A stretch of 64,000 nt of DNA. Origin: a virus. The notes under the pieces were generated by a model that saw only the letters and a list, made by a program, of their open reading frames with translations, had not been told where the DNA came from and did not search any database. Every line of letters begins with the position of its first letter. The stretch's first letter is position 1. The translations under genes and the position numbers were made by a program. The stretch spans positions 1 to 64,000 of the IMG/VR virus record IMGVR_UViG_3300037516_000306. One strand, written 5' to 3'. Shown piece by piece: positions 1-64,000 of this stretch.

Positions 1-3000
1 ATGTACCAGATGTTCCTGATGTAGCTGAAGTACCAGAGGTGCCACTAGTTGCAGATGTACCACTAGTACCCGAAGTACCTGTAGTACCACTAGTTCCTGT
101 GGTTCCACTAGTTCCTGTGGTTCCACTAGTTCCTGTGGTTCCACTTGTACCAGAAGATCCATTTATTCCTGATGTACCATTTGTACCATTGATTCCTGAC
201 GTTCCACTAGTACCATTTACTCCGCTTGTTCCTGAAGTACCTCCAGTTCCATTTGTAGCACTTGTACCAGATGTACCTGTGGTACCTGATGTTGCAGAGG
301 TTCCACTTGAACCACTTGTAGCAGAAGTTCCACTAGTTCCAGTGGTTCCTGAAGTTCCAGTGGTTCCACTAGACCCAGCAGTTCCTGAGGTTCCATTTGT
401 ACCATTTACACCAGAGGTTCCAGACGTACCAGTAGTACCTGAACTACCAGATATTCCACTTGTGCCTGATGTACCAGCAGAACCATTTGTTCCACTAGTT
501 CCAGCAGACCCTGATGAGCCAGATGTACCTGTAGTTCCAGATGTAGCAGATGAACCAGAGCTTCCGCTTGTTCCACTTGTTCCACCTGTACCATTAGTAG
601 CAGATGTACCACTTGTTCCAGTAGTACCTGAAGTACCATTTATTCCTGAGCTTCCAGAAGAACCGCTAGTTCCACTAGTAGCAGACGTTCCTGAAGTACC
701 TGTTGTACCTGATGAGCCAGATGTAGCACTTGTACCTGAGGTACCAGTAGTACCTGACGTTCCTGTTGTTCCACTGCTACCAGAGGTAGCTGATGAACCT
801 GAGGTTCCTGATGTACCATTACTTCCATCACCACCTGTTGCACCATCAAGGTTAACAAACCATGAGCAATAGAATCCTGAACCAGTTTGACCAGTCACTT
901 GGAAATCTAAAACACCTGTAGCTGGATTATATCCTGTAACGATAGCCTCATTATGTATAAGAGGATCGCCTGAATAAGTTATAATTATACTTTGTCCTAA
1001 TGTATACGCAAGTCCTGTACCAACAGTAATAGTACCTGTACCAGGAGGTGCTTGAATAGTATAACATGTAGAAGAAGTTGTTGCGTATTTATCTCCTGAA
1101 TATCCTGATGTACCAGATGTAGCAGAGCTACCTGAAGATCCTGAAGACCCACTAGTTGCACTAGTTCCACTAGTACCACTTGTAGCTGAGCTTCCTGATG
1201 TTCCGCTAGTTGCTGAAGTACCTGATGTTCCGTTTGTTCCATTAATACCAGAAGTACCTGCTGATCCATTAGTACCACTAGATCCACTGGTTCCTGTAGT
1301 TCCTGACGTTCCATTTATACCAGATGTTCCAGAAGTACCTGTACTTCCACTTGTTCCACTAGTCCCACTAGTTGCAGAAGATCCAGAACTACCGCTTGTA
1401 GCTGATGTACCACTTGTTCCACTACTTCCAGAAGATCCATTAGTTCCATTTGTACCATCATTCCCTGATGTTCCTGAGCTACCACTAGTAGCTGAGGTTC
1501 CAGATGTACCAGAGGTACCTCCTGTTCCATCAGATCCTGATGTACCACTAGACCCACTTGAGCCAGTAGTACCACTTGTTCCAGAGGTTCCACTAGTAGC
1601 ACTTGTACCAGATGTTGCAGAAGTTCCTGATGTACCAGTTGTTCCAGATGTAGCACTAGTTCCACTGGTTCCTGATGTACTACCTACAGATACACCTATT
1701 TGTTTTGTTACAACAATAATAGAAGGTGCAGCAGGACGAGCATAAGGACTTGTTGAAGCAGGAACAGCTGTAATTTGTACATGATCAGATGGAGAAGCAA
1801 ATACTATTTCTAAATAGTCATTAGCTTGTAGTTCTAATATGACAGATACAAATGGTAAACTTTTTGAATTGTTAGATTGCTCAGTAACTATAGAATCAGT
1901 ACGAATAATATCTGTACCATTTTTTCTTAAAAATATACTTACATCAATTGCACTTCCACCTTGTGTTTTCTCTAATTGTAATGAATAACCTATTTCGTAT
2001 ATACCAGCATATGGATATCTAATCTGTTGACCAAAGTCTAGAACAATACCATTTGCTATTTCTGTTGTGTTGTATGTAATTACTGTAGGAGTGTTTGCTG
2101 CTGTAACAATCTGTGTTGTACTATCAGAATAACTAGCAAACCAGTTAGCTATAGCAGCTCCTGAACTTCCATTTATTCCACTAGATCCACTAGTACCAGC
2201 AGTTCCGCTTGTTCCTGATGTTCCAGTTGTACCTGCAGTTCCAGAGCTACCAGATGTACCAGATGTACCCTCAGTACCTGATGTACCAGAAGTCCCTGTT
2301 GTTCCACTAGTACCAGAAGTCCCTGAAGTGCCACTTGATCCACTAGTTCCGCTGGACCCAGATGAACCTGAAGTACCAGCAGTACCACTTGTTCCAGATG
2401 TTCCATCTGTCCCAGAGCTTCCAGAACTTCCACTAGATCCGCTAGTTCCTGTTGTACCTGAGGTTCCAGTTGATCCAGAACTACCTGACGTACCACTAGT
2501 GCCACTAGTTCCAGTTGTTCCACTGGTACCTGTAGTACCAGAACTTCCTGTTGTACCAGACGTTCCAGATGTTCCATTAGAACCATCTCCTCCTGTACTA
2601 CCATCTAAGTTTATATCCCATATACAATAATTTCCACTACCCACTACTAATGTAGGGCTAGCAAAAGTTAAATCTCCTGTAAAAGGATTGTATGTTATAA
2701 CAATACATTCTTGATAGTTGAATGCATCATATGCAATAATAATAGATTGTCCAGGAGTGTATGCCAATCCTGTATCAACAACTAATGTTCCTGAGTTACC
2801 TAATGTAAAACAATCTGTAGAGACTGTTCTATATCTATCACCTTGTAATCCTGACGTTCCACTAGTTCCAGCTGTAGCAGATGTACCGCTTGTCCCTGTA
2901 GTACCAGAGGTACCAGAGGTTCCAGTTGTTCCTGAGCTACCAGAAGATCCAGTGGTACCAGAAGTTCCATCTGTACCAGAGGTCCCACTTGTAGCGGATG

Positions 3001-3403
3001 TTCCTGAGGTACCTGTACTTCCTGATGTTCCACTTGTGGCAGAACTTCCTGAGCTTCCTGATGTAGCACTAGTTCCTGAACTACCACTGGTTCCAGCTGT
3101 TCCACTTGTAGAAGAAGAACCAGATGTACCTGCAGATCCACTAGTACCTGTGGTACCAGAGGTGCCTGAAGTGGCTGATGTTCCACTAGTACCTGATGTG
3201 CCTGACGTTCCACTAGTACCAGAAGTACCACTAGATCCATCAGCACCAGCACCTGAACATAGTTTATCATTAATTTTCTTTAATGCAGATTCAAGGGTTT
3301 CATTAGTAGTTATACCAGTACATATCAAGTTAGGTCCTTCGTAGAATACACAGGACGCACTTAATAATATTGGGCAAGGATTAGCTGCACAGATTACATT
3401 CAT
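1..3403 (-). CDS. Gly-Thr-Ser (G-X-X) repeat fibre protein, >1134 aa, runs off the window's left edge; absent from the ORF track
   Basis: ATG at 3403 gives MNVICAANPCPILLSASCVFYEGPNL...ALKKINDKLC, then (GTS)n. Frame spot-checked at about 2840 (GLQGDRYRTV), 1990 (AGIYEIGYS), 1090 (GYSGDKYA) and 2-19 (SGTSGT). Four GTS blocks are separated by two homologous ~85-aa domains and one C1q/BclA-C-like domain. Confidence 0.9.
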   Translation of the reverse strand, partial: MNVICAANPCPILLSASCVFYEGPNLICTGITTNETLESALKKINDKLCSGAGADGSSGTSGTSGTSGTSGTSGTSATSGTSGTTGTSGSAGTSGSSSTSGTAGTSGSSGTSATSGSSGSSATSGTSGSTGTSGTSATSGTSGTDGTSGTTGSSGSSGTTGTSGTSGTTGTSGTSATAGTSGTSGLQGDRYRTVSTDCFTLGNSGTLVVDTGLAYTPGQSIIIAYDAFNYQECIVITYNPFTGDLTFASPTLVVGSGNYCIWDINLDGSTGGDGSNGTSGTSGTTGSSGTTGTSGTTGTSGTSGTSGSSGSTGTSGTTGTSGSSGSSGSSGTDGTSGTSGTAGTSGSSGSSGTSGSSGTSGTSGTSGTTGTSGTSGTEGTSGTSGSSGTAGTTGTSGTSGTAGTSGSSGINGSSGAAIANWFASYSDSTTQIVTAANTPTVITYNTTEIANGIVLDFGQQIRYPYAGIYEIGYSLQLEKTQGGSAIDVSIFLRKNGTDIIRTDSIVTEQSNNSKSLPFVSVILELQANDYLEIVFASPSDHVQITAVPASTSPYARPAAPSIIVVTKQIGVSVGSTSGTSGTSATSGTTGTSGTSATSGTSATSGTSGTSGTTGSSGSSGTSGSDGTGGTSGTSGTSATSGSSGTSGNDGTNGTNGSSGSSGTSGTSATSGSSGSSATSGTSGTSGSTGTSGTSGINGTSGTTGTSGSSGTNGSAGTSGINGTNGTSGTSATSGTSGSSATSGTSGTSATSGSSGSSGSSATSGTSGYSGDKYATTSSTCYTIQAPPGTGTITVGTGLAYTLGQSIIITYSGDPLIHNEAIVTGYNPATGVLDFQVTGQTGSGFYCSWFVNLDGATGGDGSNGTSGTSGSSATSGSSGTTGTSGTTGTSGTSATSGSSGTTGTSGTSATSGTSGSSGSSGINGTSGTTGTSGTSATNGTGGTSGTSGSSGSSATSGTTGTSGSSGSAGTSGTNGSAGTSGTSGISGSSGTTGTSGTSGVNGTNGTSGTAGSSGTTGTSGTTGTSGTSATSGSSGTSATSGTTGTSGTSATNGTGGTSGTSGVNGTSGTSGINGTNGTSGINGSSGTSGTTGTSGTTGTSGTTGTSGTTGTSGTSGTSATSGTSGTSATSGTSGT
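2..3245 (-). repeat. Four blocks of degenerate 9-nt coding repeats (Gly-Thr-Ser): about 2-830, 1105-1690, 2160-2585, 2848-3245
   Basis: Plus-strand units such as gtaccagat, gttccacta and gttcctgaa. These also generate the shadow ORFs (PLVPVV, LVVQ) in other frames. Confidence 0.9.
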
Positions 3404-3415
3404 TGGATTGTATTA

Positions 3416-3805
3416 TTAGTAAACGATTTTAAGAAGATCTCCTGTACGGTAGATCTGACCAGCAACTAAGCCAGCAAATAAAGCAGCTGAATTATTAGCA
3501 TACTGAGGAGTTACTAAAGGAGATGTAATTACAAGACTCCAATCAGCAGCTCCTGTACCTACAGCTTTAGCAAAATACAGCATAGACTTAGCTGTGTTTA
3601 AATAAGTTTGTCCTAGATATGTAGCAGATGTGCTAGGAGCAGTTATACCAGATAATGGTACTAAATTAGTATTTATTTTAGCCAATATAGATTCAAGATC
3701 CTCTAAAGGATTTGCTTTTATATTAGTTAAATAAGGGCCATTGTATACAATGCATTTAGCATTCTCATACACAGCACATGTTGGGCAAATTGCAGCTGTT
3801 CTCAT
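3416..3805 (-). CDS. Small fibre/spike-associated protein with the shared CxxYxGP anchor domain
   Basis: N-term CIVYNGPYL...LESILAKIN resembles four other fibre genes in the window; C-term YANNSAALFAGLVAGQIYRTGDLLKIVY. Confidence 0.7.
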   Translation of the reverse strand: MRTAAICPTCAVYENAKCIVYNGPYLTNIKANPLEDLESILAKINTNLVPLSGITAPSTSATYLGQTYLNTAKSMLYFAKAVGTGAADWSLVITSPLVTPQYANNSAALFAGLVAGQIYRTGDLLKIVY

Positions 3806-3810
3806 GTGAG

Positions 3811-3818
3811 CAAAGTTA
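3811..3818 (-). promoter_or_regulatory. Bacteroidota sigma-A -7 element TAACTTTG, 5 nt before the ATG
   Basis: Matches TAnnTTTG in an intergenic gap; the -33 element is weak. Confidence 0.55.
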
Positions 3819-3876
3819 ATTATTAATTATATGTTTTGAAAGTATTGATATTAAATACCTGGTATAATATAGCGTT

Positions 3877-6800
3877 CTATCTAATACCATAATTTGATTG
3901 AACTTTTATTCCAAGATCTTTTGCAAGTGCTGGGTAGAACATCGGAAGATATCCTTGTACTTGATTTGTAAAAGGAAATGTTTTCATCAAATATTTAATT
4001 ACTTGTGTCTTCTTTTCTAGTTCTTCATCTCCTGTACCTAATGCAAACATTTCTGTTTTGAAGTTAGTCATCAATTTAGCAAAGTTAGTTATCACTGCAG
4101 CAGCTGGAAACGCTCCTTGTGATATAAGATCTATTCCACTGGTAGGATCATAGAAGTACATAAGTTCTCCTTTGAATTTATCTGCAGCTTTCATATAGAA
4201 TTTGTATCTATTTTTAACAAGTGGATCTTCATCATCACCTGGTTCATTAGCTTTTAATGCTGCAAGTAATGCAAACACTGTTGCTAAGAATACAACATCC
4301 ACCACTTGAGATTTAATATTTTGTCTAGCAAGATCTATGAATTCAGTTTCAGTCATCTCAAGTGTCTTACCTGTTTCAGACTCATATTCATTTTTCTTTT
4401 TCTCAAACATCTGTCTCATATACTCCACTCCTTTTTCTGTACCTCTTAATGAATTATATAGTTTACCTAGTCCTGAAACAGGATTAGTAAGACTGAAGTC
4501 ATCTGTTAACACTTTGAATACCATTCTAGTTCTTCCCCATTCATATGCATCAGAAGCAGAATTATATTTCAAGTTACCCATACGTACATCTACAAGTCTA
4601 GGGATCCAGTTCTTAAACACCATGAATGATTTTCCTTGGACACTCATGTTGATCATTCTAAGATCATCTTCAGATAAGTTACCCAATGCATCTTTAGATA
4701 CTTGTTGTACCTTTCTTCTAAGTTCTACAACAGAATCAGACTTTTGCTCTACACCAGGAATTACAAACTTATTATCAACAACCTCTCCAACTTTTAACAC
4801 TCCCTGTTCATTAATAAGTCTTTTAACTTCTGCATCAAATCTTTCTTCAAAAGCTTTTCTATCTGCTACAGACCCTGAGTATTTTTCTTGGTATTCAGGT
4901 TGAGATCTTAGATACTCTCTAGCGTTTATCACTTGGCCATCTTGTACAATTGAATTGTTAAGGAAAGCGTAGAAGTTTGCTGTCTGTACATTTAAGTCTG
5001 TATTTCTCATTAAGATCATTAAGAAATCTTGTATGCTCTCTTGTGTTAATTGATTTAATGAAAGCTTCTTAGCTATCTCTCTATTATAATTATCTGTTAA
5101 TGGTAGGAAGTATTCTAATGCACCAATTAATTTCTTTTGATCTGTACCAAGAAACTTTTTAGAAAAGATCATTAGCTCTGCAGCTAAGTAATCTTTCTTA
5201 GTAAAATACTTACCTGAGTTAATTAATGATTGAGCATTACCTCCAAAGAAGTTAGAAGTGGCAGAAAGAAGGTTAAGTCCTAATGTTGTTATCTGGAATG
5301 TATTATTTAATTGATTGATAGTTTTATTTACACTTAACTGTCTATTAGATAATCCTTCTGGGAATACATTCACACCAAGTTTCTTATTTAATGTTTCTCC
5401 CCAGTTACCCATCTTAAATAAAAGCTGATCAAACATTTGATTATCTACAAACTTCTGTCCATAAATAATAGCTTTCATCATAGACTCAACTAAGTTAGCA
5501 TTTTCTCCTTTTATATATTGTCCATGTTTATCAGTGGTATATTTCAATACACCATCTTCTATTCTAGTCTTACCAAATATAGATGTAGCAATAGATTTTT
5601 TATTCTTCTCAACATCAACAACAGCTATCAATTGATCTTCTATTTCAGTTAGATATTTATATCTAATAGCAGCTTCATTGTACATAGCCATAGTTCTGAA
5701 TAAATCAGTAGATGTTTCTTCTTCTAAAGCTGAAGTGAAATACTTAGGTATTTTATTTACAATTTGTCCTGTATCAGGATCATATTGTCCATATCCTATA
5801 TCACCTTCATCTACAGATATATCAGTGAAGAACTGTTGACCAAGTTTAACTTGACCTCCAGTAACTAACTTTTCTACTAAGTTCTTTCTTACAAATGGAA
5901 GAAATGTTCTAGCAAATCTTTTATTAATATATCCAAGATCAGCATACTCATTATTCTTCTCAACAATATAATCATAGAATTGTTTAGCAGGAGCATTCTC
6001 TGGTTTGTTTAATTCTTTCCATTGTTCAGATGTCCATTTATCTTTCTTAGGAAACTTTCTAGTTTCATTATATATAAACCATCCTGCAGATGTAGTGGTG
6101 CTAGTATCATACAAGTTCTTAACCTTATATATTTCCATTACCACTTCATTAGGAAGTTTACCAGTGTTAGCTAATGCATCAGCTTCTTCTGATGTTAATA
6201 GTCTAGGTTTGTTTTTAATCCTTTCTATTTCCTCAGCAAGTTTTTCTTTTAAATGTTCATTATAAGCTGAAACATCTATGTTATCTCTTATCCATGAACT
6301 ATCTCTATCATCAGAAATGTTTTTTATTTCTTCTTTAGTCTTAGCTTTTAATTCAGTATAGAACGTTGGGTCATACTCATCGATAAGTTCATTAGAATCT
6401 TTCTTCTTAAGTATATCAAAATAGTTTTTATATGATAATCCTTTTCTCTTAGCCCACCCTTCAAACTTTTCTTTTAAATCCTCAAGTGTTTTACTTTCAG
6501 CTAATGTGTCCTGAGCAGAATAAGCAAATGCTCTATTAGCTTTCTTATATAAAAACTGTACAGCTTTACTTTGTAATGTAGCTGTAGAAGCAAATAACTT
6601 AGTGAATCCTTTAATTACTTTTTCTGCAGAAAGGAAATTATCTATTCCTTCTCTCTTAGCAATTATATCTTCTGCGTATTCTTCCAACACTCTTTCTAAT
6701 TCATCTTCTAAATCTTTTGCATCTTCAGATGTTTTTCTTAATTCTTTTTTAAGTTTTTCATCTTCTGCACTATCTGATAACAATGCTCTAACTTCTGAAT

Positions 6801-8784
6801 AAAGATCTGTATAGATGTTAATTGAAAATTGTGCATCTGTAATCTCTTTAGCAAAGTCACTAACTTGTTTATCAGTAAATGATTTAGCATCTTGACCTTT
6901 AATTTGATCCTCATATCTTGCTAGAAGTTTCTCAATAGTTTTGTTTAACAACTGAGCTTGTCTAACTAATGGTTGAATATTTTCTTTAACTTGTAATTGT
7001 CTTATAGAATAAAATAATGAATTAAGTAATTCATCTTTATTTAATTTCTCAGATTCAGGAACTGACTTATCAGAAATCTTTTTATAAAGACTATTAAGTT
7101 CACCTAGTAATTCATCTATTTTTCTTTTACCAGTTTTCTCATTCTTAATTGGAACAGGAAGTAAGTAATCCTCTTTAATGTTCTTAACATTAACATCTCC
7201 AATTTTAATACCAAGTAGTATTGGAAGAATATTTTCTTTTGCACTACCTTTTGTATATAAGGCTTTTATAGGAATCATTCTTGTTTGTTTGAACTTCTCA
7301 GGCTTTACACCATAAGCGTTCTGTAGAATAGATCTATATTGCTCCATTTGTAAATTCCATGCAGTGTTCTTATACCAAGGAATGTCAGTGTATTTATCTG
7401 TATCAAGATCCATAAACTTCCAGTCAAGAATGTTTACATCTCCTGTTGGTGTAATAGCTAAGAAATCCACAGTACCTGCACGATTAGCTTTAGGATTGTA
7501 GATGGTAGCTTCAGACATGAATCTAGTTCCTACAGGAAAAGAATTAAGACGATCTTTAAGATTGTTTCTTAATGTCTCATACATATCTCTATTATTAGGA
7601 TTGATTCTAGATTGATATCCAGTATCATCTAATGGTGTCTCTCTTAGATACCCATTCTCATCTACATATAAAGAGAATGCATACTCAAGATCTTTATGAC
7701 CTTTAGTACCCTTCTCAGCTTTCAAATCATTTGCAGCTTGTTGGTATTCTGTTTTGTTTAGATCTCCATTACGGAATGTTCTTTCATACCATGCATCAAC
7801 TAAATCAGAAACTCTAGGAATCTTTTTACCATTGATTCTATATCCATCCTCATCATGTTTCTCTATACTATCAGATACTTCTTTGATTCTATTCATCACT
7901 GCTTCTTGAGGATCTAACTGAAGAAAGGCTATACCTTCTTCTTCATTAATATCTTCTGCAGTACCAATTATTTTACCAGTTAGAATGTCCATAGACAATT
8001 GATCAAATCCTGATGTAGTGAATAGTTGTTTAAACCATTGAACCATTTGATCCCACCAGTTCTGCACTTTAGCAATATTCTCTGGTCTTTCTAAAGATCC
8101 TTCATTGTTATTAATGATTGTCTCAGCTAACACCTTAGCAATAGCTTCTTCTTTAAGCATTACTACATTAGGTCTTCCATCTATTTGATACATAGGGTTT
8201 TGACCATAAGTAGCAAACACTTCATTTAACACAGCATAATTATTAATCTCACTCATCAACTTCTTATACAAAGCTGGATTAGTTTGTTTAATGATTGCAA
8301 CAGCAAAGTGCATAGCTTCTTCAGGAAGAGCTTGTGCTTCTTTACCTTCTACCACTTCAATAAGTTTTTGTGTAAGTAATGCAACACCAGCAGCATCTTG
8401 TTTTATACCATCAACAACAACATTCTTTAATGATTTAACATCTACACCAATACGTGTAAGAAAATCATTAACCATTGCTAATGTTTTAGGAGAAGCAGTA
8501 GAAGGAATAGGTCCTTCATTCAATTGATAGAACACTCCTTTAGCATTATCTATTTGTTTGAATGCTGTTTTATTAGGAACAGCTTTACCATCCTCTTCAT
8601 AAAACAATCTACCTTCAGTTCCATATTTCTCTTTGGCAATATCAGATAATTCTCTATTGCTTTTTACGAATTTATTGTAATCAAGTATTTTAAGAAACTC
8701 ATCAATAATACCATTAGTCCTTAACCAAGCTTTAGTTGAGGCCTCTGATGTTTTAAACTTTTTCTTATCGTTGCAATTTGCCAT
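3877..8784 (-). CDS. Large virion cargo / vRNAP-associated protein (1635 aa) with a PD-(D/E)xK nuclease domain and a degenerate zincin-like motif
   Basis: KGTKGH...AGTVDFLAITPTGDVNILDWKF nuclease motif; PEEAMHF; adjacent to the vRNAP gene as in crAss-like phages. Confidence 0.7.
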   Translation of the reverse strand: MANCNDKKKFKTSEASTKAWLRTNGIIDEFLKILDYNKFVKSNRELSDIAKEKYGTEGRLFYEEDGKAVPNKTAFKQIDNAKGVFYQLNEGPIPSTASPKTLAMVNDFLTRIGVDVKSLKNVVVDGIKQDAAGVALLTQKLIEVVEGKEAQALPEEAMHFAVAIIKQTNPALYKKLMSEINNYAVLNEVFATYGQNPMYQIDGRPNVVMLKEEAIAKVLAETIINNNEGSLERPENIAKVQNWWDQMVQWFKQLFTTSGFDQLSMDILTGKIIGTAEDINEEEGIAFLQLDPQEAVMNRIKEVSDSIEKHDEDGYRINGKKIPRVSDLVDAWYERTFRNGDLNKTEYQQAANDLKAEKGTKGHKDLEYAFSLYVDENGYLRETPLDDTGYQSRINPNNRDMYETLRNNLKDRLNSFPVGTRFMSEATIYNPKANRAGTVDFLAITPTGDVNILDWKFMDLDTDKYTDIPWYKNTAWNLQMEQYRSILQNAYGVKPEKFKQTRMIPIKALYTKGSAKENILPILLGIKIGDVNVKNIKEDYLLPVPIKNEKTGKRKIDELLGELNSLYKKISDKSVPESEKLNKDELLNSLFYSIRQLQVKENIQPLVRQAQLLNKTIEKLLARYEDQIKGQDAKSFTDKQVSDFAKEITDAQFSINIYTDLYSEVRALLSDSAEDEKLKKELRKTSEDAKDLEDELERVLEEYAEDIIAKREGIDNFLSAEKVIKGFTKLFASTATLQSKAVQFLYKKANRAFAYSAQDTLAESKTLEDLKEKFEGWAKRKGLSYKNYFDILKKKDSNELIDEYDPTFYTELKAKTKEEIKNISDDRDSSWIRDNIDVSAYNEHLKEKLAEEIERIKNKPRLLTSEEADALANTGKLPNEVVMEIYKVKNLYDTSTTTSAGWFIYNETRKFPKKDKWTSEQWKELNKPENAPAKQFYDYIVEKNNEYADLGYINKRFARTFLPFVRKNLVEKLVTGGQVKLGQQFFTDISVDEGDIGYGQYDPDTGQIVNKIPKYFTSALEEETSTDLFRTMAMYNEAAIRYKYLTEIEDQLIAVVDVEKNKKSIATSIFGKTRIEDGVLKYTTDKHGQYIKGENANLVESMMKAIIYGQKFVDNQMFDQLLFKMGNWGETLNKKLGVNVFPEGLSNRQLSVNKTINQLNNTFQITTLGLNLLSATSNFFGGNAQSLINSGKYFTKKDYLAAELMIFSKKFLGTDQKKLIGALEYFLPLTDNYNREIAKKLSLNQLTQESIQDFLMILMRNTDLNVQTANFYAFLNNSIVQDGQVINAREYLRSQPEYQEKYSGSVADRKAFEERFDAEVKRLINEQGVLKVGEVVDNKFVIPGVEQKSDSVVELRRKVQQVSKDALGNLSEDDLRMINMSVQGKSFMVFKNWIPRLVDVRMGNLKYNSASDAYEWGRTRMVFKVLTDDFSLTNPVSGLGKLYNSLRGTEKGVEYMRQMFEKKKNEYESETGKTLEMTETEFIDLARQNIKSQVVDVVFLATVFALLAALKANEPGDDEDPLVKNRYKFYMKAADKFKGELMYFYDPTSGIDLISQGAFPAAAVITNFAKLMTNFKTEMFALGTGDEELEKKTQVIKYLMKTFPFTNQVQGYLPMFYPALAKDLGIKVQSNYGIR

Positions 8785-8794
8785 GGTTTATTTA

Positions 8795-11700
8795 TTAAAA
8801 TGGTACACAAGAATCATTGTTATCTTCTTCTTTCCAAGATTCATCTTCTTGTTCAAATAAATCTAATTGTCCTGGTATAGGTTTAACTGTTCTTACTCTA
8901 GGTTTACCTTTGTTTAATTCAGAAAGTTCATTTTTTAAATCTCTTAACTTTTCTTTTAAGTTAGTTATTTCAGAAGATGTTCCAATCTGAGATTTATAAT
9001 TTACTTTACTTCCTGAAGATAGTATATCAATAATAATAGTTCTTACCTCTTGAGTGGTAATATCAGAATCAATTCCAAAATTGCTTTCCCATATATCATG
9101 AGCAGCTTGATCTACACTTACACCACTACGACTTAATAAAGTGTATTTAATATCTTTATCATCTCCAGTTTTCATACCAGTTTCTTTTCTAGCAGACTCT
9201 GGAGTTATTTTAGGTAAGCTGTTTAATACAATTGTTTCTGTATTAGTAACATCAAGATCTTCTTGCACATATCTTAACTCTTCTATTCTTTGTGCAATGT
9301 CATTTATTTCAAATTGTAATTGTTCTTCTTCAGTGTACTCTATTTCAGGAACAACTTCTTCTTGTACAGATGTTTCTGTTGGTAAAGATACAACTTCTTG
9401 TGCAATATCACCACCAAAATATTCAATAATTGTTGCATTAGGAATCTCTTGATCAAGTTTTATTGTACCATTATTAAGAACAGAAGGTCTTCCATCTAAA
9501 TAGTATTCAGAAACTAAATTACCATCACCAAGTAAGTTAACTAGTTTGTATACATATCTACCTTCATGGTTTCTTACAGTTTCACCATTTGAGTATTTTA
9601 CTTTTTGGTATCCATAGTAATCTGTTAGAGATGTATTACCAGCCATTCTCATAGCTTTCATAGCTTGTGGGCTAATAGTTTTCCCAGATAAAATATCTAC
9701 ATTCTGACCTCTGTTGTTTACAAACACTCTAGGCACTTTAACAAAATCACTATTGGCACCATTGTTACCATCATATCTAGGACTCAATGTTAATACCAAT
9801 CTTTTGTTTTCAGCATCATCAAATTGAGTTTCGAATCCTTCCACTTCATATTGATATACATCATTACCATAAGGATCTTCTCCAATGATATTTTCAATCT
9901 CTTCAAACTCTGCGTCTCTTTGAAATTGGAATCTAGGAGTGATGGTAGGAACTATCTGATCATCTTTCCAATTGTTCTTTTGGAACATTCCTCCATTAGC
10001 AAAATACTCAGTATCAGCATTATCAATTAATGAATCTATTACAGGTTTGATCTCTTTAGAATAATCTTCTAAAGGAACAATGTTATTAATAGATACAGGA
10101 GATTGATATGTTCCTTGTAAAATAGCCACCTTAACAATGTTATTATACAATTGAGGATCCAGCTCTCTTAACTCTCTCATCATCTCTACATATAAGTTTT
10201 CATCATATGCTTCTTTCAAGTTCACTTTAAGTTTTATAGTTTGTGCACCATCAATCTTTTTAGATGATTCAGGAACAAGATCTTGTAACAACTTCATGTT
10301 AGGATATTGTAACTTAGCTTTTGCTAATTGCTCAGCAATAGAATTTTCTCCTGTTGTTAGTTTTAATATCTCTGCATTAATTCCAGATTTAGTTTGTACA
10401 ACAAAATCAAGGAATGATGCTTTAGCTTTACTAGCAATCTTAGAGAAGTCATCATCACTCATGAACTCTTGTCTCTCAAATGAATCTAACACTTTGTTAG
10501 TGATATCTGTAAATTGTTCTTGTTCAAGTTTAATGAATGCACCAACAGCTTTCATTCCAAGATTGATTAATCTCTTTTGATTACCTAATGAACTTGAATC
10601 TAATAAATTATCTACAGAAGAGAACATGTTTATATCTCTTGCAATATCTGTCTTAGTTGATTTTCTATGGAATGTATCAGAGTTTTTAAACTTAGTTGTA
10701 TCATAGTTTGTAGCTTGTGTAAACTTGAAACTATACTCAGCCATCTTAGCATACTTCAAGAAGTCTTTAAGTATTGCTCCTTGCTCATCATTCTGTTGTT
10801 TACTTAACATCTTATTCTTATTATCAGAATAAGTTTTAATGTTAGCTTTTAAACTATCTACATTGAAAGTTTCATTTTCTGTACCTTTAGCTCCTAATTT
10901 ATTAAGACCAAACTTAGCTCGTATAGCATTTACATTTTTTGGATTATATAAGAACTTAGTTCCTTTACTTTCAAGCATACTTAAGTATTCAGAAATGATC
11001 GGTTGGTTCATAAACCACACTGTGTTTTGACCAACACCAATTCTTTCTAAGAACATGAATGTTCCAATAGCAGCATCAGATTTAATAATCTTCATGATGT
11101 ATGGATCTTTTGCAATATCCACAACAGATGTTGCATATCCAGAAAGTCTATTAGATATCTTTTCAAATATTCCCTTAGCATTTGCTACAGCTGTATTAGT
11201 TCCAGAAAGAGAAACCTTACCATCAATTTCATTATGTGGAAGATTAACTATACGATCTCCTAATATTGATAATTCATCAGCAGTTAGTTTATTTGCTACA
11301 GCATCAATATCCATTACTAGTTTTATTCTTTGTGCAAGAGCATGTCCTGTAATATTTACAGCAGCAATACCAATCCATCTCTTACCAGTAAGGAATGCAT
11401 TTCTTAATCTTGTTCGATAATTTCTATTGATGATTCTATTTTTAATTTTTGTTTCATCATTACCTCGTATTTTATCTAACTCATCAGATATATCTTTTAA
11501 TCCAGCATCTCCAATAGGAGTGATTAAGTTTTGATAGTTACCAGGTAGAGTTAATAGTTTTTCGAATGCATCAAAGTATCTATTCTCAAGAGCTTTCTTG
11601 TACATAGTCTTAACATACTTATCTCTTAATTCTGTATTTAATAAGTTAGCATTAAGTCTTTCTGTCTTTTTAGAAAGAGATTCTATTTGACTAGTCATGT

Positions 11701-14700
11701 ATTGTGAAGGTAACATCTCTTCAGCATCAGCTTGAGAAACTATTTCATCAATAACATCTTGATTTAATTTATAAAAGACTCTTTGTTCTTTAGATACTAC
11801 AGTGTCTGTTTCTTCAAATGCACTTAGTACATCAAGAAGTTGATCTCTGAATTCATTATTATTTGATATGCTTTCAATATTCTTTTTGATTGTACTATCA
11901 TACACTCCACCATAGAATTCTTTTGTAGCTTTCTCAGATCCTTTGTAATCAACTGCATGAAGTTTTCCATTCTCATCTACATATACAGACTTAAGATACA
12001 TGTTTAATTTATCAATATCAAAATCTGATCCAGCTTGAGATGTAATCTCTGAAGGAACAACAACAGTTTTACCCATGTAGTCTGGTAAGAATGCTGCCAC
12101 TCTAATAGCAGCCATAGAAGACATAGCTTGAGCAGGTATACGGAAAGCAATACCTCTTAAAATTCCTTGATTCTCAGGTTTGTTTAGTTCTCTAATAAGA
12201 TCAGCATCGTTTTTAAATTTACCTTTAAGTGATTTCTTCATCCAGTTAGGAAGTAATACTTCCATGTAAGGATCATTTTGTGTAGGGAAATGAAGTCTGT
12301 CACTTGTAAGAACCACTTTACTTTTCTGATTTGCTGGTAGTTCATTGTATTCTTTTATAGATAACTTTCTATATCCATCTTTTTCTTTAATAGCAACACC
12401 TCTTCCTTGTTCAGCATTCTCCCATCCTGTAACAGCAGCTTGTGTATATCCTCCTCCATTCATTTTAGGAGAAACTAACGCTTTGTTAATCATTGAGTAT
12501 ACAATATCTTTAACTTGTTTGTATGCAGGAGAAGCTTCGTATGGAATTCTTTGTTGACCATTCTCATCTAACTGAATAGTGTCTTTAGCATTGTTTGAAA
12601 GTTCTCTTCTAAACATTTCACCTTCAAGTGTTTTTGCTATTACAAATGGATCTACTAATTCAAATTCACCTACACCAAGATCTTCTACACCAAATTTAGA
12701 AAGAAGTTCTGTATATGCATTGTCATCAAGATCTTTAAGAGCTTGGTTATAAGTATCAAAAGCATCTCTTGCTCCTTCAACAACTTCTTCTCCATTATCA
12801 AACATATCAAGTGTAACAATCTTAGTAGGTTGAGAACCTCTAGTTTGTTCTGTTCCACCTTCATATGCAGTTTGAACTTGAATACCATTAATACTCCATG
12901 GTACTAACACTTTAGTATCTCCAGAAAATGGAGATTCATTAAATGTTCCATCAGGATTATAAAGACTGTGTGCTTTTTCAATACCAACTTTTCTACCACT
13001 TTCCATAATAGCGTAGTCAATCTTCTCATTGAACATTTTGATATACAGTTTTTCAAGATTAGTTCCTGCCACTGCACTATAATATAAAGGCATTTGAGAT
13101 GTCTTATCTAGTACAAGTTTTATCTCATTCTCATTGAATTGAGAACCAGACATAATTGGTTTAGTAATATCAATTACATACTCAACTTGTTCTTCTGATA
13201 ATATTTGTTCATCAGCAGCTTTCAATTGTTTGTTAGTGTATTTGTAAACTCCTTTATCAGATAATAGCTTTCTTGTTAAAGCCATTTCATATTGATGCCA
13301 AGCTTCAGCATTCTCTGACCATTGTCCATTTTTACTCTTAGTCTCTCTATATGCTACATCTGATATATATGAGAATGCATCTGCTTCATTAACTCCTGTA
13401 TAGTTGTTTGTATCAAGCTCAACATCTTTTAATGTTACTGTAGTAGCATACTCTTTGTTCTCATGGTATCCATAATCCTCTGGAGTTAATTCTATACCAT
13501 TAACATTATTTTGATCATTTAAAAATGCATTATATTCAGGACTATCAAATGTAGTTCCTCTTGGAGATAAGAAAGATTTAATACGTTTAGTCTCATCTAA
13601 TATACCATCTTTAATTTTAAATTGATATGGATCACCAAATAATATTTTATGGAACTCAATACTATTAATGTAGTCATTTGTATTTACAAACATTAACATG
13701 TTATCAAGTTGAGTTTCAGTCATTCTAAATTTATCAATACCTTCTGATATAGCAAAGTTACTATCAAGCCCAGCATATGTATACATATTCTCAGCATCAC
13801 TATTTTTCTTCTTTGCCATAATAACCTCACTAGTTGCAAAAAGAATTTCTTTTGTACCGTTTGCAAGATCTTTTAAAGTTTTATCTACAGCTTCATTAAT
13901 AGCATCAGTGTTCTTAGCAATGTAATCTTCAAACTCAGCATCTGTTGTAGCTTCATCAGCAATCATTACATTAAGCTCTTCTAGTTGTTTAGGAGCATAG
14001 TCTTCTAATATCTCTTTGAAGAAACGTAATTCTTTAGCTTTGCTACCTACATTCTTAAGAGAACTTCTATTTTTCCAATCCCGAGCTAAAGCAATATCAT
14101 CATCTAAATATCCTCTAAAGATTTCATGGATCTCATCCATAGCTCTACCACCTACAACATTTTTGTATGATATATGATTACCAAGATTCATCATCCATTC
14201 TGTAGATCCATCTGCAGGAATAAGAATATAATAGTTACCATTAATGTTTTGATTTATCTCTTGTGTAAATCTTTGACCTTCAGTTAGTTTACTTGTAGTG
14301 GTACCTTTGTTACTATCAATTGATTTCTTACCTTCAATTAAAGAAACTTTTATCATTTTAAATCTATCACCACGATCATTAAAGAATAACCCACCTTCTT
14401 TAAATGTAATAGCATTTTTAGAAAATACATCATTAAGTTCTGGTCTTGCTATTTTTAATTCTTCTAATGTCTCAGAATCATTAAATGCATTTTCAAATAT
14501 TGAAGGAACATTGTTATCAACATAAACTTGTTTCTTATTACCTTCAACTCCCATCATTGTATTCTCTTGATTAGGATTGTCCACTTTAACTTGCAATGCA
14601 GCAAGAGCAGCTACTTGTTTATTAATCTTTAATGTCTTACCATCTAATGTACCAATATCCTTAGCTTCTGGTAGATAAGCATATATCTCACCAACAGCAT

Positions 14701-17700
14701 CACTAAAATCATCTCTTTGTTTTGATTTTAATTTTAGATAATCTTCCATAGTGAAAGTGATACCTAAGTCTTTCAAGAAGTCAAGCATCTCTTCAGGACC
14801 TTTAGGAAGCTTATCAGGCCATAACTCTGACTTAGTGTTAACTTGATATGTTTTAGTTTCAGTGTTAAGTGTAACTAATCCGCTACGAGTTTTAGCCAAT
14901 GCTCTCATTTGACTAAACCAATCTTGTTCTACTTGTTTAGTTATTGTAAACTGATTAGCAGGAGCAGTATACACTTCTGTACCTGTAACATATTGAACAA
15001 GAGCAGTTGGCTTTTGTTTAGTAAATGTTTGGTAGAAGTTTATAAATAATCTCCAGTCTTCTGCTGTTTTAAAGTTTTCAAAAGGAATAGTTCCTGTTGC
15101 AAGATCACCACCTAAGCGTTGGAAGAATCTAACATATGTAGCATCGTATTTAGCTAAGTCAACTAATTTATTAACTATCTTACCAATGTTTGTTGTATTA
15201 GAAAATTTATCTAATAGTGTAGAAAACACTCTACTAAAGTTTACAAGTTTGTATCCTTTAACAGATGATGTTGATCTTTTAGGTAATTCTAATGTTGTAC
15301 TATTTTGTTGATTAGTAGGAACTACTTCTGGTAATGTAGCACCAACAAGTTTGATAGCATAAGGTGCAGTCTTTTTATAATCAACTGTAAAAGCATCTTG
15401 AGAATAACCAACACTAGTTACACTCTCATCATTAATATCTACAAGATCTTCTTCATTGAAATCAACACCTATTGTACGTAGTAATTGTTTACCTTGTGCA
15501 AACAATGCATTAAAACGTACTTCTCCTAATTGTTCATATTTTTTTTCATTAATATATAACTGTTTAACATAGTTATATATTTCAGCTCCTGAGATCTTTT
15601 GTAAATCATATAAGTATTTTTTATGATCACCAAATATATAATTTGATGCACGAGAGAATATATCCTGTGCATATTCAGAAGCTTGTGTTTCTGTTATACC
15701 AGGGATTCTACTATATGCAGGTGATCCTTTCTTTTGTGATTCAGAAATAGTAAAAGCTTTATATTTACCAGCATCAATAGCTTTGAATAAATCTTTAGTT
15801 AATGAAGGTTTAGCATTAAATGATTTAACAAAATTAATAATTCTTCTAAAGAAGTTACGTACTAATTCACTCAATGATCTAGCAGGAAGTTGACCTGCTT
15901 TGAATTCACCAAAGTCATCAGCTATTCTTTCTTCTATTTGTTTATCTGTAGCATTAGCGTAATCTATTTTCTTACCAGAAGCTCTATCTGTAAACTGTCC
16001 AGGTTTGTTTCTGAACTCATCATTAAGAGCAGTTCTTTCATCAGGACTTAAGAAGTGTTGATAGACAGGGTGAAACAATTCATGGTATCCAACTGTTCTT
16101 GGTCCAGCTTTGTAGAACTTAGCTACACCATCAACATATACACCAAATGCTTTCTCACCATCATATGTATCAACAAGATCTTCTAACACTTCTAATGGTA
16201 TACCAGGAAGATTCTCAGCTTGGAATTGTTTTAATATTTCAAGTTCTTCATTAGTCATTGCTTCTTCAACAGTAGGTCCCACTCTCATGTAATCATCTTC
16301 AGGTAACTCTGTATCAGCTACATCAATAGTATCTGTTTTCTCTCCAGGAAGAATTTGTTCTCCGCCTTCTAAAGCAGCTAGTTCTGCATCAACAAATTTT
16401 CTAAACTCATCTTTAAATTTACCAGCAGTACTCCAATCATTTCCTAAATTATTACCTTCAGTATCTGTATTTACTTTTACTTTTTCTACAGATCCATCAG
16501 TTCTAGGAGCACTTTTAAATCCTTCTTTAACTAAACCTTTTTCTTTAAGATTAGCTACAAAACGTTTTGCAAGATCTTCACCTACTTTATTTACTTCATC
16601 TCTTCTATCTCCTTCATATTTACTTCTTGTTATATAAGTAAATGCACTTTCTATATCAGCTTTCTTAGTATCTATATCAGAAACTTCTTCTATAACTGTA
16701 GGAGTTTGTTGTTTGGATTCTTCTTCTTTAGTATAATTTTTTAATATTGTAAAAATATTACCTTTTAATTTATACCAATTTGGATTACCTTTAAATTTAT
16801 AAGATTTTGTTTTTTCTGAAATAACTTCTATTTCTCCTTCTTGAATGTTATTACTTCTCCAAGGTTCTTCTCTTTGATTATATACTTCTAATATATATTG
16901 AACTTTGTCTCCTTTTTTAAAACCATAAGGTCTTGAATCATCTTCTTTTATTTCTTCTACAACTGTAGGAACTTCTTCAACAACTGGAGCTTCTTCTACT
17001 TGTTGTGTGTTCTGTATTTCTTTTAATGCAGCAATAAGTTTATCACCAACAAATGTTACTACACGTTGTTCATCACTAGCTTCTGCATCATATTTATCAA
17101 TAGCTTGTAATACATCATCCACTGTAGATAATGTACCTTCATTCTCTGCAGCTTTTGTTATTGTATCATTCACAGTAATGTCTACAGATATATTACCATC
17201 AGCATCTAATGTTCCTGTAAATTCAACTGGACCACTTGCAAACTGATATGTATTAGATGTTGTACCATCCATTACATATTCTCCAATAGCATTACCAGCA
17301 ACTGGAGCTACAGCAGCTTTAGGAGCTTGTGCAACAGGAGCAGGTTTGATAATAGGTAATTCAAAATCAATTAATGTAGCATACTTCTGAGAAAATGAAT
17401 AAGGAACACTTGGTGTAGGAGCAGCCACTATAGTTGTAAGTGGTGTGTTTGCACCAGAGCGAGATGTTTTACCATCAGGCATTCTTCCTGATAATAAATA
17501 AGATTGATAGTTTTTCCAATACCTAGCTACAAGTTCACCTTTAGCATTCTTCTCTCCTGTGTATTCATAGAACTTACTAGTAACATCTTTTACAGTTTTA
17601 CTATTAATGTTGTGATAAGTACCTTCAAGTTGTCTTACCATCTCATCTTCTCTATTCTCAATATCAATGATAGGATAATTGACACCACCTATAGAGATAG

Positions 17701-20700
17701 TTCTTTTGTTTGTATCAATAAAGAATTGATTACTTCCTGCAGATGTTGTACTACTCTTACGTAAGTATAATACATTCTGTAAGTAAGTTAAATAGTTTAC
17801 ATCTATATCTAATGGTTTACCAGATGTAGATTTCTCTCTTATGTCAAGAGCTAATGCTTTAATAACTTGGTATAATGAATTAGCTTTCTCTTTACCTAAT
17901 ACACTATTGTTTAATATCTCTAATGTATCTCCATACTGAAGAACTACTAATCCTTTTTCTTTGAATGATATATTCTTACCTTTATGAGAAATAAATCCTG
18001 CTGTGTTGATTTGAATAAGTCCTGGTTGAGAAGCGATTCTATCTTCAGGAATTAATATTCCACCAACTTGGTTTCTTTCAAACTTACCATCAGCACCTTT
18101 ATTAATAATAGGGATACCTCTAGAAACATTAATCTGATATACTTTATGTGCTGCTGTATTGTTTGCAAACAACTTAGCTCTCTCTTGTCTCCAACCATTA
18201 GCTGCAGATGCAAGATTTTCTTTTTCACCTTGTCTATATCTAGGAACTCTTTGTCCAGTTTTAGGATCTGTGTATGTATAATATAATTCTGTTGTAGGCA
18301 TAGCTTGGAAGATAGCTTGATTTACATCAATCTGTTTACCAACTTCTCCTAAACGTTTTCCATCTTTATCTACAAAATAAGTTTTATTGTTATCATGTTC
18401 TACAAACACTTGTGCAACAAATCCTGTATCAACATTATCTATTTTATCATCTGCAACTATTGGTCTACCAAACTGAAGTTGTGTAAGTCCTTCTAATCCT
18501 AAAGCTTTTTCATTATTAGATGTAACTAACATTGCTCCTATCTTAGGTGCATTTTTAAAGTTCTTAACATTGTTTAAAAACTGTCTAGAGTTCTTAACAT
18601 GCTGTGGTGCATTAGTACGATTCTGAGCATTCTCAGATTCACTTGTACCTGAGATAAAGAAGTCTTGCCAAGATTTTAAATAGCTCTCATCTTCTTTTAC
18701 AATAGCTTGTGAAGTTGTAGTGTCTGTAGGAATAGGTGTAGCAATCTCTCCAGAATTAAGCTCTGCTTTATCCTGTTGCCTATCCACTTCATTCTTAGTG
18801 ACAAGCATTGCTTGTTCCTCTTTCTCTAAAGCAGCATTCTTTTCTTTTACAGCTTTGTATGTCTCATCTATATTGTTTGTTATAACAGCAATAGTTTCAT
18901 CTAATAATGTTTCATTATTAGTACCAAACAATCTTCTAAAGAATGTTTTTAATGAATTAACAAATGCATTCCATGTAGAAGTTTTTGTACCTTCATAAGG
19001 AATAGTTTGTAAGTATCTTTGGAACTCTCTATTAGATAAAGCTTCTGTTGCAAACTCATAGATGTTTTTGAATGCATAGTATTCACCATTCTTAATCAAT
19101 CCAGCCTCAGCATATTTATCAGGATCATTCTTAAATGTTTCTTGTACAAATTTAAATAATGGATCTAACTCTTTATAGAACTGTCCGTTTGTATCAGACA
19201 ATCCATATACAGTTAAGTCATGTCCTATCTCATGTAATAATACATGTTCTACTGGAAGACTACCTGCTTCATAATCAAAAGCATTGTCTTCATAGTTAAT
19301 ACTACTTACAGCAGATTCTGGACCTAATGTTCCTCCTCTAGAAACTCCAGCACTAGCTAATGTTCTATCACCTAATATGATTTTACTATTCTTACTTGTG
19401 AAGTTTAAGAAAGCTGCTGCTAATTGTTTTTCAAGAGTAGTAGCATAAGGTGATTCAGCAATCTTCTGTAACACTTCATATTTACTTTTCTCTCCTTCAC
19501 CATATTGATTTACAAGATCAGCATAAGTTCTCTTATCTGATTTAAACTTATCTCTACTCTTAGAGAAGTAATCACTTTGTACTGGAGCAGTAGTTCTTGT
19601 TTTCTTTCCTTCTGGTGTAAATTCTTCTTTCTCCCCTGTGAATGAATAGTTCTGTGGATTATTTTTAAGATCGTTATACTCATTAACAAATAGTTGTCTT
19701 CTCTTAGAAAGCTCAACTACATCTTTTAATTCTTGTTTAACAACATCAGTATCTATTCTATCTGATGCTTGTTCATCTATATTGTATAATGCTTTAGCAA
19801 GAGATACAGATGTATCATTTGATAATTCATCATCTACAATATCTTGTACAGGCATTCCTGTTCTTAAGATCTTCTCAGACACTTTAGGTATACGAAGATC
19901 ATAGTCAGCTATCTTACTAGCTGCATAAACCATCTTATCAATAATAAGTGGAGAGTACTTTCTAATTTGACTTCCATCAGGAGATAATAAAACTTTACCT
20001 TCTGCATCCTTCATCACTTCACCAGAGTATCTAAGGTTTAAAGATTTATATAACTCTTGTGTATTCTTTGCTGTAGTTTCAAATGCGTTTAATCTTTTTT
20101 GGAATGATTCAACTGTATCATTAACATTAGCTATTCCTTCTTCTTTTAAATCTGCAAGTCCTTCTTTAGACATTCCTGCTTGTCTAAGATCATTGATATC
20201 ATCAGCAATCATATCATATCTACCATACTTAATACGTGGAGCAAGATATGTATGCATCATGTCTGCATTAAGATCTCTAGCTTCTAGTTCATCTCCTTGT
20301 ATAGTAGCAGATTGTTGTTGTTCTTGTAATGTAACAAATCTATTTACAGCTTCAAGTTTTTCTTTGAATGCTTCTCTAAATGTAGGCGCACCATTAAGAT
20401 CTTGAATAAATCTTTCGGTGTTAGATTTTGTAACTTTGTTTCTTGCAATCTCTCCATTAGGTCCAAGTGATTGCATTAGTCCTCCAGTGATACCACCAAG
20501 TATTCCACTCTCAATACCTTCTTTTGAATTAAGTGCTCCTACACCTTCACCCTTTTCATTTTCACCATACATTCCGTATAAGAAACCATCAGTCCAAACA
20601 CTTGCTTCTTTACCATCACGTCCTTTATTAAAATAGTTTTGTGTACCTACTTGTAAAGCAAATTGTCCAATCTCTTGTCCAGCTTCTTTAGGATCGAAAA

Positions 20701-21967
20701 CATACTTACCTACTTTAGCACCTCTTTCATAAAGCTTACCAAATTTAGTTGTAGCACCTTCTGCTGCTGCATACTTACCTTCTCTTAATAATACATCATC
20801 TGCTTTTCCTAATAAACTATTAGCAGCTTGTCTTTCAGCAGCATACGAACTTCCTAACAGTTTAGGAAGCTGAGCATATTCTGTAACACTTAATAATGCT
20901 AAGTTACCAAAGAAAGAAGTTTTACCTACTGCTTCTGCTGTTGCATTTATTTCTGCTAAAGCTGCACCTGTAGGATCTTGATCCTCATGATCTTTTTTAT
21001 ATTGTTCAATTAAATTTTTTCTATATTCATTTGATGTTTGTAATGCTTCAAAAGAAGCTTCACCTGCAGATGAATAAGCAGCAACTGCTGTTCTTCTAAA
21101 CTTATCTTGGAACCCAGCTATTCTATTTGTTACCTTAGCTATATTTGCAATTTCAGATTCTATAGCAGTAAGATCAGCAATAGAAGATATTCCATTCTCT
21201 AATGCTGCAGCAGCTTCAATATTTTTTCCAGCAGAGAAAGCTCTTGATGTATTTTTTAATAATGGAGTGAATAATTTAAATGCTTGTGATGATTCAGCAA
21301 GTATAGCACCTTCTGCAGATAATGTTCCAATTGCTCCACCAATACCACGCAATGCACCATTAGCTATGTTACCAGATAACATTGCTCCAACAGCAAATCC
21401 AGAATTCTTAATTAGTTTATCAAATAAGAAGTTAGCTCTCATCCAGTTATCTGGAGAATACCAAGAAGCATTCTTTTCTTGATTAGTATAATAGTTTGGT
21501 AGATAGTTTTGATCCACCTCATTATTATATTTATCTAACATTTGCATTGCTGGATTATCCCATATGTCAGCAAGTCTACCAGAGAATGGAGACTTAGCTA
21601 ATCCATATAACATACCAAAACTTCCTGCAACTGTAGTAGCTGCAAGGTTAACTCCTTTTAATACACCATTAGTAGCTTTTGATAATATAGATTGTGCATT
21701 AGCATTCTGATCTTCAATATCAATAATGTCACGAGCAAACACATCATATCTTCTATTCTCATATAATTCATTTGCTGTAACAGTAGGGATTAATCCTTTT
21801 CCCATAACTGGACCTTTACCAAATATAGGATCCCCATTATTCCTTCCTGATAAATCTGTACGTAATGATGCGTAGTTATCTGGAGTGGGTGTAGATGGGT
21901 TAGGCAGATAAGGCAGTTGCTGATCTGGGTTTACAAGAATTGGATTAAGGTTTTTAAAATCTGGCAT
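8795..21967 (-). CDS. Virion-packaged DNA-dependent RNA polymerase polyprotein (4390 aa; crAss/phi14:2 gp66-like) with two zincin motifs
   Basis: AGSDFDIDKL catalytic DxDxD loop (12011-12025) preceded by FRIPAQAMSSM; HEIGH at 19220-19234; HELFH at 16070-16084. Confidence 0.9.
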   Translation of the reverse strand: MPDFKNLNPILVNPDQQLPYLPNPSTPTPDNYASLRTDLSGRNNGDPIFGKGPVMGKGLIPTVTANELYENRRYDVFARDIIDIEDQNANAQSILSKATNGVLKGVNLAATTVAGSFGMLYGLAKSPFSGRLADIWDNPAMQMLDKYNNEVDQNYLPNYYTNQEKNASWYSPDNWMRANFLFDKLIKNSGFAVGAMLSGNIANGALRGIGGAIGTLSAEGAILAESSQAFKLFTPLLKNTSRAFSAGKNIEAAAALENGISSIADLTAIESEIANIAKVTNRIAGFQDKFRRTAVAAYSSAGEASFEALQTSNEYRKNLIEQYKKDHEDQDPTGAALAEINATAEAVGKTSFFGNLALLSVTEYAQLPKLLGSSYAAERQAANSLLGKADDVLLREGKYAAAEGATTKFGKLYERGAKVGKYVFDPKEAGQEIGQFALQVGTQNYFNKGRDGKEASVWTDGFLYGMYGENEKGEGVGALNSKEGIESGILGGITGGLMQSLGPNGEIARNKVTKSNTERFIQDLNGAPTFREAFKEKLEAVNRFVTLQEQQQSATIQGDELEARDLNADMMHTYLAPRIKYGRYDMIADDINDLRQAGMSKEGLADLKEEGIANVNDTVESFQKRLNAFETTAKNTQELYKSLNLRYSGEVMKDAEGKVLLSPDGSQIRKYSPLIIDKMVYAASKIADYDLRIPKVSEKILRTGMPVQDIVDDELSNDTSVSLAKALYNIDEQASDRIDTDVVKQELKDVVELSKRRQLFVNEYNDLKNNPQNYSFTGEKEEFTPEGKKTRTTAPVQSDYFSKSRDKFKSDKRTYADLVNQYGEGEKSKYEVLQKIAESPYATTLEKQLAAAFLNFTSKNSKIILGDRTLASAGVSRGGTLGPESAVSSINYEDNAFDYEAGSLPVEHVLLHEIGHDLTVYGLSDTNGQFYKELDPLFKFVQETFKNDPDKYAEAGLIKNGEYYAFKNIYEFATEALSNREFQRYLQTIPYEGTKTSTWNAFVNSLKTFFRRLFGTNNETLLDETIAVITNNIDETYKAVKEKNAALEKEEQAMLVTKNEVDRQQDKAELNSGEIATPIPTDTTTSQAIVKEDESYLKSWQDFFISGTSESENAQNRTNAPQHVKNSRQFLNNVKNFKNAPKIGAMLVTSNNEKALGLEGLTQLQFGRPIVADDKIDNVDTGFVAQVFVEHDNNKTYFVDKDGKRLGEVGKQIDVNQAIFQAMPTTELYYTYTDPKTGQRVPRYRQGEKENLASAANGWRQERAKLFANNTAAHKVYQINVSRGIPIINKGADGKFERNQVGGILIPEDRIASQPGLIQINTAGFISHKGKNISFKEKGLVVLQYGDTLEILNNSVLGKEKANSLYQVIKALALDIREKSTSGKPLDIDVNYLTYLQNVLYLRKSSTTSAGSNQFFIDTNKRTISIGGVNYPIIDIENREDEMVRQLEGTYHNINSKTVKDVTSKFYEYTGEKNAKGELVARYWKNYQSYLLSGRMPDGKTSRSGANTPLTTIVAAPTPSVPYSFSQKYATLIDFELPIIKPAPVAQAPKAAVAPVAGNAIGEYVMDGTTSNTYQFASGPVEFTGTLDADGNISVDITVNDTITKAAENEGTLSTVDDVLQAIDKYDAEASDEQRVVTFVGDKLIAALKEIQNTQQVEEAPVVEEVPTVVEEIKEDDSRPYGFKKGDKVQYILEVYNQREEPWRSNNIQEGEIEVISEKTKSYKFKGNPNWYKLKGNIFTILKNYTKEEESKQQTPTVIEEVSDIDTKKADIESAFTYITRSKYEGDRRDEVNKVGEDLAKRFVANLKEKGLVKEGFKSAPRTDGSVEKVKVNTDTEGNNLGNDWSTAGKFKDEFRKFVDAELAALEGGEQILPGEKTDTIDVADTELPEDDYMRVGPTVEEAMTNEELEILKQFQAENLPGIPLEVLEDLVDTYDGEKAFGVYVDGVAKFYKAGPRTVGYHELFHPVYQHFLSPDERTALNDEFRNKPGQFTDRASGKKIDYANATDKQIEERIADDFGEFKAGQLPARSLSELVRNFFRRIINFVKSFNAKPSLTKDLFKAIDAGKYKAFTISESQKKGSPAYSRIPGITETQASEYAQDIFSRASNYIFGDHKKYLYDLQKISGAEIYNYVKQLYINEKKYEQLGEVRFNALFAQGKQLLRTIGVDFNEEDLVDINDESVTSVGYSQDAFTVDYKKTAPYAIKLVGATLPEVVPTNQQNSTTLELPKRSTSSVKGYKLVNFSRVFSTLLDKFSNTTNIGKIVNKLVDLAKYDATYVRFFQRLGGDLATGTIPFENFKTAEDWRLFINFYQTFTKQKPTALVQYVTGTEVYTAPANQFTITKQVEQDWFSQMRALAKTRSGLVTLNTETKTYQVNTKSELWPDKLPKGPEEMLDFLKDLGITFTMEDYLKLKSKQRDDFSDAVGEIYAYLPEAKDIGTLDGKTLKINKQVAALAALQVKVDNPNQENTMMGVEGNKKQVYVDNNVPSIFENAFNDSETLEELKIARPELNDVFSKNAITFKEGGLFFNDRGDRFKMIKVSLIEGKKSIDSNKGTTTSKLTEGQRFTQEINQNINGNYYILIPADGSTEWMMNLGNHISYKNVVGGRAMDEIHEIFRGYLDDDIALARDWKNRSSLKNVGSKAKELRFFKEILEDYAPKQLEELNVMIADEATTDAEFEDYIAKNTDAINEAVDKTLKDLANGTKEILFATSEVIMAKKKNSDAENMYTYAGLDSNFAISEGIDKFRMTETQLDNMLMFVNTNDYINSIEFHKILFGDPYQFKIKDGILDETKRIKSFLSPRGTTFDSPEYNAFLNDQNNVNGIELTPEDYGYHENKEYATTVTLKDVELDTNNYTGVNEADAFSYISDVAYRETKSKNGQWSENAEAWHQYEMALTRKLLSDKGVYKYTNKQLKAADEQILSEEQVEYVIDITKPIMSGSQFNENEIKLVLDKTSQMPLYYSAVAGTNLEKLYIKMFNEKIDYAIMESGRKVGIEKAHSLYNPDGTFNESPFSGDTKVLVPWSINGIQVQTAYEGGTEQTRGSQPTKIVTLDMFDNGEEVVEGARDAFDTYNQALKDLDDNAYTELLSKFGVEDLGVGEFELVDPFVIAKTLEGEMFRRELSNNAKDTIQLDENGQQRIPYEASPAYKQVKDIVYSMINKALVSPKMNGGGYTQAAVTGWENAEQGRGVAIKEKDGYRKLSIKEYNELPANQKSKVVLTSDRLHFPTQNDPYMEVLLPNWMKKSLKGKFKNDADLIRELNKPENQGILRGIAFRIPAQAMSSMAAIRVAAFLPDYMGKTVVVPSEITSQAGSDFDIDKLNMYLKSVYVDENGKLHAVDYKGSEKATKEFYGGVYDSTIKKNIESISNNNEFRDQLLDVLSAFEETDTVVSKEQRVFYKLNQDVIDEIVSQADAEEMLPSQYMTSQIESLSKKTERLNANLLNTELRDKYVKTMYKKALENRYFDAFEKLLTLPGNYQNLITPIGDAGLKDISDELDKIRGNDETKIKNRIINRNYRTRLRNAFLTGKRWIGIAAVNITGHALAQRIKLVMDIDAVANKLTADELSILGDRIVNLPHNEIDGKVSLSGTNTAVANAKGIFEKISNRLSGYATSVVDIAKDPYIMKIIKSDAAIGTFMFLERIGVGQNTVWFMNQPIISEYLSMLESKGTKFLYNPKNVNAIRAKFGLNKLGAKGTENETFNVDSLKANIKTYSDNKNKMLSKQQNDEQGAILKDFLKYAKMAEYSFKFTQATNYDTTKFKNSDTFHRKSTKTDIARDINMFSSVDNLLDSSSLGNQKRLINLGMKAVGAFIKLEQEQFTDITNKVLDSFERQEFMSDDDFSKIASKAKASFLDFVVQTKSGINAEILKLTTGENSIAEQLAKAKLQYPNMKLLQDLVPESSKKIDGAQTIKLKVNLKEAYDENLYVEMMRELRELDPQLYNNIVKVAILQGTYQSPVSINNIVPLEDYSKEIKPVIDSLIDNADTEYFANGGMFQKNNWKDDQIVPTITPRFQFQRDAEFEEIENIIGEDPYGNDVYQYEVEGFETQFDDAENKRLVLTLSPRYDGNNGANSDFVKVPRVFVNNRGQNVDILSGKTISPQAMKAMRMAGNTSLTDYYGYQKVKYSNGETVRNHEGRYVYKLVNLLGDGNLVSEYYLDGRPSVLNNGTIKLDQEIPNATIIEYFGGDIAQEVVSLPTETSVQEEVVPEIEYTEEEQLQFEINDIAQRIEELRYVQEDLDVTNTETIVLNSLPKITPESARKETGMKTGDDKDIKYTLLSRSGVSVDQAAHDIWESNFGIDSDITTQEVRTIIIDILSSGSKVNYKSQIGTSSEITNLKEKLRDLKNELSELNKGKPRVRTVKPIPGQLDLFEQEDESWKEEDNNDSCVPF

Positions 21968-21982
21968 AATTATCTATTATAA

Positions 21983-24547
21983 TTAGTAGTCTATTTTAGA
22001 GAAATCATAAGATGGGTAAGATTGTTTAAGTACATTCAATAGCACCTCATCATTTAATGAATTTAAATTTTGTATACCTTGTTCATATCCAACTCTAGAT
22101 AATTTATCATCTCCTGCAATTTCAAAACGAACATACTTACCATCTTTTTGTTTAAGAAAAATTGTTGGAATAAATAAACCAGGAGTATCTTCTTCTAGTT
22201 TTGCAGTTACTTGTAATTTTTTAATTCCAGGGAAATCACCAAAACGTTTTTGCATTAATTGATCAGTTGCAACGTTTGATCTATTAATATCACTATTACC
22301 TTTACCTAATGCAAATCTACCAGAAACTTGAGAATTATCATTTACATATTCATCACCTAGGTACGCTCGAACTTGTTGACTATTCACTTTAAATGATTGA
22401 ACATTATCTGGATCTTGTAAATTTCTCAATTGTATTGTGTAATTATCTCCATCTTGTTTTATCATTACTCTTGTATCTTTTGCAAGCTTATCTGTAAAAT
22501 ATGATGATGCAGTACCAAAATTCCATTTACTATCTGTTTTAATTCCTTTCTCATTTTGAGCAATAACTAATTGATTAAGTTTTTGTAATATGATTGGTGG
22601 AACTTCTCCTTTAGGATTAGATACAGCTTTTATTTTTGGAACAAATGCAAAAGCAGATTCTCCTAACTTTGATGTATATATAATATCAGATTTATCATAA
22701 GCTTCTTTCACTTTACTAGCTGCTGGTCTAAAAGTTTTTACAATATTATTTAATTGAGTTCTTGTAGTATTACTTAATTTTCCACCAAAACCATATACAG
22801 CATCTACATACTTTCTTTGGTTTTTATTTAACGCTGCTTTTGGATCTATATAAGTTTGTTCTGTTGTAAGTTCTCCTGAAGGAACAGTTTGTTTTCTTTC
22901 AGCATTCAGCACCCCAACTAATTCTTTTGGAGTTAATGTAACTCTTTCACCATTAGCCATTGAAAAAGATACATTACCTCTACCTTTTACAGCTGAATTA
23001 ATTATTTTTTCTACACCAGCTTCTTTTTCAGAATCAGCTCTGGTTCTTGTTTCAAAAGTTTCTAATTGTTTTAAGTAGTTTTCATTTTTTACAATGTCTT
23101 GTATTTCTTTAATTGCATTAGCTGGTATGCCAGCTTTTGAAACTACACCTTGTGCATCGTTCCATTTTTTAACCATTTCATTAATATCAGCTTCACGATA
23201 TCCTTTTGATTTTAATGCACCTTTAGTTGAATCAACTGAATCTTGAACTGATACAACATGGTTAGTGAATAACTCAGAACCTCTGTTTAAATTATCTGTT
23301 GGGTTTCCTAGATCAGTCCATGGAGACTCTACACCATAAGCCATTGCTTTATCCATTGCAAGCTTCTCAGCATCTATAGCAATTTTCTGTCTAGTTAAAT
23401 CTGTAGTTACACCAAACTCATATTTATCTTGTTGGAACTGAGCTTGTTTAAGTTTCATCTCAGCAACCCAGTTTTGTTGTGCTTTCAATGGGTTTGTAAC
23501 ATACTCCATTTCCTCTTTCTTGTATTTGAAAGCATTTGCATACTCACTAACAAACCCATCTTTGTATATGTTATACTTCACCTCATCAGGATTAGTTCTA
23601 GCTTGTTCAACATTCTTATAGAATCTTTCATCAAGCTTACCCACTTTACCATCACCACCTAATAAGTCTCTATATTGTTCAATTTGATTTTCAATATCAT
23701 CTAACTTAGTAGGATCTGTTGTAATAGCTTGTTGAACTTGTAATCTATCTAATTCACTAATTGCTTGAGCTCTTTGAACATCATAATCTTGTTTAGCTTT
23801 CACTGCAAGTTGTTCAGATCCAACTCCTCTGAATTGATACTTAGAATCAATTCTTAATTGATTAAGATCATCTGGTGTCATAGCTGCAGTTAATGCTTGT
23901 GTAATCTTCTCTGCACTAATTCCTTCAATCTTATATCTCTTCATTGCATCAGCAATTCTAGTTTGATCTATTCTACCATTCTCATCTACAAAAGGAATAT
24001 CATATTTTAATAAATCAGGATTCAAAGCTTTGATAGTATCTAAAGCTTTCTTCTTTACATCTGTATATTGTGTATATCTTCCTCTGAAAGATTGTCCCAC
24101 TTTATCATTATTTAAATACTCACTTGCTTGTTGATTGAAATCATAGATGTTAGATTGTGAAGACTTACCTTCAGCAATAGCTTTCTCCATATCAGCTTGT
24201 TGTTTTCTTAACCAAGCTGTAGATGATGCAGCAGTTTGCACATTAGGATCTCTTGCAATCTGTGAGACCATACCTGTTGTAGAATTAACTAGTTGAAAGT
24301 TAGAGAAATCACCAGCTGCAACTGTGGTAAGATCATTACCAAGTTGATTAAGTTTAGATTGCAGGTATGCCTTATCCGCATCATTAGCAACATCTAATCC
24401 TGCAACATTATCAATGCTAGTTTGTATTTTCTGAATGCCCTCTTCGTACTTTTGTTGTTTGTACATACCTACTTGAACCATTGCCTCAAGAGGTAATTGT
24501 TTCACGTAGGGATTAAACGTAGGGACTGTGTCTTTGTATGAAGCCAT
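21983..24547 (-). CDS. Virion cargo / ejection protein (854 aa), first gene of the vRNAP cluster
   Basis: Position between cargo genes and vRNAP; helical, Q/K-rich; N-term FNPYVKQLP...QQKYEEG. Confidence 0.6.
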   Translation of the reverse strand: MASYKDTVPTFNPYVKQLPLEAMVQVGMYKQQKYEEGIQKIQTSIDNVAGLDVANDADKAYLQSKLNQLGNDLTTVAAGDFSNFQLVNSTTGMVSQIARDPNVQTAASSTAWLRKQQADMEKAIAEGKSSQSNIYDFNQQASEYLNNDKVGQSFRGRYTQYTDVKKKALDTIKALNPDLLKYDIPFVDENGRIDQTRIADAMKRYKIEGISAEKITQALTAAMTPDDLNQLRIDSKYQFRGVGSEQLAVKAKQDYDVQRAQAISELDRLQVQQAITTDPTKLDDIENQIEQYRDLLGGDGKVGKLDERFYKNVEQARTNPDEVKYNIYKDGFVSEYANAFKYKKEEMEYVTNPLKAQQNWVAEMKLKQAQFQQDKYEFGVTTDLTRQKIAIDAEKLAMDKAMAYGVESPWTDLGNPTDNLNRGSELFTNHVVSVQDSVDSTKGALKSKGYREADINEMVKKWNDAQGVVSKAGIPANAIKEIQDIVKNENYLKQLETFETRTRADSEKEAGVEKIINSAVKGRGNVSFSMANGERVTLTPKELVGVLNAERKQTVPSGELTTEQTYIDPKAALNKNQRKYVDAVYGFGGKLSNTTRTQLNNIVKTFRPAASKVKEAYDKSDIIYTSKLGESAFAFVPKIKAVSNPKGEVPPIILQKLNQLVIAQNEKGIKTDSKWNFGTASSYFTDKLAKDTRVMIKQDGDNYTIQLRNLQDPDNVQSFKVNSQQVRAYLGDEYVNDNSQVSGRFALGKGNSDINRSNVATDQLMQKRFGDFPGIKKLQVTAKLEEDTPGLFIPTIFLKQKDGKYVRFEIAGDDKLSRVGYEQGIQNLNSLNDEVLLNVLKQSYPSYDFSKIDY

Positions 24548-24554
24548 AATTAAG

Positions 24555-24586
24555 CAAATGTAATATGAATTATTAAATTATCCAAA
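24555..24586 (-). promoter_or_regulatory. Bacteroidota sigma-A promoter TTTG-N20-TACATTTG for the vRNAP cluster
   Basis: Exact match to the -33/-7 consensus; 7 nt upstream of the ATG at 24547. Confidence 0.75.
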
Positions 24587-24610
24587 ACTAATAATCAATT
24601 TTGGTAATTC

Positions 24611-24633
24611 TTTATAATTAAATTAGTTATAAA
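24611..24633. promoter_or_regulatory. 23-bp palindromic operator candidate, copy 1 (TTTATAATTAAATTAGTTATAAA)
   Basis: One mismatch to the perfect palindrome at 40375-40397; both lie 24 nt from a -33 element. Confidence 0.65.
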
Positions 24634-27600
24634 TTTTTGAATGCTTTAACAACTGAACTATTCTTAGCATTTTTAACAACTGATCCTCCATTCTTTTTCT
24701 TAGCAACTATACCTGGAGTTTGATAAGGAGCAGTGGTTGTTTCAGTTGTTGTATCATTATAAGGTTTTAATTCGTAACCTGTTATTTCACCATCAGGACC
24801 ATATTTAGGAACCTGTATAAATGATGCTTTGTTACCATACATCTGTGGAATATTTAGTTGAGTATATCCTTGATTATATATATTACCTGTTTGACCATAT
24901 CTATAGTTAGGGAATAAATTACGTTTAACTCTGTATTCAGCATTACGAGCTTCGTGTTGTAAATACTTATCACCAATAGATCCTATAGCTTCTTGATTAA
25001 TTTTATTTGTAATAGCTTCTCCTTCTAATTGTTTATCTCTTTGATCAGCTAACAGTTGCATATTTATACCTCTTGCTTGATTTATCTTAGCTCTATTACC
25101 ACCGAATATTTGTTGTTCAATAGCTTGGTTAGTTCTAAACTCTTCTCCTTTAACTGCTTGGTTTGCTTTATATTTATTAGCAAGTAAACCAGCTAATGCA
25201 GCAGGATTATTTCCAAGTTGTCTTTCTACATCTCTAAAGTCTGCAGTGTTTTGATTCATTACATCTTCATAACTTACACGATATACAGGATCTAACTCTG
25301 GAGCATATTGTTGAGCTTGTACAGGATAAGGTGTATTCTGAGCCATAGCCATATATTCTTTAGCAAACTGACGTGGATCAATATCAGGTAAATCATTATT
25401 TTGAAAAAATGGAGAAATCATATTAGCGAAATCTACTATCTTATTTCTTTCATATGGAATTATATCTGTTGGTTTTTTAGGTTCTTCTTTAGGTACATTA
25501 GTTTTATCATCTTTAGGAATTTCTGCAGGCTTTGGTAATAATAATTGATCAGCTGCCCAACCATAACCTAACTTCTCATCTATCATAGGTGTGTCTTTAC
25601 CGTATAAATTCTGATGTCTAGCTTTAATCAATGGAGCACTTTCAGGATTGTTTAAAAGAAACTCTTGAAACTCTTTGTTTCCTTTTCCTTTGAATCCTAA
25701 TTTGTCTGCTACTTCATCCCATTGTTTTGCACTAAATGAAGAAGCTGTAGCTTTACCATATTTGTTTCCTTTAGATGTATTTCCTTTCCAAGGAGTGATA
25801 CCATATTTACTTACATAATCTTTATCATCTCCAACAGTAGCACTGTTCTGAGCTTTTCTTAAGAACGCTCCATGTTTAGCATATGGATTTTCTAATTCAG
25901 CATCTTTAGTAATAGGATCATAATCAGTTTCTATTTTACCTTTACCTAATGCTTCAGCACTAATGTTTTTTCCTTTAAGATATGATTGTTCTTTCTTCAC
26001 TTCTTGTGTAGCATTCTGTAAGTTAGCTAGTTTCATTATTAGATCAGCATAATCTTTTTGTGTTTGGTCACCACCATATTCCATCATCTCTGCAGTCTTT
26101 AAATCAAGTGCTCCCCATTTAGTAGTGTCTGCATCATTTGCTATTTCAGAAGCTTTAACTTTATTTTGTTCTGCTCTTTTTTGTGGTGCAGCTAAATCAG
26201 CTATTAGTTTCTTATATGTTTTACCATCTTTTTCTTTAGCAAGTTTAATAAGAGCTTCATCTCCTGTAGCCTGTGCTACTTTTTTAGTAAATGGTATATT
26301 ACCAAATATCACAGCTGATGTATTAGAACCCATTGATCCACCTTCTGCCATTTCAATAATAGGCTCTCCTGTTTCAGCTTCTACTTGTGCTCCCATGTTT
26401 GCACCATTTTCAGCCATTGATTGATAGTCTTCTTCTCCACCATTATAACTAATACCAATGCCACCATTATCGTGAGATGCTCCACTAAGCATACTTATTT
26501 CACCAGATCCTGGTAAGTAAGGATTGTAAGCTATAGGATTAACTTCTCCACCCCAATGAGTTTGAAGTTGTCCACCCATAGCATAAGAATTCATTCTTCC
26601 ACCATTCTCATAAGTTTGCATAGCTCTTTCACTAGGAGCAGTGTATTCTTTTAAATGTCCACCAGCTCTAAATTTATGTGCATAGTCAGCAAAGTCATCA
26701 GCATTATGATCACCAAACATTGCAATCACTTGTGGATTATATTCAGGATTCATATATCCACCTTCTTCATATGCAGGAAGTTCTGTACCATCCTGAGCAA
26801 CACCCATACCTTGTATACCAGTAGTGATGTTATTTGCACCATCTACCTGACCCATCAATTTATTATTGAAATCCATTCTGTTTGTTGCATTTCTTTGTCT
26901 ACCTGGATTTTTATCAAAAGCTGTTGCAACTTGTTCAGCTAACAATCCTACACCTGGTCCAAATGCACTACCAATCTTACCCCACTTTTTACCCTCTGCA
27001 GAATTATTAGAACCAGATATCATACCTGCAAAAGGACTACTCACTCCAAAGTTACCCATGAATCCTCCTGTAGCACTTCCACCTAATGCACCATTCATTT
27101 TTCCAAACCATTCTCCAAATCCTCCACCAGTTTGAAATGCTTTAACTTGATCTTCATCTTGCAAAGGTGCATATCCAAGATCATCATATAATGTATTGTT
27201 AGGGGCATATGTGTTTTGTATTTCTGTTGGATTACCTCCAATGAAAGATCCATTTTGTACATTTAATATATCAGTTCCTCTTCCTTGTGTATTATATAAT
27301 TCATTAGTGTTAGCAATAAATCTTTTATCATCTGGACTAACCCATTTATTTTTTGGTCTAGGCACAGCATCATTTGATCTTTTAGCTCTTAATACAACAT
27401 CAGAAACATCAGCCCAAGTTTCATATTTCTTTGTTAATTCTTCTGCTGCTTTACTTTCTTGATTTAATTGATTAATATCACCTAGAAAACCAACTGCTTT
27501 ACCAAACATATCCATTGCACCACTACCTTTTTTATCACTAGGGTTACCATTTAATTCTTTTGCTGTAGGTAATTTTGCTGTAGGTAATTGTGTAGGAAGT

Positions 27601-27923
27601 TGAGCTAATCCTGAAGATTTTAAATTACTACCAATAGGACTAACCTGAGGAGTATATCCATATCCTTGAGTATTTGCATAATTAGCAGTTTGTCCAAATC
27701 TAGGATCATTCATACTATTTATGTTTTCTAGAAAATCTGGAACACCATTATTATTAGTATCATTCAGATTACCATAGTTCTGTGCTTTATCTATTGCATT
27801 AGATGATTGAGCTTTCTTAAACTCTTTACCATGCTTTTTCATGAATGCTGCTTCAGATGGATATTTCTTATAGAACTCCTTCTCAGATTTAACTCCTGCA
27901 ATTTTTAAAATTTGTGCCTTCAT
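24627..27923 (-). CDS. Virion cargo protein (1098 aa) with repeated xxxGG motifs
   Basis: GASHDNGGI and VEAETGE motifs of crAss-like cargo proteins; Gly-rich hydrophobic stretch; FQTGG, YEEGG, FRAGG, YENGG, YAMGG, MAEGG, KKNGG. Confidence 0.65.
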   Translation of the reverse strand: MKAQILKIAGVKSEKEFYKKYPSEAAFMKKHGKEFKKAQSSNAIDKAQNYGNLNDTNNNGVPDFLENINSMNDPRFGQTANYANTQGYGYTPQVSPIGSNLKSSGLAQLPTQLPTAKLPTAKELNGNPSDKKGSGAMDMFGKAVGFLGDINQLNQESKAAEELTKKYETWADVSDVVLRAKRSNDAVPRPKNKWVSPDDKRFIANTNELYNTQGRGTDILNVQNGSFIGGNPTEIQNTYAPNNTLYDDLGYAPLQDEDQVKAFQTGGGFGEWFGKMNGALGGSATGGFMGNFGVSSPFAGMISGSNNSAEGKKWGKIGSAFGPGVGLLAEQVATAFDKNPGRQRNATNRMDFNNKLMGQVDGANNITTGIQGMGVAQDGTELPAYEEGGYMNPEYNPQVIAMFGDHNADDFADYAHKFRAGGHLKEYTAPSERAMQTYENGGRMNSYAMGGQLQTHWGGEVNPIAYNPYLPGSGEISMLSGASHDNGGIGISYNGGEEDYQSMAENGANMGAQVEAETGEPIIEMAEGGSMGSNTSAVIFGNIPFTKKVAQATGDEALIKLAKEKDGKTYKKLIADLAAPQKRAEQNKVKASEIANDADTTKWGALDLKTAEMMEYGGDQTQKDYADLIMKLANLQNATQEVKKEQSYLKGKNISAEALGKGKIETDYDPITKDAELENPYAKHGAFLRKAQNSATVGDDKDYVSKYGITPWKGNTSKGNKYGKATASSFSAKQWDEVADKLGFKGKGNKEFQEFLLNNPESAPLIKARHQNLYGKDTPMIDEKLGYGWAADQLLLPKPAEIPKDDKTNVPKEEPKKPTDIIPYERNKIVDFANMISPFFQNNDLPDIDPRQFAKEYMAMAQNTPYPVQAQQYAPELDPVYRVSYEDVMNQNTADFRDVERQLGNNPAALAGLLANKYKANQAVKGEEFRTNQAIEQQIFGGNRAKINQARGINMQLLADQRDKQLEGEAITNKINQEAIGSIGDKYLQHEARNAEYRVKRNLFPNYRYGQTGNIYNQGYTQLNIPQMYGNKASFIQVPKYGPDGEITGYELKPYNDTTTETTTAPYQTPGIVAKKKNGGSVVKNAKNSSVVKAFKNL

Positions 27924-27924
27924 A

Positions 27925-29967
27925 TTAGTTATATTTATTCAACCATCCACCTGGTTGTGGTTTGTTATAGTTTGTAAAGTTAGTTAGATTATCTAAGTTA
28001 ACCAAACCTTTTTGTTCTTGTCTTAATCCATTCTGAGCCATAGGATATTCAGTTACCTTCTTTCCTTTGAACTTATAATTCTTTCCTGGTTTCATTAGTT
28101 TAGTATCACCAGTATCAGATATACCTAACAGTGGTTGATCTACTCCTTCCATTGTTATTTTATTAGAACCTATCTCAACAGGACTTCCCCAATTATCAGG
28201 ATTCCAATATCCCATATCATCTTTAACAACTCCTCCATCTTCATAGCTATCTAACCATCCACCATTCTTACTAATGCTCTTAGGTTTCCAATCTAATCCC
28301 TCTTGATAGAATTTCATCTCTTGACCATTCTGTGCTACATAAGTTTCTTGTTCAGGTTGTTTATTCTGTGCAATATTATTCATTAGCCAGATTAAATCTT
28401 TATCTGAATAGTTTTTTAACAAACGATCTTTTGCAAATGTTTTCCTTGCTTTTTTTAAATGCCCTTCATTAAAATCTTCTTTACCTGCATCATATATTCC
28501 TTGTTGTTTTAAATTATATCTAAAAGAATTTAAATCAGCTTTATTTTCATATGGATCTTGATCATGTTCATTTATACCTTTTGATCTACCACCTCTCTTA
28601 ATTAAATTATCTACATCTTTTTTATTTAATCTAAAGTCAAAATCATTTTCTCCTGTAGGATCTAATCTTTGTACTTCAGCATGACCAAGTTCATGTGACT
28701 CAGTTTCATTTATTGTAGGTGATGTAAACTTAGAATTTTTGTATATATCTTTATGTAGGAGTGCATCATTCTTTTCATTTAAATGTATTATGTTTTCATC
28801 TAAATTATAATGACTACTATATTTATCAAAGTCACCAGAATCCCACATCTTATTCATTTCATAAGCTTCATTAGGTATTGGTTCAATCTTTGTATTTTTT
28901 ACATTACCACTTCTAATTCTAATTTCCTTTGGTACATTTTCGTATCCAGATTTAGTTAATCTTTCTTTATACTTAGGGGAATTAATATAATCTAAAGTCC
29001 ATTGTTTAACTGGATCAGAGTTTACAGTTTTTATTTTATATGAATTATCTTTAATTATTGGACCAAGATTTAAACCTTCTTGTGCACTAGCCATTGTTTT
29101 CTTTGCATACTTCCCATTGCTAGGAGCAGGAGATTGTGTACGTGCATATGAGAAACCTACAGCTCCTGGAATAGAACCACCCATCTGTGCTTGAGGAACA
29201 TAGTTAACTGGATAAACATATCCACCCATTTGATAATTAGGAGTGTTAGGATTAGCAAATGTATTATGAGGATTTCCTCTACCAGTTATAATTGCACGAG
29301 GAGGAGGTGCTTCACTTTCTACAGTTTTTACTTTTTGTTTATTTTTACCATTATATAAATCTTCTGGATTAGGCATCATTCTTCTAATACCATCTTCATT
29401 TACTGAATTATAATCATTAAAATTAAAACCATTATTAGTATAGTAGTTTGAAAATATTTCTTGATTAGTTCTTGTATCTTCATCTTCTATAACTTGAACA
29501 TCATGCCAAGGCATATACTCATCATCATAATTATTCATACCATAATCAACAGAATCTTTTGTTCTTGTATAATGTGGATTGAAAGTATTTAAATTACTTG
29601 CACTATCATCACCATATGTTTCATATTGATTTTTGTTTCCAAATATATTTTCAGTTAGATTTAAATCTGTTCCAGATAAAACTCCACCCATTTGAAATTG
29701 TCCACCCCATGCAGGAGAATAGTTTCTACCTTTGGTGTTATTACCCATACCAACAAATCCTTCTGGTAATGACACAGAAGAATCATTATAATTCTCTTGG
29801 TGTTCTTGCATTGTTCCACCATTAGCATAGCTATCTAGCCAACCACCATTTTTCATGTTGTTAGAATTATCTCTACCACACTCATGACATATGTACATAT
29901 CTTTCTTACTAGAATCAGATTTGTTCCATGACCATCCACATGTGCATTTTACTTTACCACTACTCAT
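27925..29967 (-). CDS. Putative cargo protein (680 aa): N-terminal Zn ribbon, internal zincin domain, xQxGG repeats
   Basis: CTCG...CHECG; HELGH at 28681-28695; GGWL(D/N)xY three times; QMGG three times. Confidence 0.6.
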   Translation of the reverse strand: MSSGKVKCTCGWSWNKSDSSKKDMYICHECGRDNSNNMKNGGWLDSYANGGTMQEHQENYNDSSVSLPEGFVGMGNNTKGRNYSPAWGGQFQMGGVLSGTDLNLTENIFGNKNQYETYGDDSASNLNTFNPHYTRTKDSVDYGMNNYDDEYMPWHDVQVIEDEDTRTNQEIFSNYYTNNGFNFNDYNSVNEDGIRRMMPNPEDLYNGKNKQKVKTVESEAPPPRAIITGRGNPHNTFANPNTPNYQMGGYVYPVNYVPQAQMGGSIPGAVGFSYARTQSPAPSNGKYAKKTMASAQEGLNLGPIIKDNSYKIKTVNSDPVKQWTLDYINSPKYKERLTKSGYENVPKEIRIRSGNVKNTKIEPIPNEAYEMNKMWDSGDFDKYSSHYNLDENIIHLNEKNDALLHKDIYKNSKFTSPTINETESHELGHAEVQRLDPTGENDFDFRLNKKDVDNLIKRGGRSKGINEHDQDPYENKADLNSFRYNLKQQGIYDAGKEDFNEGHLKKARKTFAKDRLLKNYSDKDLIWLMNNIAQNKQPEQETYVAQNGQEMKFYQEGLDWKPKSISKNGGWLDSYEDGGVVKDDMGYWNPDNWGSPVEIGSNKITMEGVDQPLLGISDTGDTKLMKPGKNYKFKGKKVTEYPMAQNGLRQEQKGLVNLDNLTNFTNYNKPQPGGWLNKYN

Positions 29968-30833
29968 TACTTATAAGATATTTGTGCAGGTGCTGTTATA
30001 AATTGAGACACTAGATGAGTTGTTGAACTGTTATCTAGTATATGTCTCACCTTTAATTCTTTTGCTCTTAGCGTTGCTTTCTTAAAGCTCTTAGGGCCAT
30101 AGTCCATATTAGCTTGATTAACTATCTTATCAATAGAAAGATTTTCACAAGTTGTTCTAAATAATGGAATCTGAGAACTTATCTCTGCAGCCCAGAATGT
30201 ATTGTACTGATAGAAGTTATCACTCTTAGTATAAGTGATAGTTTTACTCTCAGCATTCAATATAGGATACTGCATGTATGCATGTAAGTTATGAAGAGGT
30301 TTAGCTACAAGTTCTAATATACCAGAACTCTGCTGTCCGTTATATAAGATAGCTTTATTAAACCATTTATCATTTGTTTCTATTCTTGTATTATCATCAA
30401 ACACTCCATCAAATATAGGATAGTATTCATATGCTTTTGTATAATCTTTTACATTCTGTAATATTTCATCTTGGTATTGATACGCAAAAGGATACTCAAT
30501 AATATATGGTTCTATAGTTCCATAGAATGTATTATAAAGTCTTATATTAGTTAAGTGTCTCCATAAACAAGCTGTAACAGATTGTGTGTATGTTGTATTT
30601 ATAAACTCTACAGTATCAAATGATTCTAATTTAAAAGTATTTTCTATAGTACAATTTCCTACAGATTTTATAATTATAGCATTTACATTATTATTAACTT
30701 CATAACTCACTCCTCTAATAAGAGTTTTCTTAGGAACATTTTCAGCTATGATATTTCCACGATCATCCAATATGTTGAATGGTCCTGCAGAAGGTCCAGC
30801 TTGTTTCAATTTTATTGTTATAATCTTTGACAT
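29967..30833 (-). CDS. Muzzle/tail stabilisation protein C-terminal part, fused to an N-terminal GPF anchor domain
   Basis: LWRH...YNTFYG...YIIEYPF...WFNKAILYNGQQSSG resembles the crAss Tstab C-terminus; N-term AGPSAGPFNI...IIKSVGNCT is similar to 40715 and 42043. Confidence 0.65.
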   Translation of the reverse strand: MSKIITIKLKQAGPSAGPFNILDDRGNIIAENVPKKTLIRGVSYEVNNNVNAIIIKSVGNCTIENTFKLESFDTVEFINTTYTQSVTACLWRHLTNIRLYNTFYGTIEPYIIEYPFAYQYQDEILQNVKDYTKAYEYYPIFDGVFDDNTRIETNDKWFNKAILYNGQQSSGILELVAKPLHNLHAYMQYPILNAESKTITYTKSDNFYQYNTFWAAEISSQIPLFRTTCENLSIDKIVNQANMDYGPKSFKKATLRAKELKVRHILDNSSTTHLVSQFITAPAQISYK

Positions 30834-30835
30834 AA

Positions 30836-32413
30836 TTATGGAGCAGTAGTGGTTGTTGTTGTTGTTATATCAGCTATAGAACTTATCACACAGCTTCCTA
30901 CTTGAGTAGCTGAATTTAAAGCAGTTACAGTTATACTTGATGTATCTGTAATATTTCTATATGTATCAATGATTGATTGAGGATTAGATTTAATTATTAC
31001 ATAAATATTTCCATCTACATCTGTTACATATATGTTACACTGACATTCGTATATAGAAGTAGGAGAGAATGCACCTACATTAATATCTACTAAAAGTGTT
31101 CCTGTAGCATAGTCATATTCTGATATGTAATAATCTAATGTTACACTATCTTTGTTGATAATTAATAACTCACCAGTTTGTACATATAACATATTACCTT
31201 GTGCCACTCTATTTGTTTGTAATGTAAACTTAATAGTGTTAGATGCAGTTAATGTAGCGATGTCTAATTCTGTAACCTCTTGTGGAGATGGTGCATCATT
31301 TACAGCAATCAATGTAGTGTCATCTAAAGCAACTATTCCTGATGATGTAGTAAATCCACCTGAGAAAGAAATTGCTCTGTTAAATGTAGCATTAAATGGA
31401 GATAGAGTGATATCCCATTCTTGTATATCAGTATCAATAGACCAAAGCTTATTAGTTGTCATAGCTATTCCTAGAGATGATATATATCCTGGAACATCTA
31501 TAGGTTGTATAGAATCAGTGATACTATTAACATAATAGTAAACAACATCACCTGATGTAAATAATATACCACAACATTCTGAAATAACTGGAGGTAATGT
31601 AGTAGTGGTGGTAGTAGTCTCACAACCACAGTTTGATATTTCTACAATAATACCATCTACAATATGATATATGTAATCTTGAATAGAATACATATTAGGT
31701 AGAGTTGATACACTATACCAACCATCTGGTAAATAAGTACAATAAATAAATGCTGCATTATATACATACTCTCCTAATATAGGAAGAGCTGTTACATCTT
31801 GCGTAGTGTATGTAGCTCCAAAGAAAGAAGTTAATACTATATCTACATTATCAGGACTTAAAGATGTTTGTACAACTGGTACAGCATCACATGCATCCTG
31901 AAGAGTTAATGAAGAATCAACTGGAGGATCTATTCCTATTGTATATCCTTGAACAAATGTAAATACATTTAGATCTGTAGGTGTAAGACATACAGTGGTG
32001 GTACTTGTTGTAGTTGGATAAACTGTAATCACTCCTGTTCCATCTAATTCACAATCTGTTGTTACACCAAATCCATCTAAATCACAATACAATAATGTAG
32101 TGGTATGCGTAGTGGTTGGTTGTGGTGCTCCTGTAGTAGTTGTTGTAGTGCTTGGTGGTAAAGGTTTTGTCATAATTCCAACAAGAGCTTGAAATCCTCC
32201 TCCAGCAGAAGAATCATCACAACATCCATTAAGTCCTGAATAAAAGAAATTATTTTCTCCTATATAAAAATTAGGAATATAAGTATGAAAAGAAATCCAA
32301 CTTCCAGTATTTAAATTATATGACATGGTCCAAGATTTATTACAAAAATAATCTGGATCTGATAAGTAAACTTTCGTTCTTATTACTACTGGTATTTTAT
32401 TTTCGTCAGCCAT
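30836..32413 (-). CDS. Muzzle middle segment fused to Thr/Cys-rich and beta-propeller-like domains
   Basis: YFCNKSWTMSY...WISFHTYIPNFY...FFYSG, then poly-Thr linkers and a C-terminal TTTTTTTAP. Confidence 0.6.
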   Translation of the reverse strand: MADENKIPVVIRTKVYLSDPDYFCNKSWTMSYNLNTGSWISFHTYIPNFYIGENNFFYSGLNGCCDDSSAGGGFQALVGIMTKPLPPSTTTTTTGAPQPTTTHTTTLLYCDLDGFGVTTDCELDGTGVITVYPTTTSTTTVCLTPTDLNVFTFVQGYTIGIDPPVDSSLTLQDACDAVPVVQTSLSPDNVDIVLTSFFGATYTTQDVTALPILGEYVYNAAFIYCTYLPDGWYSVSTLPNMYSIQDYIYHIVDGIIVEISNCGCETTTTTTTLPPVISECCGILFTSGDVVYYYVNSITDSIQPIDVPGYISSLGIAMTTNKLWSIDTDIQEWDITLSPFNATFNRAISFSGGFTTSSGIVALDDTTLIAVNDAPSPQEVTELDIATLTASNTIKFTLQTNRVAQGNMLYVQTGELLIINKDSVTLDYYISEYDYATGTLLVDINVGAFSPTSIYECQCNIYVTDVDGNIYVIIKSNPQSIIDTYRNITDTSSITVTALNSATQVGSCVISSIADITTTTTTTAP

Positions 32414-32426
32414 TGTTAATCTTTTA

Positions 32427-35400
32427 TTATGGTGTTGTAGTAGTCGTGGTACTTGTAGTGATAGGTTGATTAGTATAAACTATTGACTCAACATAAAACT
32501 CTTTAGTTATAGGATCATATTTTACATCTTTATCAATAGGAATATAATCTTGTTTTGTAATTATCACTCTATCAAACTTACTATCATATACACCATGAAG
32601 TCCTATTCCAGTATAGTTATTATCTATATCAACATTAGGAAAGAATCTAAGTATTTCAAATGCTAAGTGATCTGTCATAAATCTATTTACACCAGAACCA
32701 ACTGCTGTAAGATCTTTAGCTCCTTCATTAGTTATTAAAAACACTTGTCCTCTTTTAGCATCTACAGTTACTTGTCCTTGTGGTATCTTCAATAAGAACT
32801 TATTCTGACTTCCTACATATCCAAGATCTGTTTCAGCAAAATCAATAGGTGGAGTTTCTCCAAATAATTTAGTTCCTCCTAAATAAGCAGCTTTTGGATT
32901 TGTAGAATCCATTGTTAATAATTTGTTATACAACAATGATTTGTTTTCAAATCTAGCAAGTACAGCTTTATCCTGAATACCATCTAATGATGTAAGCTTT
33001 CCATAGTTTTGAGGAAAATCAAATAATGCTAATGGGGCATAACTTAACCAATTGTTAACTCTTATATCAGCATTTTGTTCTTGTGAATCAGAATAGATTG
33101 CTCTAAATGGATAATATGTATAACATAATTGACTAGTCCAATCTGCTGGTAGATGTGAAAAGAAGTTTTCTTTATTCTGTTTAGAGAATGTTACATTATA
33201 ATAATATGTATTATCATAAGCAATTGTTGTAAACTCTTCTTGTACCCAATCATCAGGAATACCTGTAGATACATGTGGCCAGAAGTTTCCTTCTCTATCA
33301 TTGAATGCTTGTCTTAAATTTAAATTATAAGAAGTCTCACAATAAAAATTAGGAATACCATATGCAAATAAATAAAACTTACCATCATAAAATGTTCTAT
33401 ATGTACCAGCTGGTCCTCCAACAGTTGTAGGAGCTTTACTAGGATCACTAGGACAATCAAAGTTGTGAGCTTTAATTGATATAATGTTAGTCATTGTTTG
33501 GTAGTTATACAAAATAGATCTAGCAGAATGCCAGAATTTTGGATAAGCTACGTTACCTATTTCATCATAGAATATATCACTATCATCTAATCCATTCACT
33601 CTATTATCTATAAAGAATGGAAGTTTTGTTTTGTATGCAAATCTAGAAATAAATGTATCTCCACCAAACACTACATCATTTGAAAAACCACTATCAAAAA
33701 ATCTTTGGAATCCTGTGTCAATTGTTTCATATGAATATATTTGTCCCCATTGGTTTACAAATATATTTTTCAATGAAGCATAATATACTACAGTTGTAAT
33801 GTCTTGTTCTTTCTCAGGTGTGTTACAATAGTTTCTACCTGTAAGAGGATCTATATTACTAGAGATTGTGAATCTAGATTTATCTGTAATTAAAGATGTA
33901 CCTAATGAATTAACAAGTGTTGGTGTTTTATCAGGGAATGGTAATGGCACTACTGAATTAGTTAATGCACCTTTTGTTCTTAAATAAATAGAAGACTCTC
34001 TTTGGTAGTTATTAATGTTTTTATCATCTCCAATATTTTGAACTCCTGGAATCATATAAGATTTTAAATCAAGAGGTCTTTGTTTAATACCAACATTTCC
34101 ATTAATATCTGCAGTGTTATTATTTATATCTGAATAGTAATCATAGTTAGCTACAGAGTTAAATGAATACGCATAATTCTTTCTTGTAATACCATTTACA
34201 TAAATAGTTAGATATGCTTGGTATGCTGTAAATACAGCTGTTATATCTAGACCACCAATAGTAAATGATGCTTTTAATGCATCTTCTTGAACCTCTTTAG
34301 AAAGAAGTCTATATTTAGCATTACCTTTCACTTTGACAAAATGTGCTCTACCTCCACCAAACATTACATTTTCTAACTTAAGAACATCTCCTAAGAATGG
34401 TTGTGCAAAAGAAGTTTCAGGAGAATTAAACACTTGTCTATATCTAGAACTATCACTAGTTATAGGAGGAAGTGGTTTAGGATCTCCACAGAATGCATTA
34501 AGTGGTGATCTTCTTCCATACTCTCTTCCTGGAACTACATTTCCAAAAGGAGTTAATGTATTTGGAGGAAACTGTCCTAATGGGGGTGTTACAAAAGGTT
34601 GCTTAGTTGCACAAGGAGCAGGTTGTAAATCTTGTTCTTTAAAAGGAACTGAGTTTAAATCTAATCTTTGAACATATACAGGACCAATAGCACCTGCACA
34701 AGGATAAGGCATCCATCCCCCCCAATTTAAAGTTTTAAGAGGTTGATTATCATTAGTCCAACGAGTATTACTTCTTAATTTATAACAACTAACACCTGCG
34801 CATGCATTATTAACATACCACACATCATAGTTACCAGGACCTATTGTTGCTTTACCACTTAAATATATTGGTCTTGTTAAAGAACAAAATTCATAAGTTT
34901 CATTAGCAACCATTTGTTTAATTACTTGTTCACCAGTTTCTGGCTCAAAATAACTATAATCACCTGACTCAGTACATACAACCATCCATGGTTCTGTTTG
35001 TCCTAATACAGCATATGAATTACTACTTGCTAATAAGAATGGATCTGTATTAAGATCGTTATATGGATAGTTTGGATAGTATAAAGTTTGATCTTGTCTT
35101 TGGTATGTTCCTACATTACGGAGCATTCCTTTAGCTACAATAGATTTATTTGTATTTCTATTACCTCTTACAATTTTAAATCCTACAACATCATCTTTTT
35201 GATCTTGTGTAAGACCTGTTGATGTTTGTATAAGTGTTTCTATTTGTTTAATATTAACTTTTACACCTAATGGATATACAGCATTATTTTGCATCACTGG
35301 TTGAAACCCAGGAGTTAATGAATATACAGGATTCTCAAATATAGGACTTACAAGAACATCTGGAAACTTATGATGTCTAATAGGTTTACCAGCAAGATCA

Positions 35401-36872
35401 CCCCATACATCAACATTACAAGGATACTCTTCTGTAGACTCCCAATAAGCAAACTCACCATATTGATATGGTGTAGCATTATTAATATTAGGACCAGTAG
35501 CATTACCTATGACAGTAGCTGTATTATATATTTTCCAATAAGAACTATATCCTATTCCTGTAACAGGATCGATATAATCAGGCTCACCTATAAAATCAGC
35601 ATTAGTATTTGGTACATCTGGATATTGTAAATCAGCATAAGTTAATGTTCTTCCAGGAATATGGAACCCATCTGTTTGTTTTCCATTCTTTAATAAGAAT
35701 ACAATCTCAAATGCATACACCTCATCACGTAGATATCCACGTAGGTTTGTAGCATTTAATTCATCACCATAATTTTCATTGGAAGGAATTCTGTATGTCT
35801 CCCATAATAAATCTATTTGAGATGCTATTTGTTGATAATTAATTCTATCTATAGATGTAAGATTATCCCATACAAGAACATCTTGTACAGCTGTAAGATC
35901 TTGTGCTATATCATAGTATGGATACTTCTCAAATATATCTGATGGAGAAAGATTAATAAGTGTATTATTCTGTCCAGTATATGTTATTGTGTCAACTTGA
36001 TTCTCAATTGAATATGTACCAACTAATTCTATAGTGGTAATATTATTAACTGTTTTAATTACAGCTACATTATAATATTGAAATAACCCTGTTGTATCTA
36101 AATTAGTAATACTAACTTCTATAGATCTACCCACTTTATAATCAAATATAGCTGTGGTTAATTGCGTATCAGCAATTGGTGTAGGATTTGTAACAGAGTA
36201 ATATGATGTGTAAGGATTACCAGATGCATTAGCATATTGAATAGCAAACTGATATGTACCAGCAGTAAGATCTCCACCACTAGCTATATCTGATATAGTA
36301 AGTTGTGGAATATTAAAATTAGGTTGTATTTTTAATTGATTACAATCTAATTGATTTGTATATGTAGGGTCACAAGGATCTGAAGTAGGAGTTTGTAAAT
36401 ATGGAATATTTTCAATATCTAAATATCTTCTTGGATTTAATCCATCTGTCCAATATATTTCTGTAGTGCAATTACTTATTTTATGTACAACTTTATGTAT
36501 AGGATTGTTCTCATTAAAATTAAGACATGCAGCTTCTACTAATGTACGGTAGATACAATCATTGTTATCCATATATCCTATTTGACTCATCCCTAGTTGA
36601 GGATTTACAACAAAGAATATATGTTTGCTTTTTTCTGCAATAAAGTGTCTACCAATTAACATGTATCCAGAAGGAAAACTTATACAAAGTTCATTCCCTT
36701 GTTCATTTTGATAATTAATAGAACTTGCATCAAAGTTTTCTAAGGCAGCATTTAATGCATATGTAAGAGTACCTGGTTTAATCTGGTTCAAAGTTTGATC
36801 CATATTTAAACCAATAGATCCACTATTAATTTCTATCCTTATATTACTTTGTTCTTTTTCTTGATCAGCCAT
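32427..36872 (-). CDS. Muzzle / tail stabilisation protein (P22 gp10-like), main part, 1481 aa
   Basis: GLNMD...YALNA, IYWTDGLNPRRYLD, GYLRDEVYAFEIV, IRHHKFPD, FGGDTFISRF, YVGSQNK; follows the ring/Ttub gene. Confidence 0.8.
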   Translation of the reverse strand: MADQEKEQSNIRIEINSGSIGLNMDQTLNQIKPGTLTYALNAALENFDASSINYQNEQGNELCISFPSGYMLIGRHFIAEKSKHIFFVVNPQLGMSQIGYMDNNDCIYRTLVEAACLNFNENNPIHKVVHKISNCTTEIYWTDGLNPRRYLDIENIPYLQTPTSDPCDPTYTNQLDCNQLKIQPNFNIPQLTISDIASGGDLTAGTYQFAIQYANASGNPYTSYYSVTNPTPIADTQLTTAIFDYKVGRSIEVSITNLDTTGLFQYYNVAVIKTVNNITTIELVGTYSIENQVDTITYTGQNNTLINLSPSDIFEKYPYYDIAQDLTAVQDVLVWDNLTSIDRINYQQIASQIDLLWETYRIPSNENYGDELNATNLRGYLRDEVYAFEIVFLLKNGKQTDGFHIPGRTLTYADLQYPDVPNTNADFIGEPDYIDPVTGIGYSSYWKIYNTATVIGNATGPNINNATPYQYGEFAYWESTEEYPCNVDVWGDLAGKPIRHHKFPDVLVSPIFENPVYSLTPGFQPVMQNNAVYPLGVKVNIKQIETLIQTSTGLTQDQKDDVVGFKIVRGNRNTNKSIVAKGMLRNVGTYQRQDQTLYYPNYPYNDLNTDPFLLASSNSYAVLGQTEPWMVVCTESGDYSYFEPETGEQVIKQMVANETYEFCSLTRPIYLSGKATIGPGNYDVWYVNNACAGVSCYKLRSNTRWTNDNQPLKTLNWGGWMPYPCAGAIGPVYVQRLDLNSVPFKEQDLQPAPCATKQPFVTPPLGQFPPNTLTPFGNVVPGREYGRRSPLNAFCGDPKPLPPITSDSSRYRQVFNSPETSFAQPFLGDVLKLENVMFGGGRAHFVKVKGNAKYRLLSKEVQEDALKASFTIGGLDITAVFTAYQAYLTIYVNGITRKNYAYSFNSVANYDYYSDINNNTADINGNVGIKQRPLDLKSYMIPGVQNIGDDKNINNYQRESSIYLRTKGALTNSVVPLPFPDKTPTLVNSLGTSLITDKSRFTISSNIDPLTGRNYCNTPEKEQDITTVVYYASLKNIFVNQWGQIYSYETIDTGFQRFFDSGFSNDVVFGGDTFISRFAYKTKLPFFIDNRVNGLDDSDIFYDEIGNVAYPKFWHSARSILYNYQTMTNIISIKAHNFDCPSDPSKAPTTVGGPAGTYRTFYDGKFYLFAYGIPNFYCETSYNLNLRQAFNDREGNFWPHVSTGIPDDWVQEEFTTIAYDNTYYYNVTFSKQNKENFFSHLPADWTSQLCYTYYPFRAIYSDSQEQNADIRVNNWLSYAPLALFDFPQNYGKLTSLDGIQDKAVLARFENKSLLYNKLLTMDSTNPKAAYLGGTKLFGETPPIDFAETDLGYVGSQNKFLLKIPQGQVTVDAKRGQVFLITNEGAKDLTAVGSGVNRFMTDHLAFEILRFFPNVDIDNNYTGIGLHGVYDSKFDRVIITKQDYIPIDKDVKYDPITKEFYVESIVYTNQPITTSTTTTTTP

Positions 36873-36877
36873 AGTTT

Positions 36878-37852
36878 TTAGTTATTACGTCTTCTACCAT
36901 ATCTATTAGTACGGTTAGGAAGTTCATACATATTGAATCTATTAAGATCGTTTTTAATTCTTCTTTGCTTCTCCCAAGGAGTTTGTTTCTTCATTTCAAT
37001 CTCAGCCATGATGTAAGATTCTTCATAAGCTTGTTTATGATATAACATCTTTTGTTGTAACTGATTGAAAGTTTCATCATTAGTTTGATTAGTAAGAGTT
37101 TCAAATATCTTGAATTTAAGAAACGCTTCTACATATTCTCTAATACGATAGTTATCAGGAATCATTTGATTTCCTATTTGATCATACTCTGTAGCATAGA
37201 ATAATAAGTGTACCACACCATTTCTAAAATTAGTTACAAACTTATTGTCTCTAATATCAAATGAGTCATAACTAGCAGCACCAGGAGTGAATTCATGAAT
37301 AGGAGGAGCTTCTGCATAGAAGTCCCAATTGTTAGTGTATTCCACTCCACAGTTTTGTCTTGCAGATATATTACCAGGCTTAAGTAAATACTCGTGAGTA
37401 AATCCTCTAGCTACAGTGTTGTTTGTTTTATATACAGCTTGTACTAATACAGGCATACATGTACCATCACATTGTGGAACTTGACAACCAGGTTGATTAC
37501 AAGGAGTTCCTCCAATAGTTAATGGAGCCACTTGAATAGTTGTAGCTGAAGCAGCTTGAGAATAGAATGAATTAGCTGATTGATATGGGTATCCTGCAAC
37601 TTCTGTACACATCCAAGCTTCTCTTACAGCATAAAAGTTATCAGGGAGTCTAGCTTGGTAATCTTCTATAAATAAGACTTCTTCACTTATTACAAAGGTA
37701 GTTCTTCCTAACTTCTTAAGACACTTATCTAAGTAGGTAGGAAATAAAAGATCATCCACTGCACCAGTATCAAAGTAACTTTTAAGTTCTTCTTTAACTG
37801 TTGAGTAGACAGGCTCTGGGGATACAAAATTATATTTATAGTAATATGACAT
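36878..37852 (-). CDS. Tail ring / tubular protein (P22 gp4-like)
   Basis: crAss synteny IHF-Ttub-Tstab; TNFRNGVVHLLFYA...MIPDN motif. Confidence 0.7.
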   Translation of the reverse strand: MSYYYKYNFVSPEPVYSTVKEELKSYFDTGAVDDLLFPTYLDKCLKKLGRTTFVISEEVLFIEDYQARLPDNFYAVREAWMCTEVAGYPYQSANSFYSQAASATTIQVAPLTIGGTPCNQPGCQVPQCDGTCMPVLVQAVYKTNNTVARGFTHEYLLKPGNISARQNCGVEYTNNWDFYAEAPPIHEFTPGAASYDSFDIRDNKFVTNFRNGVVHLLFYATEYDQIGNQMIPDNYRIREYVEAFLKFKIFETLTNQTNDETFNQLQQKMLYHKQAYEESYIMAEIEMKKQTPWEKQRRIKNDLNRFNMYELPNRTNRYGRRRNN

Positions 37853-37858
37853 AGTTCA

Positions 37859-38335
37859 TTATTTTTTCCATTCTCGGTAAATATTTTGGTACTTGTCGCT
37901 GGTTTTTAGATAGTGTGATAAAAGTCTTGAAGTGAGTCTAGAAGGTTTGAAATACCATAGGTCAGAGTTTTTGAAACGTGCTGTTGGTTTAAACCACATC
38001 CAACCAAAAAAATAACCTTCCGTATGATAATTAAAGTTATAAATAACTTTTCCTTTCTCTTTAGTTTTCTGCCAATCGATTGGTAAGTTAATAAACTCTT
38101 TTCCATCAGCTAGTTTTATTTTTCTTCTTTTCTTTTTATTGATAGAGAACTCTCCAAACCCATAAGGTAGTTTTGCTTTCTCACCTGTTTCTAATATATA
38201 CTCTTTAAAGAATTCATTGTAAGTGTAGATAATATTTCTCCACTCATCATACGTAAGAGTTATAGAAGGGTGTTTTTTGCAGAACTGATTATAGTTGTCT
38301 TTGCTAGAGCTTCTCCAATCAATCTTTGTTCTCAT
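37859..38335 (-). CDS. IHF/HU-like protein of the crAss tail module
   Basis: ILETGEKAKLPYGFGEFSINKKK, IDWQKTK; basic. Confidence 0.7.
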   Translation of the reverse strand: MRTKIDWRSSSKDNYNQFCKKHPSITLTYDEWRNIIYTYNEFFKEYILETGEKAKLPYGFGEFSINKKKRRKIKLADGKEFINLPIDWQKTKEKGKVIYNFNYHTEGYFFGWMWFKPTARFKNSDLWYFKPSRLTSRLLSHYLKTSDKYQNIYREWKK

Positions 38336-39063
38336 TAATTAGTTGGTTTTGAGTTTGGTGATTGACCATCTATTCCTTCTTGACTAGTATCAGTTTTAAG
38401 ATTGAAGTATGTAGATAGAAGTTTTTGAGATGTAAGTTGTAGTACTTGTTGTTCTAAATATCCAGGAAGAGGAAACTCTTTATCTAATGGATTCTTACAT
38501 AGTTCTTCAGTAGTGTATTCTGGAGTTCCACATCCACATTCTGGATACATGATTTCATTTTCTACATCTTCTTCAAATAATGCAACAAATCTAATTGCTT
38601 TAAGTAAAGGATTGTTTACATATAGATATCCATTAGATATCCAATAGTATTCTTCTTTCTTGATTATAGGAAGCTTTAAAAGATTTATATATCTATTGAT
38701 AGTTATTTCTTTTAACTTTTTTCCTACACCACTCATAGCATTAATGGAATAAACTCCTTGTATTACATATTGGTAATTACCTTCTGATATACGTGGAAGT
38801 TTAAACTTAGTTCTAGCTATAGTACATTCATCTACATAATTACAACATTCAGAAATAGATACCTCTACCATTTCCAAACAAGGAATGGTAGTAAATAATG
38901 TATCAGTTGCCCAAAGCTTTCTTAGATTGGTTTCTCTCTTTATAAGTAATAAAGAGTTGTTTCTTATCTCAGATGCAATTGCTCTATCTGTAATAAGACT
39001 ATCTGTAGAAAGTATCTTGTGGACACTTCTAACATCTGATACTAATTTTCTTAATGTTGCCAT
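38335..39063 (-). CDS. Tail ring protein
   Basis: Synteny; LITDRAI...QYVIQGVYS...CKNPLDKEFPLP. Confidence 0.6.
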   Translation of the reverse strand: MATLRKLVSDVRSVHKILSTDSLITDRAIASEIRNNSLLLIKRETNLRKLWATDTLFTTIPCLEMVEVSISECCNYVDECTIARTKFKLPRISEGNYQYVIQGVYSINAMSGVGKKLKEITINRYINLLKLPIIKKEEYYWISNGYLYVNNPLLKAIRFVALFEEDVENEIMYPECGCGTPEYTTEELCKNPLDKEFPLPGYLEQQVLQLTSQKLLSTYFNLKTDTSQEGIDGQSPNSKPTN

Positions 39064-39065
39064 AA

Positions 39066-40289
39066 TTATATTCTTGTTTCGAACTCAGCAATCTTACCTA
39101 GTTTACTATCATATACTAAAGCTAAGGCAGCTCTTACTGAATGTACGTAGTTATTATCTAGGTGCCATCTATCAGTTCCTGAAAGACTAGGCATTTGTTG
39201 TATTCTTACACCTTTGACTTCTTTAGCCATGTAGTGATGTTTATCACCTGTATGTACTTCTCTATAGATAGCATTACCAAATGCTTGACTATATTGAGGA
39301 TGTGTTGCAAACAATAATGGTAGGTCTTCTAACTTACAGTTACCATGGTGCCATCCAATAAATGTATTTCCTAATGTTAATCCTTTAACTACACTATGCT
39401 CTCTGATAAAATCTACATCAAGATCTTCCTTGAAATAAACATCTAATGCATGAGCTAAGTAAAAAGATTTAGTTCTATCATGATTACCCTGTACAAGAAT
39501 GACAGTTACATCATTGGCATTCTGTCTTAACATGTTAATTGTATCTACAAGAATAGCAAATCCTAATTCATATTCAGAACTATAATCCATTATAGTATCT
39601 TGTGGAGTACCTTGTGTAGTTTGGTTTTGATAGTTATCAGTATGAAAGAAATCATTTGATATAGGTAACACTACAGTGTTTATATTGTAATTAGCTCTCA
39701 CTTTGTTAATCAAAGACTGAGCCACATTAAAATATCTTAAAGCTCTTCCTTCTGGACTATTATCACCATCTACAGTTCTTTTAGCTAAATGAAAATCAGA
39801 TAAAGATATTTCTATATCTACATAATCTTTCTCTATAGAATAGTTTTCTTTAGCAATTGATATGTTATTTGGTTTGTAGTTTTGTAAAAATTTAGCAAAG
39901 TCTTCAGGGGAATAATCTTTTGCTTGTTTTAGTTTTGAAAAGACTGAGGAAGTAAACTTCCCACTTGGTAACATCTTAGACCAGTAGTTGGTTATGATGT
40001 ATTTATCTAAATTTATCTTATGTAGCTTAGCTAGTTCAATATCATTTTTAGGTTCATAGTCAGATATGATTGTACTTTCTAGTGTACCTTTTTCAACATT
40101 AACTTTACGTTCTTCTGTATAGTTTCTTGCTATCTCTGAAGGTTGTTCATTATCTTTTTCTTTAAGTTCTCTCATGAGCTCACTCACTTCAAACTCACTT
40201 ATTCCTAATCTTTCAGCATAGAACTTTTTACTTTTCTTTTGCGTTAATAACTCTTCTAATTGGTATAACAAGTGTTGATTTTCAGACAT
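39066..40289 (-). CDS. HTH plus calcineurin-like metallophosphoesterase
   Basis: SDFH, NDFFHTDN, GNHD, HHG, GDKHH motifs; N-terminal AERLGISEFEV HTH. Confidence 0.85.
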   Translation of the reverse strand: MSENQHLLYQLEELLTQKKSKKFYAERLGISEFEVSELMRELKEKDNEQPSEIARNYTEERKVNVEKGTLESTIISDYEPKNDIELAKLHKINLDKYIITNYWSKMLPSGKFTSSVFSKLKQAKDYSPEDFAKFLQNYKPNNISIAKENYSIEKDYVDIEISLSDFHLAKRTVDGDNSPEGRALRYFNVAQSLINKVRANYNINTVVLPISNDFFHTDNYQNQTTQGTPQDTIMDYSSEYELGFAILVDTINMLRQNANDVTVILVQGNHDRTKSFYLAHALDVYFKEDLDVDFIREHSVVKGLTLGNTFIGWHHGNCKLEDLPLLFATHPQYSQAFGNAIYREVHTGDKHHYMAKEVKGVRIQQMPSLSGTDRWHLDNNYVHSVRAALALVYDSKLGKIAEFETRI

Positions 40290-40317
40290 ATGTATTTATA
40301 TTAGTTAAAAAATATTG

Positions 40318-40350
40318 TAAAGATAAACAATTGTTTTTATATATTCCAAA
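40318..40350 (-). promoter_or_regulatory. sigma-A-like promoter TTTG-N21-TATCTTTA
   Basis: Near consensus; intergenic, downstream of a terminator. Confidence 0.6.
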
Positions 40351-40374
40351 TAATTTTAGTTAGAGATAGAATTA

Positions 40375-40397
40375 TTTATAACTAAATTAGTTATAAA
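40375..40397. promoter_or_regulatory. Perfect 23-bp palindromic operator candidate, copy 2 (TTTATAACTAA-A-TTAGTTATAAA)
   Basis: 11-bp arms; same 24-nt spacing to the -33 element as copy 1. Confidence 0.7.
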
Positions 40398-40399
40398 AC

Positions 40400-40432
40400 A
40401 AAAACTCCCCAAGAAAAATCTTGAGGAGAAAA
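40400..40432 (-). terminator. Intrinsic terminator after the fibre cluster
   Basis: CTCCTCAAG-loop-CTTGGGGAG followed by TTTTTG on the minus strand. Confidence 0.7.
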
Positions 40433-40463
40433 CTTGTAAAACCAACAAAACAAGATTTTTTTA

Positions 40464-40715
40464 TTAAGTTAAGGTAGTTGTAGTGGTTGTTGTCACTTGA
40501 TCTAGTACTATATCTATATAGTTAGTACAATCTCCTGTTGATAACACTCTAACTACTGTTGTGTAATCAGGAACTAAAGAAGAAGAATATCCTGTAAGTA
40601 AAGCTGTTTTATCTACTCCTGATTCAAATGCTGTTACATATCCATCTAGATTTGAATACAGGTTGAAGGGGCCTGAATCAGCCCCAGCAACTGTTAATGT
40701 TATTAATACTGTCAT
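40464..40715 (-). CDS. Stand-alone GPF anchor-domain protein with a poly-Thr tail (83 aa)
   Basis: MTVLITLT...GPFNLYS...VRVLSTGDCTNYIDI; paralogue of the 42043 N-terminus. Confidence 0.7.
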   Translation of the reverse strand: MTVLITLTVAGADSGPFNLYSNLDGYVTAFESGVDKTALLTGYSSSLVPDYTTVVRVLSTGDCTNYIDIVLDQVTTTTTTTLT

Positions 40716-40732
40716 ATATTATTGATTTTAAA

Positions 40733-42043
40733 TTAAAACGGACAAGGTCCTATTATATTAAATAGTACACCTCCTGTTGAGTAAACATTAGTTGCACAGC
40801 CAGTACCTGTTTCACCTGGTCCATAAGGAACAGTAGAGACAACACCTGTGTCACAATCAGTCACAACTAAATCTCCTCCAACATCTCCTGAATCATAAGA
40901 ATATTCAAAACAATATCCTGTACAACCTGCTCCTTCTGTTGTGTCTGCTGGAAAGTTATCACTAATTAAAGGAGATTGAGCACATATTGTTATTGAAGGA
41001 TCTAGTTCTCCTAAATTAATAGTAAGTGGAGTTGATCCACCACATGGTGTGTATTGTACTGTATGTATCTCACCAGCAACTGGATCTATTAGATATTGTG
41101 CACATGTAGGAATACCTGTAGTTGTACTTGTAGTTGTAGATGTAGATGGTGTTGGTATACAGCATGGACCGAAAGCTTCTACAGTAAAGGATACAGTTGC
41201 TGATAATGAATTTCTATTCAAACATGCAGGATCATCAAGACCAATAAATACGTTTGGACCTGAAACTATAGCTACTGATTTAGGAGTACCAAAACAATCT
41301 TCATAGTTAAATGTACCAGCTCCATCTGCAATAATACTTACATACTCAACACATGGACACACAGTAGTAGTGGTTGTAGTTGTTGGCGGTATAGTAGTAG
41401 TAGTAGTTGTTGTTTGACAAGCTCCTAAAATACAAGGATCTCCAACTGTAATTATTACACTAGGATCATTCGCAGATGGTAGAGATCCACAAAGTTTTAC
41501 AGTTTCATTACCACCAATACCTATATTGAATAGTTCAACATTATCACAAGTAGTATATCCAAACAAATGAGGATTTTCATCTGTATTTACAAATGTTAAA
41601 CAATTACAAGCAATAACTGTTGTTGTTGAAGTTGTTGTACTAGAACTACTTGTAGTAGTTGATGTAGTACTACTTGAGGTACTAGTTGTTGTACTTGTAG
41701 GAGGAACAGTAGTTGTACTAGTTGATGTAGAACTACTTGTACTGGTTGTAGTGCTCGTAGGAGGAACTGTAGTAGTAGATGTAGTTGTACTACTAGAACT
41801 GGTAGTAGTAGTTGTAGTAATTAAATTGATTGGTATATCAATATAATTTGTACATGGTGCAATAGATCTCACTCTAATGATTGTTGTTCCAGGAGGTACA
41901 TTAAATGATATAAATCCAGCTGTTAAAACAAGTGCAGATATATTTGTTTCAAATGGTAGGACATACCCATCTGTATCTGAATAAAGATTAAAAGGACCTG
42001 CAATCCCACCAGGTGGTATGGTTAATGTTATTAAGACTGTCAT
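40733..42043 (-). CDS. Thr/Cys-rich modular fibre/decoration protein
   Basis: GPF anchor domain, a long T/S tract, then four Cys-bounded modules. Confidence 0.7.
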   Translation of the reverse strand: MTVLITLTIPPGGIAGPFNLYSDTDGYVLPFETNISALVLTAGFISFNVPPGTTIIRVRSIAPCTNYIDIPINLITTTTTTSSSSTTTSTTTVPPTSTTTSTSSSTSTSTTTVPPTSTTTSTSSSTTSTTTSSSSTTTSTTTVIACNCLTFVNTDENPHLFGYTTCDNVELFNIGIGGNETVKLCGSLPSANDPSVIITVGDPCILGACQTTTTTTTIPPTTTTTTTVCPCVEYVSIIADGAGTFNYEDCFGTPKSVAIVSGPNVFIGLDDPACLNRNSLSATVSFTVEAFGPCCIPTPSTSTTTSTTTGIPTCAQYLIDPVAGEIHTVQYTPCGGSTPLTINLGELDPSITICAQSPLISDNFPADTTEGAGCTGYCFEYSYDSGDVGGDLVVTDCDTGVVSTVPYGPGETGTGCATNVYSTGGVLFNIIGPCPF

Positions 42044-42079
42044 ATTTTTATATGTTAATTTATGTTAATTTATATTAGT

Positions 42080-42379
42080 TTATGATAATTGATTAGCAGT
42101 TCCAGTAAAGTCACATACATTACAACATACAGCAAGTTGATTATATATGTCAGTTATATTATTATTAATATTTGTTATACTGTTGTTAATATCTGTTACA
42201 TTTATTGTAATTTCATTTACACCAATTATAGCATCACATATAATAGCATCAAACTTAGCAAGGATAGTATTTAAATTATCACATGTATTCACATCTGAAC
42301 AAGGAAGTGGAGTACCATCATATGTGATAGTACTCGTTCCTTGTATTGTTGTATTATTTATTTGAGAGCAATTTCCCAT
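42080..42379 (-). CDS. Short fibre protein, truncated paralogue of 42413-44026
   Basis: TITYDGTPLPC...NLNTILAKFDAIIC, Ile/Asn heptads, C-term CDFTGTANQL. Confidence 0.7.
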   Translation of the reverse strand: MGNCSQINNTTIQGTSTITYDGTPLPCSDVNTCDNLNTILAKFDAIICDAIIGVNEITINVTDINNSITNINNNITDIYNQLAVCCNVCDFTGTANQLS

Positions 42380-42412
42380 TTTAAATTTTTATTTAAATTA
42401 CTGTTGCTTGTA

Positions 42413-44026
42413 TTAATCTTGTATTAATCTTACTGAGAAACCAAGTGTTGGAGTACTACCAAAATTTCTATAAACAATTCCATCAGCAGGAGTCATTAGG
42501 CGATAATAATAATCTGTAGAAGGAAGAAGTGATGAAGGCCACCAATTACCACTAAAACCAAGATTACTAAATGCACCAAAACTATCTCGTAGACCTCCTC
42601 CAAGTGCTGAAAAGCCAGTACTATTAGTAGCATCTATATTATTAACATTCCAGTGACATAATCCTGTTTGTTTTAATGCACTACCAGCAACGCTTGAACC
42701 TCCTAAAAATGTAGTTAGCGTTGTCCATTCTGCATCACTTGGAACATGATAACCTGTTGGAGCTAATCCCCTTGGATCATTTACAGCGTACCAGTTGTAT
42801 ATTTTTCCATAAATTGGTCCATTTGCTGAATCATTATTGTAGTAACACCATGCAGGAGTAGTTAATGCTGCCCAAGCAGTTGGATCACTTACTTCTGGAA
42901 TAGGATCACCATTTGCAAAAGTAGTAATATTTAGATTACATCCAGTCCACACTTGAGTTCCAATTGTTACATTACCTGGTATACAATTTACACATACAGT
43001 TGTTGTTGTAGTAGTTGTTGGTGCTACAGTGGTAGTAGATGTAGTAGTAGAACTAGAACTACTAGTTGTTGTTGTAGTTGTTGGATCTGGAAGTTGATTA
43101 GCAGTTCCAGTGAAGTTACAATTTGGTATAGCAGTTGTTGTTGTAGTAGTTGTAATTCCAGGACATAATCCACCAATACAATCAGCTCCAACTGTAATTA
43201 ATACAAGATCACTGTCTGCAGATGCACAACATCCACAAAATTGTGATGTTTGATTTGCAGCAATTGTAAAATCAATAGGCTCTCCAAGACAATTATTATA
43301 TAAAATATTATGGCTTGCACTACTATCTGTATTTTCAAATGTCAAACATTCACAAGGAATTGGTGTTGTTGTTGTAGTGGTAGTAGGTGCTATTGTCGTA
43401 GTACTAGTTGATGTTGATGATGTTGTACTTGTAGTTGGAGGAAAGCAAGGACCATTTGGAATCACTATAATAGTTCCAGGAACAGTTAGAGGACTATCTG
43501 TTACAACACAAATATTTGTATCTCCTGGATATAGTATAATAGCGTCTGGCTCTTGTGTTGTACAATCAGTAATAATTATAGCTACTGGTACATCTCCTGT
43601 ATTAGTTAATGAGAAGTTTTCACAAAGACGTATTGTTGTTGTACTTGTTGTAGTAGGTACAGCAGTAGTAGAAGTTGTTGTTGTACAACATTCACCTAAT
43701 ATATTATATATGTTAGTAATATTATTGTTGATATTAGTAATCTCATTCTTAATATTAATAATTTCAATATTTAATATATTAATCTGTGTTAATAGATTAC
43801 ATATAATCTCATCAATCTTTTGTAATATCACATTAAGTGTATCACATGGTTCAGCTGTCGTACAACTTAATGCAGGACCATCATAAACAATAGTGCTAGA
43901 AGCAGTTAAATGAGTACCACATGGATTGTTACAACCACCATTGGTGATTGTAGAACTACATCCACAAGGACTATTTAAAACTACATCTGTACAGCAAGGA
44001 TTTACTGGTAAATATGGATATGCCAT
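42413..44026 (-). CDS. Fibre protein with a C-terminal Fibrobacter succinogenes major paralogous (FISUMP) domain
   Basis: VTIGTQVW...NL, WCYYNND, YGKIYNWYAV, LAPTGYHVPSDAEW, NSTGFSALGGG, GFSVRLIQD. Confidence 0.8.
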   Translation of the reverse strand: MAYPYLPVNPCCTDVVLNSPCGCSSTITNGGCNNPCGTHLTASSTIVYDGPALSCTTAEPCDTLNVILQKIDEIICNLLTQINILNIEIINIKNEITNINNNITNIYNILGECCTTTTSTTAVPTTTSTTTIRLCENFSLTNTGDVPVAIIITDCTTQEPDAIILYPGDTNICVVTDSPLTVPGTIIVIPNGPCFPPTTSTTSSTSTSTTTIAPTTTTTTTPIPCECLTFENTDSSASHNILYNNCLGEPIDFTIAANQTSQFCGCCASADSDLVLITVGADCIGGLCPGITTTTTTTAIPNCNFTGTANQLPDPTTTTTTSSSSSTTTSTTTVAPTTTTTTTVCVNCIPGNVTIGTQVWTGCNLNITTFANGDPIPEVSDPTAWAALTTPAWCYYNNDSANGPIYGKIYNWYAVNDPRGLAPTGYHVPSDAEWTTLTTFLGGSSVAGSALKQTGLCHWNVNNIDATNSTGFSALGGGLRDSFGAFSNLGFSGNWWPSSLLPSTDYYYRLMTPADGIVYRNFGSTPTLGFSVRLIQD

Positions 44027-44038
44027 TTTATTGATTTA

Positions 44039-45160
44039 TTAATAAGGTTTATACATAATCCAATAACAAGCTGTTACTGGTTGAATGTTTGAATGAGGAA
44101 GTCCTCCACCTGCTGGACCAGCTACATTATTTATTGAAACTGTAATTCCTGTTGATGCTGGTGCTGTAAAAAATGTAGATTGCAAAGGTGTATTATTAGT
44201 ATTTGCATTCTGAAATTGTCTTGTAGTACTACCTGTATCCAATATTCCCAATACACCTTTTCCAGTTGGTCCAACTTGATGTGTGTGTGTAGGATCATTA
44301 ACAATTGCTGTATTAGCATGTGTATGTAAAGGAATTTGTGTAGATGATAATGTAATTTGATTTGCACCAACTTCATCAAAAATAGCATAGTTTGGATTAC
44401 CAGATCCAGGACTTGGAAGAACAGATGGATCTAGTGAATTTCCAGGAACATTAACAATTGCACCTGTTAAAGCTCTACCTCTTAAATCAGGAGTTCCATT
44501 CTCTCCATTACATAGATATATTTTTTCCCAAGGACTACCTATTATACCAGCTCCTGTACTATTAAAATATGAAAGAGATCCAAAATAAGGAACCACTGAG
44601 AATGGAACCATTTTATTACTAATTAATCCAGTAGATAAACTATCTAAATAATCTTGGATTAATGTGTTAAGTTGATCTAATTGTACATACGTATCTGGTA
44701 GATCCATTACTAACTGATCAAACTCATCTCTTAATGTACAAAGTGCAGTGATTGTAGCTTGTAATACAGAATGTGTATCTGAAGAACTTGTTACTCCTGT
44801 TAAACATCCAACATTATAATCTCCATTCAATATTGCAAGTTCTGCTACAATAACATCAACTTGATCTTGAAGATCACAAGTAGATTTTATAATAGCTGAT
44901 AGTATATCATTTAATGAAAGATCTCCACAGTTAGGTAGATTTGCTTGAACTAAATCACAAATAATCTGAGGATCAATAATAGGTTTGATTCCTGTACCAT
45001 CTATTGCAGATGTAAGGAATGTAATCAATGCTTGTTCTACAAATGATAATGAATCACCAGTTTGAATTCCTAGGACAGGAACATCTATTCCTGTATATTT
45101 AACACATCTGTCAGAGACAATCTCTGTACATCCGTTATAACAATTTGAGCAATTGGACAT
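44039..45160 (-). CDS. Tail fibre with phage tail-collar domain and HxH tip motifs
   Basis: YLCNGENGTPDLRGR, QIPLHTH, DPTHTH, HSNIQP...WIM. Confidence 0.8.
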   Translation of the reverse strand: MSNCSNCYNGCTEIVSDRCVKYTGIDVPVLGIQTGDSLSFVEQALITFLTSAIDGTGIKPIIDPQIICDLVQANLPNCGDLSLNDILSAIIKSTCDLQDQVDVIVAELAILNGDYNVGCLTGVTSSSDTHSVLQATITALCTLRDEFDQLVMDLPDTYVQLDQLNTLIQDYLDSLSTGLISNKMVPFSVVPYFGSLSYFNSTGAGIIGSPWEKIYLCNGENGTPDLRGRALTGAIVNVPGNSLDPSVLPSPGSGNPNYAIFDEVGANQITLSSTQIPLHTHANTAIVNDPTHTHQVGPTGKGVLGILDTGSTTRQFQNANTNNTPLQSTFFTAPASTGITVSINNVAGPAGGGLPHSNIQPVTACYWIMYKPY

Positions 45161-45188
45161 GTTATTTTATTTTAAGTTATTGTTTATA

Positions 45189-46352
45189 TTATAAAGCATC
45201 AAAGTGCGTATAGATTGTTCTAATTCCACTTGGAGCTAATGTTGTTGTTGTGCTTGTAGTTGAACTAGTAGAACTTGTTGTTGTACTTGTTGAACTACTG
45301 CTAGTAGTGGTAGTAGATGAAGTAGGTTCAATACCACATATATACATATCAAATCCAGTTCCATTTAAACTTCCAGGATTATTTCCTGTTATTGTAATTG
45401 TATTGAAAGGTGCATCTGCAACCACTTCAATATTTCCTCCTGTACGCTGTTCTGGTGAAGGCATAGAACCTGCAACAACATTTGGAGCTTCAACTCTAAA
45501 GTCATTACATCCAGCTAATTCTGTTACTACTGTATTTGCAGCATTTGTTGTAAATGTATAATATTCTGATATACCTAATTGGTCAGCATAACCCATTCCA
45601 TACATTACAAATTTTACTGCAGTTTGAGCAGTACTATATGTTATTGTAAATGTAAAAGCTCCATCACTATAATTTAAAAAAATTGATCCACCTGTTCCAA
45701 CATCTCCACCAAATTGTCCACCTACACAATTAATAAAAGGAGGACTTGGTAAACTAAGTAGTGGTAACGCTCCTGTATATGTAGTGCTAACTACTAATCC
45801 AGAACTAAGTGTCATAGTTCCATCACCTGTATATCTATTTGGAAAACCTACAGGACCATAATAACCAACAGGACATCCTGCTGTAGAATTACTTGTGGTA
45901 GATGTAGTAGTTGTACTTGTTGAACTTGAACTTGTTGTTGTTGTAGTTGGTATTGCAGTTGTACTAGTACTGGTTGTAGATGTACTAGTTGAACTTGTAG
46001 TAGTTGTAGTTCTTACAGGATTTGGTACAATAATAATATCACAAGGTTCCTCTAAACAACGTTCTGGTTCATTACATCTACTAACACATCCTAATGTAAG
46101 ACGTATCACTCTACTAGCTATCATCTTAACAGAGTACTTACATACGTAGTTAGGATTACAATACTTATAAGTTAATATTCTCCTGTAACCTATTAACTGA
46201 AGAATGTCATCAGCAGGTACTGGTTTATTTAACATATACGATATGTTATTATATAAATTATTGCCAAGCTCAGCTAACTTACAATCTATCTTTTTAAGTA
46301 AAGAAGGTATATCAGCGCATTCTGGGCAATTATTTAGTCTTGGTGATAACAT
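45189..46352 (-). CDS. Putative tail hub protein with a Thr-linked accessory domain
   Basis: Cys-rich helical N-terminal ~110 aa, then T/S tract, ~190-aa beta-rich domain, second T/S tract; synteny. Confidence 0.5.
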   Translation of the reverse strand: MLSPRLNNCPECADIPSLLKKIDCKLAELGNNLYNNISYMLNKPVPADDILQLIGYRRILTYKYCNPNYVCKYSVKMIASRVIRLTLGCVSRCNEPERCLEEPCDIIIVPNPVRTTTTTSSTSTSTTSTSTTAIPTTTTTSSSSTSTTTTSTTSNSTAGCPVGYYGPVGFPNRYTGDGTMTLSSGLVVSTTYTGALPLLSLPSPPFINCVGGQFGGDVGTGGSIFLNYSDGAFTFTITYSTAQTAVKFVMYGMGYADQLGISEYYTFTTNAANTVVTELAGCNDFRVEAPNVVAGSMPSPEQRTGGNIEVVADAPFNTITITGNNPGSLNGTGFDMYICGIEPTSSTTTTSSSSTSTTTSSTSSTTSTTTTLAPSGIRTIYTHFDAL

Positions 46353-46364
46353 AGTATTAATTTT

Positions 46365-46460
46365 TTATTTGTTTACTTTAGAAGCGCATTGTCCGCATAG
46401 TCCATCTCTCAATTGACATCCACACCCCACATTAGCTCCACATGAATTACATTGTGCCAT
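46365..46460 (-). CDS. 31-aa Cys-rich micro-protein MAQCNSCGANVGCGCQLRDGLCGQCASKVNK
   Basis: ATG 2 nt after the upstream stop; fills the intergenic gap; 6 Cys. Confidence 0.7.
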   Translation of the reverse strand: MAQCNSCGANVGCGCQLRDGLCGQCASKVNK

Positions 46461-46462
46461 AA

Positions 46463-47026
46463 TTAATAAAAGTTTATTTGGTAGTTGTTACCTGAACAAC
46501 CACAGTTGGTTCTTAAAAAGTTATCTAACATATTATCTGCCTGTACATATAATGTATTTGATTCATATTCTGCACAGTTATTAGCTGCAGCAATAGCTCC
46601 TTGAATAAAGAAGTTAATTGTGTTTAATTGAACACTAGATTGTGTTTTAAGTGCTCTGTCGCACTCCATCATATTTAATTGCAAAAACGCATTGTCAAAC
46701 TTCTCTTGAAGTCTATCAACACGTAATATTGTTTTCTCCACATAGTTTGCATATGCAGGAGCAACAGAATATCTTAATCTGTACACTCCATCTGGAAGTG
46801 GTTGATTACAACCAGGATCTGTAATTCCTAAATTAGAAGATGTAAATACATTTAATTGGTCAGGAACAAAAGGTAAAATCTTGGTTCCGAATCCTGGTAT
46901 ATCAATCTCAATAGATGGTGCTGAGACCACTGGAGGATTGGTAGGATATACAGAAGCATCTGCAACACCAAGAGTATTAACATCGTAAGTAGGTACTACT
47001 AGTATATCTAATTGTAAGTTTGCCAT
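46463..47026 (-). CDS. Putative tail hub/structural protein
   Basis: LPDGVYRLRYSVAP motif; synteny after the auxiliary capsid gene. Confidence 0.55.
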   Translation of the reverse strand: MANLQLDILVVPTYDVNTLGVADASVYPTNPPVVSAPSIEIDIPGFGTKILPFVPDQLNVFTSSNLGITDPGCNQPLPDGVYRLRYSVAPAYANYVEKTILRVDRLQEKFDNAFLQLNMMECDRALKTQSSVQLNTINFFIQGAIAAANNCAEYESNTLYVQADNMLDNFLRTNCGCSGNNYQINFY

Positions 47027-47042
47027 GTTGTTTTTAAATAAA

Positions 47043-47083
47043 TATGCCAGAGGAATGTGAGTTATCCTCTTTCCCCTGGCATA
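47043..47083 (-). terminator. Long hairpin (terminator or processing site) after the auxiliary capsid gene
   Basis: TATGCCAG...CTGGCATA inverted repeat; short U tract. Confidence 0.55.
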
Positions 47084-47112
47084 GGTTATTATTAATTTCT
47101 ACTTGTTAATCC

Positions 47113-48243
47113 TTAAGGAGCAGTTGTAGTAGTAGTTGTAGTTGTGATACAAGTATTATTATCTGGAACAGTTCCTAAAGCAGCTTCTAAGATTGCTTCA
47201 AATGGAGCAGTTAAGTTACTACCACCTTGAGGCACAGCAATAATCACTGTAGAATCTTCCATGATGTAATCACCCCATTGGTATTCAGATTTGTTATACT
47301 CGTTGAATTTGATATAGAATGAGTTGTACATAGTACCATTAGATACCCAAGACTCAAAGTTCTCATTGTATCCATTCATTCTATATAAGTGTTTCAAGTA
47401 ACCTGCTTGGTAGCTGTAGAAGTTTTTCTCTAATTGAGCAATCTCTGCAGATGTTCCAGTAGGATAAGAAGCACGTTGTGCAATTGTTTCAGTAGCAACA
47501 ATGTTACAAGCATCCGCTACGATAAAGTCAGCAGTAGTAGCTGGACCAGCATAAACGAAAGTTCTGAAAGACAATCTATCATATTCAAATGGGAACGCTG
47601 CGATATCACAAGGTTGTCCATATACAGTTAATGGTTTTCCAGTAATACGTAAGATAGTTCCACCTACATTTTCAAATGTATAGAATGTGTTGAAGCTAAT
47701 GTTATCAGGGTTATTACCTGGAGCTTGTTGAGTTAATTTAGCAATCAATAAGTCAATAATAATATTTGGACTTACATCAGCACATGGATTTTCGTCACAA
47801 CCACAACAAGGAGCTTGGATAGTTACTGAACGAGTGAAACCATTGAAATACAAAGTATTGATGTAGCTAGAAAAACCACGTAAAGTTAACGTGATGCTTT
47901 CTCCACATTGTACTAAGAAATCAGTTACATCAGTAATTTGATTAGCAGCAGTTGGACATCCTGTTACTTTGTACCATTCTGTTACGTTAGAGTTGCAACC
48001 AGATCCTGAAGGACATCCTTTGATCTTATCAGATCTTTTAGAACCTTGCAAGTAAGTGTTTGTTCTACCTTGAGCTACATAGAAGTAAGGAGAAGCAGCA
48101 ATATTCAAAGCAGTAGCTACAGAATAATCGCTTTTAAAAATTCCCACAGTACCTGGAGTTAGGTCTTGTGTTGAGCCAGAGCTAGGGACAGCACTCTGCC
48201 CTACTGGAACCACGAATAACGTGGTTAATGAAAAATCAGCCAT
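47113..48243 (-). CDS. Auxiliary capsid / conserved crAss structural protein
   Basis: Synteny (third gene after the MCP); codon usage resembling the MCP gene; C-terminal poly-Thr-AP. Confidence 0.6.
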   Translation of the reverse strand: MADFSLTTLFVVPVGQSAVPSSGSTQDLTPGTVGIFKSDYSVATALNIAASPYFYVAQGRTNTYLQGSKRSDKIKGCPSGSGCNSNVTEWYKVTGCPTAANQITDVTDFLVQCGESITLTLRGFSSYINTLYFNGFTRSVTIQAPCCGCDENPCADVSPNIIIDLLIAKLTQQAPGNNPDNISFNTFYTFENVGGTILRITGKPLTVYGQPCDIAAFPFEYDRLSFRTFVYAGPATTADFIVADACNIVATETIAQRASYPTGTSAEIAQLEKNFYSYQAGYLKHLYRMNGYNENFESWVSNGTMYNSFYIKFNEYNKSEYQWGDYIMEDSTVIIAVPQGGSNLTAPFEAILEAALGTVPDNNTCITTTTTTTTAP

Positions 48244-48270
48244 TTTAATTTATTTAAATGTTAATAAAGT

Positions 48271-49002
48271 TTATTCGTTTGTTTGTATTCTGTAAGCTGC
48301 ACTTTGTACTGCAGATTGGTTTTCAGTATACATTGCTAGATTTTGTACTGTTAAGTCTAACAGCTCATCCTCTAAATATAATTCAAGTTCACAATTTTGA
48401 TCAAATGATGGTTGCCCATCTAACATTATATATCCTGTTTTATTTATATATACTGGATATCTCATGTACATCATGTAAACTTTAGTTGGGGTAAATGTAC
48501 CATCTGTAAAATAACTTATTTCATCTGATGATAAAGAGTTGAATGTTTCTTGATATTCAAAACTTGGTCTATAATGATCATTGTTTAATATAAACTGAAG
48601 ATCACCATGTTTAGCAAGATCTCTATTGATCCAGATCTTTCTATCTTTACATCTACCTTTGTCTGCCAGTATATATGAATCTATGTAGAACATATATTGT
48701 GGACTAAGTTGATGTACATATGTACACCATTGATTCAATTCAACATTCTTTAACGTAAGATCTAAAGGTTGATGATTGTAATTCATTATAAGACTTTGTA
48801 AGTCTTCATAACGTTTCTTAAATGAATCTTGTCCTAATTGACTAGCAGTACTAATACCATCAATCTTTTGTTTTATCAACTTAATCTGAGCTTCATTCAA
48901 AGCTAAGATTTTGTCTTCTAGTTGAATCTGTTGGTGCTCATTAGTTGATAGTTTATTTAGTTTCTGATCGATCTTATACAATAAACTATCTACTGGTATC
49001 AT
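48271..49002 (-). CDS. Ring/adaptor protein (crAss gene-74-like)
   Basis: LNEAQIKLIK, KRYEDLQ, YMRYP...CEL motifs; synteny. Confidence 0.65.
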   Translation of the reverse strand: MIPVDSLLYKIDQKLNKLSTNEHQQIQLEDKILALNEAQIKLIKQKIDGISTASQLGQDSFKKRYEDLQSLIMNYNHQPLDLTLKNVELNQWCTYVHQLSPQYMFYIDSYILADKGRCKDRKIWINRDLAKHGDLQFILNNDHYRPSFEYQETFNSLSSDEISYFTDGTFTPTKVYMMYMRYPVYINKTGYIMLDGQPSFDQNCELELYLEDELLDLTVQNLAMYTENQSAVQSAAYRIQTNE

Positions 49003-49030
49003 ATGCTTTTATATTTTTAAAACTAGCCTC

Positions 49031-49999
49031 TTATACAGAAGCTAGCTTTTTAGTTTTCAACTTACCTTCTAATGTCAATAACTCATCTTGGTTATCATCA
49101 TCAGCTAGGAATTTAATTAAATCTTGTTCATCTTTAGCAATTTCAAATTCACCTTCGTAAACTTTACCATTTGGTTTAACTCTGTAAACTGAATGTGTAA
49201 TTGCTTGTTTAATTAAATCTTGTATATGGAGTAAATTTTCTTTCATGTCAGCAAATCTATTAAACACTTCAACTGGATTCAATCCTGAATATTTACCATT
49301 CGTGAATTCTGTTTGTTTCAATATATTATCTACTTGATTATAAACAACTTCTTCCATTGTGTCTTCTGATACTGGAAGACCTAAAAGTCTTGCAACTTTA
49401 CGTTTCTTCTCAGGAGTCATAGAATCAAACTTAACAATAGCTTTGTTAATCAATTGTTTTTTCTTGTAGATCACTGCATTTTCTATCTCATCATCAACAA
49501 CATAAAATTGTGTATCTGCTGGATATTCTCCTCTTTCCCATGCTTGGTGAGAAGATGCAATAGTTGGATGTACTCTTAACCATGAAAAGGCTATCTCTTG
49601 AAAAGGAACTGATAGATCAAAGTAATTATCACCATCTAATAACTTAACTGGTTGTACATGTGTTTGATCATCTGTAGAAGTTGATAACCCATAATTCCAA
49701 AACTTTGAACGAGGTCCTAAATCAATATCACCTAATTCATTTTCAAGTCTTGCTTTAAGTTTAGTTACTCTTTCTATTTCTAACTCTCTTTCAGTTTGAT
49801 CTGCAATTCTTCTGATGTAAGTAGAGTCTGGATCTAATCCTGTTCTATACTTTCCATCTAATTCTTTATAAGGATACTTGAATACTCCTGTTCCAGGAAT
49901 TCTTGTAAATCCTTTTTGCGATAGTCCACTGTCCATTGTCTGCAGTTGAGAACTGTTATACTCACGTTTTATCGTAGAGATTTTGCCTGTTTTACCCAT
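49031..49999 (-). CDS. Conserved crAss protein downstream of the MCP (gene-75-like)
   Basis: Synteny; YRTGLD, FWN, WLRVHPTIA. Confidence 0.6.
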   Translation of the reverse strand: MGKTGKISTIKREYNSSQLQTMDSGLSQKGFTRIPGTGVFKYPYKELDGKYRTGLDPDSTYIRRIADQTERELEIERVTKLKARLENELGDIDLGPRSKFWNYGLSTSTDDQTHVQPVKLLDGDNYFDLSVPFQEIAFSWLRVHPTIASSHQAWERGEYPADTQFYVVDDEIENAVIYKKKQLINKAIVKFDSMTPEKKRKVARLLGLPVSEDTMEEVVYNQVDNILKQTEFTNGKYSGLNPVEVFNRFADMKENLLHIQDLIKQAITHSVYRVKPNGKVYEGEFEIAKDEQDLIKFLADDDNQDELLTLEGKLKTKKLASV

Positions 50000-50028
50000 A
50001 ATGTAGTTTAATTAAATATTTGGTTTAT

Positions 50029-50225
50029 TTTAGAAGAGTGTCCCCATTGAAGGGAATGCGACTGGGAAACCCAATCCATCACTCTAAAACTTAGTTACGT
50101 TGCTGTGCAAGAGGCTTGACTAAGTAGGGTTGAGATCAATCCCCTCTGGGAGGGAGAGGAGGTGAGGGGATCTTTCTCGGAAAAAAGAGATGTGTGCTGT
50201 TCTATTATGGGAAGCATCACATCTA
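50029..50225 (-). ncRNA. Structured intergenic RNA candidate (terminator-like hairpin, further hairpins and a three-way junction)
   Basis: GC-rich; AGATGTG/CACATCT stem followed by CTTTTTT; ATCCCCTC/GAGGGGAT; AGAGTG/CACTCT closing two hairpins. Confidence 0.45.
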
Positions 50226-50235
50226 CGTTTTATTA

Positions 50236-51798
50236 TTAGAATTGTGGGATTTCCTCGATCAACACAGTTCTAGATAAATCTTCAATAAATACATCACATC
50301 TGTCTTTCATCCAGATTTCGTATCCTGGGAATTTATTAGCAGAACTCATACCTTGAGATTTAGCAAAACCTAAGTGGTGACGAGTACCATCAATATAACC
50401 CCATGTCATAGAAGGAGCACCTTTCATACGTACTTCTCTAATGTTGTTTACCATTGATCCATCAGACATTGGAGAAACATCAAACACCATAAATACTGGA
50501 GTAGATTTTTTGTTTTGTCCAAACTCTAAGTTAGATTGTGGTAAATCTAATTCTTTTAAGTGAATCAATTCAACACGTCCAGTCTCACGAGTTACCATTG
50601 CATCAAATGCAAAGTTGTAAGTGATGTGTTGTCCTTCTCCTTGCATATATCTGTTTCCAGAATCAGCCATGAAAGTAAGACCTGAATTTAATGCATCTGT
50701 TTTTAAAGCTTGTTGGAATACATCGAATCCAGCTTCATTAGTATACATCTTAACACTTCTATCTTTTACATCCACTCTTCTGTAGAATAAATCTCCAAAT
50801 ACAGAACGGATTAAGTTAGCAGAGAATTCACCTCTGTTATATTGTACTAAGTTTCCATTGTTTCTCATTCTGTGGTATACACCAGCAGATGTTCTTTTCA
50901 ATTCTTGTTTAGAACCATTAGTTTTAACTGTACCTGGTTTAGCCCAGATCATACGTTTAACTTTCAACTCTAACATAGATTTACGCATCCAGAACTCAAT
51001 GAACGGTTCCCATTTAACATCATTACGAGTTAAAGGTAATTGGTTACGTCTTTGTGGAGCATAAACTAAGATGTCTAATGGTTTACCAGAAGAATCTCTC
51101 ATCATTTTATCATCAGCCCATTCAGTGATTTTGTGCTCATATCCATATGCAGAACCTAAAGATTCGAACATTGTGATTTGCTCACCTAATCTTGGAAGAC
51201 CTAATAAGTCTTGATCAAACTCACCAATAGCAGCATCAACTAATTCTAGTTCTACACCATATTGTAAGAAGATAGGATTAACAAAATCAACTTGTGGATT
51301 ATCACTTACTAATGTAAATGTATACAAGTAACCCATGTTCCATGGCTGAGGATCTTTGATTACATAGAATCTAGGACCGTACTGACGAGTACCTACAGAA
51401 ATGATTGCATTTTTAGAGAACTCATTAGTATCTAATATTAAAGAGAACTCTTGACCATCAATACCAGTTTTTCCAGCTAAGATAAGATCTTGCGTAGAAG
51501 TAGGGATGTCAATGATTTTTGGGAATTTGTAAGGAACAGCGATTTGCCATTTCCATGCATCACTATTATTATCAATGTAATAAGGTGTGCTTTTGTTGAT
51601 CATGTCTAGGAAGTCATTACTATACAATGAGCTCTGAGTATATAAAGAAATGATTTTCTTGTCATAATCAGCAGGCTCAGTAGAGTGAAAACTTTCCAAG
51701 TGATTTGAGTCAGTAAGTTTTCCTACCGCACGTTTGTCCATAGACGCTACACGAGCATAAGTAAAACCTGTTAAACCTGGGATTGTTTGAATTGCCAT
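50236..51798 (-). CDS. Major capsid protein (crAss-like, HK97 fold)
   Basis: Synteny portal-scaffold-MCP; 520 aa; biased codon usage; MYTNEAGFDVFQQA. Confidence 0.85.
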   Translation of the reverse strand: MAIQTIPGLTGFTYARVASMDKRAVGKLTDSNHLESFHSTEPADYDKKIISLYTQSSLYSNDFLDMINKSTPYYIDNNSDAWKWQIAVPYKFPKIIDIPTSTQDLILAGKTGIDGQEFSLILDTNEFSKNAIISVGTRQYGPRFYVIKDPQPWNMGYLYTFTLVSDNPQVDFVNPIFLQYGVELELVDAAIGEFDQDLLGLPRLGEQITMFESLGSAYGYEHKITEWADDKMMRDSSGKPLDILVYAPQRRNQLPLTRNDVKWEPFIEFWMRKSMLELKVKRMIWAKPGTVKTNGSKQELKRTSAGVYHRMRNNGNLVQYNRGEFSANLIRSVFGDLFYRRVDVKDRSVKMYTNEAGFDVFQQALKTDALNSGLTFMADSGNRYMQGEGQHITYNFAFDAMVTRETGRVELIHLKELDLPQSNLEFGQNKKSTPVFMVFDVSPMSDGSMVNNIREVRMKGAPSMTWGYIDGTRHHLGFAKSQGMSSANKFPGYEIWMKDRCDVFIEDLSRTVLIEEIPQF

Positions 51799-51834
51799 TG
51801 TTTATTCGTTTTTGTTATTAATTAATTATTTTTG

Positions 51835-53112
51835 TTATAAGAACCATGAATTAGGATTAGATTTAGAACCACCAGTAGCAGCAGCTGTTTTAGCTTTTGT
51901 TACTTGTCTTGCAACTTCTCCGAACAATTGGTTAGACTTTTTAGTCACACCTGTTCTTTGTATAGTTGATAATGTAGGATCTTTTTCTAACATTTTAAGC
52001 AGAAGTCCAATCTTAACTTTTTGTGCATGATTCTCTGGTCTTTTCAAATCCAGGATAGCACGATCAAAGTCAGTTAGTGTTTCTCCTGAAGGAGTTTTCC
52101 ACTTATCAACTAATAAGAAGTCTTGTAGTTCTGTTGCTAATTTTGGATTGATAGGTATACCATCAAACTCTTTTTCTTTCACCTTATCTTGTAAGATGGA
52201 TTGTACGTTATTTATATACTGATTTTTAACAGCTTGTTTTTGTTGTAATTCTTGTTGAGCACTAGTTTCCATTTGTTGTAACTTAGATGCTTCTTTTTTA
52301 ACCAACACTTTGTGATGTTTAGCAGCTACATTTTCAAGATCACCGTAGTTTTTAAGTCTTTCAACTTCTGTCTCTACATCTTCTGGATCAAATCCTTGAT
52401 CTGATAAAGCTTGCTTCATTATCTTTACTTGATTGTCTTCATTTGAAAGATCCATCTCAGCAAAGTTTACTACTTGATTATAAACACTAAAGTAATCTTT
52501 TGGATTAACTCCTTTTACAAATATGGCATCAAAAGCTTCTTGGTAATCTTCTCCAAATTGTCCAATGAAATTTTGTACTAATTCAGAAGCACCTTTTTTC
52601 TTTTCTTCATTAAATCTTTCTAAGAACTCTTCTGCTGTAGATATAGGTTGTTGATCTTCTTCTTCATCATTGGTGAATACACCTAGTTTATAAAGATCAT
52701 TTGCAAGAGCAGTGAATTGTGTTCCTTCAGGAGCATCCTCATCACTATCATCTGCATCATCATCAGTAGCTGCAGCTTTTGCAGGTTTTGATACTGGAGC
52801 AGGTGTGTCATCTTCTTCTTCATCTTCATCATCACTTAAGAAGTCAGAGATCATTGATTGTCCATCTAGTTTCTCTTCATCTGTTTTACCATCAACGCTT
52901 TTAGGAGGAACAATATCCTTACCTTTTTTAACCGCTGGTGCTTCAGGAGCATCAGGAGCATTAGCATCTTTAATAATTGCAGTTACATCCTCTGGATTAG
53001 AAGATGCTGTTTCAGGAGAAAACAAGTCATTTAATAGTTCTTGGTTACCCATTCCCATGTCCATAGTATCTTGGATACTAAAGTTACTTAGGTTATCTAA
53101 ATTATCAGCCAT
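51835..53112 (-). CDS. Putative scaffolding protein (crAss gene-77-like)
   Basis: Very acidic N-terminal half, coiled coil; lies between portal and MCP. Confidence 0.65.
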   Translation of the reverse strand: MADNLDNLSNFSIQDTMDMGMGNQELLNDLFSPETASSNPEDVTAIIKDANAPDAPEAPAVKKGKDIVPPKSVDGKTDEEKLDGQSMISDFLSDDEDEEEDDTPAPVSKPAKAAATDDDADDSDEDAPEGTQFTALANDLYKLGVFTNDEEEDQQPISTAEEFLERFNEEKKKGASELVQNFIGQFGEDYQEAFDAIFVKGVNPKDYFSVYNQVVNFAEMDLSNEDNQVKIMKQALSDQGFDPEDVETEVERLKNYGDLENVAAKHHKVLVKKEASKLQQMETSAQQELQQKQAVKNQYINNVQSILQDKVKEKEFDGIPINPKLATELQDFLLVDKWKTPSGETLTDFDRAILDLKRPENHAQKVKIGLLLKMLEKDPTLSTIQRTGVTKKSNQLFGEVARQVTKAKTAAATGGSKSNPNSWFL

Positions 53113-53144
53113 ATGTAGTTGTATTTATGTTTGGTTTATTTATG

Positions 53145-53175
53145 TAAAAGTATAATAAGAGTTTCTAATATCAAA
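53145..53175 (-). promoter_or_regulatory. sigma-A-like promoter TTTG-N19-TACTTTTA for the scaffold/MCP operon
   Basis: Near consensus; intergenic. Confidence 0.55.
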
Positions 53176-53254
53176 GTGTTATAGATCAATGTGATCCAAT
53201 TTTCTTGATAATATAGCATTAACATTTTTATCTCCTCTTTCGAGAAGAATTTTT

Positions 53255-55840
53255 TTAACCTTTTTTGTTATTTCTGCCCTTAGCATTCTCTTTTGCAACA
53301 GCAAGATCGTTTGCCATATTCTCTCTTTGTACTTGTAATTTCTCTTTTTCTATAGACATTTTATCAGCAGCTTGTTTATTTTTAGATTGAACATCAGCCA
53401 TCTTTAATCCATAATCTTTAGCAGCTTTATCTTGATCATTAGCTAATCTACTCATTTCTAGTACATCAGGAACAGAATTAGAATTTTCATCTTCACTTGC
53501 AACATTACCATATCCTGTAGCAGAAATGATAGCAATCTTCTCTTTAGACAATCTATCAAGTTCTCTTTGATAATCATCATTAGCTTGTTTCTCTTGTTGT
53601 AACTGAGCAGCTTGTTGTAATGCAGCTTGAGCTTGTTCACCTTGTTGCTGTATTTGTTGTTGCTGTAATTGGTTAGCTTGTTCTTGTTGAGCAATCTGTC
53701 TATCTCTAAGATCTTTAAATGTTTTCTTAAGTTCTCTTTGAGACTTAGAACTATACAGTTCCACTACATCATAAAGCGTGCCACCATTCTGAATAATAGC
53801 TTGAGAAAGTTGTCTAAGCTCATTAAACATTTGAGTATCTTCAGGTCTATTAGTAAGGAACACTTTTAAATCACGTAATGAAAGATCATCTCCATTTACT
53901 TGTACAAATGCAGACTCACCCTCATTTGTAATATATGATAGTGTACTCTGTGGTTTTGAACTTTGTATATATTGAGCAGCATCTACAATACCTTGATACA
54001 ACTGTCCAAGTACATACTCGTGAGCTATAAATAAAGGCTCTGTTTGAGAGTAACTCTGTTGCATAGCAGCATTGGTACCTGTAGCACTTTCAGAAGCAGA
54101 AATGTTACCCATACGTTGTCTAGACATACCTACAAGTTCCCAACATTCAGTTTTAAGTTGTTGTGCTAATGTATATCTTGATTGTATCTCTTGTGTACGT
54201 GTAAGATCAAGAGCTGTAAATTGATTGAATGAACTAGGAGATTTTAAGTTCTCTGGAGAGTCATCAATAAATACTACACCTCTATTACGTGCTTCCATTT
54301 CCCAGATATCAAGAGCATCTTGTGCATCTCCATCTTTAGGAATAGGAATATGTCTTAATGACATAAGCTGAACCTTACCTACCTCTTTCTCTAGAAGTTT
54401 GTATAATTGGTTCATACATACGTTATATAGCACTTGGAAAGGTTTCATTAAATCTACAAGAGATTTAGATTCTGTGTTCTTCACCTCATATGTTGTACCT
54501 ATAATAGGACAATAGTTTAATAACTTAAATGGTTTAATGTGATAGATATCTGGACCAATTTTAGTTCCTTGATACCATTGATTAATCCATCCCCATTCTA
54601 ATGATTGTTGTGTAGGTATTGTGCCTGATTTGTAGTCTTCAGTTACAAGAGTAGATTGCTCATTACCCATATCATCTAAATAGATAAGTTTACCTATTTT
54701 CTTTTTAGATATCCAATAGCTTCTAACCACTACATACTTATATCCAAATGAGCTTACATTGTTTGTAAGTCCTAAGAAGTCTTTTAATCCATCATTGTTT
54801 TCTTTCATTTCTGATTCAATGATCATTCTTGTTTGTAACACAAGAGGGTCAAATGTATCATACATTACAGAGTCTTGTCCAGGAATAGCATCTGGATTAC
54901 CAAGGTTTGATTCTCTAACATTAATCAATCCATAATCCTGTAATGAACTACGTAAGTGATCTATCTCTTCTTTAGTAAGATCTGGAATGCTTTCGATGAT
55001 TTCTGAAAGTTCCATAACCTGTACTGTACCAGCAGCATATGCTCCTTGTGCTCTACCTGTTGGATCTGATATAAACTTTCTATCAGGAGTAGTAAGAAAC
55101 CAAGTGTTCTTTGGGTTAGCCACCTCAATGTTAAATCCAGTTTTTGAATTATCTTCATATATATGATAGAACTCTCTACCAGAAATTAGAAGATCTCTAA
55201 AAGCATCTTCTGATTTTTCTTTAAGAACAAATTCAGCTTTTTGACATGTAAGAACATGATTAGCCCATTTCTCTGCAACAGATGTATAGCTATCTAACTG
55301 ATCCTTAACTTGTTCCATTGACATCTTCTCTAGATCTTCATCAGGGATATCAATTCCTTCTATTGAAGCCTTTTCAATAATTTGTTGTTTAGCTTGTGAG
55401 ATGACATATTTCTGAAGAGTTTCTGTTTTAAATTGTAGCTCTTCTGCTTGACTATCATCATCAAAAGCTTTCACTCTAAATGTATCAGGTCTTTTACTGA
55501 TCTCTCCTACTAATTCATTTACAGGAGTGGTAACAATAGAATACATCTTCACGTATGCAGGAAGTTCTAGATCTGCTGTAAGTACATCTGTGAAGCTTCT
55601 CACTTCAGGCTCCTGATAGAAATCTTCCATACGTAGGATTCCTTTCATAAGATCGTAGTTCTTAACAAATGTATCTCTATTCTTTACATACTCAGCATAT
55701 GCTTTATTGGAGAAATAATCCATTGTATTCTTTATCCAACTCTCATCTTGTTTTTCCTTATCTGTTTTGAACTGATCTGGGAAGATGTTAAGATAGGCAT
55801 ACCTGATGGTTGCGTCTTTTGTATATCTAATTATTGCCAT
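53255..55840 (-). CDS. Portal protein
   Basis: 861 aa directly after the terminase; crAss portal-like SLVDLMKPFQVLYN, GMSRQRMG; C-terminal Gln-rich coiled coil. Confidence 0.85.
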   Translation of the reverse strand: MAIIRYTKDATIRYAYLNIFPDQFKTDKEKQDESWIKNTMDYFSNKAYAEYVKNRDTFVKNYDLMKGILRMEDFYQEPEVRSFTDVLTADLELPAYVKMYSIVTTPVNELVGEISKRPDTFRVKAFDDDSQAEELQFKTETLQKYVISQAKQQIIEKASIEGIDIPDEDLEKMSMEQVKDQLDSYTSVAEKWANHVLTCQKAEFVLKEKSEDAFRDLLISGREFYHIYEDNSKTGFNIEVANPKNTWFLTTPDRKFISDPTGRAQGAYAAGTVQVMELSEIIESIPDLTKEEIDHLRSSLQDYGLINVRESNLGNPDAIPGQDSVMYDTFDPLVLQTRMIIESEMKENNDGLKDFLGLTNNVSSFGYKYVVVRSYWISKKKIGKLIYLDDMGNEQSTLVTEDYKSGTIPTQQSLEWGWINQWYQGTKIGPDIYHIKPFKLLNYCPIIGTTYEVKNTESKSLVDLMKPFQVLYNVCMNQLYKLLEKEVGKVQLMSLRHIPIPKDGDAQDALDIWEMEARNRGVVFIDDSPENLKSPSSFNQFTALDLTRTQEIQSRYTLAQQLKTECWELVGMSRQRMGNISASESATGTNAAMQQSYSQTEPLFIAHEYVLGQLYQGIVDAAQYIQSSKPQSTLSYITNEGESAFVQVNGDDLSLRDLKVFLTNRPEDTQMFNELRQLSQAIIQNGGTLYDVVELYSSKSQRELKKTFKDLRDRQIAQQEQANQLQQQQIQQQGEQAQAALQQAAQLQQEKQANDDYQRELDRLSKEKIAIISATGYGNVASEDENSNSVPDVLEMSRLANDQDKAAKDYGLKMADVQSKNKQAADKMSIEKEKLQVQRENMANDLAVAKENAKGRNNKKG

Positions 55841-57864
55841 TATGTAAACAATTTATTTTTTGGTGTGTTAAACATTGGTCTGCTTTCTGTAAACAGCTTA
55901 TTCTTTTTGTTCTTAGTGAACATTGATTTGATTCTTACATCTTGTTCTCCTCCTATTTTTCCCATAATGGGATCTAGTTTCATAGCAAGAGCTATTGCAA
56001 GCTCTGCAGCAATGATTCTATCAAAGTTACCTGATTCATTATACTGAATCATTTCTTCTAGTAATACAGGATCAAATATCTTTGCTATACCTTTTATCTC
56101 AGACTTGATGTTTCCATCTTCATCTTTCTCTGTATGTACCACTTCTTCTGAATACTTCTTAAGACATCCATGTAAGAAGTCTCGTATTTTTTCAGATGAT
56201 CTATGTATTCCGTAATCCCTTCTAACTGTGGTATTTGGAACTATTTCTTTCAACCAGTCTGGTTGTCTTTCTAAATAATGAGCATCTCCTTTAGCTATCA
56301 TGTAATCAATGAATGATATTTCATCATTCTCACATAGAGCTCTAGCATTATAATACTTAATAAGATAGCGAGCTTGTTCTTCCCATGTTTCTTTTTTATC
56401 TGGTCTAGCACAATAGCTAGCTACAAACATATCTTGATACTTCTCTCCAGAAATAGCATGCATACGTTTGTATATATAGACAGATCCTAATGAGCTAGAA
56501 TAAGCAGATTTACCTTGTCTATAAGGGTCAATTCCTGCAACATACAATCCATATGGAGGATCTGCTATAGGAAACTCATATATCACTACAGGAGCATCTT
56601 TCTGATCACTATTCTTAAGAGGAAAGTTTGATATAGGAAGTTTATCTGTAAACTCATGTCTCACACCATCACCATCATCATATAAAACAACAGGTGTTCC
56701 TGTTCTTTCTTGTGCTAATAGTCTACTCTTCTGACGTTTAGCTGCTTCTATATCAAATATGTTTGTATCTTCATTCAAGAATATATCATCCACTTCTTGT
56801 GGGTAATACATTTTCTCTTTTAAATAAGCTAGTCTATCACCAGCTTTCTTTAATCTTTCAAGATTATCATTTGTAATCTTATCTGCTGTCTCTTGATTAG
56901 AGACTAACATCTTTACATTATGTAACTCAGAATCTGCTGGTTGTTCTAGAAAAGCTCCAAGAGTGGAATCTTCTTTAGCTTCCATTCTATACTTATGTGA
57001 AATAAATAGTCCATGGATTCTTTGATCATCCTTAGCACTATTGTATTCCAGAAAGTTAAAGTTCTGAACGTCAAACATTAAGCTCTTTGCGTCCATGAAG
57101 TTTTGCATATCTCCACCTGTACCTGTAAGAATTGGAGAACATCCCCAACCAAATGGTGTGGTGAAACCTGGTGTAGCAGCTTGTAATCCTCTGAGGAAAT
57201 TACCCTTACCTATCTCATCAATAATAAGCCTTCTTGGTTTTGTACCTGCAATAGCCTCTTCATTGTTACCACCATCTAAGTTACGAATAAGGATCTGAGA
57301 AAAGGGGATTCTCTCTCCTGCTTTTGTCTTGATCCCTAATGTAACTTGGTTTTTCCAGTTGTCTTCTACCCTCTGCCATCTCCAGGCTTCTGGTAAGAAG
57401 TTTAATCCTTTGTCAATCTTATCTGTGATAAGCTTTATATCGGGAGCATTTAGTCCTGCAATAATGTTCTGGGAGTTCTCATCGAACGTTGCACCATGAC
57501 CTATATAGGAGCTCTCAATTACTGACTTAGCTAAACGACGAATACCTAGTATTACTAGGCCTTTCTTTTCTGTATGTGCTCTATCTATTTCGTTTGTTAT
57601 AATCCACTCGTTATCACGTAGATATGGATTAGCATATTTCTGTGATATTCTACCTCTGTCATCTATCATATCTACCTCTGTATTCCAGAAGTTTAAATGC
57701 CAATATAGAAAAGGATTGATATAAACTCCTCCCATTGTACAACCATCGATGCACAGTTGTTTATGAAAAGCATAGAATTCCCTATACTCCTCTGAATCTT
57801 TTGAGGGAACTCTCTTCTGGTTGATAAACCAGTCTTTATAATCAATACTTTGTAATCCATCCAT
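55840..57864 (-). CDS. terL: Terminase large subunit
   Basis: Walker A-like RRLAKS, Walker B LIIDEIG, TGTGG, RNase H-fold GIDPY and NFDRIIA. Confidence 0.9.
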   Translation of the reverse strand: MDGLQSIDYKDWFINQKRVPSKDSEEYREFYAFHKQLCIDGCTMGGVYINPFLYWHLNFWNTEVDMIDDRGRISQKYANPYLRDNEWIITNEIDRAHTEKKGLVILGIRRLAKSVIESSYIGHGATFDENSQNIIAGLNAPDIKLITDKIDKGLNFLPEAWRWQRVEDNWKNQVTLGIKTKAGERIPFSQILIRNLDGGNNEEAIAGTKPRRLIIDEIGKGNFLRGLQAATPGFTTPFGWGCSPILTGTGGDMQNFMDAKSLMFDVQNFNFLEYNSAKDDQRIHGLFISHKYRMEAKEDSTLGAFLEQPADSELHNVKMLVSNQETADKITNDNLERLKKAGDRLAYLKEKMYYPQEVDDIFLNEDTNIFDIEAAKRQKSRLLAQERTGTPVVLYDDGDGVRHEFTDKLPISNFPLKNSDQKDAPVVIYEFPIADPPYGLYVAGIDPYRQGKSAYSSSLGSVYIYKRMHAISGEKYQDMFVASYCARPDKKETWEEQARYLIKYYNARALCENDEISFIDYMIAKGDAHYLERQPDWLKEIVPNTTVRRDYGIHRSSEKIRDFLHGCLKKYSEEVVHTEKDEDGNIKSEIKGIAKIFDPVLLEEMIQYNESGNFDRIIAAELAIALAMKLDPIMGKIGGEQDVRIKSMFTKNKKNKLFTESRPMFNTPKNKLFT

Positions 57865-58196
57865 TATTTTCTACCCTTTAAGAAATCTTCTGCCATACTT
57901 CCTAGCTCAGCACCACCTCTTACAGGTACCACCTTTGCTTCTTCTTTCTCTCTGAGTTTCTCAACTTGCTCTAATAGAGCTAGATAGTTTTTCATTGTCT
58001 CTTGTACAAACTTACCTTGTGCTTCAATAGATGCAATCACCATAGGCATTGCTCCACCAGCTTTGGTTTCTTTCCATTTGATTCTATCCTCTAATGTATG
58101 TAAAGGATTAGCATCAACGTATTGCTTCCAGGTTGATAATTGTTCTTCAGCCCATTCAAGTTCTGCTGCTATATATGTAGTTTTCTTTAATGCCAT
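57864..58196 (-). CDS. Putative terminase small subunit
   Basis: Immediately upstream of and overlapping terL; helical; C-term VRGG. Confidence 0.45.
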   Translation of the reverse strand: MALKKTTYIAAELEWAEEQLSTWKQYVDANPLHTLEDRIKWKETKAGGAMPMVIASIEAQGKFVQETMKNYLALLEQVEKLREKEEAKVVPVRGGAELGSMAEDFLKGRK

Positions 58197-58207
58197 TGTT
58201 TTGTTTT

Positions 58208-58483
58208 TTAGTATTCCTCCTCTTCAAACATGCTGTCTAAATTCATGCCATCTTTTATTATCTCCTCTATTTCTTCATCATCTAGATGAGGCCCATCTAT
58301 ATTGAGTTCTATTTCATACTTCTGTATAGCATATAAAAACTCTCTGTCACTCACTCCCCATACATCTGTATATTCATCCAATGCTGTGGAAATGTGTCTT
58401 CCCATATTATACGTAGGATAGGCTTTTTGTAAGCGTACCAATGTCTGTATAATTTGACGATAATAGTTAGGTTGTTTTGCCAT
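58208..58483 (-). CDS. Hypothetical protein
   Basis: Tightly packed co-oriented ORF. Confidence 0.6.
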   Translation of the reverse strand: MAKQPNYYRQIIQTLVRLQKAYPTYNMGRHISTALDEYTDVWGVSDREFLYAIQKYEIELNIDGPHLDDEEIEEIIKDGMNLDSMFEEEEY

Positions 58484-58743
58484 TATATTAATTCATTTAT
58501 ATCATCTTCAGATAGAGAAGGTTTGTCTTCTTCCTCTTCTTCTCCTTGCATATCCACTTCTATCTCTATTTCACTATCATCTGACATGTACTCAGGCTTC
58601 ACTGTTATCTTTATAACATCCATTGATCCTTCTTCTCTTTCATCTTGCTGTCCTGATATATCAATAAAATCAGCTCCTTCTTCAAATAGATTTGTAAGAA
58701 TTTGTATAAGTCCCTCTAGTGGTATTTTACGTAGTGAGTTCAT
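58483..58743 (-). CDS. Acidic hypothetical protein
   Basis: Tightly packed co-oriented ORF. Confidence 0.6.
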   Translation of the reverse strand: MNSLRKIPLEGLIQILTNLFEEGADFIDISGQQDEREEGSMDVIKITVKPEYMSDDSEIEIEVDMQGEEEEEDKPSLSEDDINELI

Positions 58744-59002
58744 CTGGTAATGATTGTGCTACCCATTTCTTGAATGGGCATTCGCATGTTAAACATTTTG
58801 TTTTTGCAGATAGTGTACATCCGCATTCTGCACAATGTGCATCTGGTCTCATACTCTTATAATCCTTCTTATTAGAAGAATGCTCTTCACATGCATTACA
58901 TATAGCTAGTCTTTCTTGACTAACATGTTCTATAAAAGCTTTTTCTTTTTCTTCAGGGAGAAGGTGATTCTTCCATCCCTCATATATCTGTTTTAGACTC
59001 AT
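58727..59002 (-). CDS. Cys-rich zinc-binding protein
   Basis: RLAICNACE...CAECGCTLSAKTKC...CPFKKW. Confidence 0.65.
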   Translation of the reverse strand: MSLKQIYEGWKNHLLPEEKEKAFIEHVSQERLAICNACEEHSSNKKDYKSMRPDAHCAECGCTLSAKTKCLTCECPFKKWVAQSLPDELTT

Positions 59003-59342
59003 TCATTTTTGGTTTTAATGTTTTGATATCTGTTAACGCTGTATTCAATCTTAGTTGTGTAGAATGTTTCTTCTTATCTGTAACATCTGGATCAGCTAAT
59101 GTATTCTCATAAGCTTGTTTCATTTGTAAAAGCTTATTATATTGTGTAAGTGCTTTCTTCTTATTAAACAAAAACTTACCAAACCCCGAAATCTCTATTG
59201 TATCATTTGTATTAAGAGCATCATTGGCAGAATCAAACTGATGGTTCACTACTTGGTCAATTGTCTTTTCTGATATGACCATGTTAATCGACATCTTCTT
59301 AATTATCCACTCCTTCACTGACATTGTTGATGGCTTCTCCAT
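58980..59342 (-). CDS. HU/IHF-family DNA-binding protein
   Basis: DALNTNDTIEISGFGKF signature. Confidence 0.7.
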   Translation of the reverse strand: MEKPSTMSVKEWIIKKMSINMVISEKTIDQVVNHQFDSANDALNTNDTIEISGFGKFLFNKKKALTQYNKLLQMKQAYENTLADPDVTDKKKHSTQLRLNTALTDIKTLKPKMNESKTDI

Positions 59343-59673
59343 GTAATAGTTTTATTTCTAACGTTATATCTTTCTTGAAATCAATAGTGATGATTGGATT
59401 AACCTTCACCTTACCATTCTCTTTAATGAATATACCTATCTTCTTAAGCTTAGAGATGATGTTGTTAATAGATGGAGATGTACTATTATATGTCTTACAG
59501 AATTCTTCTCTTACATTAGCATATGTAATGTTACCTTTAATAGCTGTAAAAGATATGAGTTGTATTTCTCTCTCTGTTAGATGTAGATTGTTTATAGCAG
59601 ATAGTATAGAATAGTATTTCTCTGCTAATTGTATATCAGTCTGTACATCTTTTTTAAGTCTTTGTACTATCAT
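59299..59673 (-). CDS. Winged-HTH DNA-binding protein, first gene of the late region
   Basis: LTEREIQL...SINNIISKLKKIGIFIKENGKVKVNP. Confidence 0.65.
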   Translation of the reverse strand: MIVQRLKKDVQTDIQLAEKYYSILSAINNLHLTEREIQLISFTAIKGNITYANVREEFCKTYNSTSPSINNIISKLKKIGIFIKENGKVKVNPIITIDFKKDITLEIKLLHGEAINNVSEGVDN

Positions 59674-59692
59674 AATTTAGTTTTCTATTTTA

Positions 59693-59700
59693 CAAAGATA
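59693..59700 (-). promoter_or_regulatory. sigma-A -7 element TATCTTTG
   Basis: TAnnTTTG, 19 nt upstream of the wHTH gene. Confidence 0.6.
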
Positions 59701-60086
59701 GAAAATAAAAATATACAATCAACATATATAGATAAAATATTTATTCCAATGCTATATTATGAAATATTTCTCTATAGATGTATAGAAGATAACCAGGCCC
59801 AACCACCACCCCAAAGGTATGACATATTTTATATATCTACCAAACTTTTTTTCTAAAATTTTTTTCAAAACTTAGAAACCCTTTGTGTGTATGGGTGTGT
59901 AGACCTATCCATACCAAGACCCCCCATAACAAATTGAGAGTTGGGACTACCCCCCATCAATCAGGTGTTGTGAGCCTAAAATCATCCACGTAAAATCATT
60001 ACTTTACAGAAAGTAATAGTTCTACGTAGGCAGGGAGTGCAAGCCCTGTCTTATTATTATTATTATTAATCTAATACATAAACATT

Positions 60087-60329
60087 ATGAAACTATTTGC
60101 TTACTACAGACAAGACCACAATGGTTTTGCTTTATTCTTTAACCATTGTAACACAGTACAAAGAGTGGTTGTGGAAGATGTTAGTGGTCTTAAACATCTA
60201 TTGTTGACTAATCCTTTATTACTACAACTTAATAGTGATAGTATGAAAGAGGCTACAGAAACATTGATAGACATAACTCTTTTTAATATAATACCACAAA
60301 AGGACATTGAAGGAATGATAGCGTTGTAA
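60087..60329 (+). CDS. Hypothetical early protein
   Basis: First ORF after the strand switch; AT-rich leader. Confidence 0.6.
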   Translation: MKLFAYYRQDHNGFALFFNHCNTVQRVVVEDVSGLKHLLLTNPLLLQLNSDSMKEATETLIDITLFNIIPQKDIEGMIAL

Positions 60330-60465
60330 CAAACGCTATTGGTTCTCTCCTATAAGGAGTCTTCATCCAACCAAAACCTATTCTCTTTGAGTATCATCCA
60401 TCCCAAAACCTTTTTCACACATCGAGTACATAAATCATTAATAACAATTAAAAACAGAAAACAAA

Positions 60466-60867
60466 ATGAAAAATTACGTAATCAACAATGGTGCTTTTAC
60501 AGCAAATGGTAACTTCAGTGGATACACCGCTCTTGGTGTTAGAGTTCACTTACACAAACGTCAAATGAATGCATTAGGCTGGGAACAAACAGCAGACGTT
60601 GCTTTTCCTTTCTTCTGCATTGCAGAGACTAAACAAATTGGTTCACTAGACGCTAGTGGTAATCCTGTTATGGACAACAATGGTGTTGAAATCAAATCAG
60701 ACAGACTAACTGCTTTGAGTGCTTTCAAAACTAAAGGGGAAATCACACAGGCTCATGCTGACAGTTCTTTACTAGACGTTGAAATTCAACAAGCTATTAG
60801 AACACAGGCTAGTTCTGCAGGATTAAGCGAGAATGCAATCAACACACTTGCTAACGCATCATTCTAA
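60466..60867 (+). CDS. Hypothetical early protein, probably highly expressed
   Basis: A-rich leader; followed by a terminator. Confidence 0.75.
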   Translation: MKNYVINNGAFTANGNFSGYTALGVRVHLHKRQMNALGWEQTADVAFPFFCIAETKQIGSLDASGNPVMDNNGVEIKSDRLTALSAFKTKGEITQAHADSSLLDVEIQQAIRTQASSAGLSENAINTLANASF

Positions 60868-60877
60868 TGTAACACAC

Positions 60878-60913
60878 AGAGAGGCTATTCACAACGAATA
60901 GCTTCTCTTTGTT
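60878..60913 (+). terminator. Intrinsic terminator
   Basis: AGAGAGGCTATTC-ACAAC-GAATAGCTTCTCT-TTGTT. Confidence 0.75.
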
Positions 60914-61217
60914 ATTATATATAAGGGTGGGATTATAAAATTGGGTGGGCTTAATATAAAAACAAACTTTCTTCCTATATATATAGGTAAAAACTTGCTA
61001 TTGATATGCGAGTTGTATAATAAACTATTAAGTCAAAGGTACATTGGATTGTATCATTTACTGAATACCTATATATATATAGAATAAAACTTTTTACGAG
61101 GGAGAAAAAAACTTTTTGTGTGTATAATATTATAGCAGTGGATACATAAGCAACATAAAAGGCCTTGGATAACAAAAGGAAAAATCAACCAACATAAATA
61201 ATATATATAGCATTACA

Positions 61218-61418
61218 ATGGAAATAACAATCAACAAAGGTACAAATGATGTCATTATGGACATAGAAGATCTTATAGTCTTATTAGAATATAAACTTAT
61301 TGCTCTTAATAGATATAAAGATGATGGGTTAGATGTTTCTTTACAAATTATAAATACACAGAAGAGTCATATACATTTACAAGAATATCTTTTATCTCTA
61401 TATAAAGAAGAAGAATAA
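61218..61418 (+). CDS. Hypothetical early protein
   Basis: ATG ORF with A-rich leader. Confidence 0.55.
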   Translation: MEITINKGTNDVIMDIEDLIVLLEYKLIALNRYKDDGLDVSLQIINTQKSHIHLQEYLLSLYKEEE

Positions 61419-61444
61419 TTAGCTCTCTTACGGGCTTAACCAAA

Positions 61445-61509
61445 ATACACATCACATGTTCGCAGGCTATAAACCTACATTCTGTAAAGCATGGTTTAGT
61501 GGTGTGTAT
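61445..61509 (+). ncRNA. Pseudoknot-containing RNA candidate
   Basis: 11-bp outer stem, inner stem, and loop TAAACC complementary to the linker GGTTTA. Confidence 0.4.
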
Positions 61510-61537
61510 ATTTTTAACCTCCTTAATAATAAACAAT

Positions 61538-61855
61538 ATGAGAAACGCTAAAGAAGAATTTTTAAGTATGGTAGGTAGCACTGAATTGTTATGTGCTGAG
61601 ATATCTTACCAAGATTGTTGGGATCGTGAATCACCAGGTTCTGAACATAAATTACCTGTTGGATATACAGAAGAACAATACAATAGTTTTGTTGAGTCAT
61701 TAGATTTTGAATATGATTCAGGATATGGTGGACAAGAACTATTTGGTTGTATTTGGTTCAAAGATGGTACATGGGCAGATAGAGGTGAATATGATGGAAG
61801 TGAATGGTGGCAACATCATGAATGTCCTGTTGTTCCTAAGTCATTACTATTTTAA
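61538..61855 (+). CDS. Hypothetical phage protein (start probably ATG 61538 rather than 61499)
   Basis: YDSGYGGQELFGCIWFKDGTWADRGEYDGSEWW; leader CCTTAATAATAAACAAT. Confidence 0.75.
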   Translation: MRNAKEEFLSMVGSTELLCAEISYQDCWDRESPGSEHKLPVGYTEEQYNSFVESLDFEYDSGYGGQELFGCIWFKDGTWADRGEYDGSEWWQHHECPVVPKSLLF

Positions 61856-62162
61856 CAATACTAGTACACAATGTAGAGAACATTCTTTCACATTTATATT
61901 GTGTTAACAACCAGCCACTGTATAATCCAAGGATTAGGTGTGGAGAAAGATGCAACGTATAAATGATATTAGCTTACCCATCGTGGTCCAATAAACAGCT
62001 ATTATCAATGTGCAATTACGTTGTAAAAAGAACTTGCTTTATATAATATCATCTGAGATGAAGAATGCGCTTAGTACTGAGCAAGCAAGCTGTTCATATA
62101 AAACAGGTAGCAGATGATCTTATATAACAAACGTTTAAATATTAATCCTTAATAACAAACAA

Positions 62163-62282
62163 ATGAAAAATTCAAAAACTTATGCTATTGTAGCATTATT
62201 ACTTATTGCTCTTGCATTAGAGAGCTGTGCATCACGTTGTGGTCAACAAAGAAGATATTGGTCTAAACATAGAGCAGTATGA
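62163..62282 (+). CDS. 39-aa putative lipoprotein
   Basis: MKNSK, hydrophobic core, lipobox-like LES-C. Confidence 0.6.
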   Translation: MKNSKTYAIVALLLIALALESCASRCGQQRRYWSKHRAV

Positions 62283-62395
62283 TAACGATATGCATCATGC
62301 CTAATTTCAAAGGCACAAGACAGGAACATTGTCAAGCACTATTTATATGTCTATTCTTAGATATGGTATACTTAGTGCCATTATTAATCTTATAA
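62279..62395 (+). CDS. 38-aa hydrophobic peptide
   Basis: ATGA overlap with the preceding ORF. Confidence 0.45.
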   Translation: MITICIMPNFKGTRQEHCQALFICLFLDMVYLVPLLIL

Positions 62396-62405
62396 CTTAT
62401 ACATT

Positions 62406-62570
62406 ATGATTACATTGTATATTATTATCACATACCTGGTTAATCTGGGTATGATGATAGCATCATTTAAAGATGCTTCAAGAATATCAGCAGAATCTTG
62501 GTTCGTATTATTTATTAGTCCAATCACATGTCCAATCATCATTGGTATGACAATAGCAGATAAAGAATAA
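62406..62570 (+). CDS. 54-aa membrane protein
   Basis: Two hydrophobic segments; TAATG overlap with the next gene. Confidence 0.55.
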   Translation: MITLYIIITYLVNLGMMIASFKDASRISAESWFVLFISPITCPIIIGMTIADKE

Positions 62571-62785
62571 TGAGTGAGTCAAGTAGAATACTAGTAGAAC
62601 TTGTAGAAGCTCAGGAGAGTGCATTACAAACAGCAAATGAGTTGTTAACTGTAAAAGATGAACTAATAGAACTATTACAAGATGAGATTACATTACGTAA
62701 GAAACAAAATGTTGCTCTATGTGGTGTAATGATAACATGTTTTGTTGTATTTGGATTTATCGCTTCAATATATCGTATATTATGA
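62570..62785 (+). CDS. Coiled-coil protein with a C-terminal TM helix
   Basis: Heptads, then ALCGVMITCFVVFGFIASIY. Confidence 0.65.
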   Translation: MSESSRILVELVEAQESALQTANELLTVKDELIELLQDEITLRKKQNVALCGVMITCFVVFGFIASIYRIL

Positions 62786-62937
62786 GACGTAGAATACAGA
62801 GAGGCACATTAGTTGGTTCAACTGACAGGTTTAGAGCAATCAAGTCTAGAAGAATGATTGTTGAAGTGTTATATAATTTCAGACATGGGATTATAAAAGA
62901 ACGTACAATAGATGTACGAGAAAGTATTGAACAGTAA
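62782..62937 (+). CDS. 51-aa basic protein (MRRRIQRG...)
   Basis: ATGA overlap; a better start than 62719. Confidence 0.5.
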   Translation: MRRRIQRGTLVGSTDRFRAIKSRRMIVEVLYNFRHGIIKERTIDVRESIEQ

Positions 62938-62953
62938 ATAATTTGGTTAATTG

Positions 62954-62985
62954 TTTGTTTTATTTATCCCTGTAGATTATATTTG
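62954..62985 (+). promoter_or_regulatory. sigma-A promoter TTTG-N20-TATATTTG upstream of the tmRNA
   Basis: Exact Bacteroidota consensus. Confidence 0.7.
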
Positions 62986-63105
62986 CAGGGATATTTATTA
63001 AAAAGGTGCTTGTAACTAATCTTACAAATGATTATATGTCGTACAAGCTAAGTACTATTCGTGAAGCCTTAGTGGTCTTGCATCCACATTAAACTTGCAA
63101 GATTT

Positions 63106-63427
63106 GGGGGTGACTGGTTTTGACAGGTTACCAATAATTAGTACAATCAGCCAGAGAGATAACTGTAAACTAAGGTGAATTGATTAAATGGCAAAAACAC
63201 AAGTCGTGTAGTGTCTCTAGGAGATAACGCACAAGTAGAAGCTAACATGAACAAAGTATTCTCTCTATTGGGAGAAGAAGTTGCTGTAGCAGCCTAAATT
63301 AATGAGATTTCTCTATTAGATTAAATAGAGTGGTGGATTATCTCAAGCCTAGCTTGACCCTAAATAAGCTGTATAAATTGTATTAATGAACGTAGTTTGG
63401 ACAGGAGTTCGACTCTCCTCACCTCCA
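63106..63427 (+). ncRNA. ssrA: tmRNA; tag GKNTSRVVSLGDNAQVEANMNKVFSLLGEEVAVAA* (63190-63297)
   Basis: 5' GGGGGTGACTGGTTTTGACAG; acceptor stem GGGGGTG/CACCTCC-A with G3.U70; T-arm AGGAG-TTCGACT-CTCCT; TTAAAT resume context; tag ends in AA; 3' CCA not encoded. Confidence 0.92.
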
Positions 63428-63431
63428 CAAT

Positions 63432-63460
63432 AAGCCTCTGTAACAAGAGGCTTTTTTATT
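63432..63460 (+). terminator. Intrinsic terminator after the tmRNA
   Basis: AAGCCTCT-GTAACA-AGAGGCTT-TTTTATT. Confidence 0.85.
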
Positions 63461-63485
63461 TATAAATCCTTAATAATTAAAAAAC

Positions 63486-63632
63486 ATGAAGACAATCACA
63501 TTAAAACCAACTGAGTTCTATCAGTTCAGACAATTAGCATTTGCAATGAGTATTGCATTTGCATGTACAATAGCACAAGGTGTGTATATTGTAGAAGCCA
63601 ATATAGACCAACTTAAACAGTTGGGTTATTAA
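63486..63632 (+). CDS. 48-aa hypothetical protein
   Basis: MKTITLKPTEF...LKQLGY; AATCCTTAATAA leader. Confidence 0.6.
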   Translation: MKTITLKPTEFYQFRQLAFAMSIAFACTIAQGVYIVEANIDQLKQLGY

Positions 63633-63645
63633 GGAGGAGAATTAT

Positions 63646-63674
63646 GGGCTCTGTAACAGGAGCCCTTATTCTTT
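63646..63674 (+). terminator. Terminator-like hairpin
   Basis: GGGCTCT-GTAACA-GGAGCCC-TTATTCTTT. Confidence 0.6.
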
Positions 63675-63694
63675 AATCTAAAGCAAATAATATT

Positions 63695-63841
63695 ATGGTA
63701 GATATATCAATTATTGAACAGTTAGGATTAACTGATGACCAAGTACGTAATATTGTACTAGAGTGGTATACAAATGGTATGTGTTCTTGCATTTTTCAAA
63801 ATGAAGAAGGAGAAGACCTAGAAGAATATCTTGAACAATGA
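63695..63841 (+). CDS. 48-aa acidic hypothetical protein
   Basis: ATG ORF; ATGA overlap with the next ORF. Confidence 0.55.
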   Translation: MVDISIIEQLGLTDDQVRNIVLEWYTNGMCSCIFQNEEGEDLEEYLEQ

Positions 63842-63963
63842 AACAACTAATCATTAAACATAAGAAACCTATAGTGATAATTATAGGTCTTATAGCATTG
63901 AATCTATATTTTGGCTTTGATGCCAGATTTACAATCATTAACTTATTATGGTTATTATTATAA
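63838..63963 (+). CDS. 41-aa membrane peptide
   Basis: Basic N-terminus followed by a hydrophobic remainder. Confidence 0.5.
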   Translation: MKQLIIKHKKPIVIIIGLIALNLYFGFDARFTIINLLWLLL

Positions 63964-64000
63964 ACAATAAAAAATAAAACTATGGAAAAAGAAATCACAA

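Follow-up and report, generated by a model that had tools for sequence, protein, structure and literature searches.

A working, phage-encoded, one-piece tmRNA, which would depend on host partners, resume translation at GGC 63190 for 35 residues and add a tag in two parts, is the likely reading of an RNA gene in the virus genome examined here. A tmRNA tag is normally a short degron that conveys little apart from its C-terminal residues; in more than 100 phage contigs of unrelated lineages, the tag is three to four times as long and contains residues that never change. This suggests that viruses reprogramme the fate of unfinished proteins, and points to a host partner. The source is the IMG/VR virus record IMGVR_UViG_3300037516_000306, which is 113,562 bp long and an estimated 98% complete; the window, meaning the whole stretch of DNA analysed, corresponds to its positions 1-64,000.

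The gene is complete and in one piece (63106-63430, plus strand, as are all features below unless stated). ARAGORN places a tmRNA at 63106-63428 (+), the sole RNA gene it called in the window, and the Rfam model RF00023 aligns to 63106-63430 (+) over its full length (1-374), with 83.1 bits (gathering score 47; E 1e-30). Both programs thereby agree with the earlier note, which had described a phage tmRNA with a canonical tRNA-like domain: the locus exceeds the covariance-model threshold, and has the tRNA-like domain, the G3.U70 pair and an internal reading frame with a resume codon. It is also the sole tmRNA or tRNA gene of the entire record, which holds no tRNA genes. CCA is not encoded at the 3' end; the mature RNA probably finishes at the discriminator A, 63427, with CCA added post-transcriptionally. 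Directly 3' of the gene lies a hairpin resembling an intrinsic terminator, followed by a T run (63432-63460), given which the sequence predicts that the tmRNA forms its own transcription unit.

The tRNA-like domain is supported by compensatory changes among relatives in the acceptor stem, helix 2 and the T-arm, as evaluated by RNAalifold on 25 compact family members. The 5' strand of the 7-bp acceptor stem (63106-63112) pairs with 63420-63426, the 3' strand and discriminator A together spanning 63420-63427 in both the Rfam alignment and the RNAalifold structure; the corresponding alignment pairs, 1-7 with 315-321, are kept in all 25 sequences, with compensatory changes at three of them. The alanine identity pair G3.U70 is formed by G 63108 and T 63424, and is G.U in 25/25 aligned relatives, a count for which sequence extraction had itself demanded that pair. 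Helix 2, the 5' strand of which (63128-63151) pairs with 63368-63395, shows many compensatory pairs in the same alignment. The T-arm (63403-63419) combines a 5-bp stem, 63403-63407 with 63415-63419, and the loop UUCGACU, as assigned by the Rfam alignment and accompanied by covarying pairs. The T-loop is diverse elsewhere in the family: two loci (L015 and L059) have UAUCGUA and GGCAGUA instead of the UUCGAxU type, and two more (L020, approximately 3998-4221, and L077, approximately 3280-3538, both on the minus strand) have an insertion of about 710 nt in the tmRNA T-loop, containing a group I intron (RF00028, 95 and 92 bits). There is precedent for an intron at this site in the tmRNA of Clostridium botulinum.

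Relatives were defined by the combination of a block at the position of pseudoknot 1 (the PK1 block, CAGAGAGAYAACUG...AAACUAAGRUGAA) and a tag core, Q-[IV]-x-A-N-M-x-x-V, and the tmRNA in the window matches both search patterns. Scanning IMG/VR identified 75 contigs with the tag motif and at least 119 stretches with the PK1 block, which together with phage isolates amounted to 147 loci encoding 93 distinct tags; tmRNAs of this type are conserved in over 140 contigs of phages that belong to unrelated lineages. Tags in the 95 unique complete ORFs range from 24 to 45 codons, and the commonest length is 35. The tag in the window had been called exceptionally long, a description that fails within its own family, for which this is the typical size, and applies only relative to the usual tag of about 10 aa, as it is approximately 3.5 times the length of the host type (9-10 aa).

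The conserved core extends from Gln15 to Leu27 (63232-63270) and follows the pattern Q-[IV]-x-A-N-M-x-x-V-[FHY]-[SN]-[LI]-[LI] across the 95 unique ORFs. Its Gln, Ala, Asn and Met are invariant in every one, yet the Ala is encoded by all four of its codons, the Asn by both, and the Gln by either CAA or CAG; the Val position is Val in 94/95 sequences, through three codons, and two aliphatic positions each use seven Leu/Ile/Met codons. As the invariant residues are encoded by several synonymous codons, the core bears the mark of selection as a peptide. Such conservation is compatible with redirection of tagged proteins or a changed use of proteases or adaptors, as the earlier note had proposed. 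The middle of the tag (EANMNKVFSLL) had also been proposed to be amphipathic, for which the helical hydrophobic moment of the core region (0.35-0.5, peaking at around 0.4-0.5) offers moderate backing only. Comparison of the tag peptide with a protein atlas returned just unnamed clusters below the threshold.

The tag ends V-A-V-A-A before TAA, so the terminal Ala-Ala described previously is present, and this pair closes almost all tags in the family; the exception is the lineage of Cellulophaga phages Calle and phi38:1, in which it is Gly-Val. The core is separated from the stop codon by a variable stretch of about 12 to 25 residues. Hence, given both this variable spacing and the Gly-Val end of the Calle lineage, a strict geometry of core plus degron is not conserved. 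The same variation in distance led to a fixed-distance role for the core in the nascent peptide, of the arrest type, being set aside.

The frame that encodes this tag begins at the resume codon GGC (63190-63192), continues for 35 codons, and stops at TAA (63295-63297), thereby occupying 108 of approximately 322 nt (63190-63297). In the Rfam alignment, the consensus resume position falls on 63190-63192, and its posterior probability there is high. The tmRNAs of 30 Flavobacteriales genomes, which served as the host set, have GGC or GGA as their resume codon, located at nt 94-101 in the context UAAAU|GGN or a near variant; the phage equivalent is at 63185-63192, at the end of the spacer that separates the PK1 block from the resume codon (63180-63189). 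A UAA-N-N-G context was found in 146/147 of the family loci examined. The tag opens like those of hosts, with Gly, Lys/Asn, Asn, Thr/Asn, compared with G-E/N-N-N, and closes like them, with Ala, Val, Ala, Ala, compared with A-L-A-A. In the 95 unique ORFs, frame 0 is always free of stops, whereas frames +1 and +2 contain means of 4.7 and 3.1. Length variation also changes in character at the GGN. The upstream spacer varies by single bases, measuring 9, 10, 11 or 12 nt in the family, whereas the distance from GGN to the GCN-AAY-ATG of the core, measured regardless of frame across approximately 100 unique related phage tmRNAs, was 15, 18, 24, 27, 30, 36, 39 or 51 nt, all of which are multiples of three. 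Hence length is unconstrained upstream of this codon, and bound to triplets downstream of it.

The remainder of the RNA differs further from the host type. The PK1-position block (63148-63179) is almost invariant in the family, having been found in at least 119 IMG/VR stretches, and was absent from 400 sampled Bacteroidota genomes. It occupies the position expected of pseudoknot 1, 10 nt before the resume codon. The Rfam alignment shows mismatches in the block, and the single sequence folds no better than shuffled ones (z -0.6), such that pseudoknot 1 is a candidate only. Over 140 sequences share the block without variation, and it thus provides no covariation by which pairing could be judged. 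Two hairpins lie within the reading frame itself. That in the N-terminal half (63206-63217 with 63221-63232), detected by both RNAalifold and folding, includes a pair that is U-A in 12 sequences and G-C in 13, changing Ser/Asp to Ala/Ala in step; that in the C-terminal half, at the position of helix 5 (63260-63278), has three covarying pairs, and is also seen on folding. Therefore not all of the conservation in the N-terminal half can be driven by the peptide, as the covarying pair marks a constraint on RNA structure.

Downstream of the stop codon there are 133 nt, relative to about 270 nt in host tmRNAs, of which approximately 63 are taken up by the 3' strand of helix 2, the T-arm and the acceptor stem. 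The 70 nt left (63298-63367) contain two simple hairpins, where hosts have around 200 nt of pseudoknots. Hairpin A (63311-63330) has 7 bp and an invariant AGAUUA loop, is followed by an invariant GUGGUGG, and shows compensatory changes at three pairs; hairpin B (63343-63357) has 6 bp and a CUA loop, with both compensatory and G.U changes among relatives, and folding recovers both. Pseudoknots 2-4 were not detected in this region, either by RNAalifold on the 25 sequences or by folding, consistent with the earlier suggestion of a compressed remainder with a reduced pseudoknot series. Accepted tmRNAs vary in pseudoknot number (PMC1168896), and hence a reduced set does not disqualify this RNA from being one. 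Compact genes of 320-336 nt are the commonest class among the full-length unique members of the family (25/41), the others being 351-458 nt.

A pseudoknot employing the invariant GUGGUGG was sought by eye, and no convincing conserved partner emerged; the motif may do no more than lengthen hairpin B by G-C pairing. Positions 63305-63338 of the window, comprising hairpin A and GUGGUGG, are 100% identical over 34 nt to the human-gut crAss-like phage cr128_1 (L193, 1501-1534), in which a stem similar to hairpin B comes next, followed some 60 nt further on by a group I intron (86 bits). This match was rejected as a tmRNA, since there was no recognisable tmRNA 5' half upstream; what it represents is the hairpin A/B module with a group I intron nearby. 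Such a module may occur independently of tmRNAs, or may belong to a split or intron-bearing gene not recognised as such.

Other explanations of the locus differ in which of these features they treat as meaningful. ARAGORN's own tag comprises only the last 18 residues, from GCU 63241, and were translation to resume there, the 17 codons upstream would be untranslated RNA that included a structural hairpin. As well as the program's output, this draws support from the conserved hairpin with its covarying pair in 63206-63232, and from the 17 disputed codons being open in 30% of base shuffles of this sequence, such that their openness in the window is not significant. The case for 35 codons consequently rests on comparison across the family, rather than on the window alone, and it is this comparison that makes a short tag very improbable. 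ARAGORN is inconsistent among relatives, starting at column 14 in Calle, at column 18 here, and much later in the Cellulophaga phage phi14:2; the A at -4 of its site is missing in most relatives, and the codon there is ATC in 25/37. The Gln and the Ile/Val at -3 and -2 of the Ala-Asn-Met motif both precede its start, and both are conserved through synonymous changes, with five codons used at the Ile/Val position. This conservation, the eight length classes that preserve the triplet register, and the identical host resume context at 63185-63192 all count against a start at GCU 63241. The evidence thus favours GGC 63190 over a resume codon further downstream, and the 18-residue call is a heuristic under-call of the 35-codon tag that the earlier note had read. 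A somewhat stronger, though still unlikely, proposal accepts the long frame, and regards it mainly as a device of RNA structure, with hairpins replacing the pseudoknots, the extra peptide being a by-product, and function residing only in the Ala-Ala degron. The two hairpins with covarying pairs inside the frame fit this idea, as do the shrinkage of the pseudoknot 2-4 region to 70 nt, and the confinement of the N-terminal hairpin to a subgroup, in which it forms part of a 21-nt in-frame insertion that is missing where the N-terminal part is shorter. However, the variety of synonymous codons at the invariant core residues indicates that the peptide, and not base pairing, has been selected; the core is also kept in members that lack the N-terminal hairpin, as it is in those whose 3' regions are long (415-458 nt) and unreduced.

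Two further explanations assign little importance to the tag. The RNA could be a competitor or decoy that takes host SmpB, displaces the host tmRNA and suppresses tagging of the host type, with the identity of its own tag being secondary. Having no SmpB gene of its own, the phage must use the SmpB of its host, and titration of SmpB by a phage molecule consisting of a tRNA-like domain only has been raised by Hudson et al. 2014 (PMC4131195). Yet the intact resume context, the always-open frame and the conserved core would be needless in a decoy, making this improbable. In temperate phages, 3' fragments of tmRNA are common. This tendency, restated by Buchholz et al. 2022 (PMC9004378), is the basis on which the gene might be taken for a non-functional remnant, either a piece of a host tmRNA captured by imprecise excision or an attachment-site duplicate. 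Such an origin is barely credible for a full-length gene with both halves of the tRNA-like domain, the PK1 block, tag and 3' region of which differ from the host type, and which is conserved across unrelated phage lineages, its PK1 block being absent from the 400 sampled Bacteroidota genomes and its tag motif having a single real hit, on a phage-like contig, in the species genomes scanned. The data on codons and indels fit none of these alternatives as well as they do a translated 35-residue tag with a selected core.

If this translated-tag reading is correct, the host AlaRS would charge the phage tmRNA with alanine, as expected from the G3.U70 pair, and host SmpB and EF-Tu would bring it to stalled ribosomes, as expected for a phage that lacks smpB and has a tRNA-like domain nearly of the host type. 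Translation would then resume at GGC 63190, as sequence comparison shows, adding Ala and 35 residues before stopping at TAA 63295. The best guess at the organisation of the tag is a 13-residue core (Gln15-Leu27), a variable and often acidic linker, and the Ala-Ala end, of which the core would bind a host factor, for instance a protease, a chaperone or an adaptor, while the degron function would reside, as usual, in the Ala-Ala end. In infected cells, the handling of unfinished proteins would thereby differ from that of proteins bearing the host tag of 9-10 residues, and ribosomes would be freed for phage translation. In the RNA, most of the pseudoknot 2-4 region would have been lost, with two hairpins kept, and hairpins gained inside the lengthened frame. 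As the family is large and limited to phages, and has an invariant core, the role of the tag probably goes beyond condemning unfinished proteins to degradation. A more tentative extension, to which we give rather less than even weight, is that the tag is a virus-specific signal of Flavobacteriia phages, with the core as a new recognition module directed to another host factor than that of the host's short tag, and the RNA as a self-sufficient cassette mobile between unrelated lineages. That other factor could be a different protease, adaptor or chaperone, or the core could instead neutralise unfinished proteins. Such functions are open to direct testing in cultured systems, one being Cellulophaga baltica with phi38:1.

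The chromosomal tmRNAs of Flavobacteriales provide the closest comparison. They share with the phage RNA a near-identical tRNA-like domain, in its D-loop-equivalent and T-arm segments and with both GACUGGUUUUGAC and UUUGGAC, as well as G3.U70, the UAAAU|GGN context, and a tag that starts with Gly and ends A-x-A-A. They differ in length, being 389-409 nt with a tag of 9-10 residues (for example GENNYALAA), whereas the phage RNA is 325 nt with 35 residues; in having 118-181 bits against RF00023, relative to 83 for the phage; and in the PK1 block, which is a distinct invariant sequence in the phage. The tag of E. coli SsrA has two parts, an SspB adaptor site and a ClpX site, adjacent within 11 residues. 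The logic proposed here is alike, in that an upstream binding element is combined with a C-terminal Ala-Ala degron; we know of no adaptor for the core of the phage tag. The SsrA tags of Mycoplasma and Mesoplasma are about 27 residues long, and to our knowledge have no sequence similarity to the phage tag. As reported in PMC5742171, citing Gur and Sauer 2008, these long tags are recognised by Lon, not ClpXP. They are alike in being approximately three times the usual length, with added residues that carry recognition for a different proteolytic machine, and unlike in being cellular and found in organisms without ClpXP, whereas in the present case the hosts keep the short tag and the virus brings the long one.

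Phage tmRNAs have been described before. Hudson, Lau and Williams 2014 (PMC4131195) listed them only in mycobacteriophages of the Bxz1 group and in Bacillus phage G, while Buchholz et al. 2022 (PMC9004378) found tmRNAs in 402 of 18,146 phage genomes, reported a two-piece tmRNA in the pelagiphage-like Melnitz, and discussed roles without tag content; the tmRNA of Calle was merely counted by Bartlau et al. 2021. The Bxz1 group, phage G and Melnitz resemble the present case in being phages of the lytic type that lack smpB and carry a complete tmRNA gene, and the roles proposed in those papers are the upkeep of hijacked translation machinery or selective tagging. They differ in host, RNA architecture and lineage, and neither PMC4131195 nor PMC9004378 contains a phage-specific lengthened tag with a conserved core. 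No literature describing a long-tag phage tmRNA family was found, although most subscription journals lay outside the scope of the search, and its absence is thus unproven.

On the evidence of sequence searches, the long-tag family appears to be large and to be found only in phages. Among 185,579 species genomes, the tag-motif pattern had one real hit, which lies on a phage-like contig of 4.9 kb assigned to a Flavobacteriales MAG by binning. Cultured carriers are the FpV4 group of Flavobacterium psychrophilum phages (29 records), the Cellulophaga phages phi38:1, phi40:1 and Calle (Pervagoviridae), and the crAss-like phi14:2. The gene is annotated only in Calle; in the FpV4 group (L001, L004), phi14:2 (L003), phi38:1 and phi40:1 it is either missing from the annotation or overlaid by 'hypothetical protein' calls. 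Hence several isolate genomes hold the gene unannotated or under spurious protein calls, and ARAGORN both reads the tags of the family too short and misses some members entirely, as it does the tmRNA of FpV4.

The portal protein encoded by the record is about 25% identical to those of Crassvirales, and hence this is a crAss-like phage; its hosts are of the Flavobacteria type. No SmpB was found in the window, as noted previously, or anywhere else in the 113,562-bp record, and the genome likewise contains no ClpP. Comparing the ORFs of Calle with those of this genome gave no blastp match at E<1e-3. As the two have no detectable protein in common, the RNA gene must have either moved between unrelated phages or been acquired repeatedly; and as the genome also lacks SmpB, ClpP and tRNA genes, the partner of the tag is probably host-encoded. 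Clustering of 2,407 ORFs from the 147 loci identified no neighbouring protein that accompanies the tmRNA throughout, such that no protein appears to travel with the gene.

The most frequent neighbour is a very basic protein of about 51 residues, encoded in the window at 62779-62934 (+), just upstream of the tmRNA. This family is found at 41/147 loci, 0.2-6 kb upstream of the tmRNA, including in the FpV4 group, and has no Pfam or PHROGs match. Calle (L194/L195, Calle_1) combines its long-tag tmRNA with 20 tRNAs, an RtcB RNA ligase and GroEL/GroES, none of which the phage of the window has. Its tRNAs and ligase are the sole observation made here with a bearing on the earlier suggestion that the phage RNA may replace host tmRNA cut by defence nucleases. 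Four other loci (L034, L049, L059 and L074) have a conserved non-coding stretch starting GCAGUUACUUGAAGCA, together with tRNA-like genes, 3' of the tmRNA; the window is without this stretch, its tmRNA running straight into the terminator. At the opposite end of the window, positions 2-3403 on the minus strand encode an open-ended protein of 1,134 residues with collagen triple-helix repeats (PF01391, E 1.5e-79), probably a fibre protein, which accounts for the G+C content of 41.5% in the first 4 kb, relative to 31-34% elsewhere.
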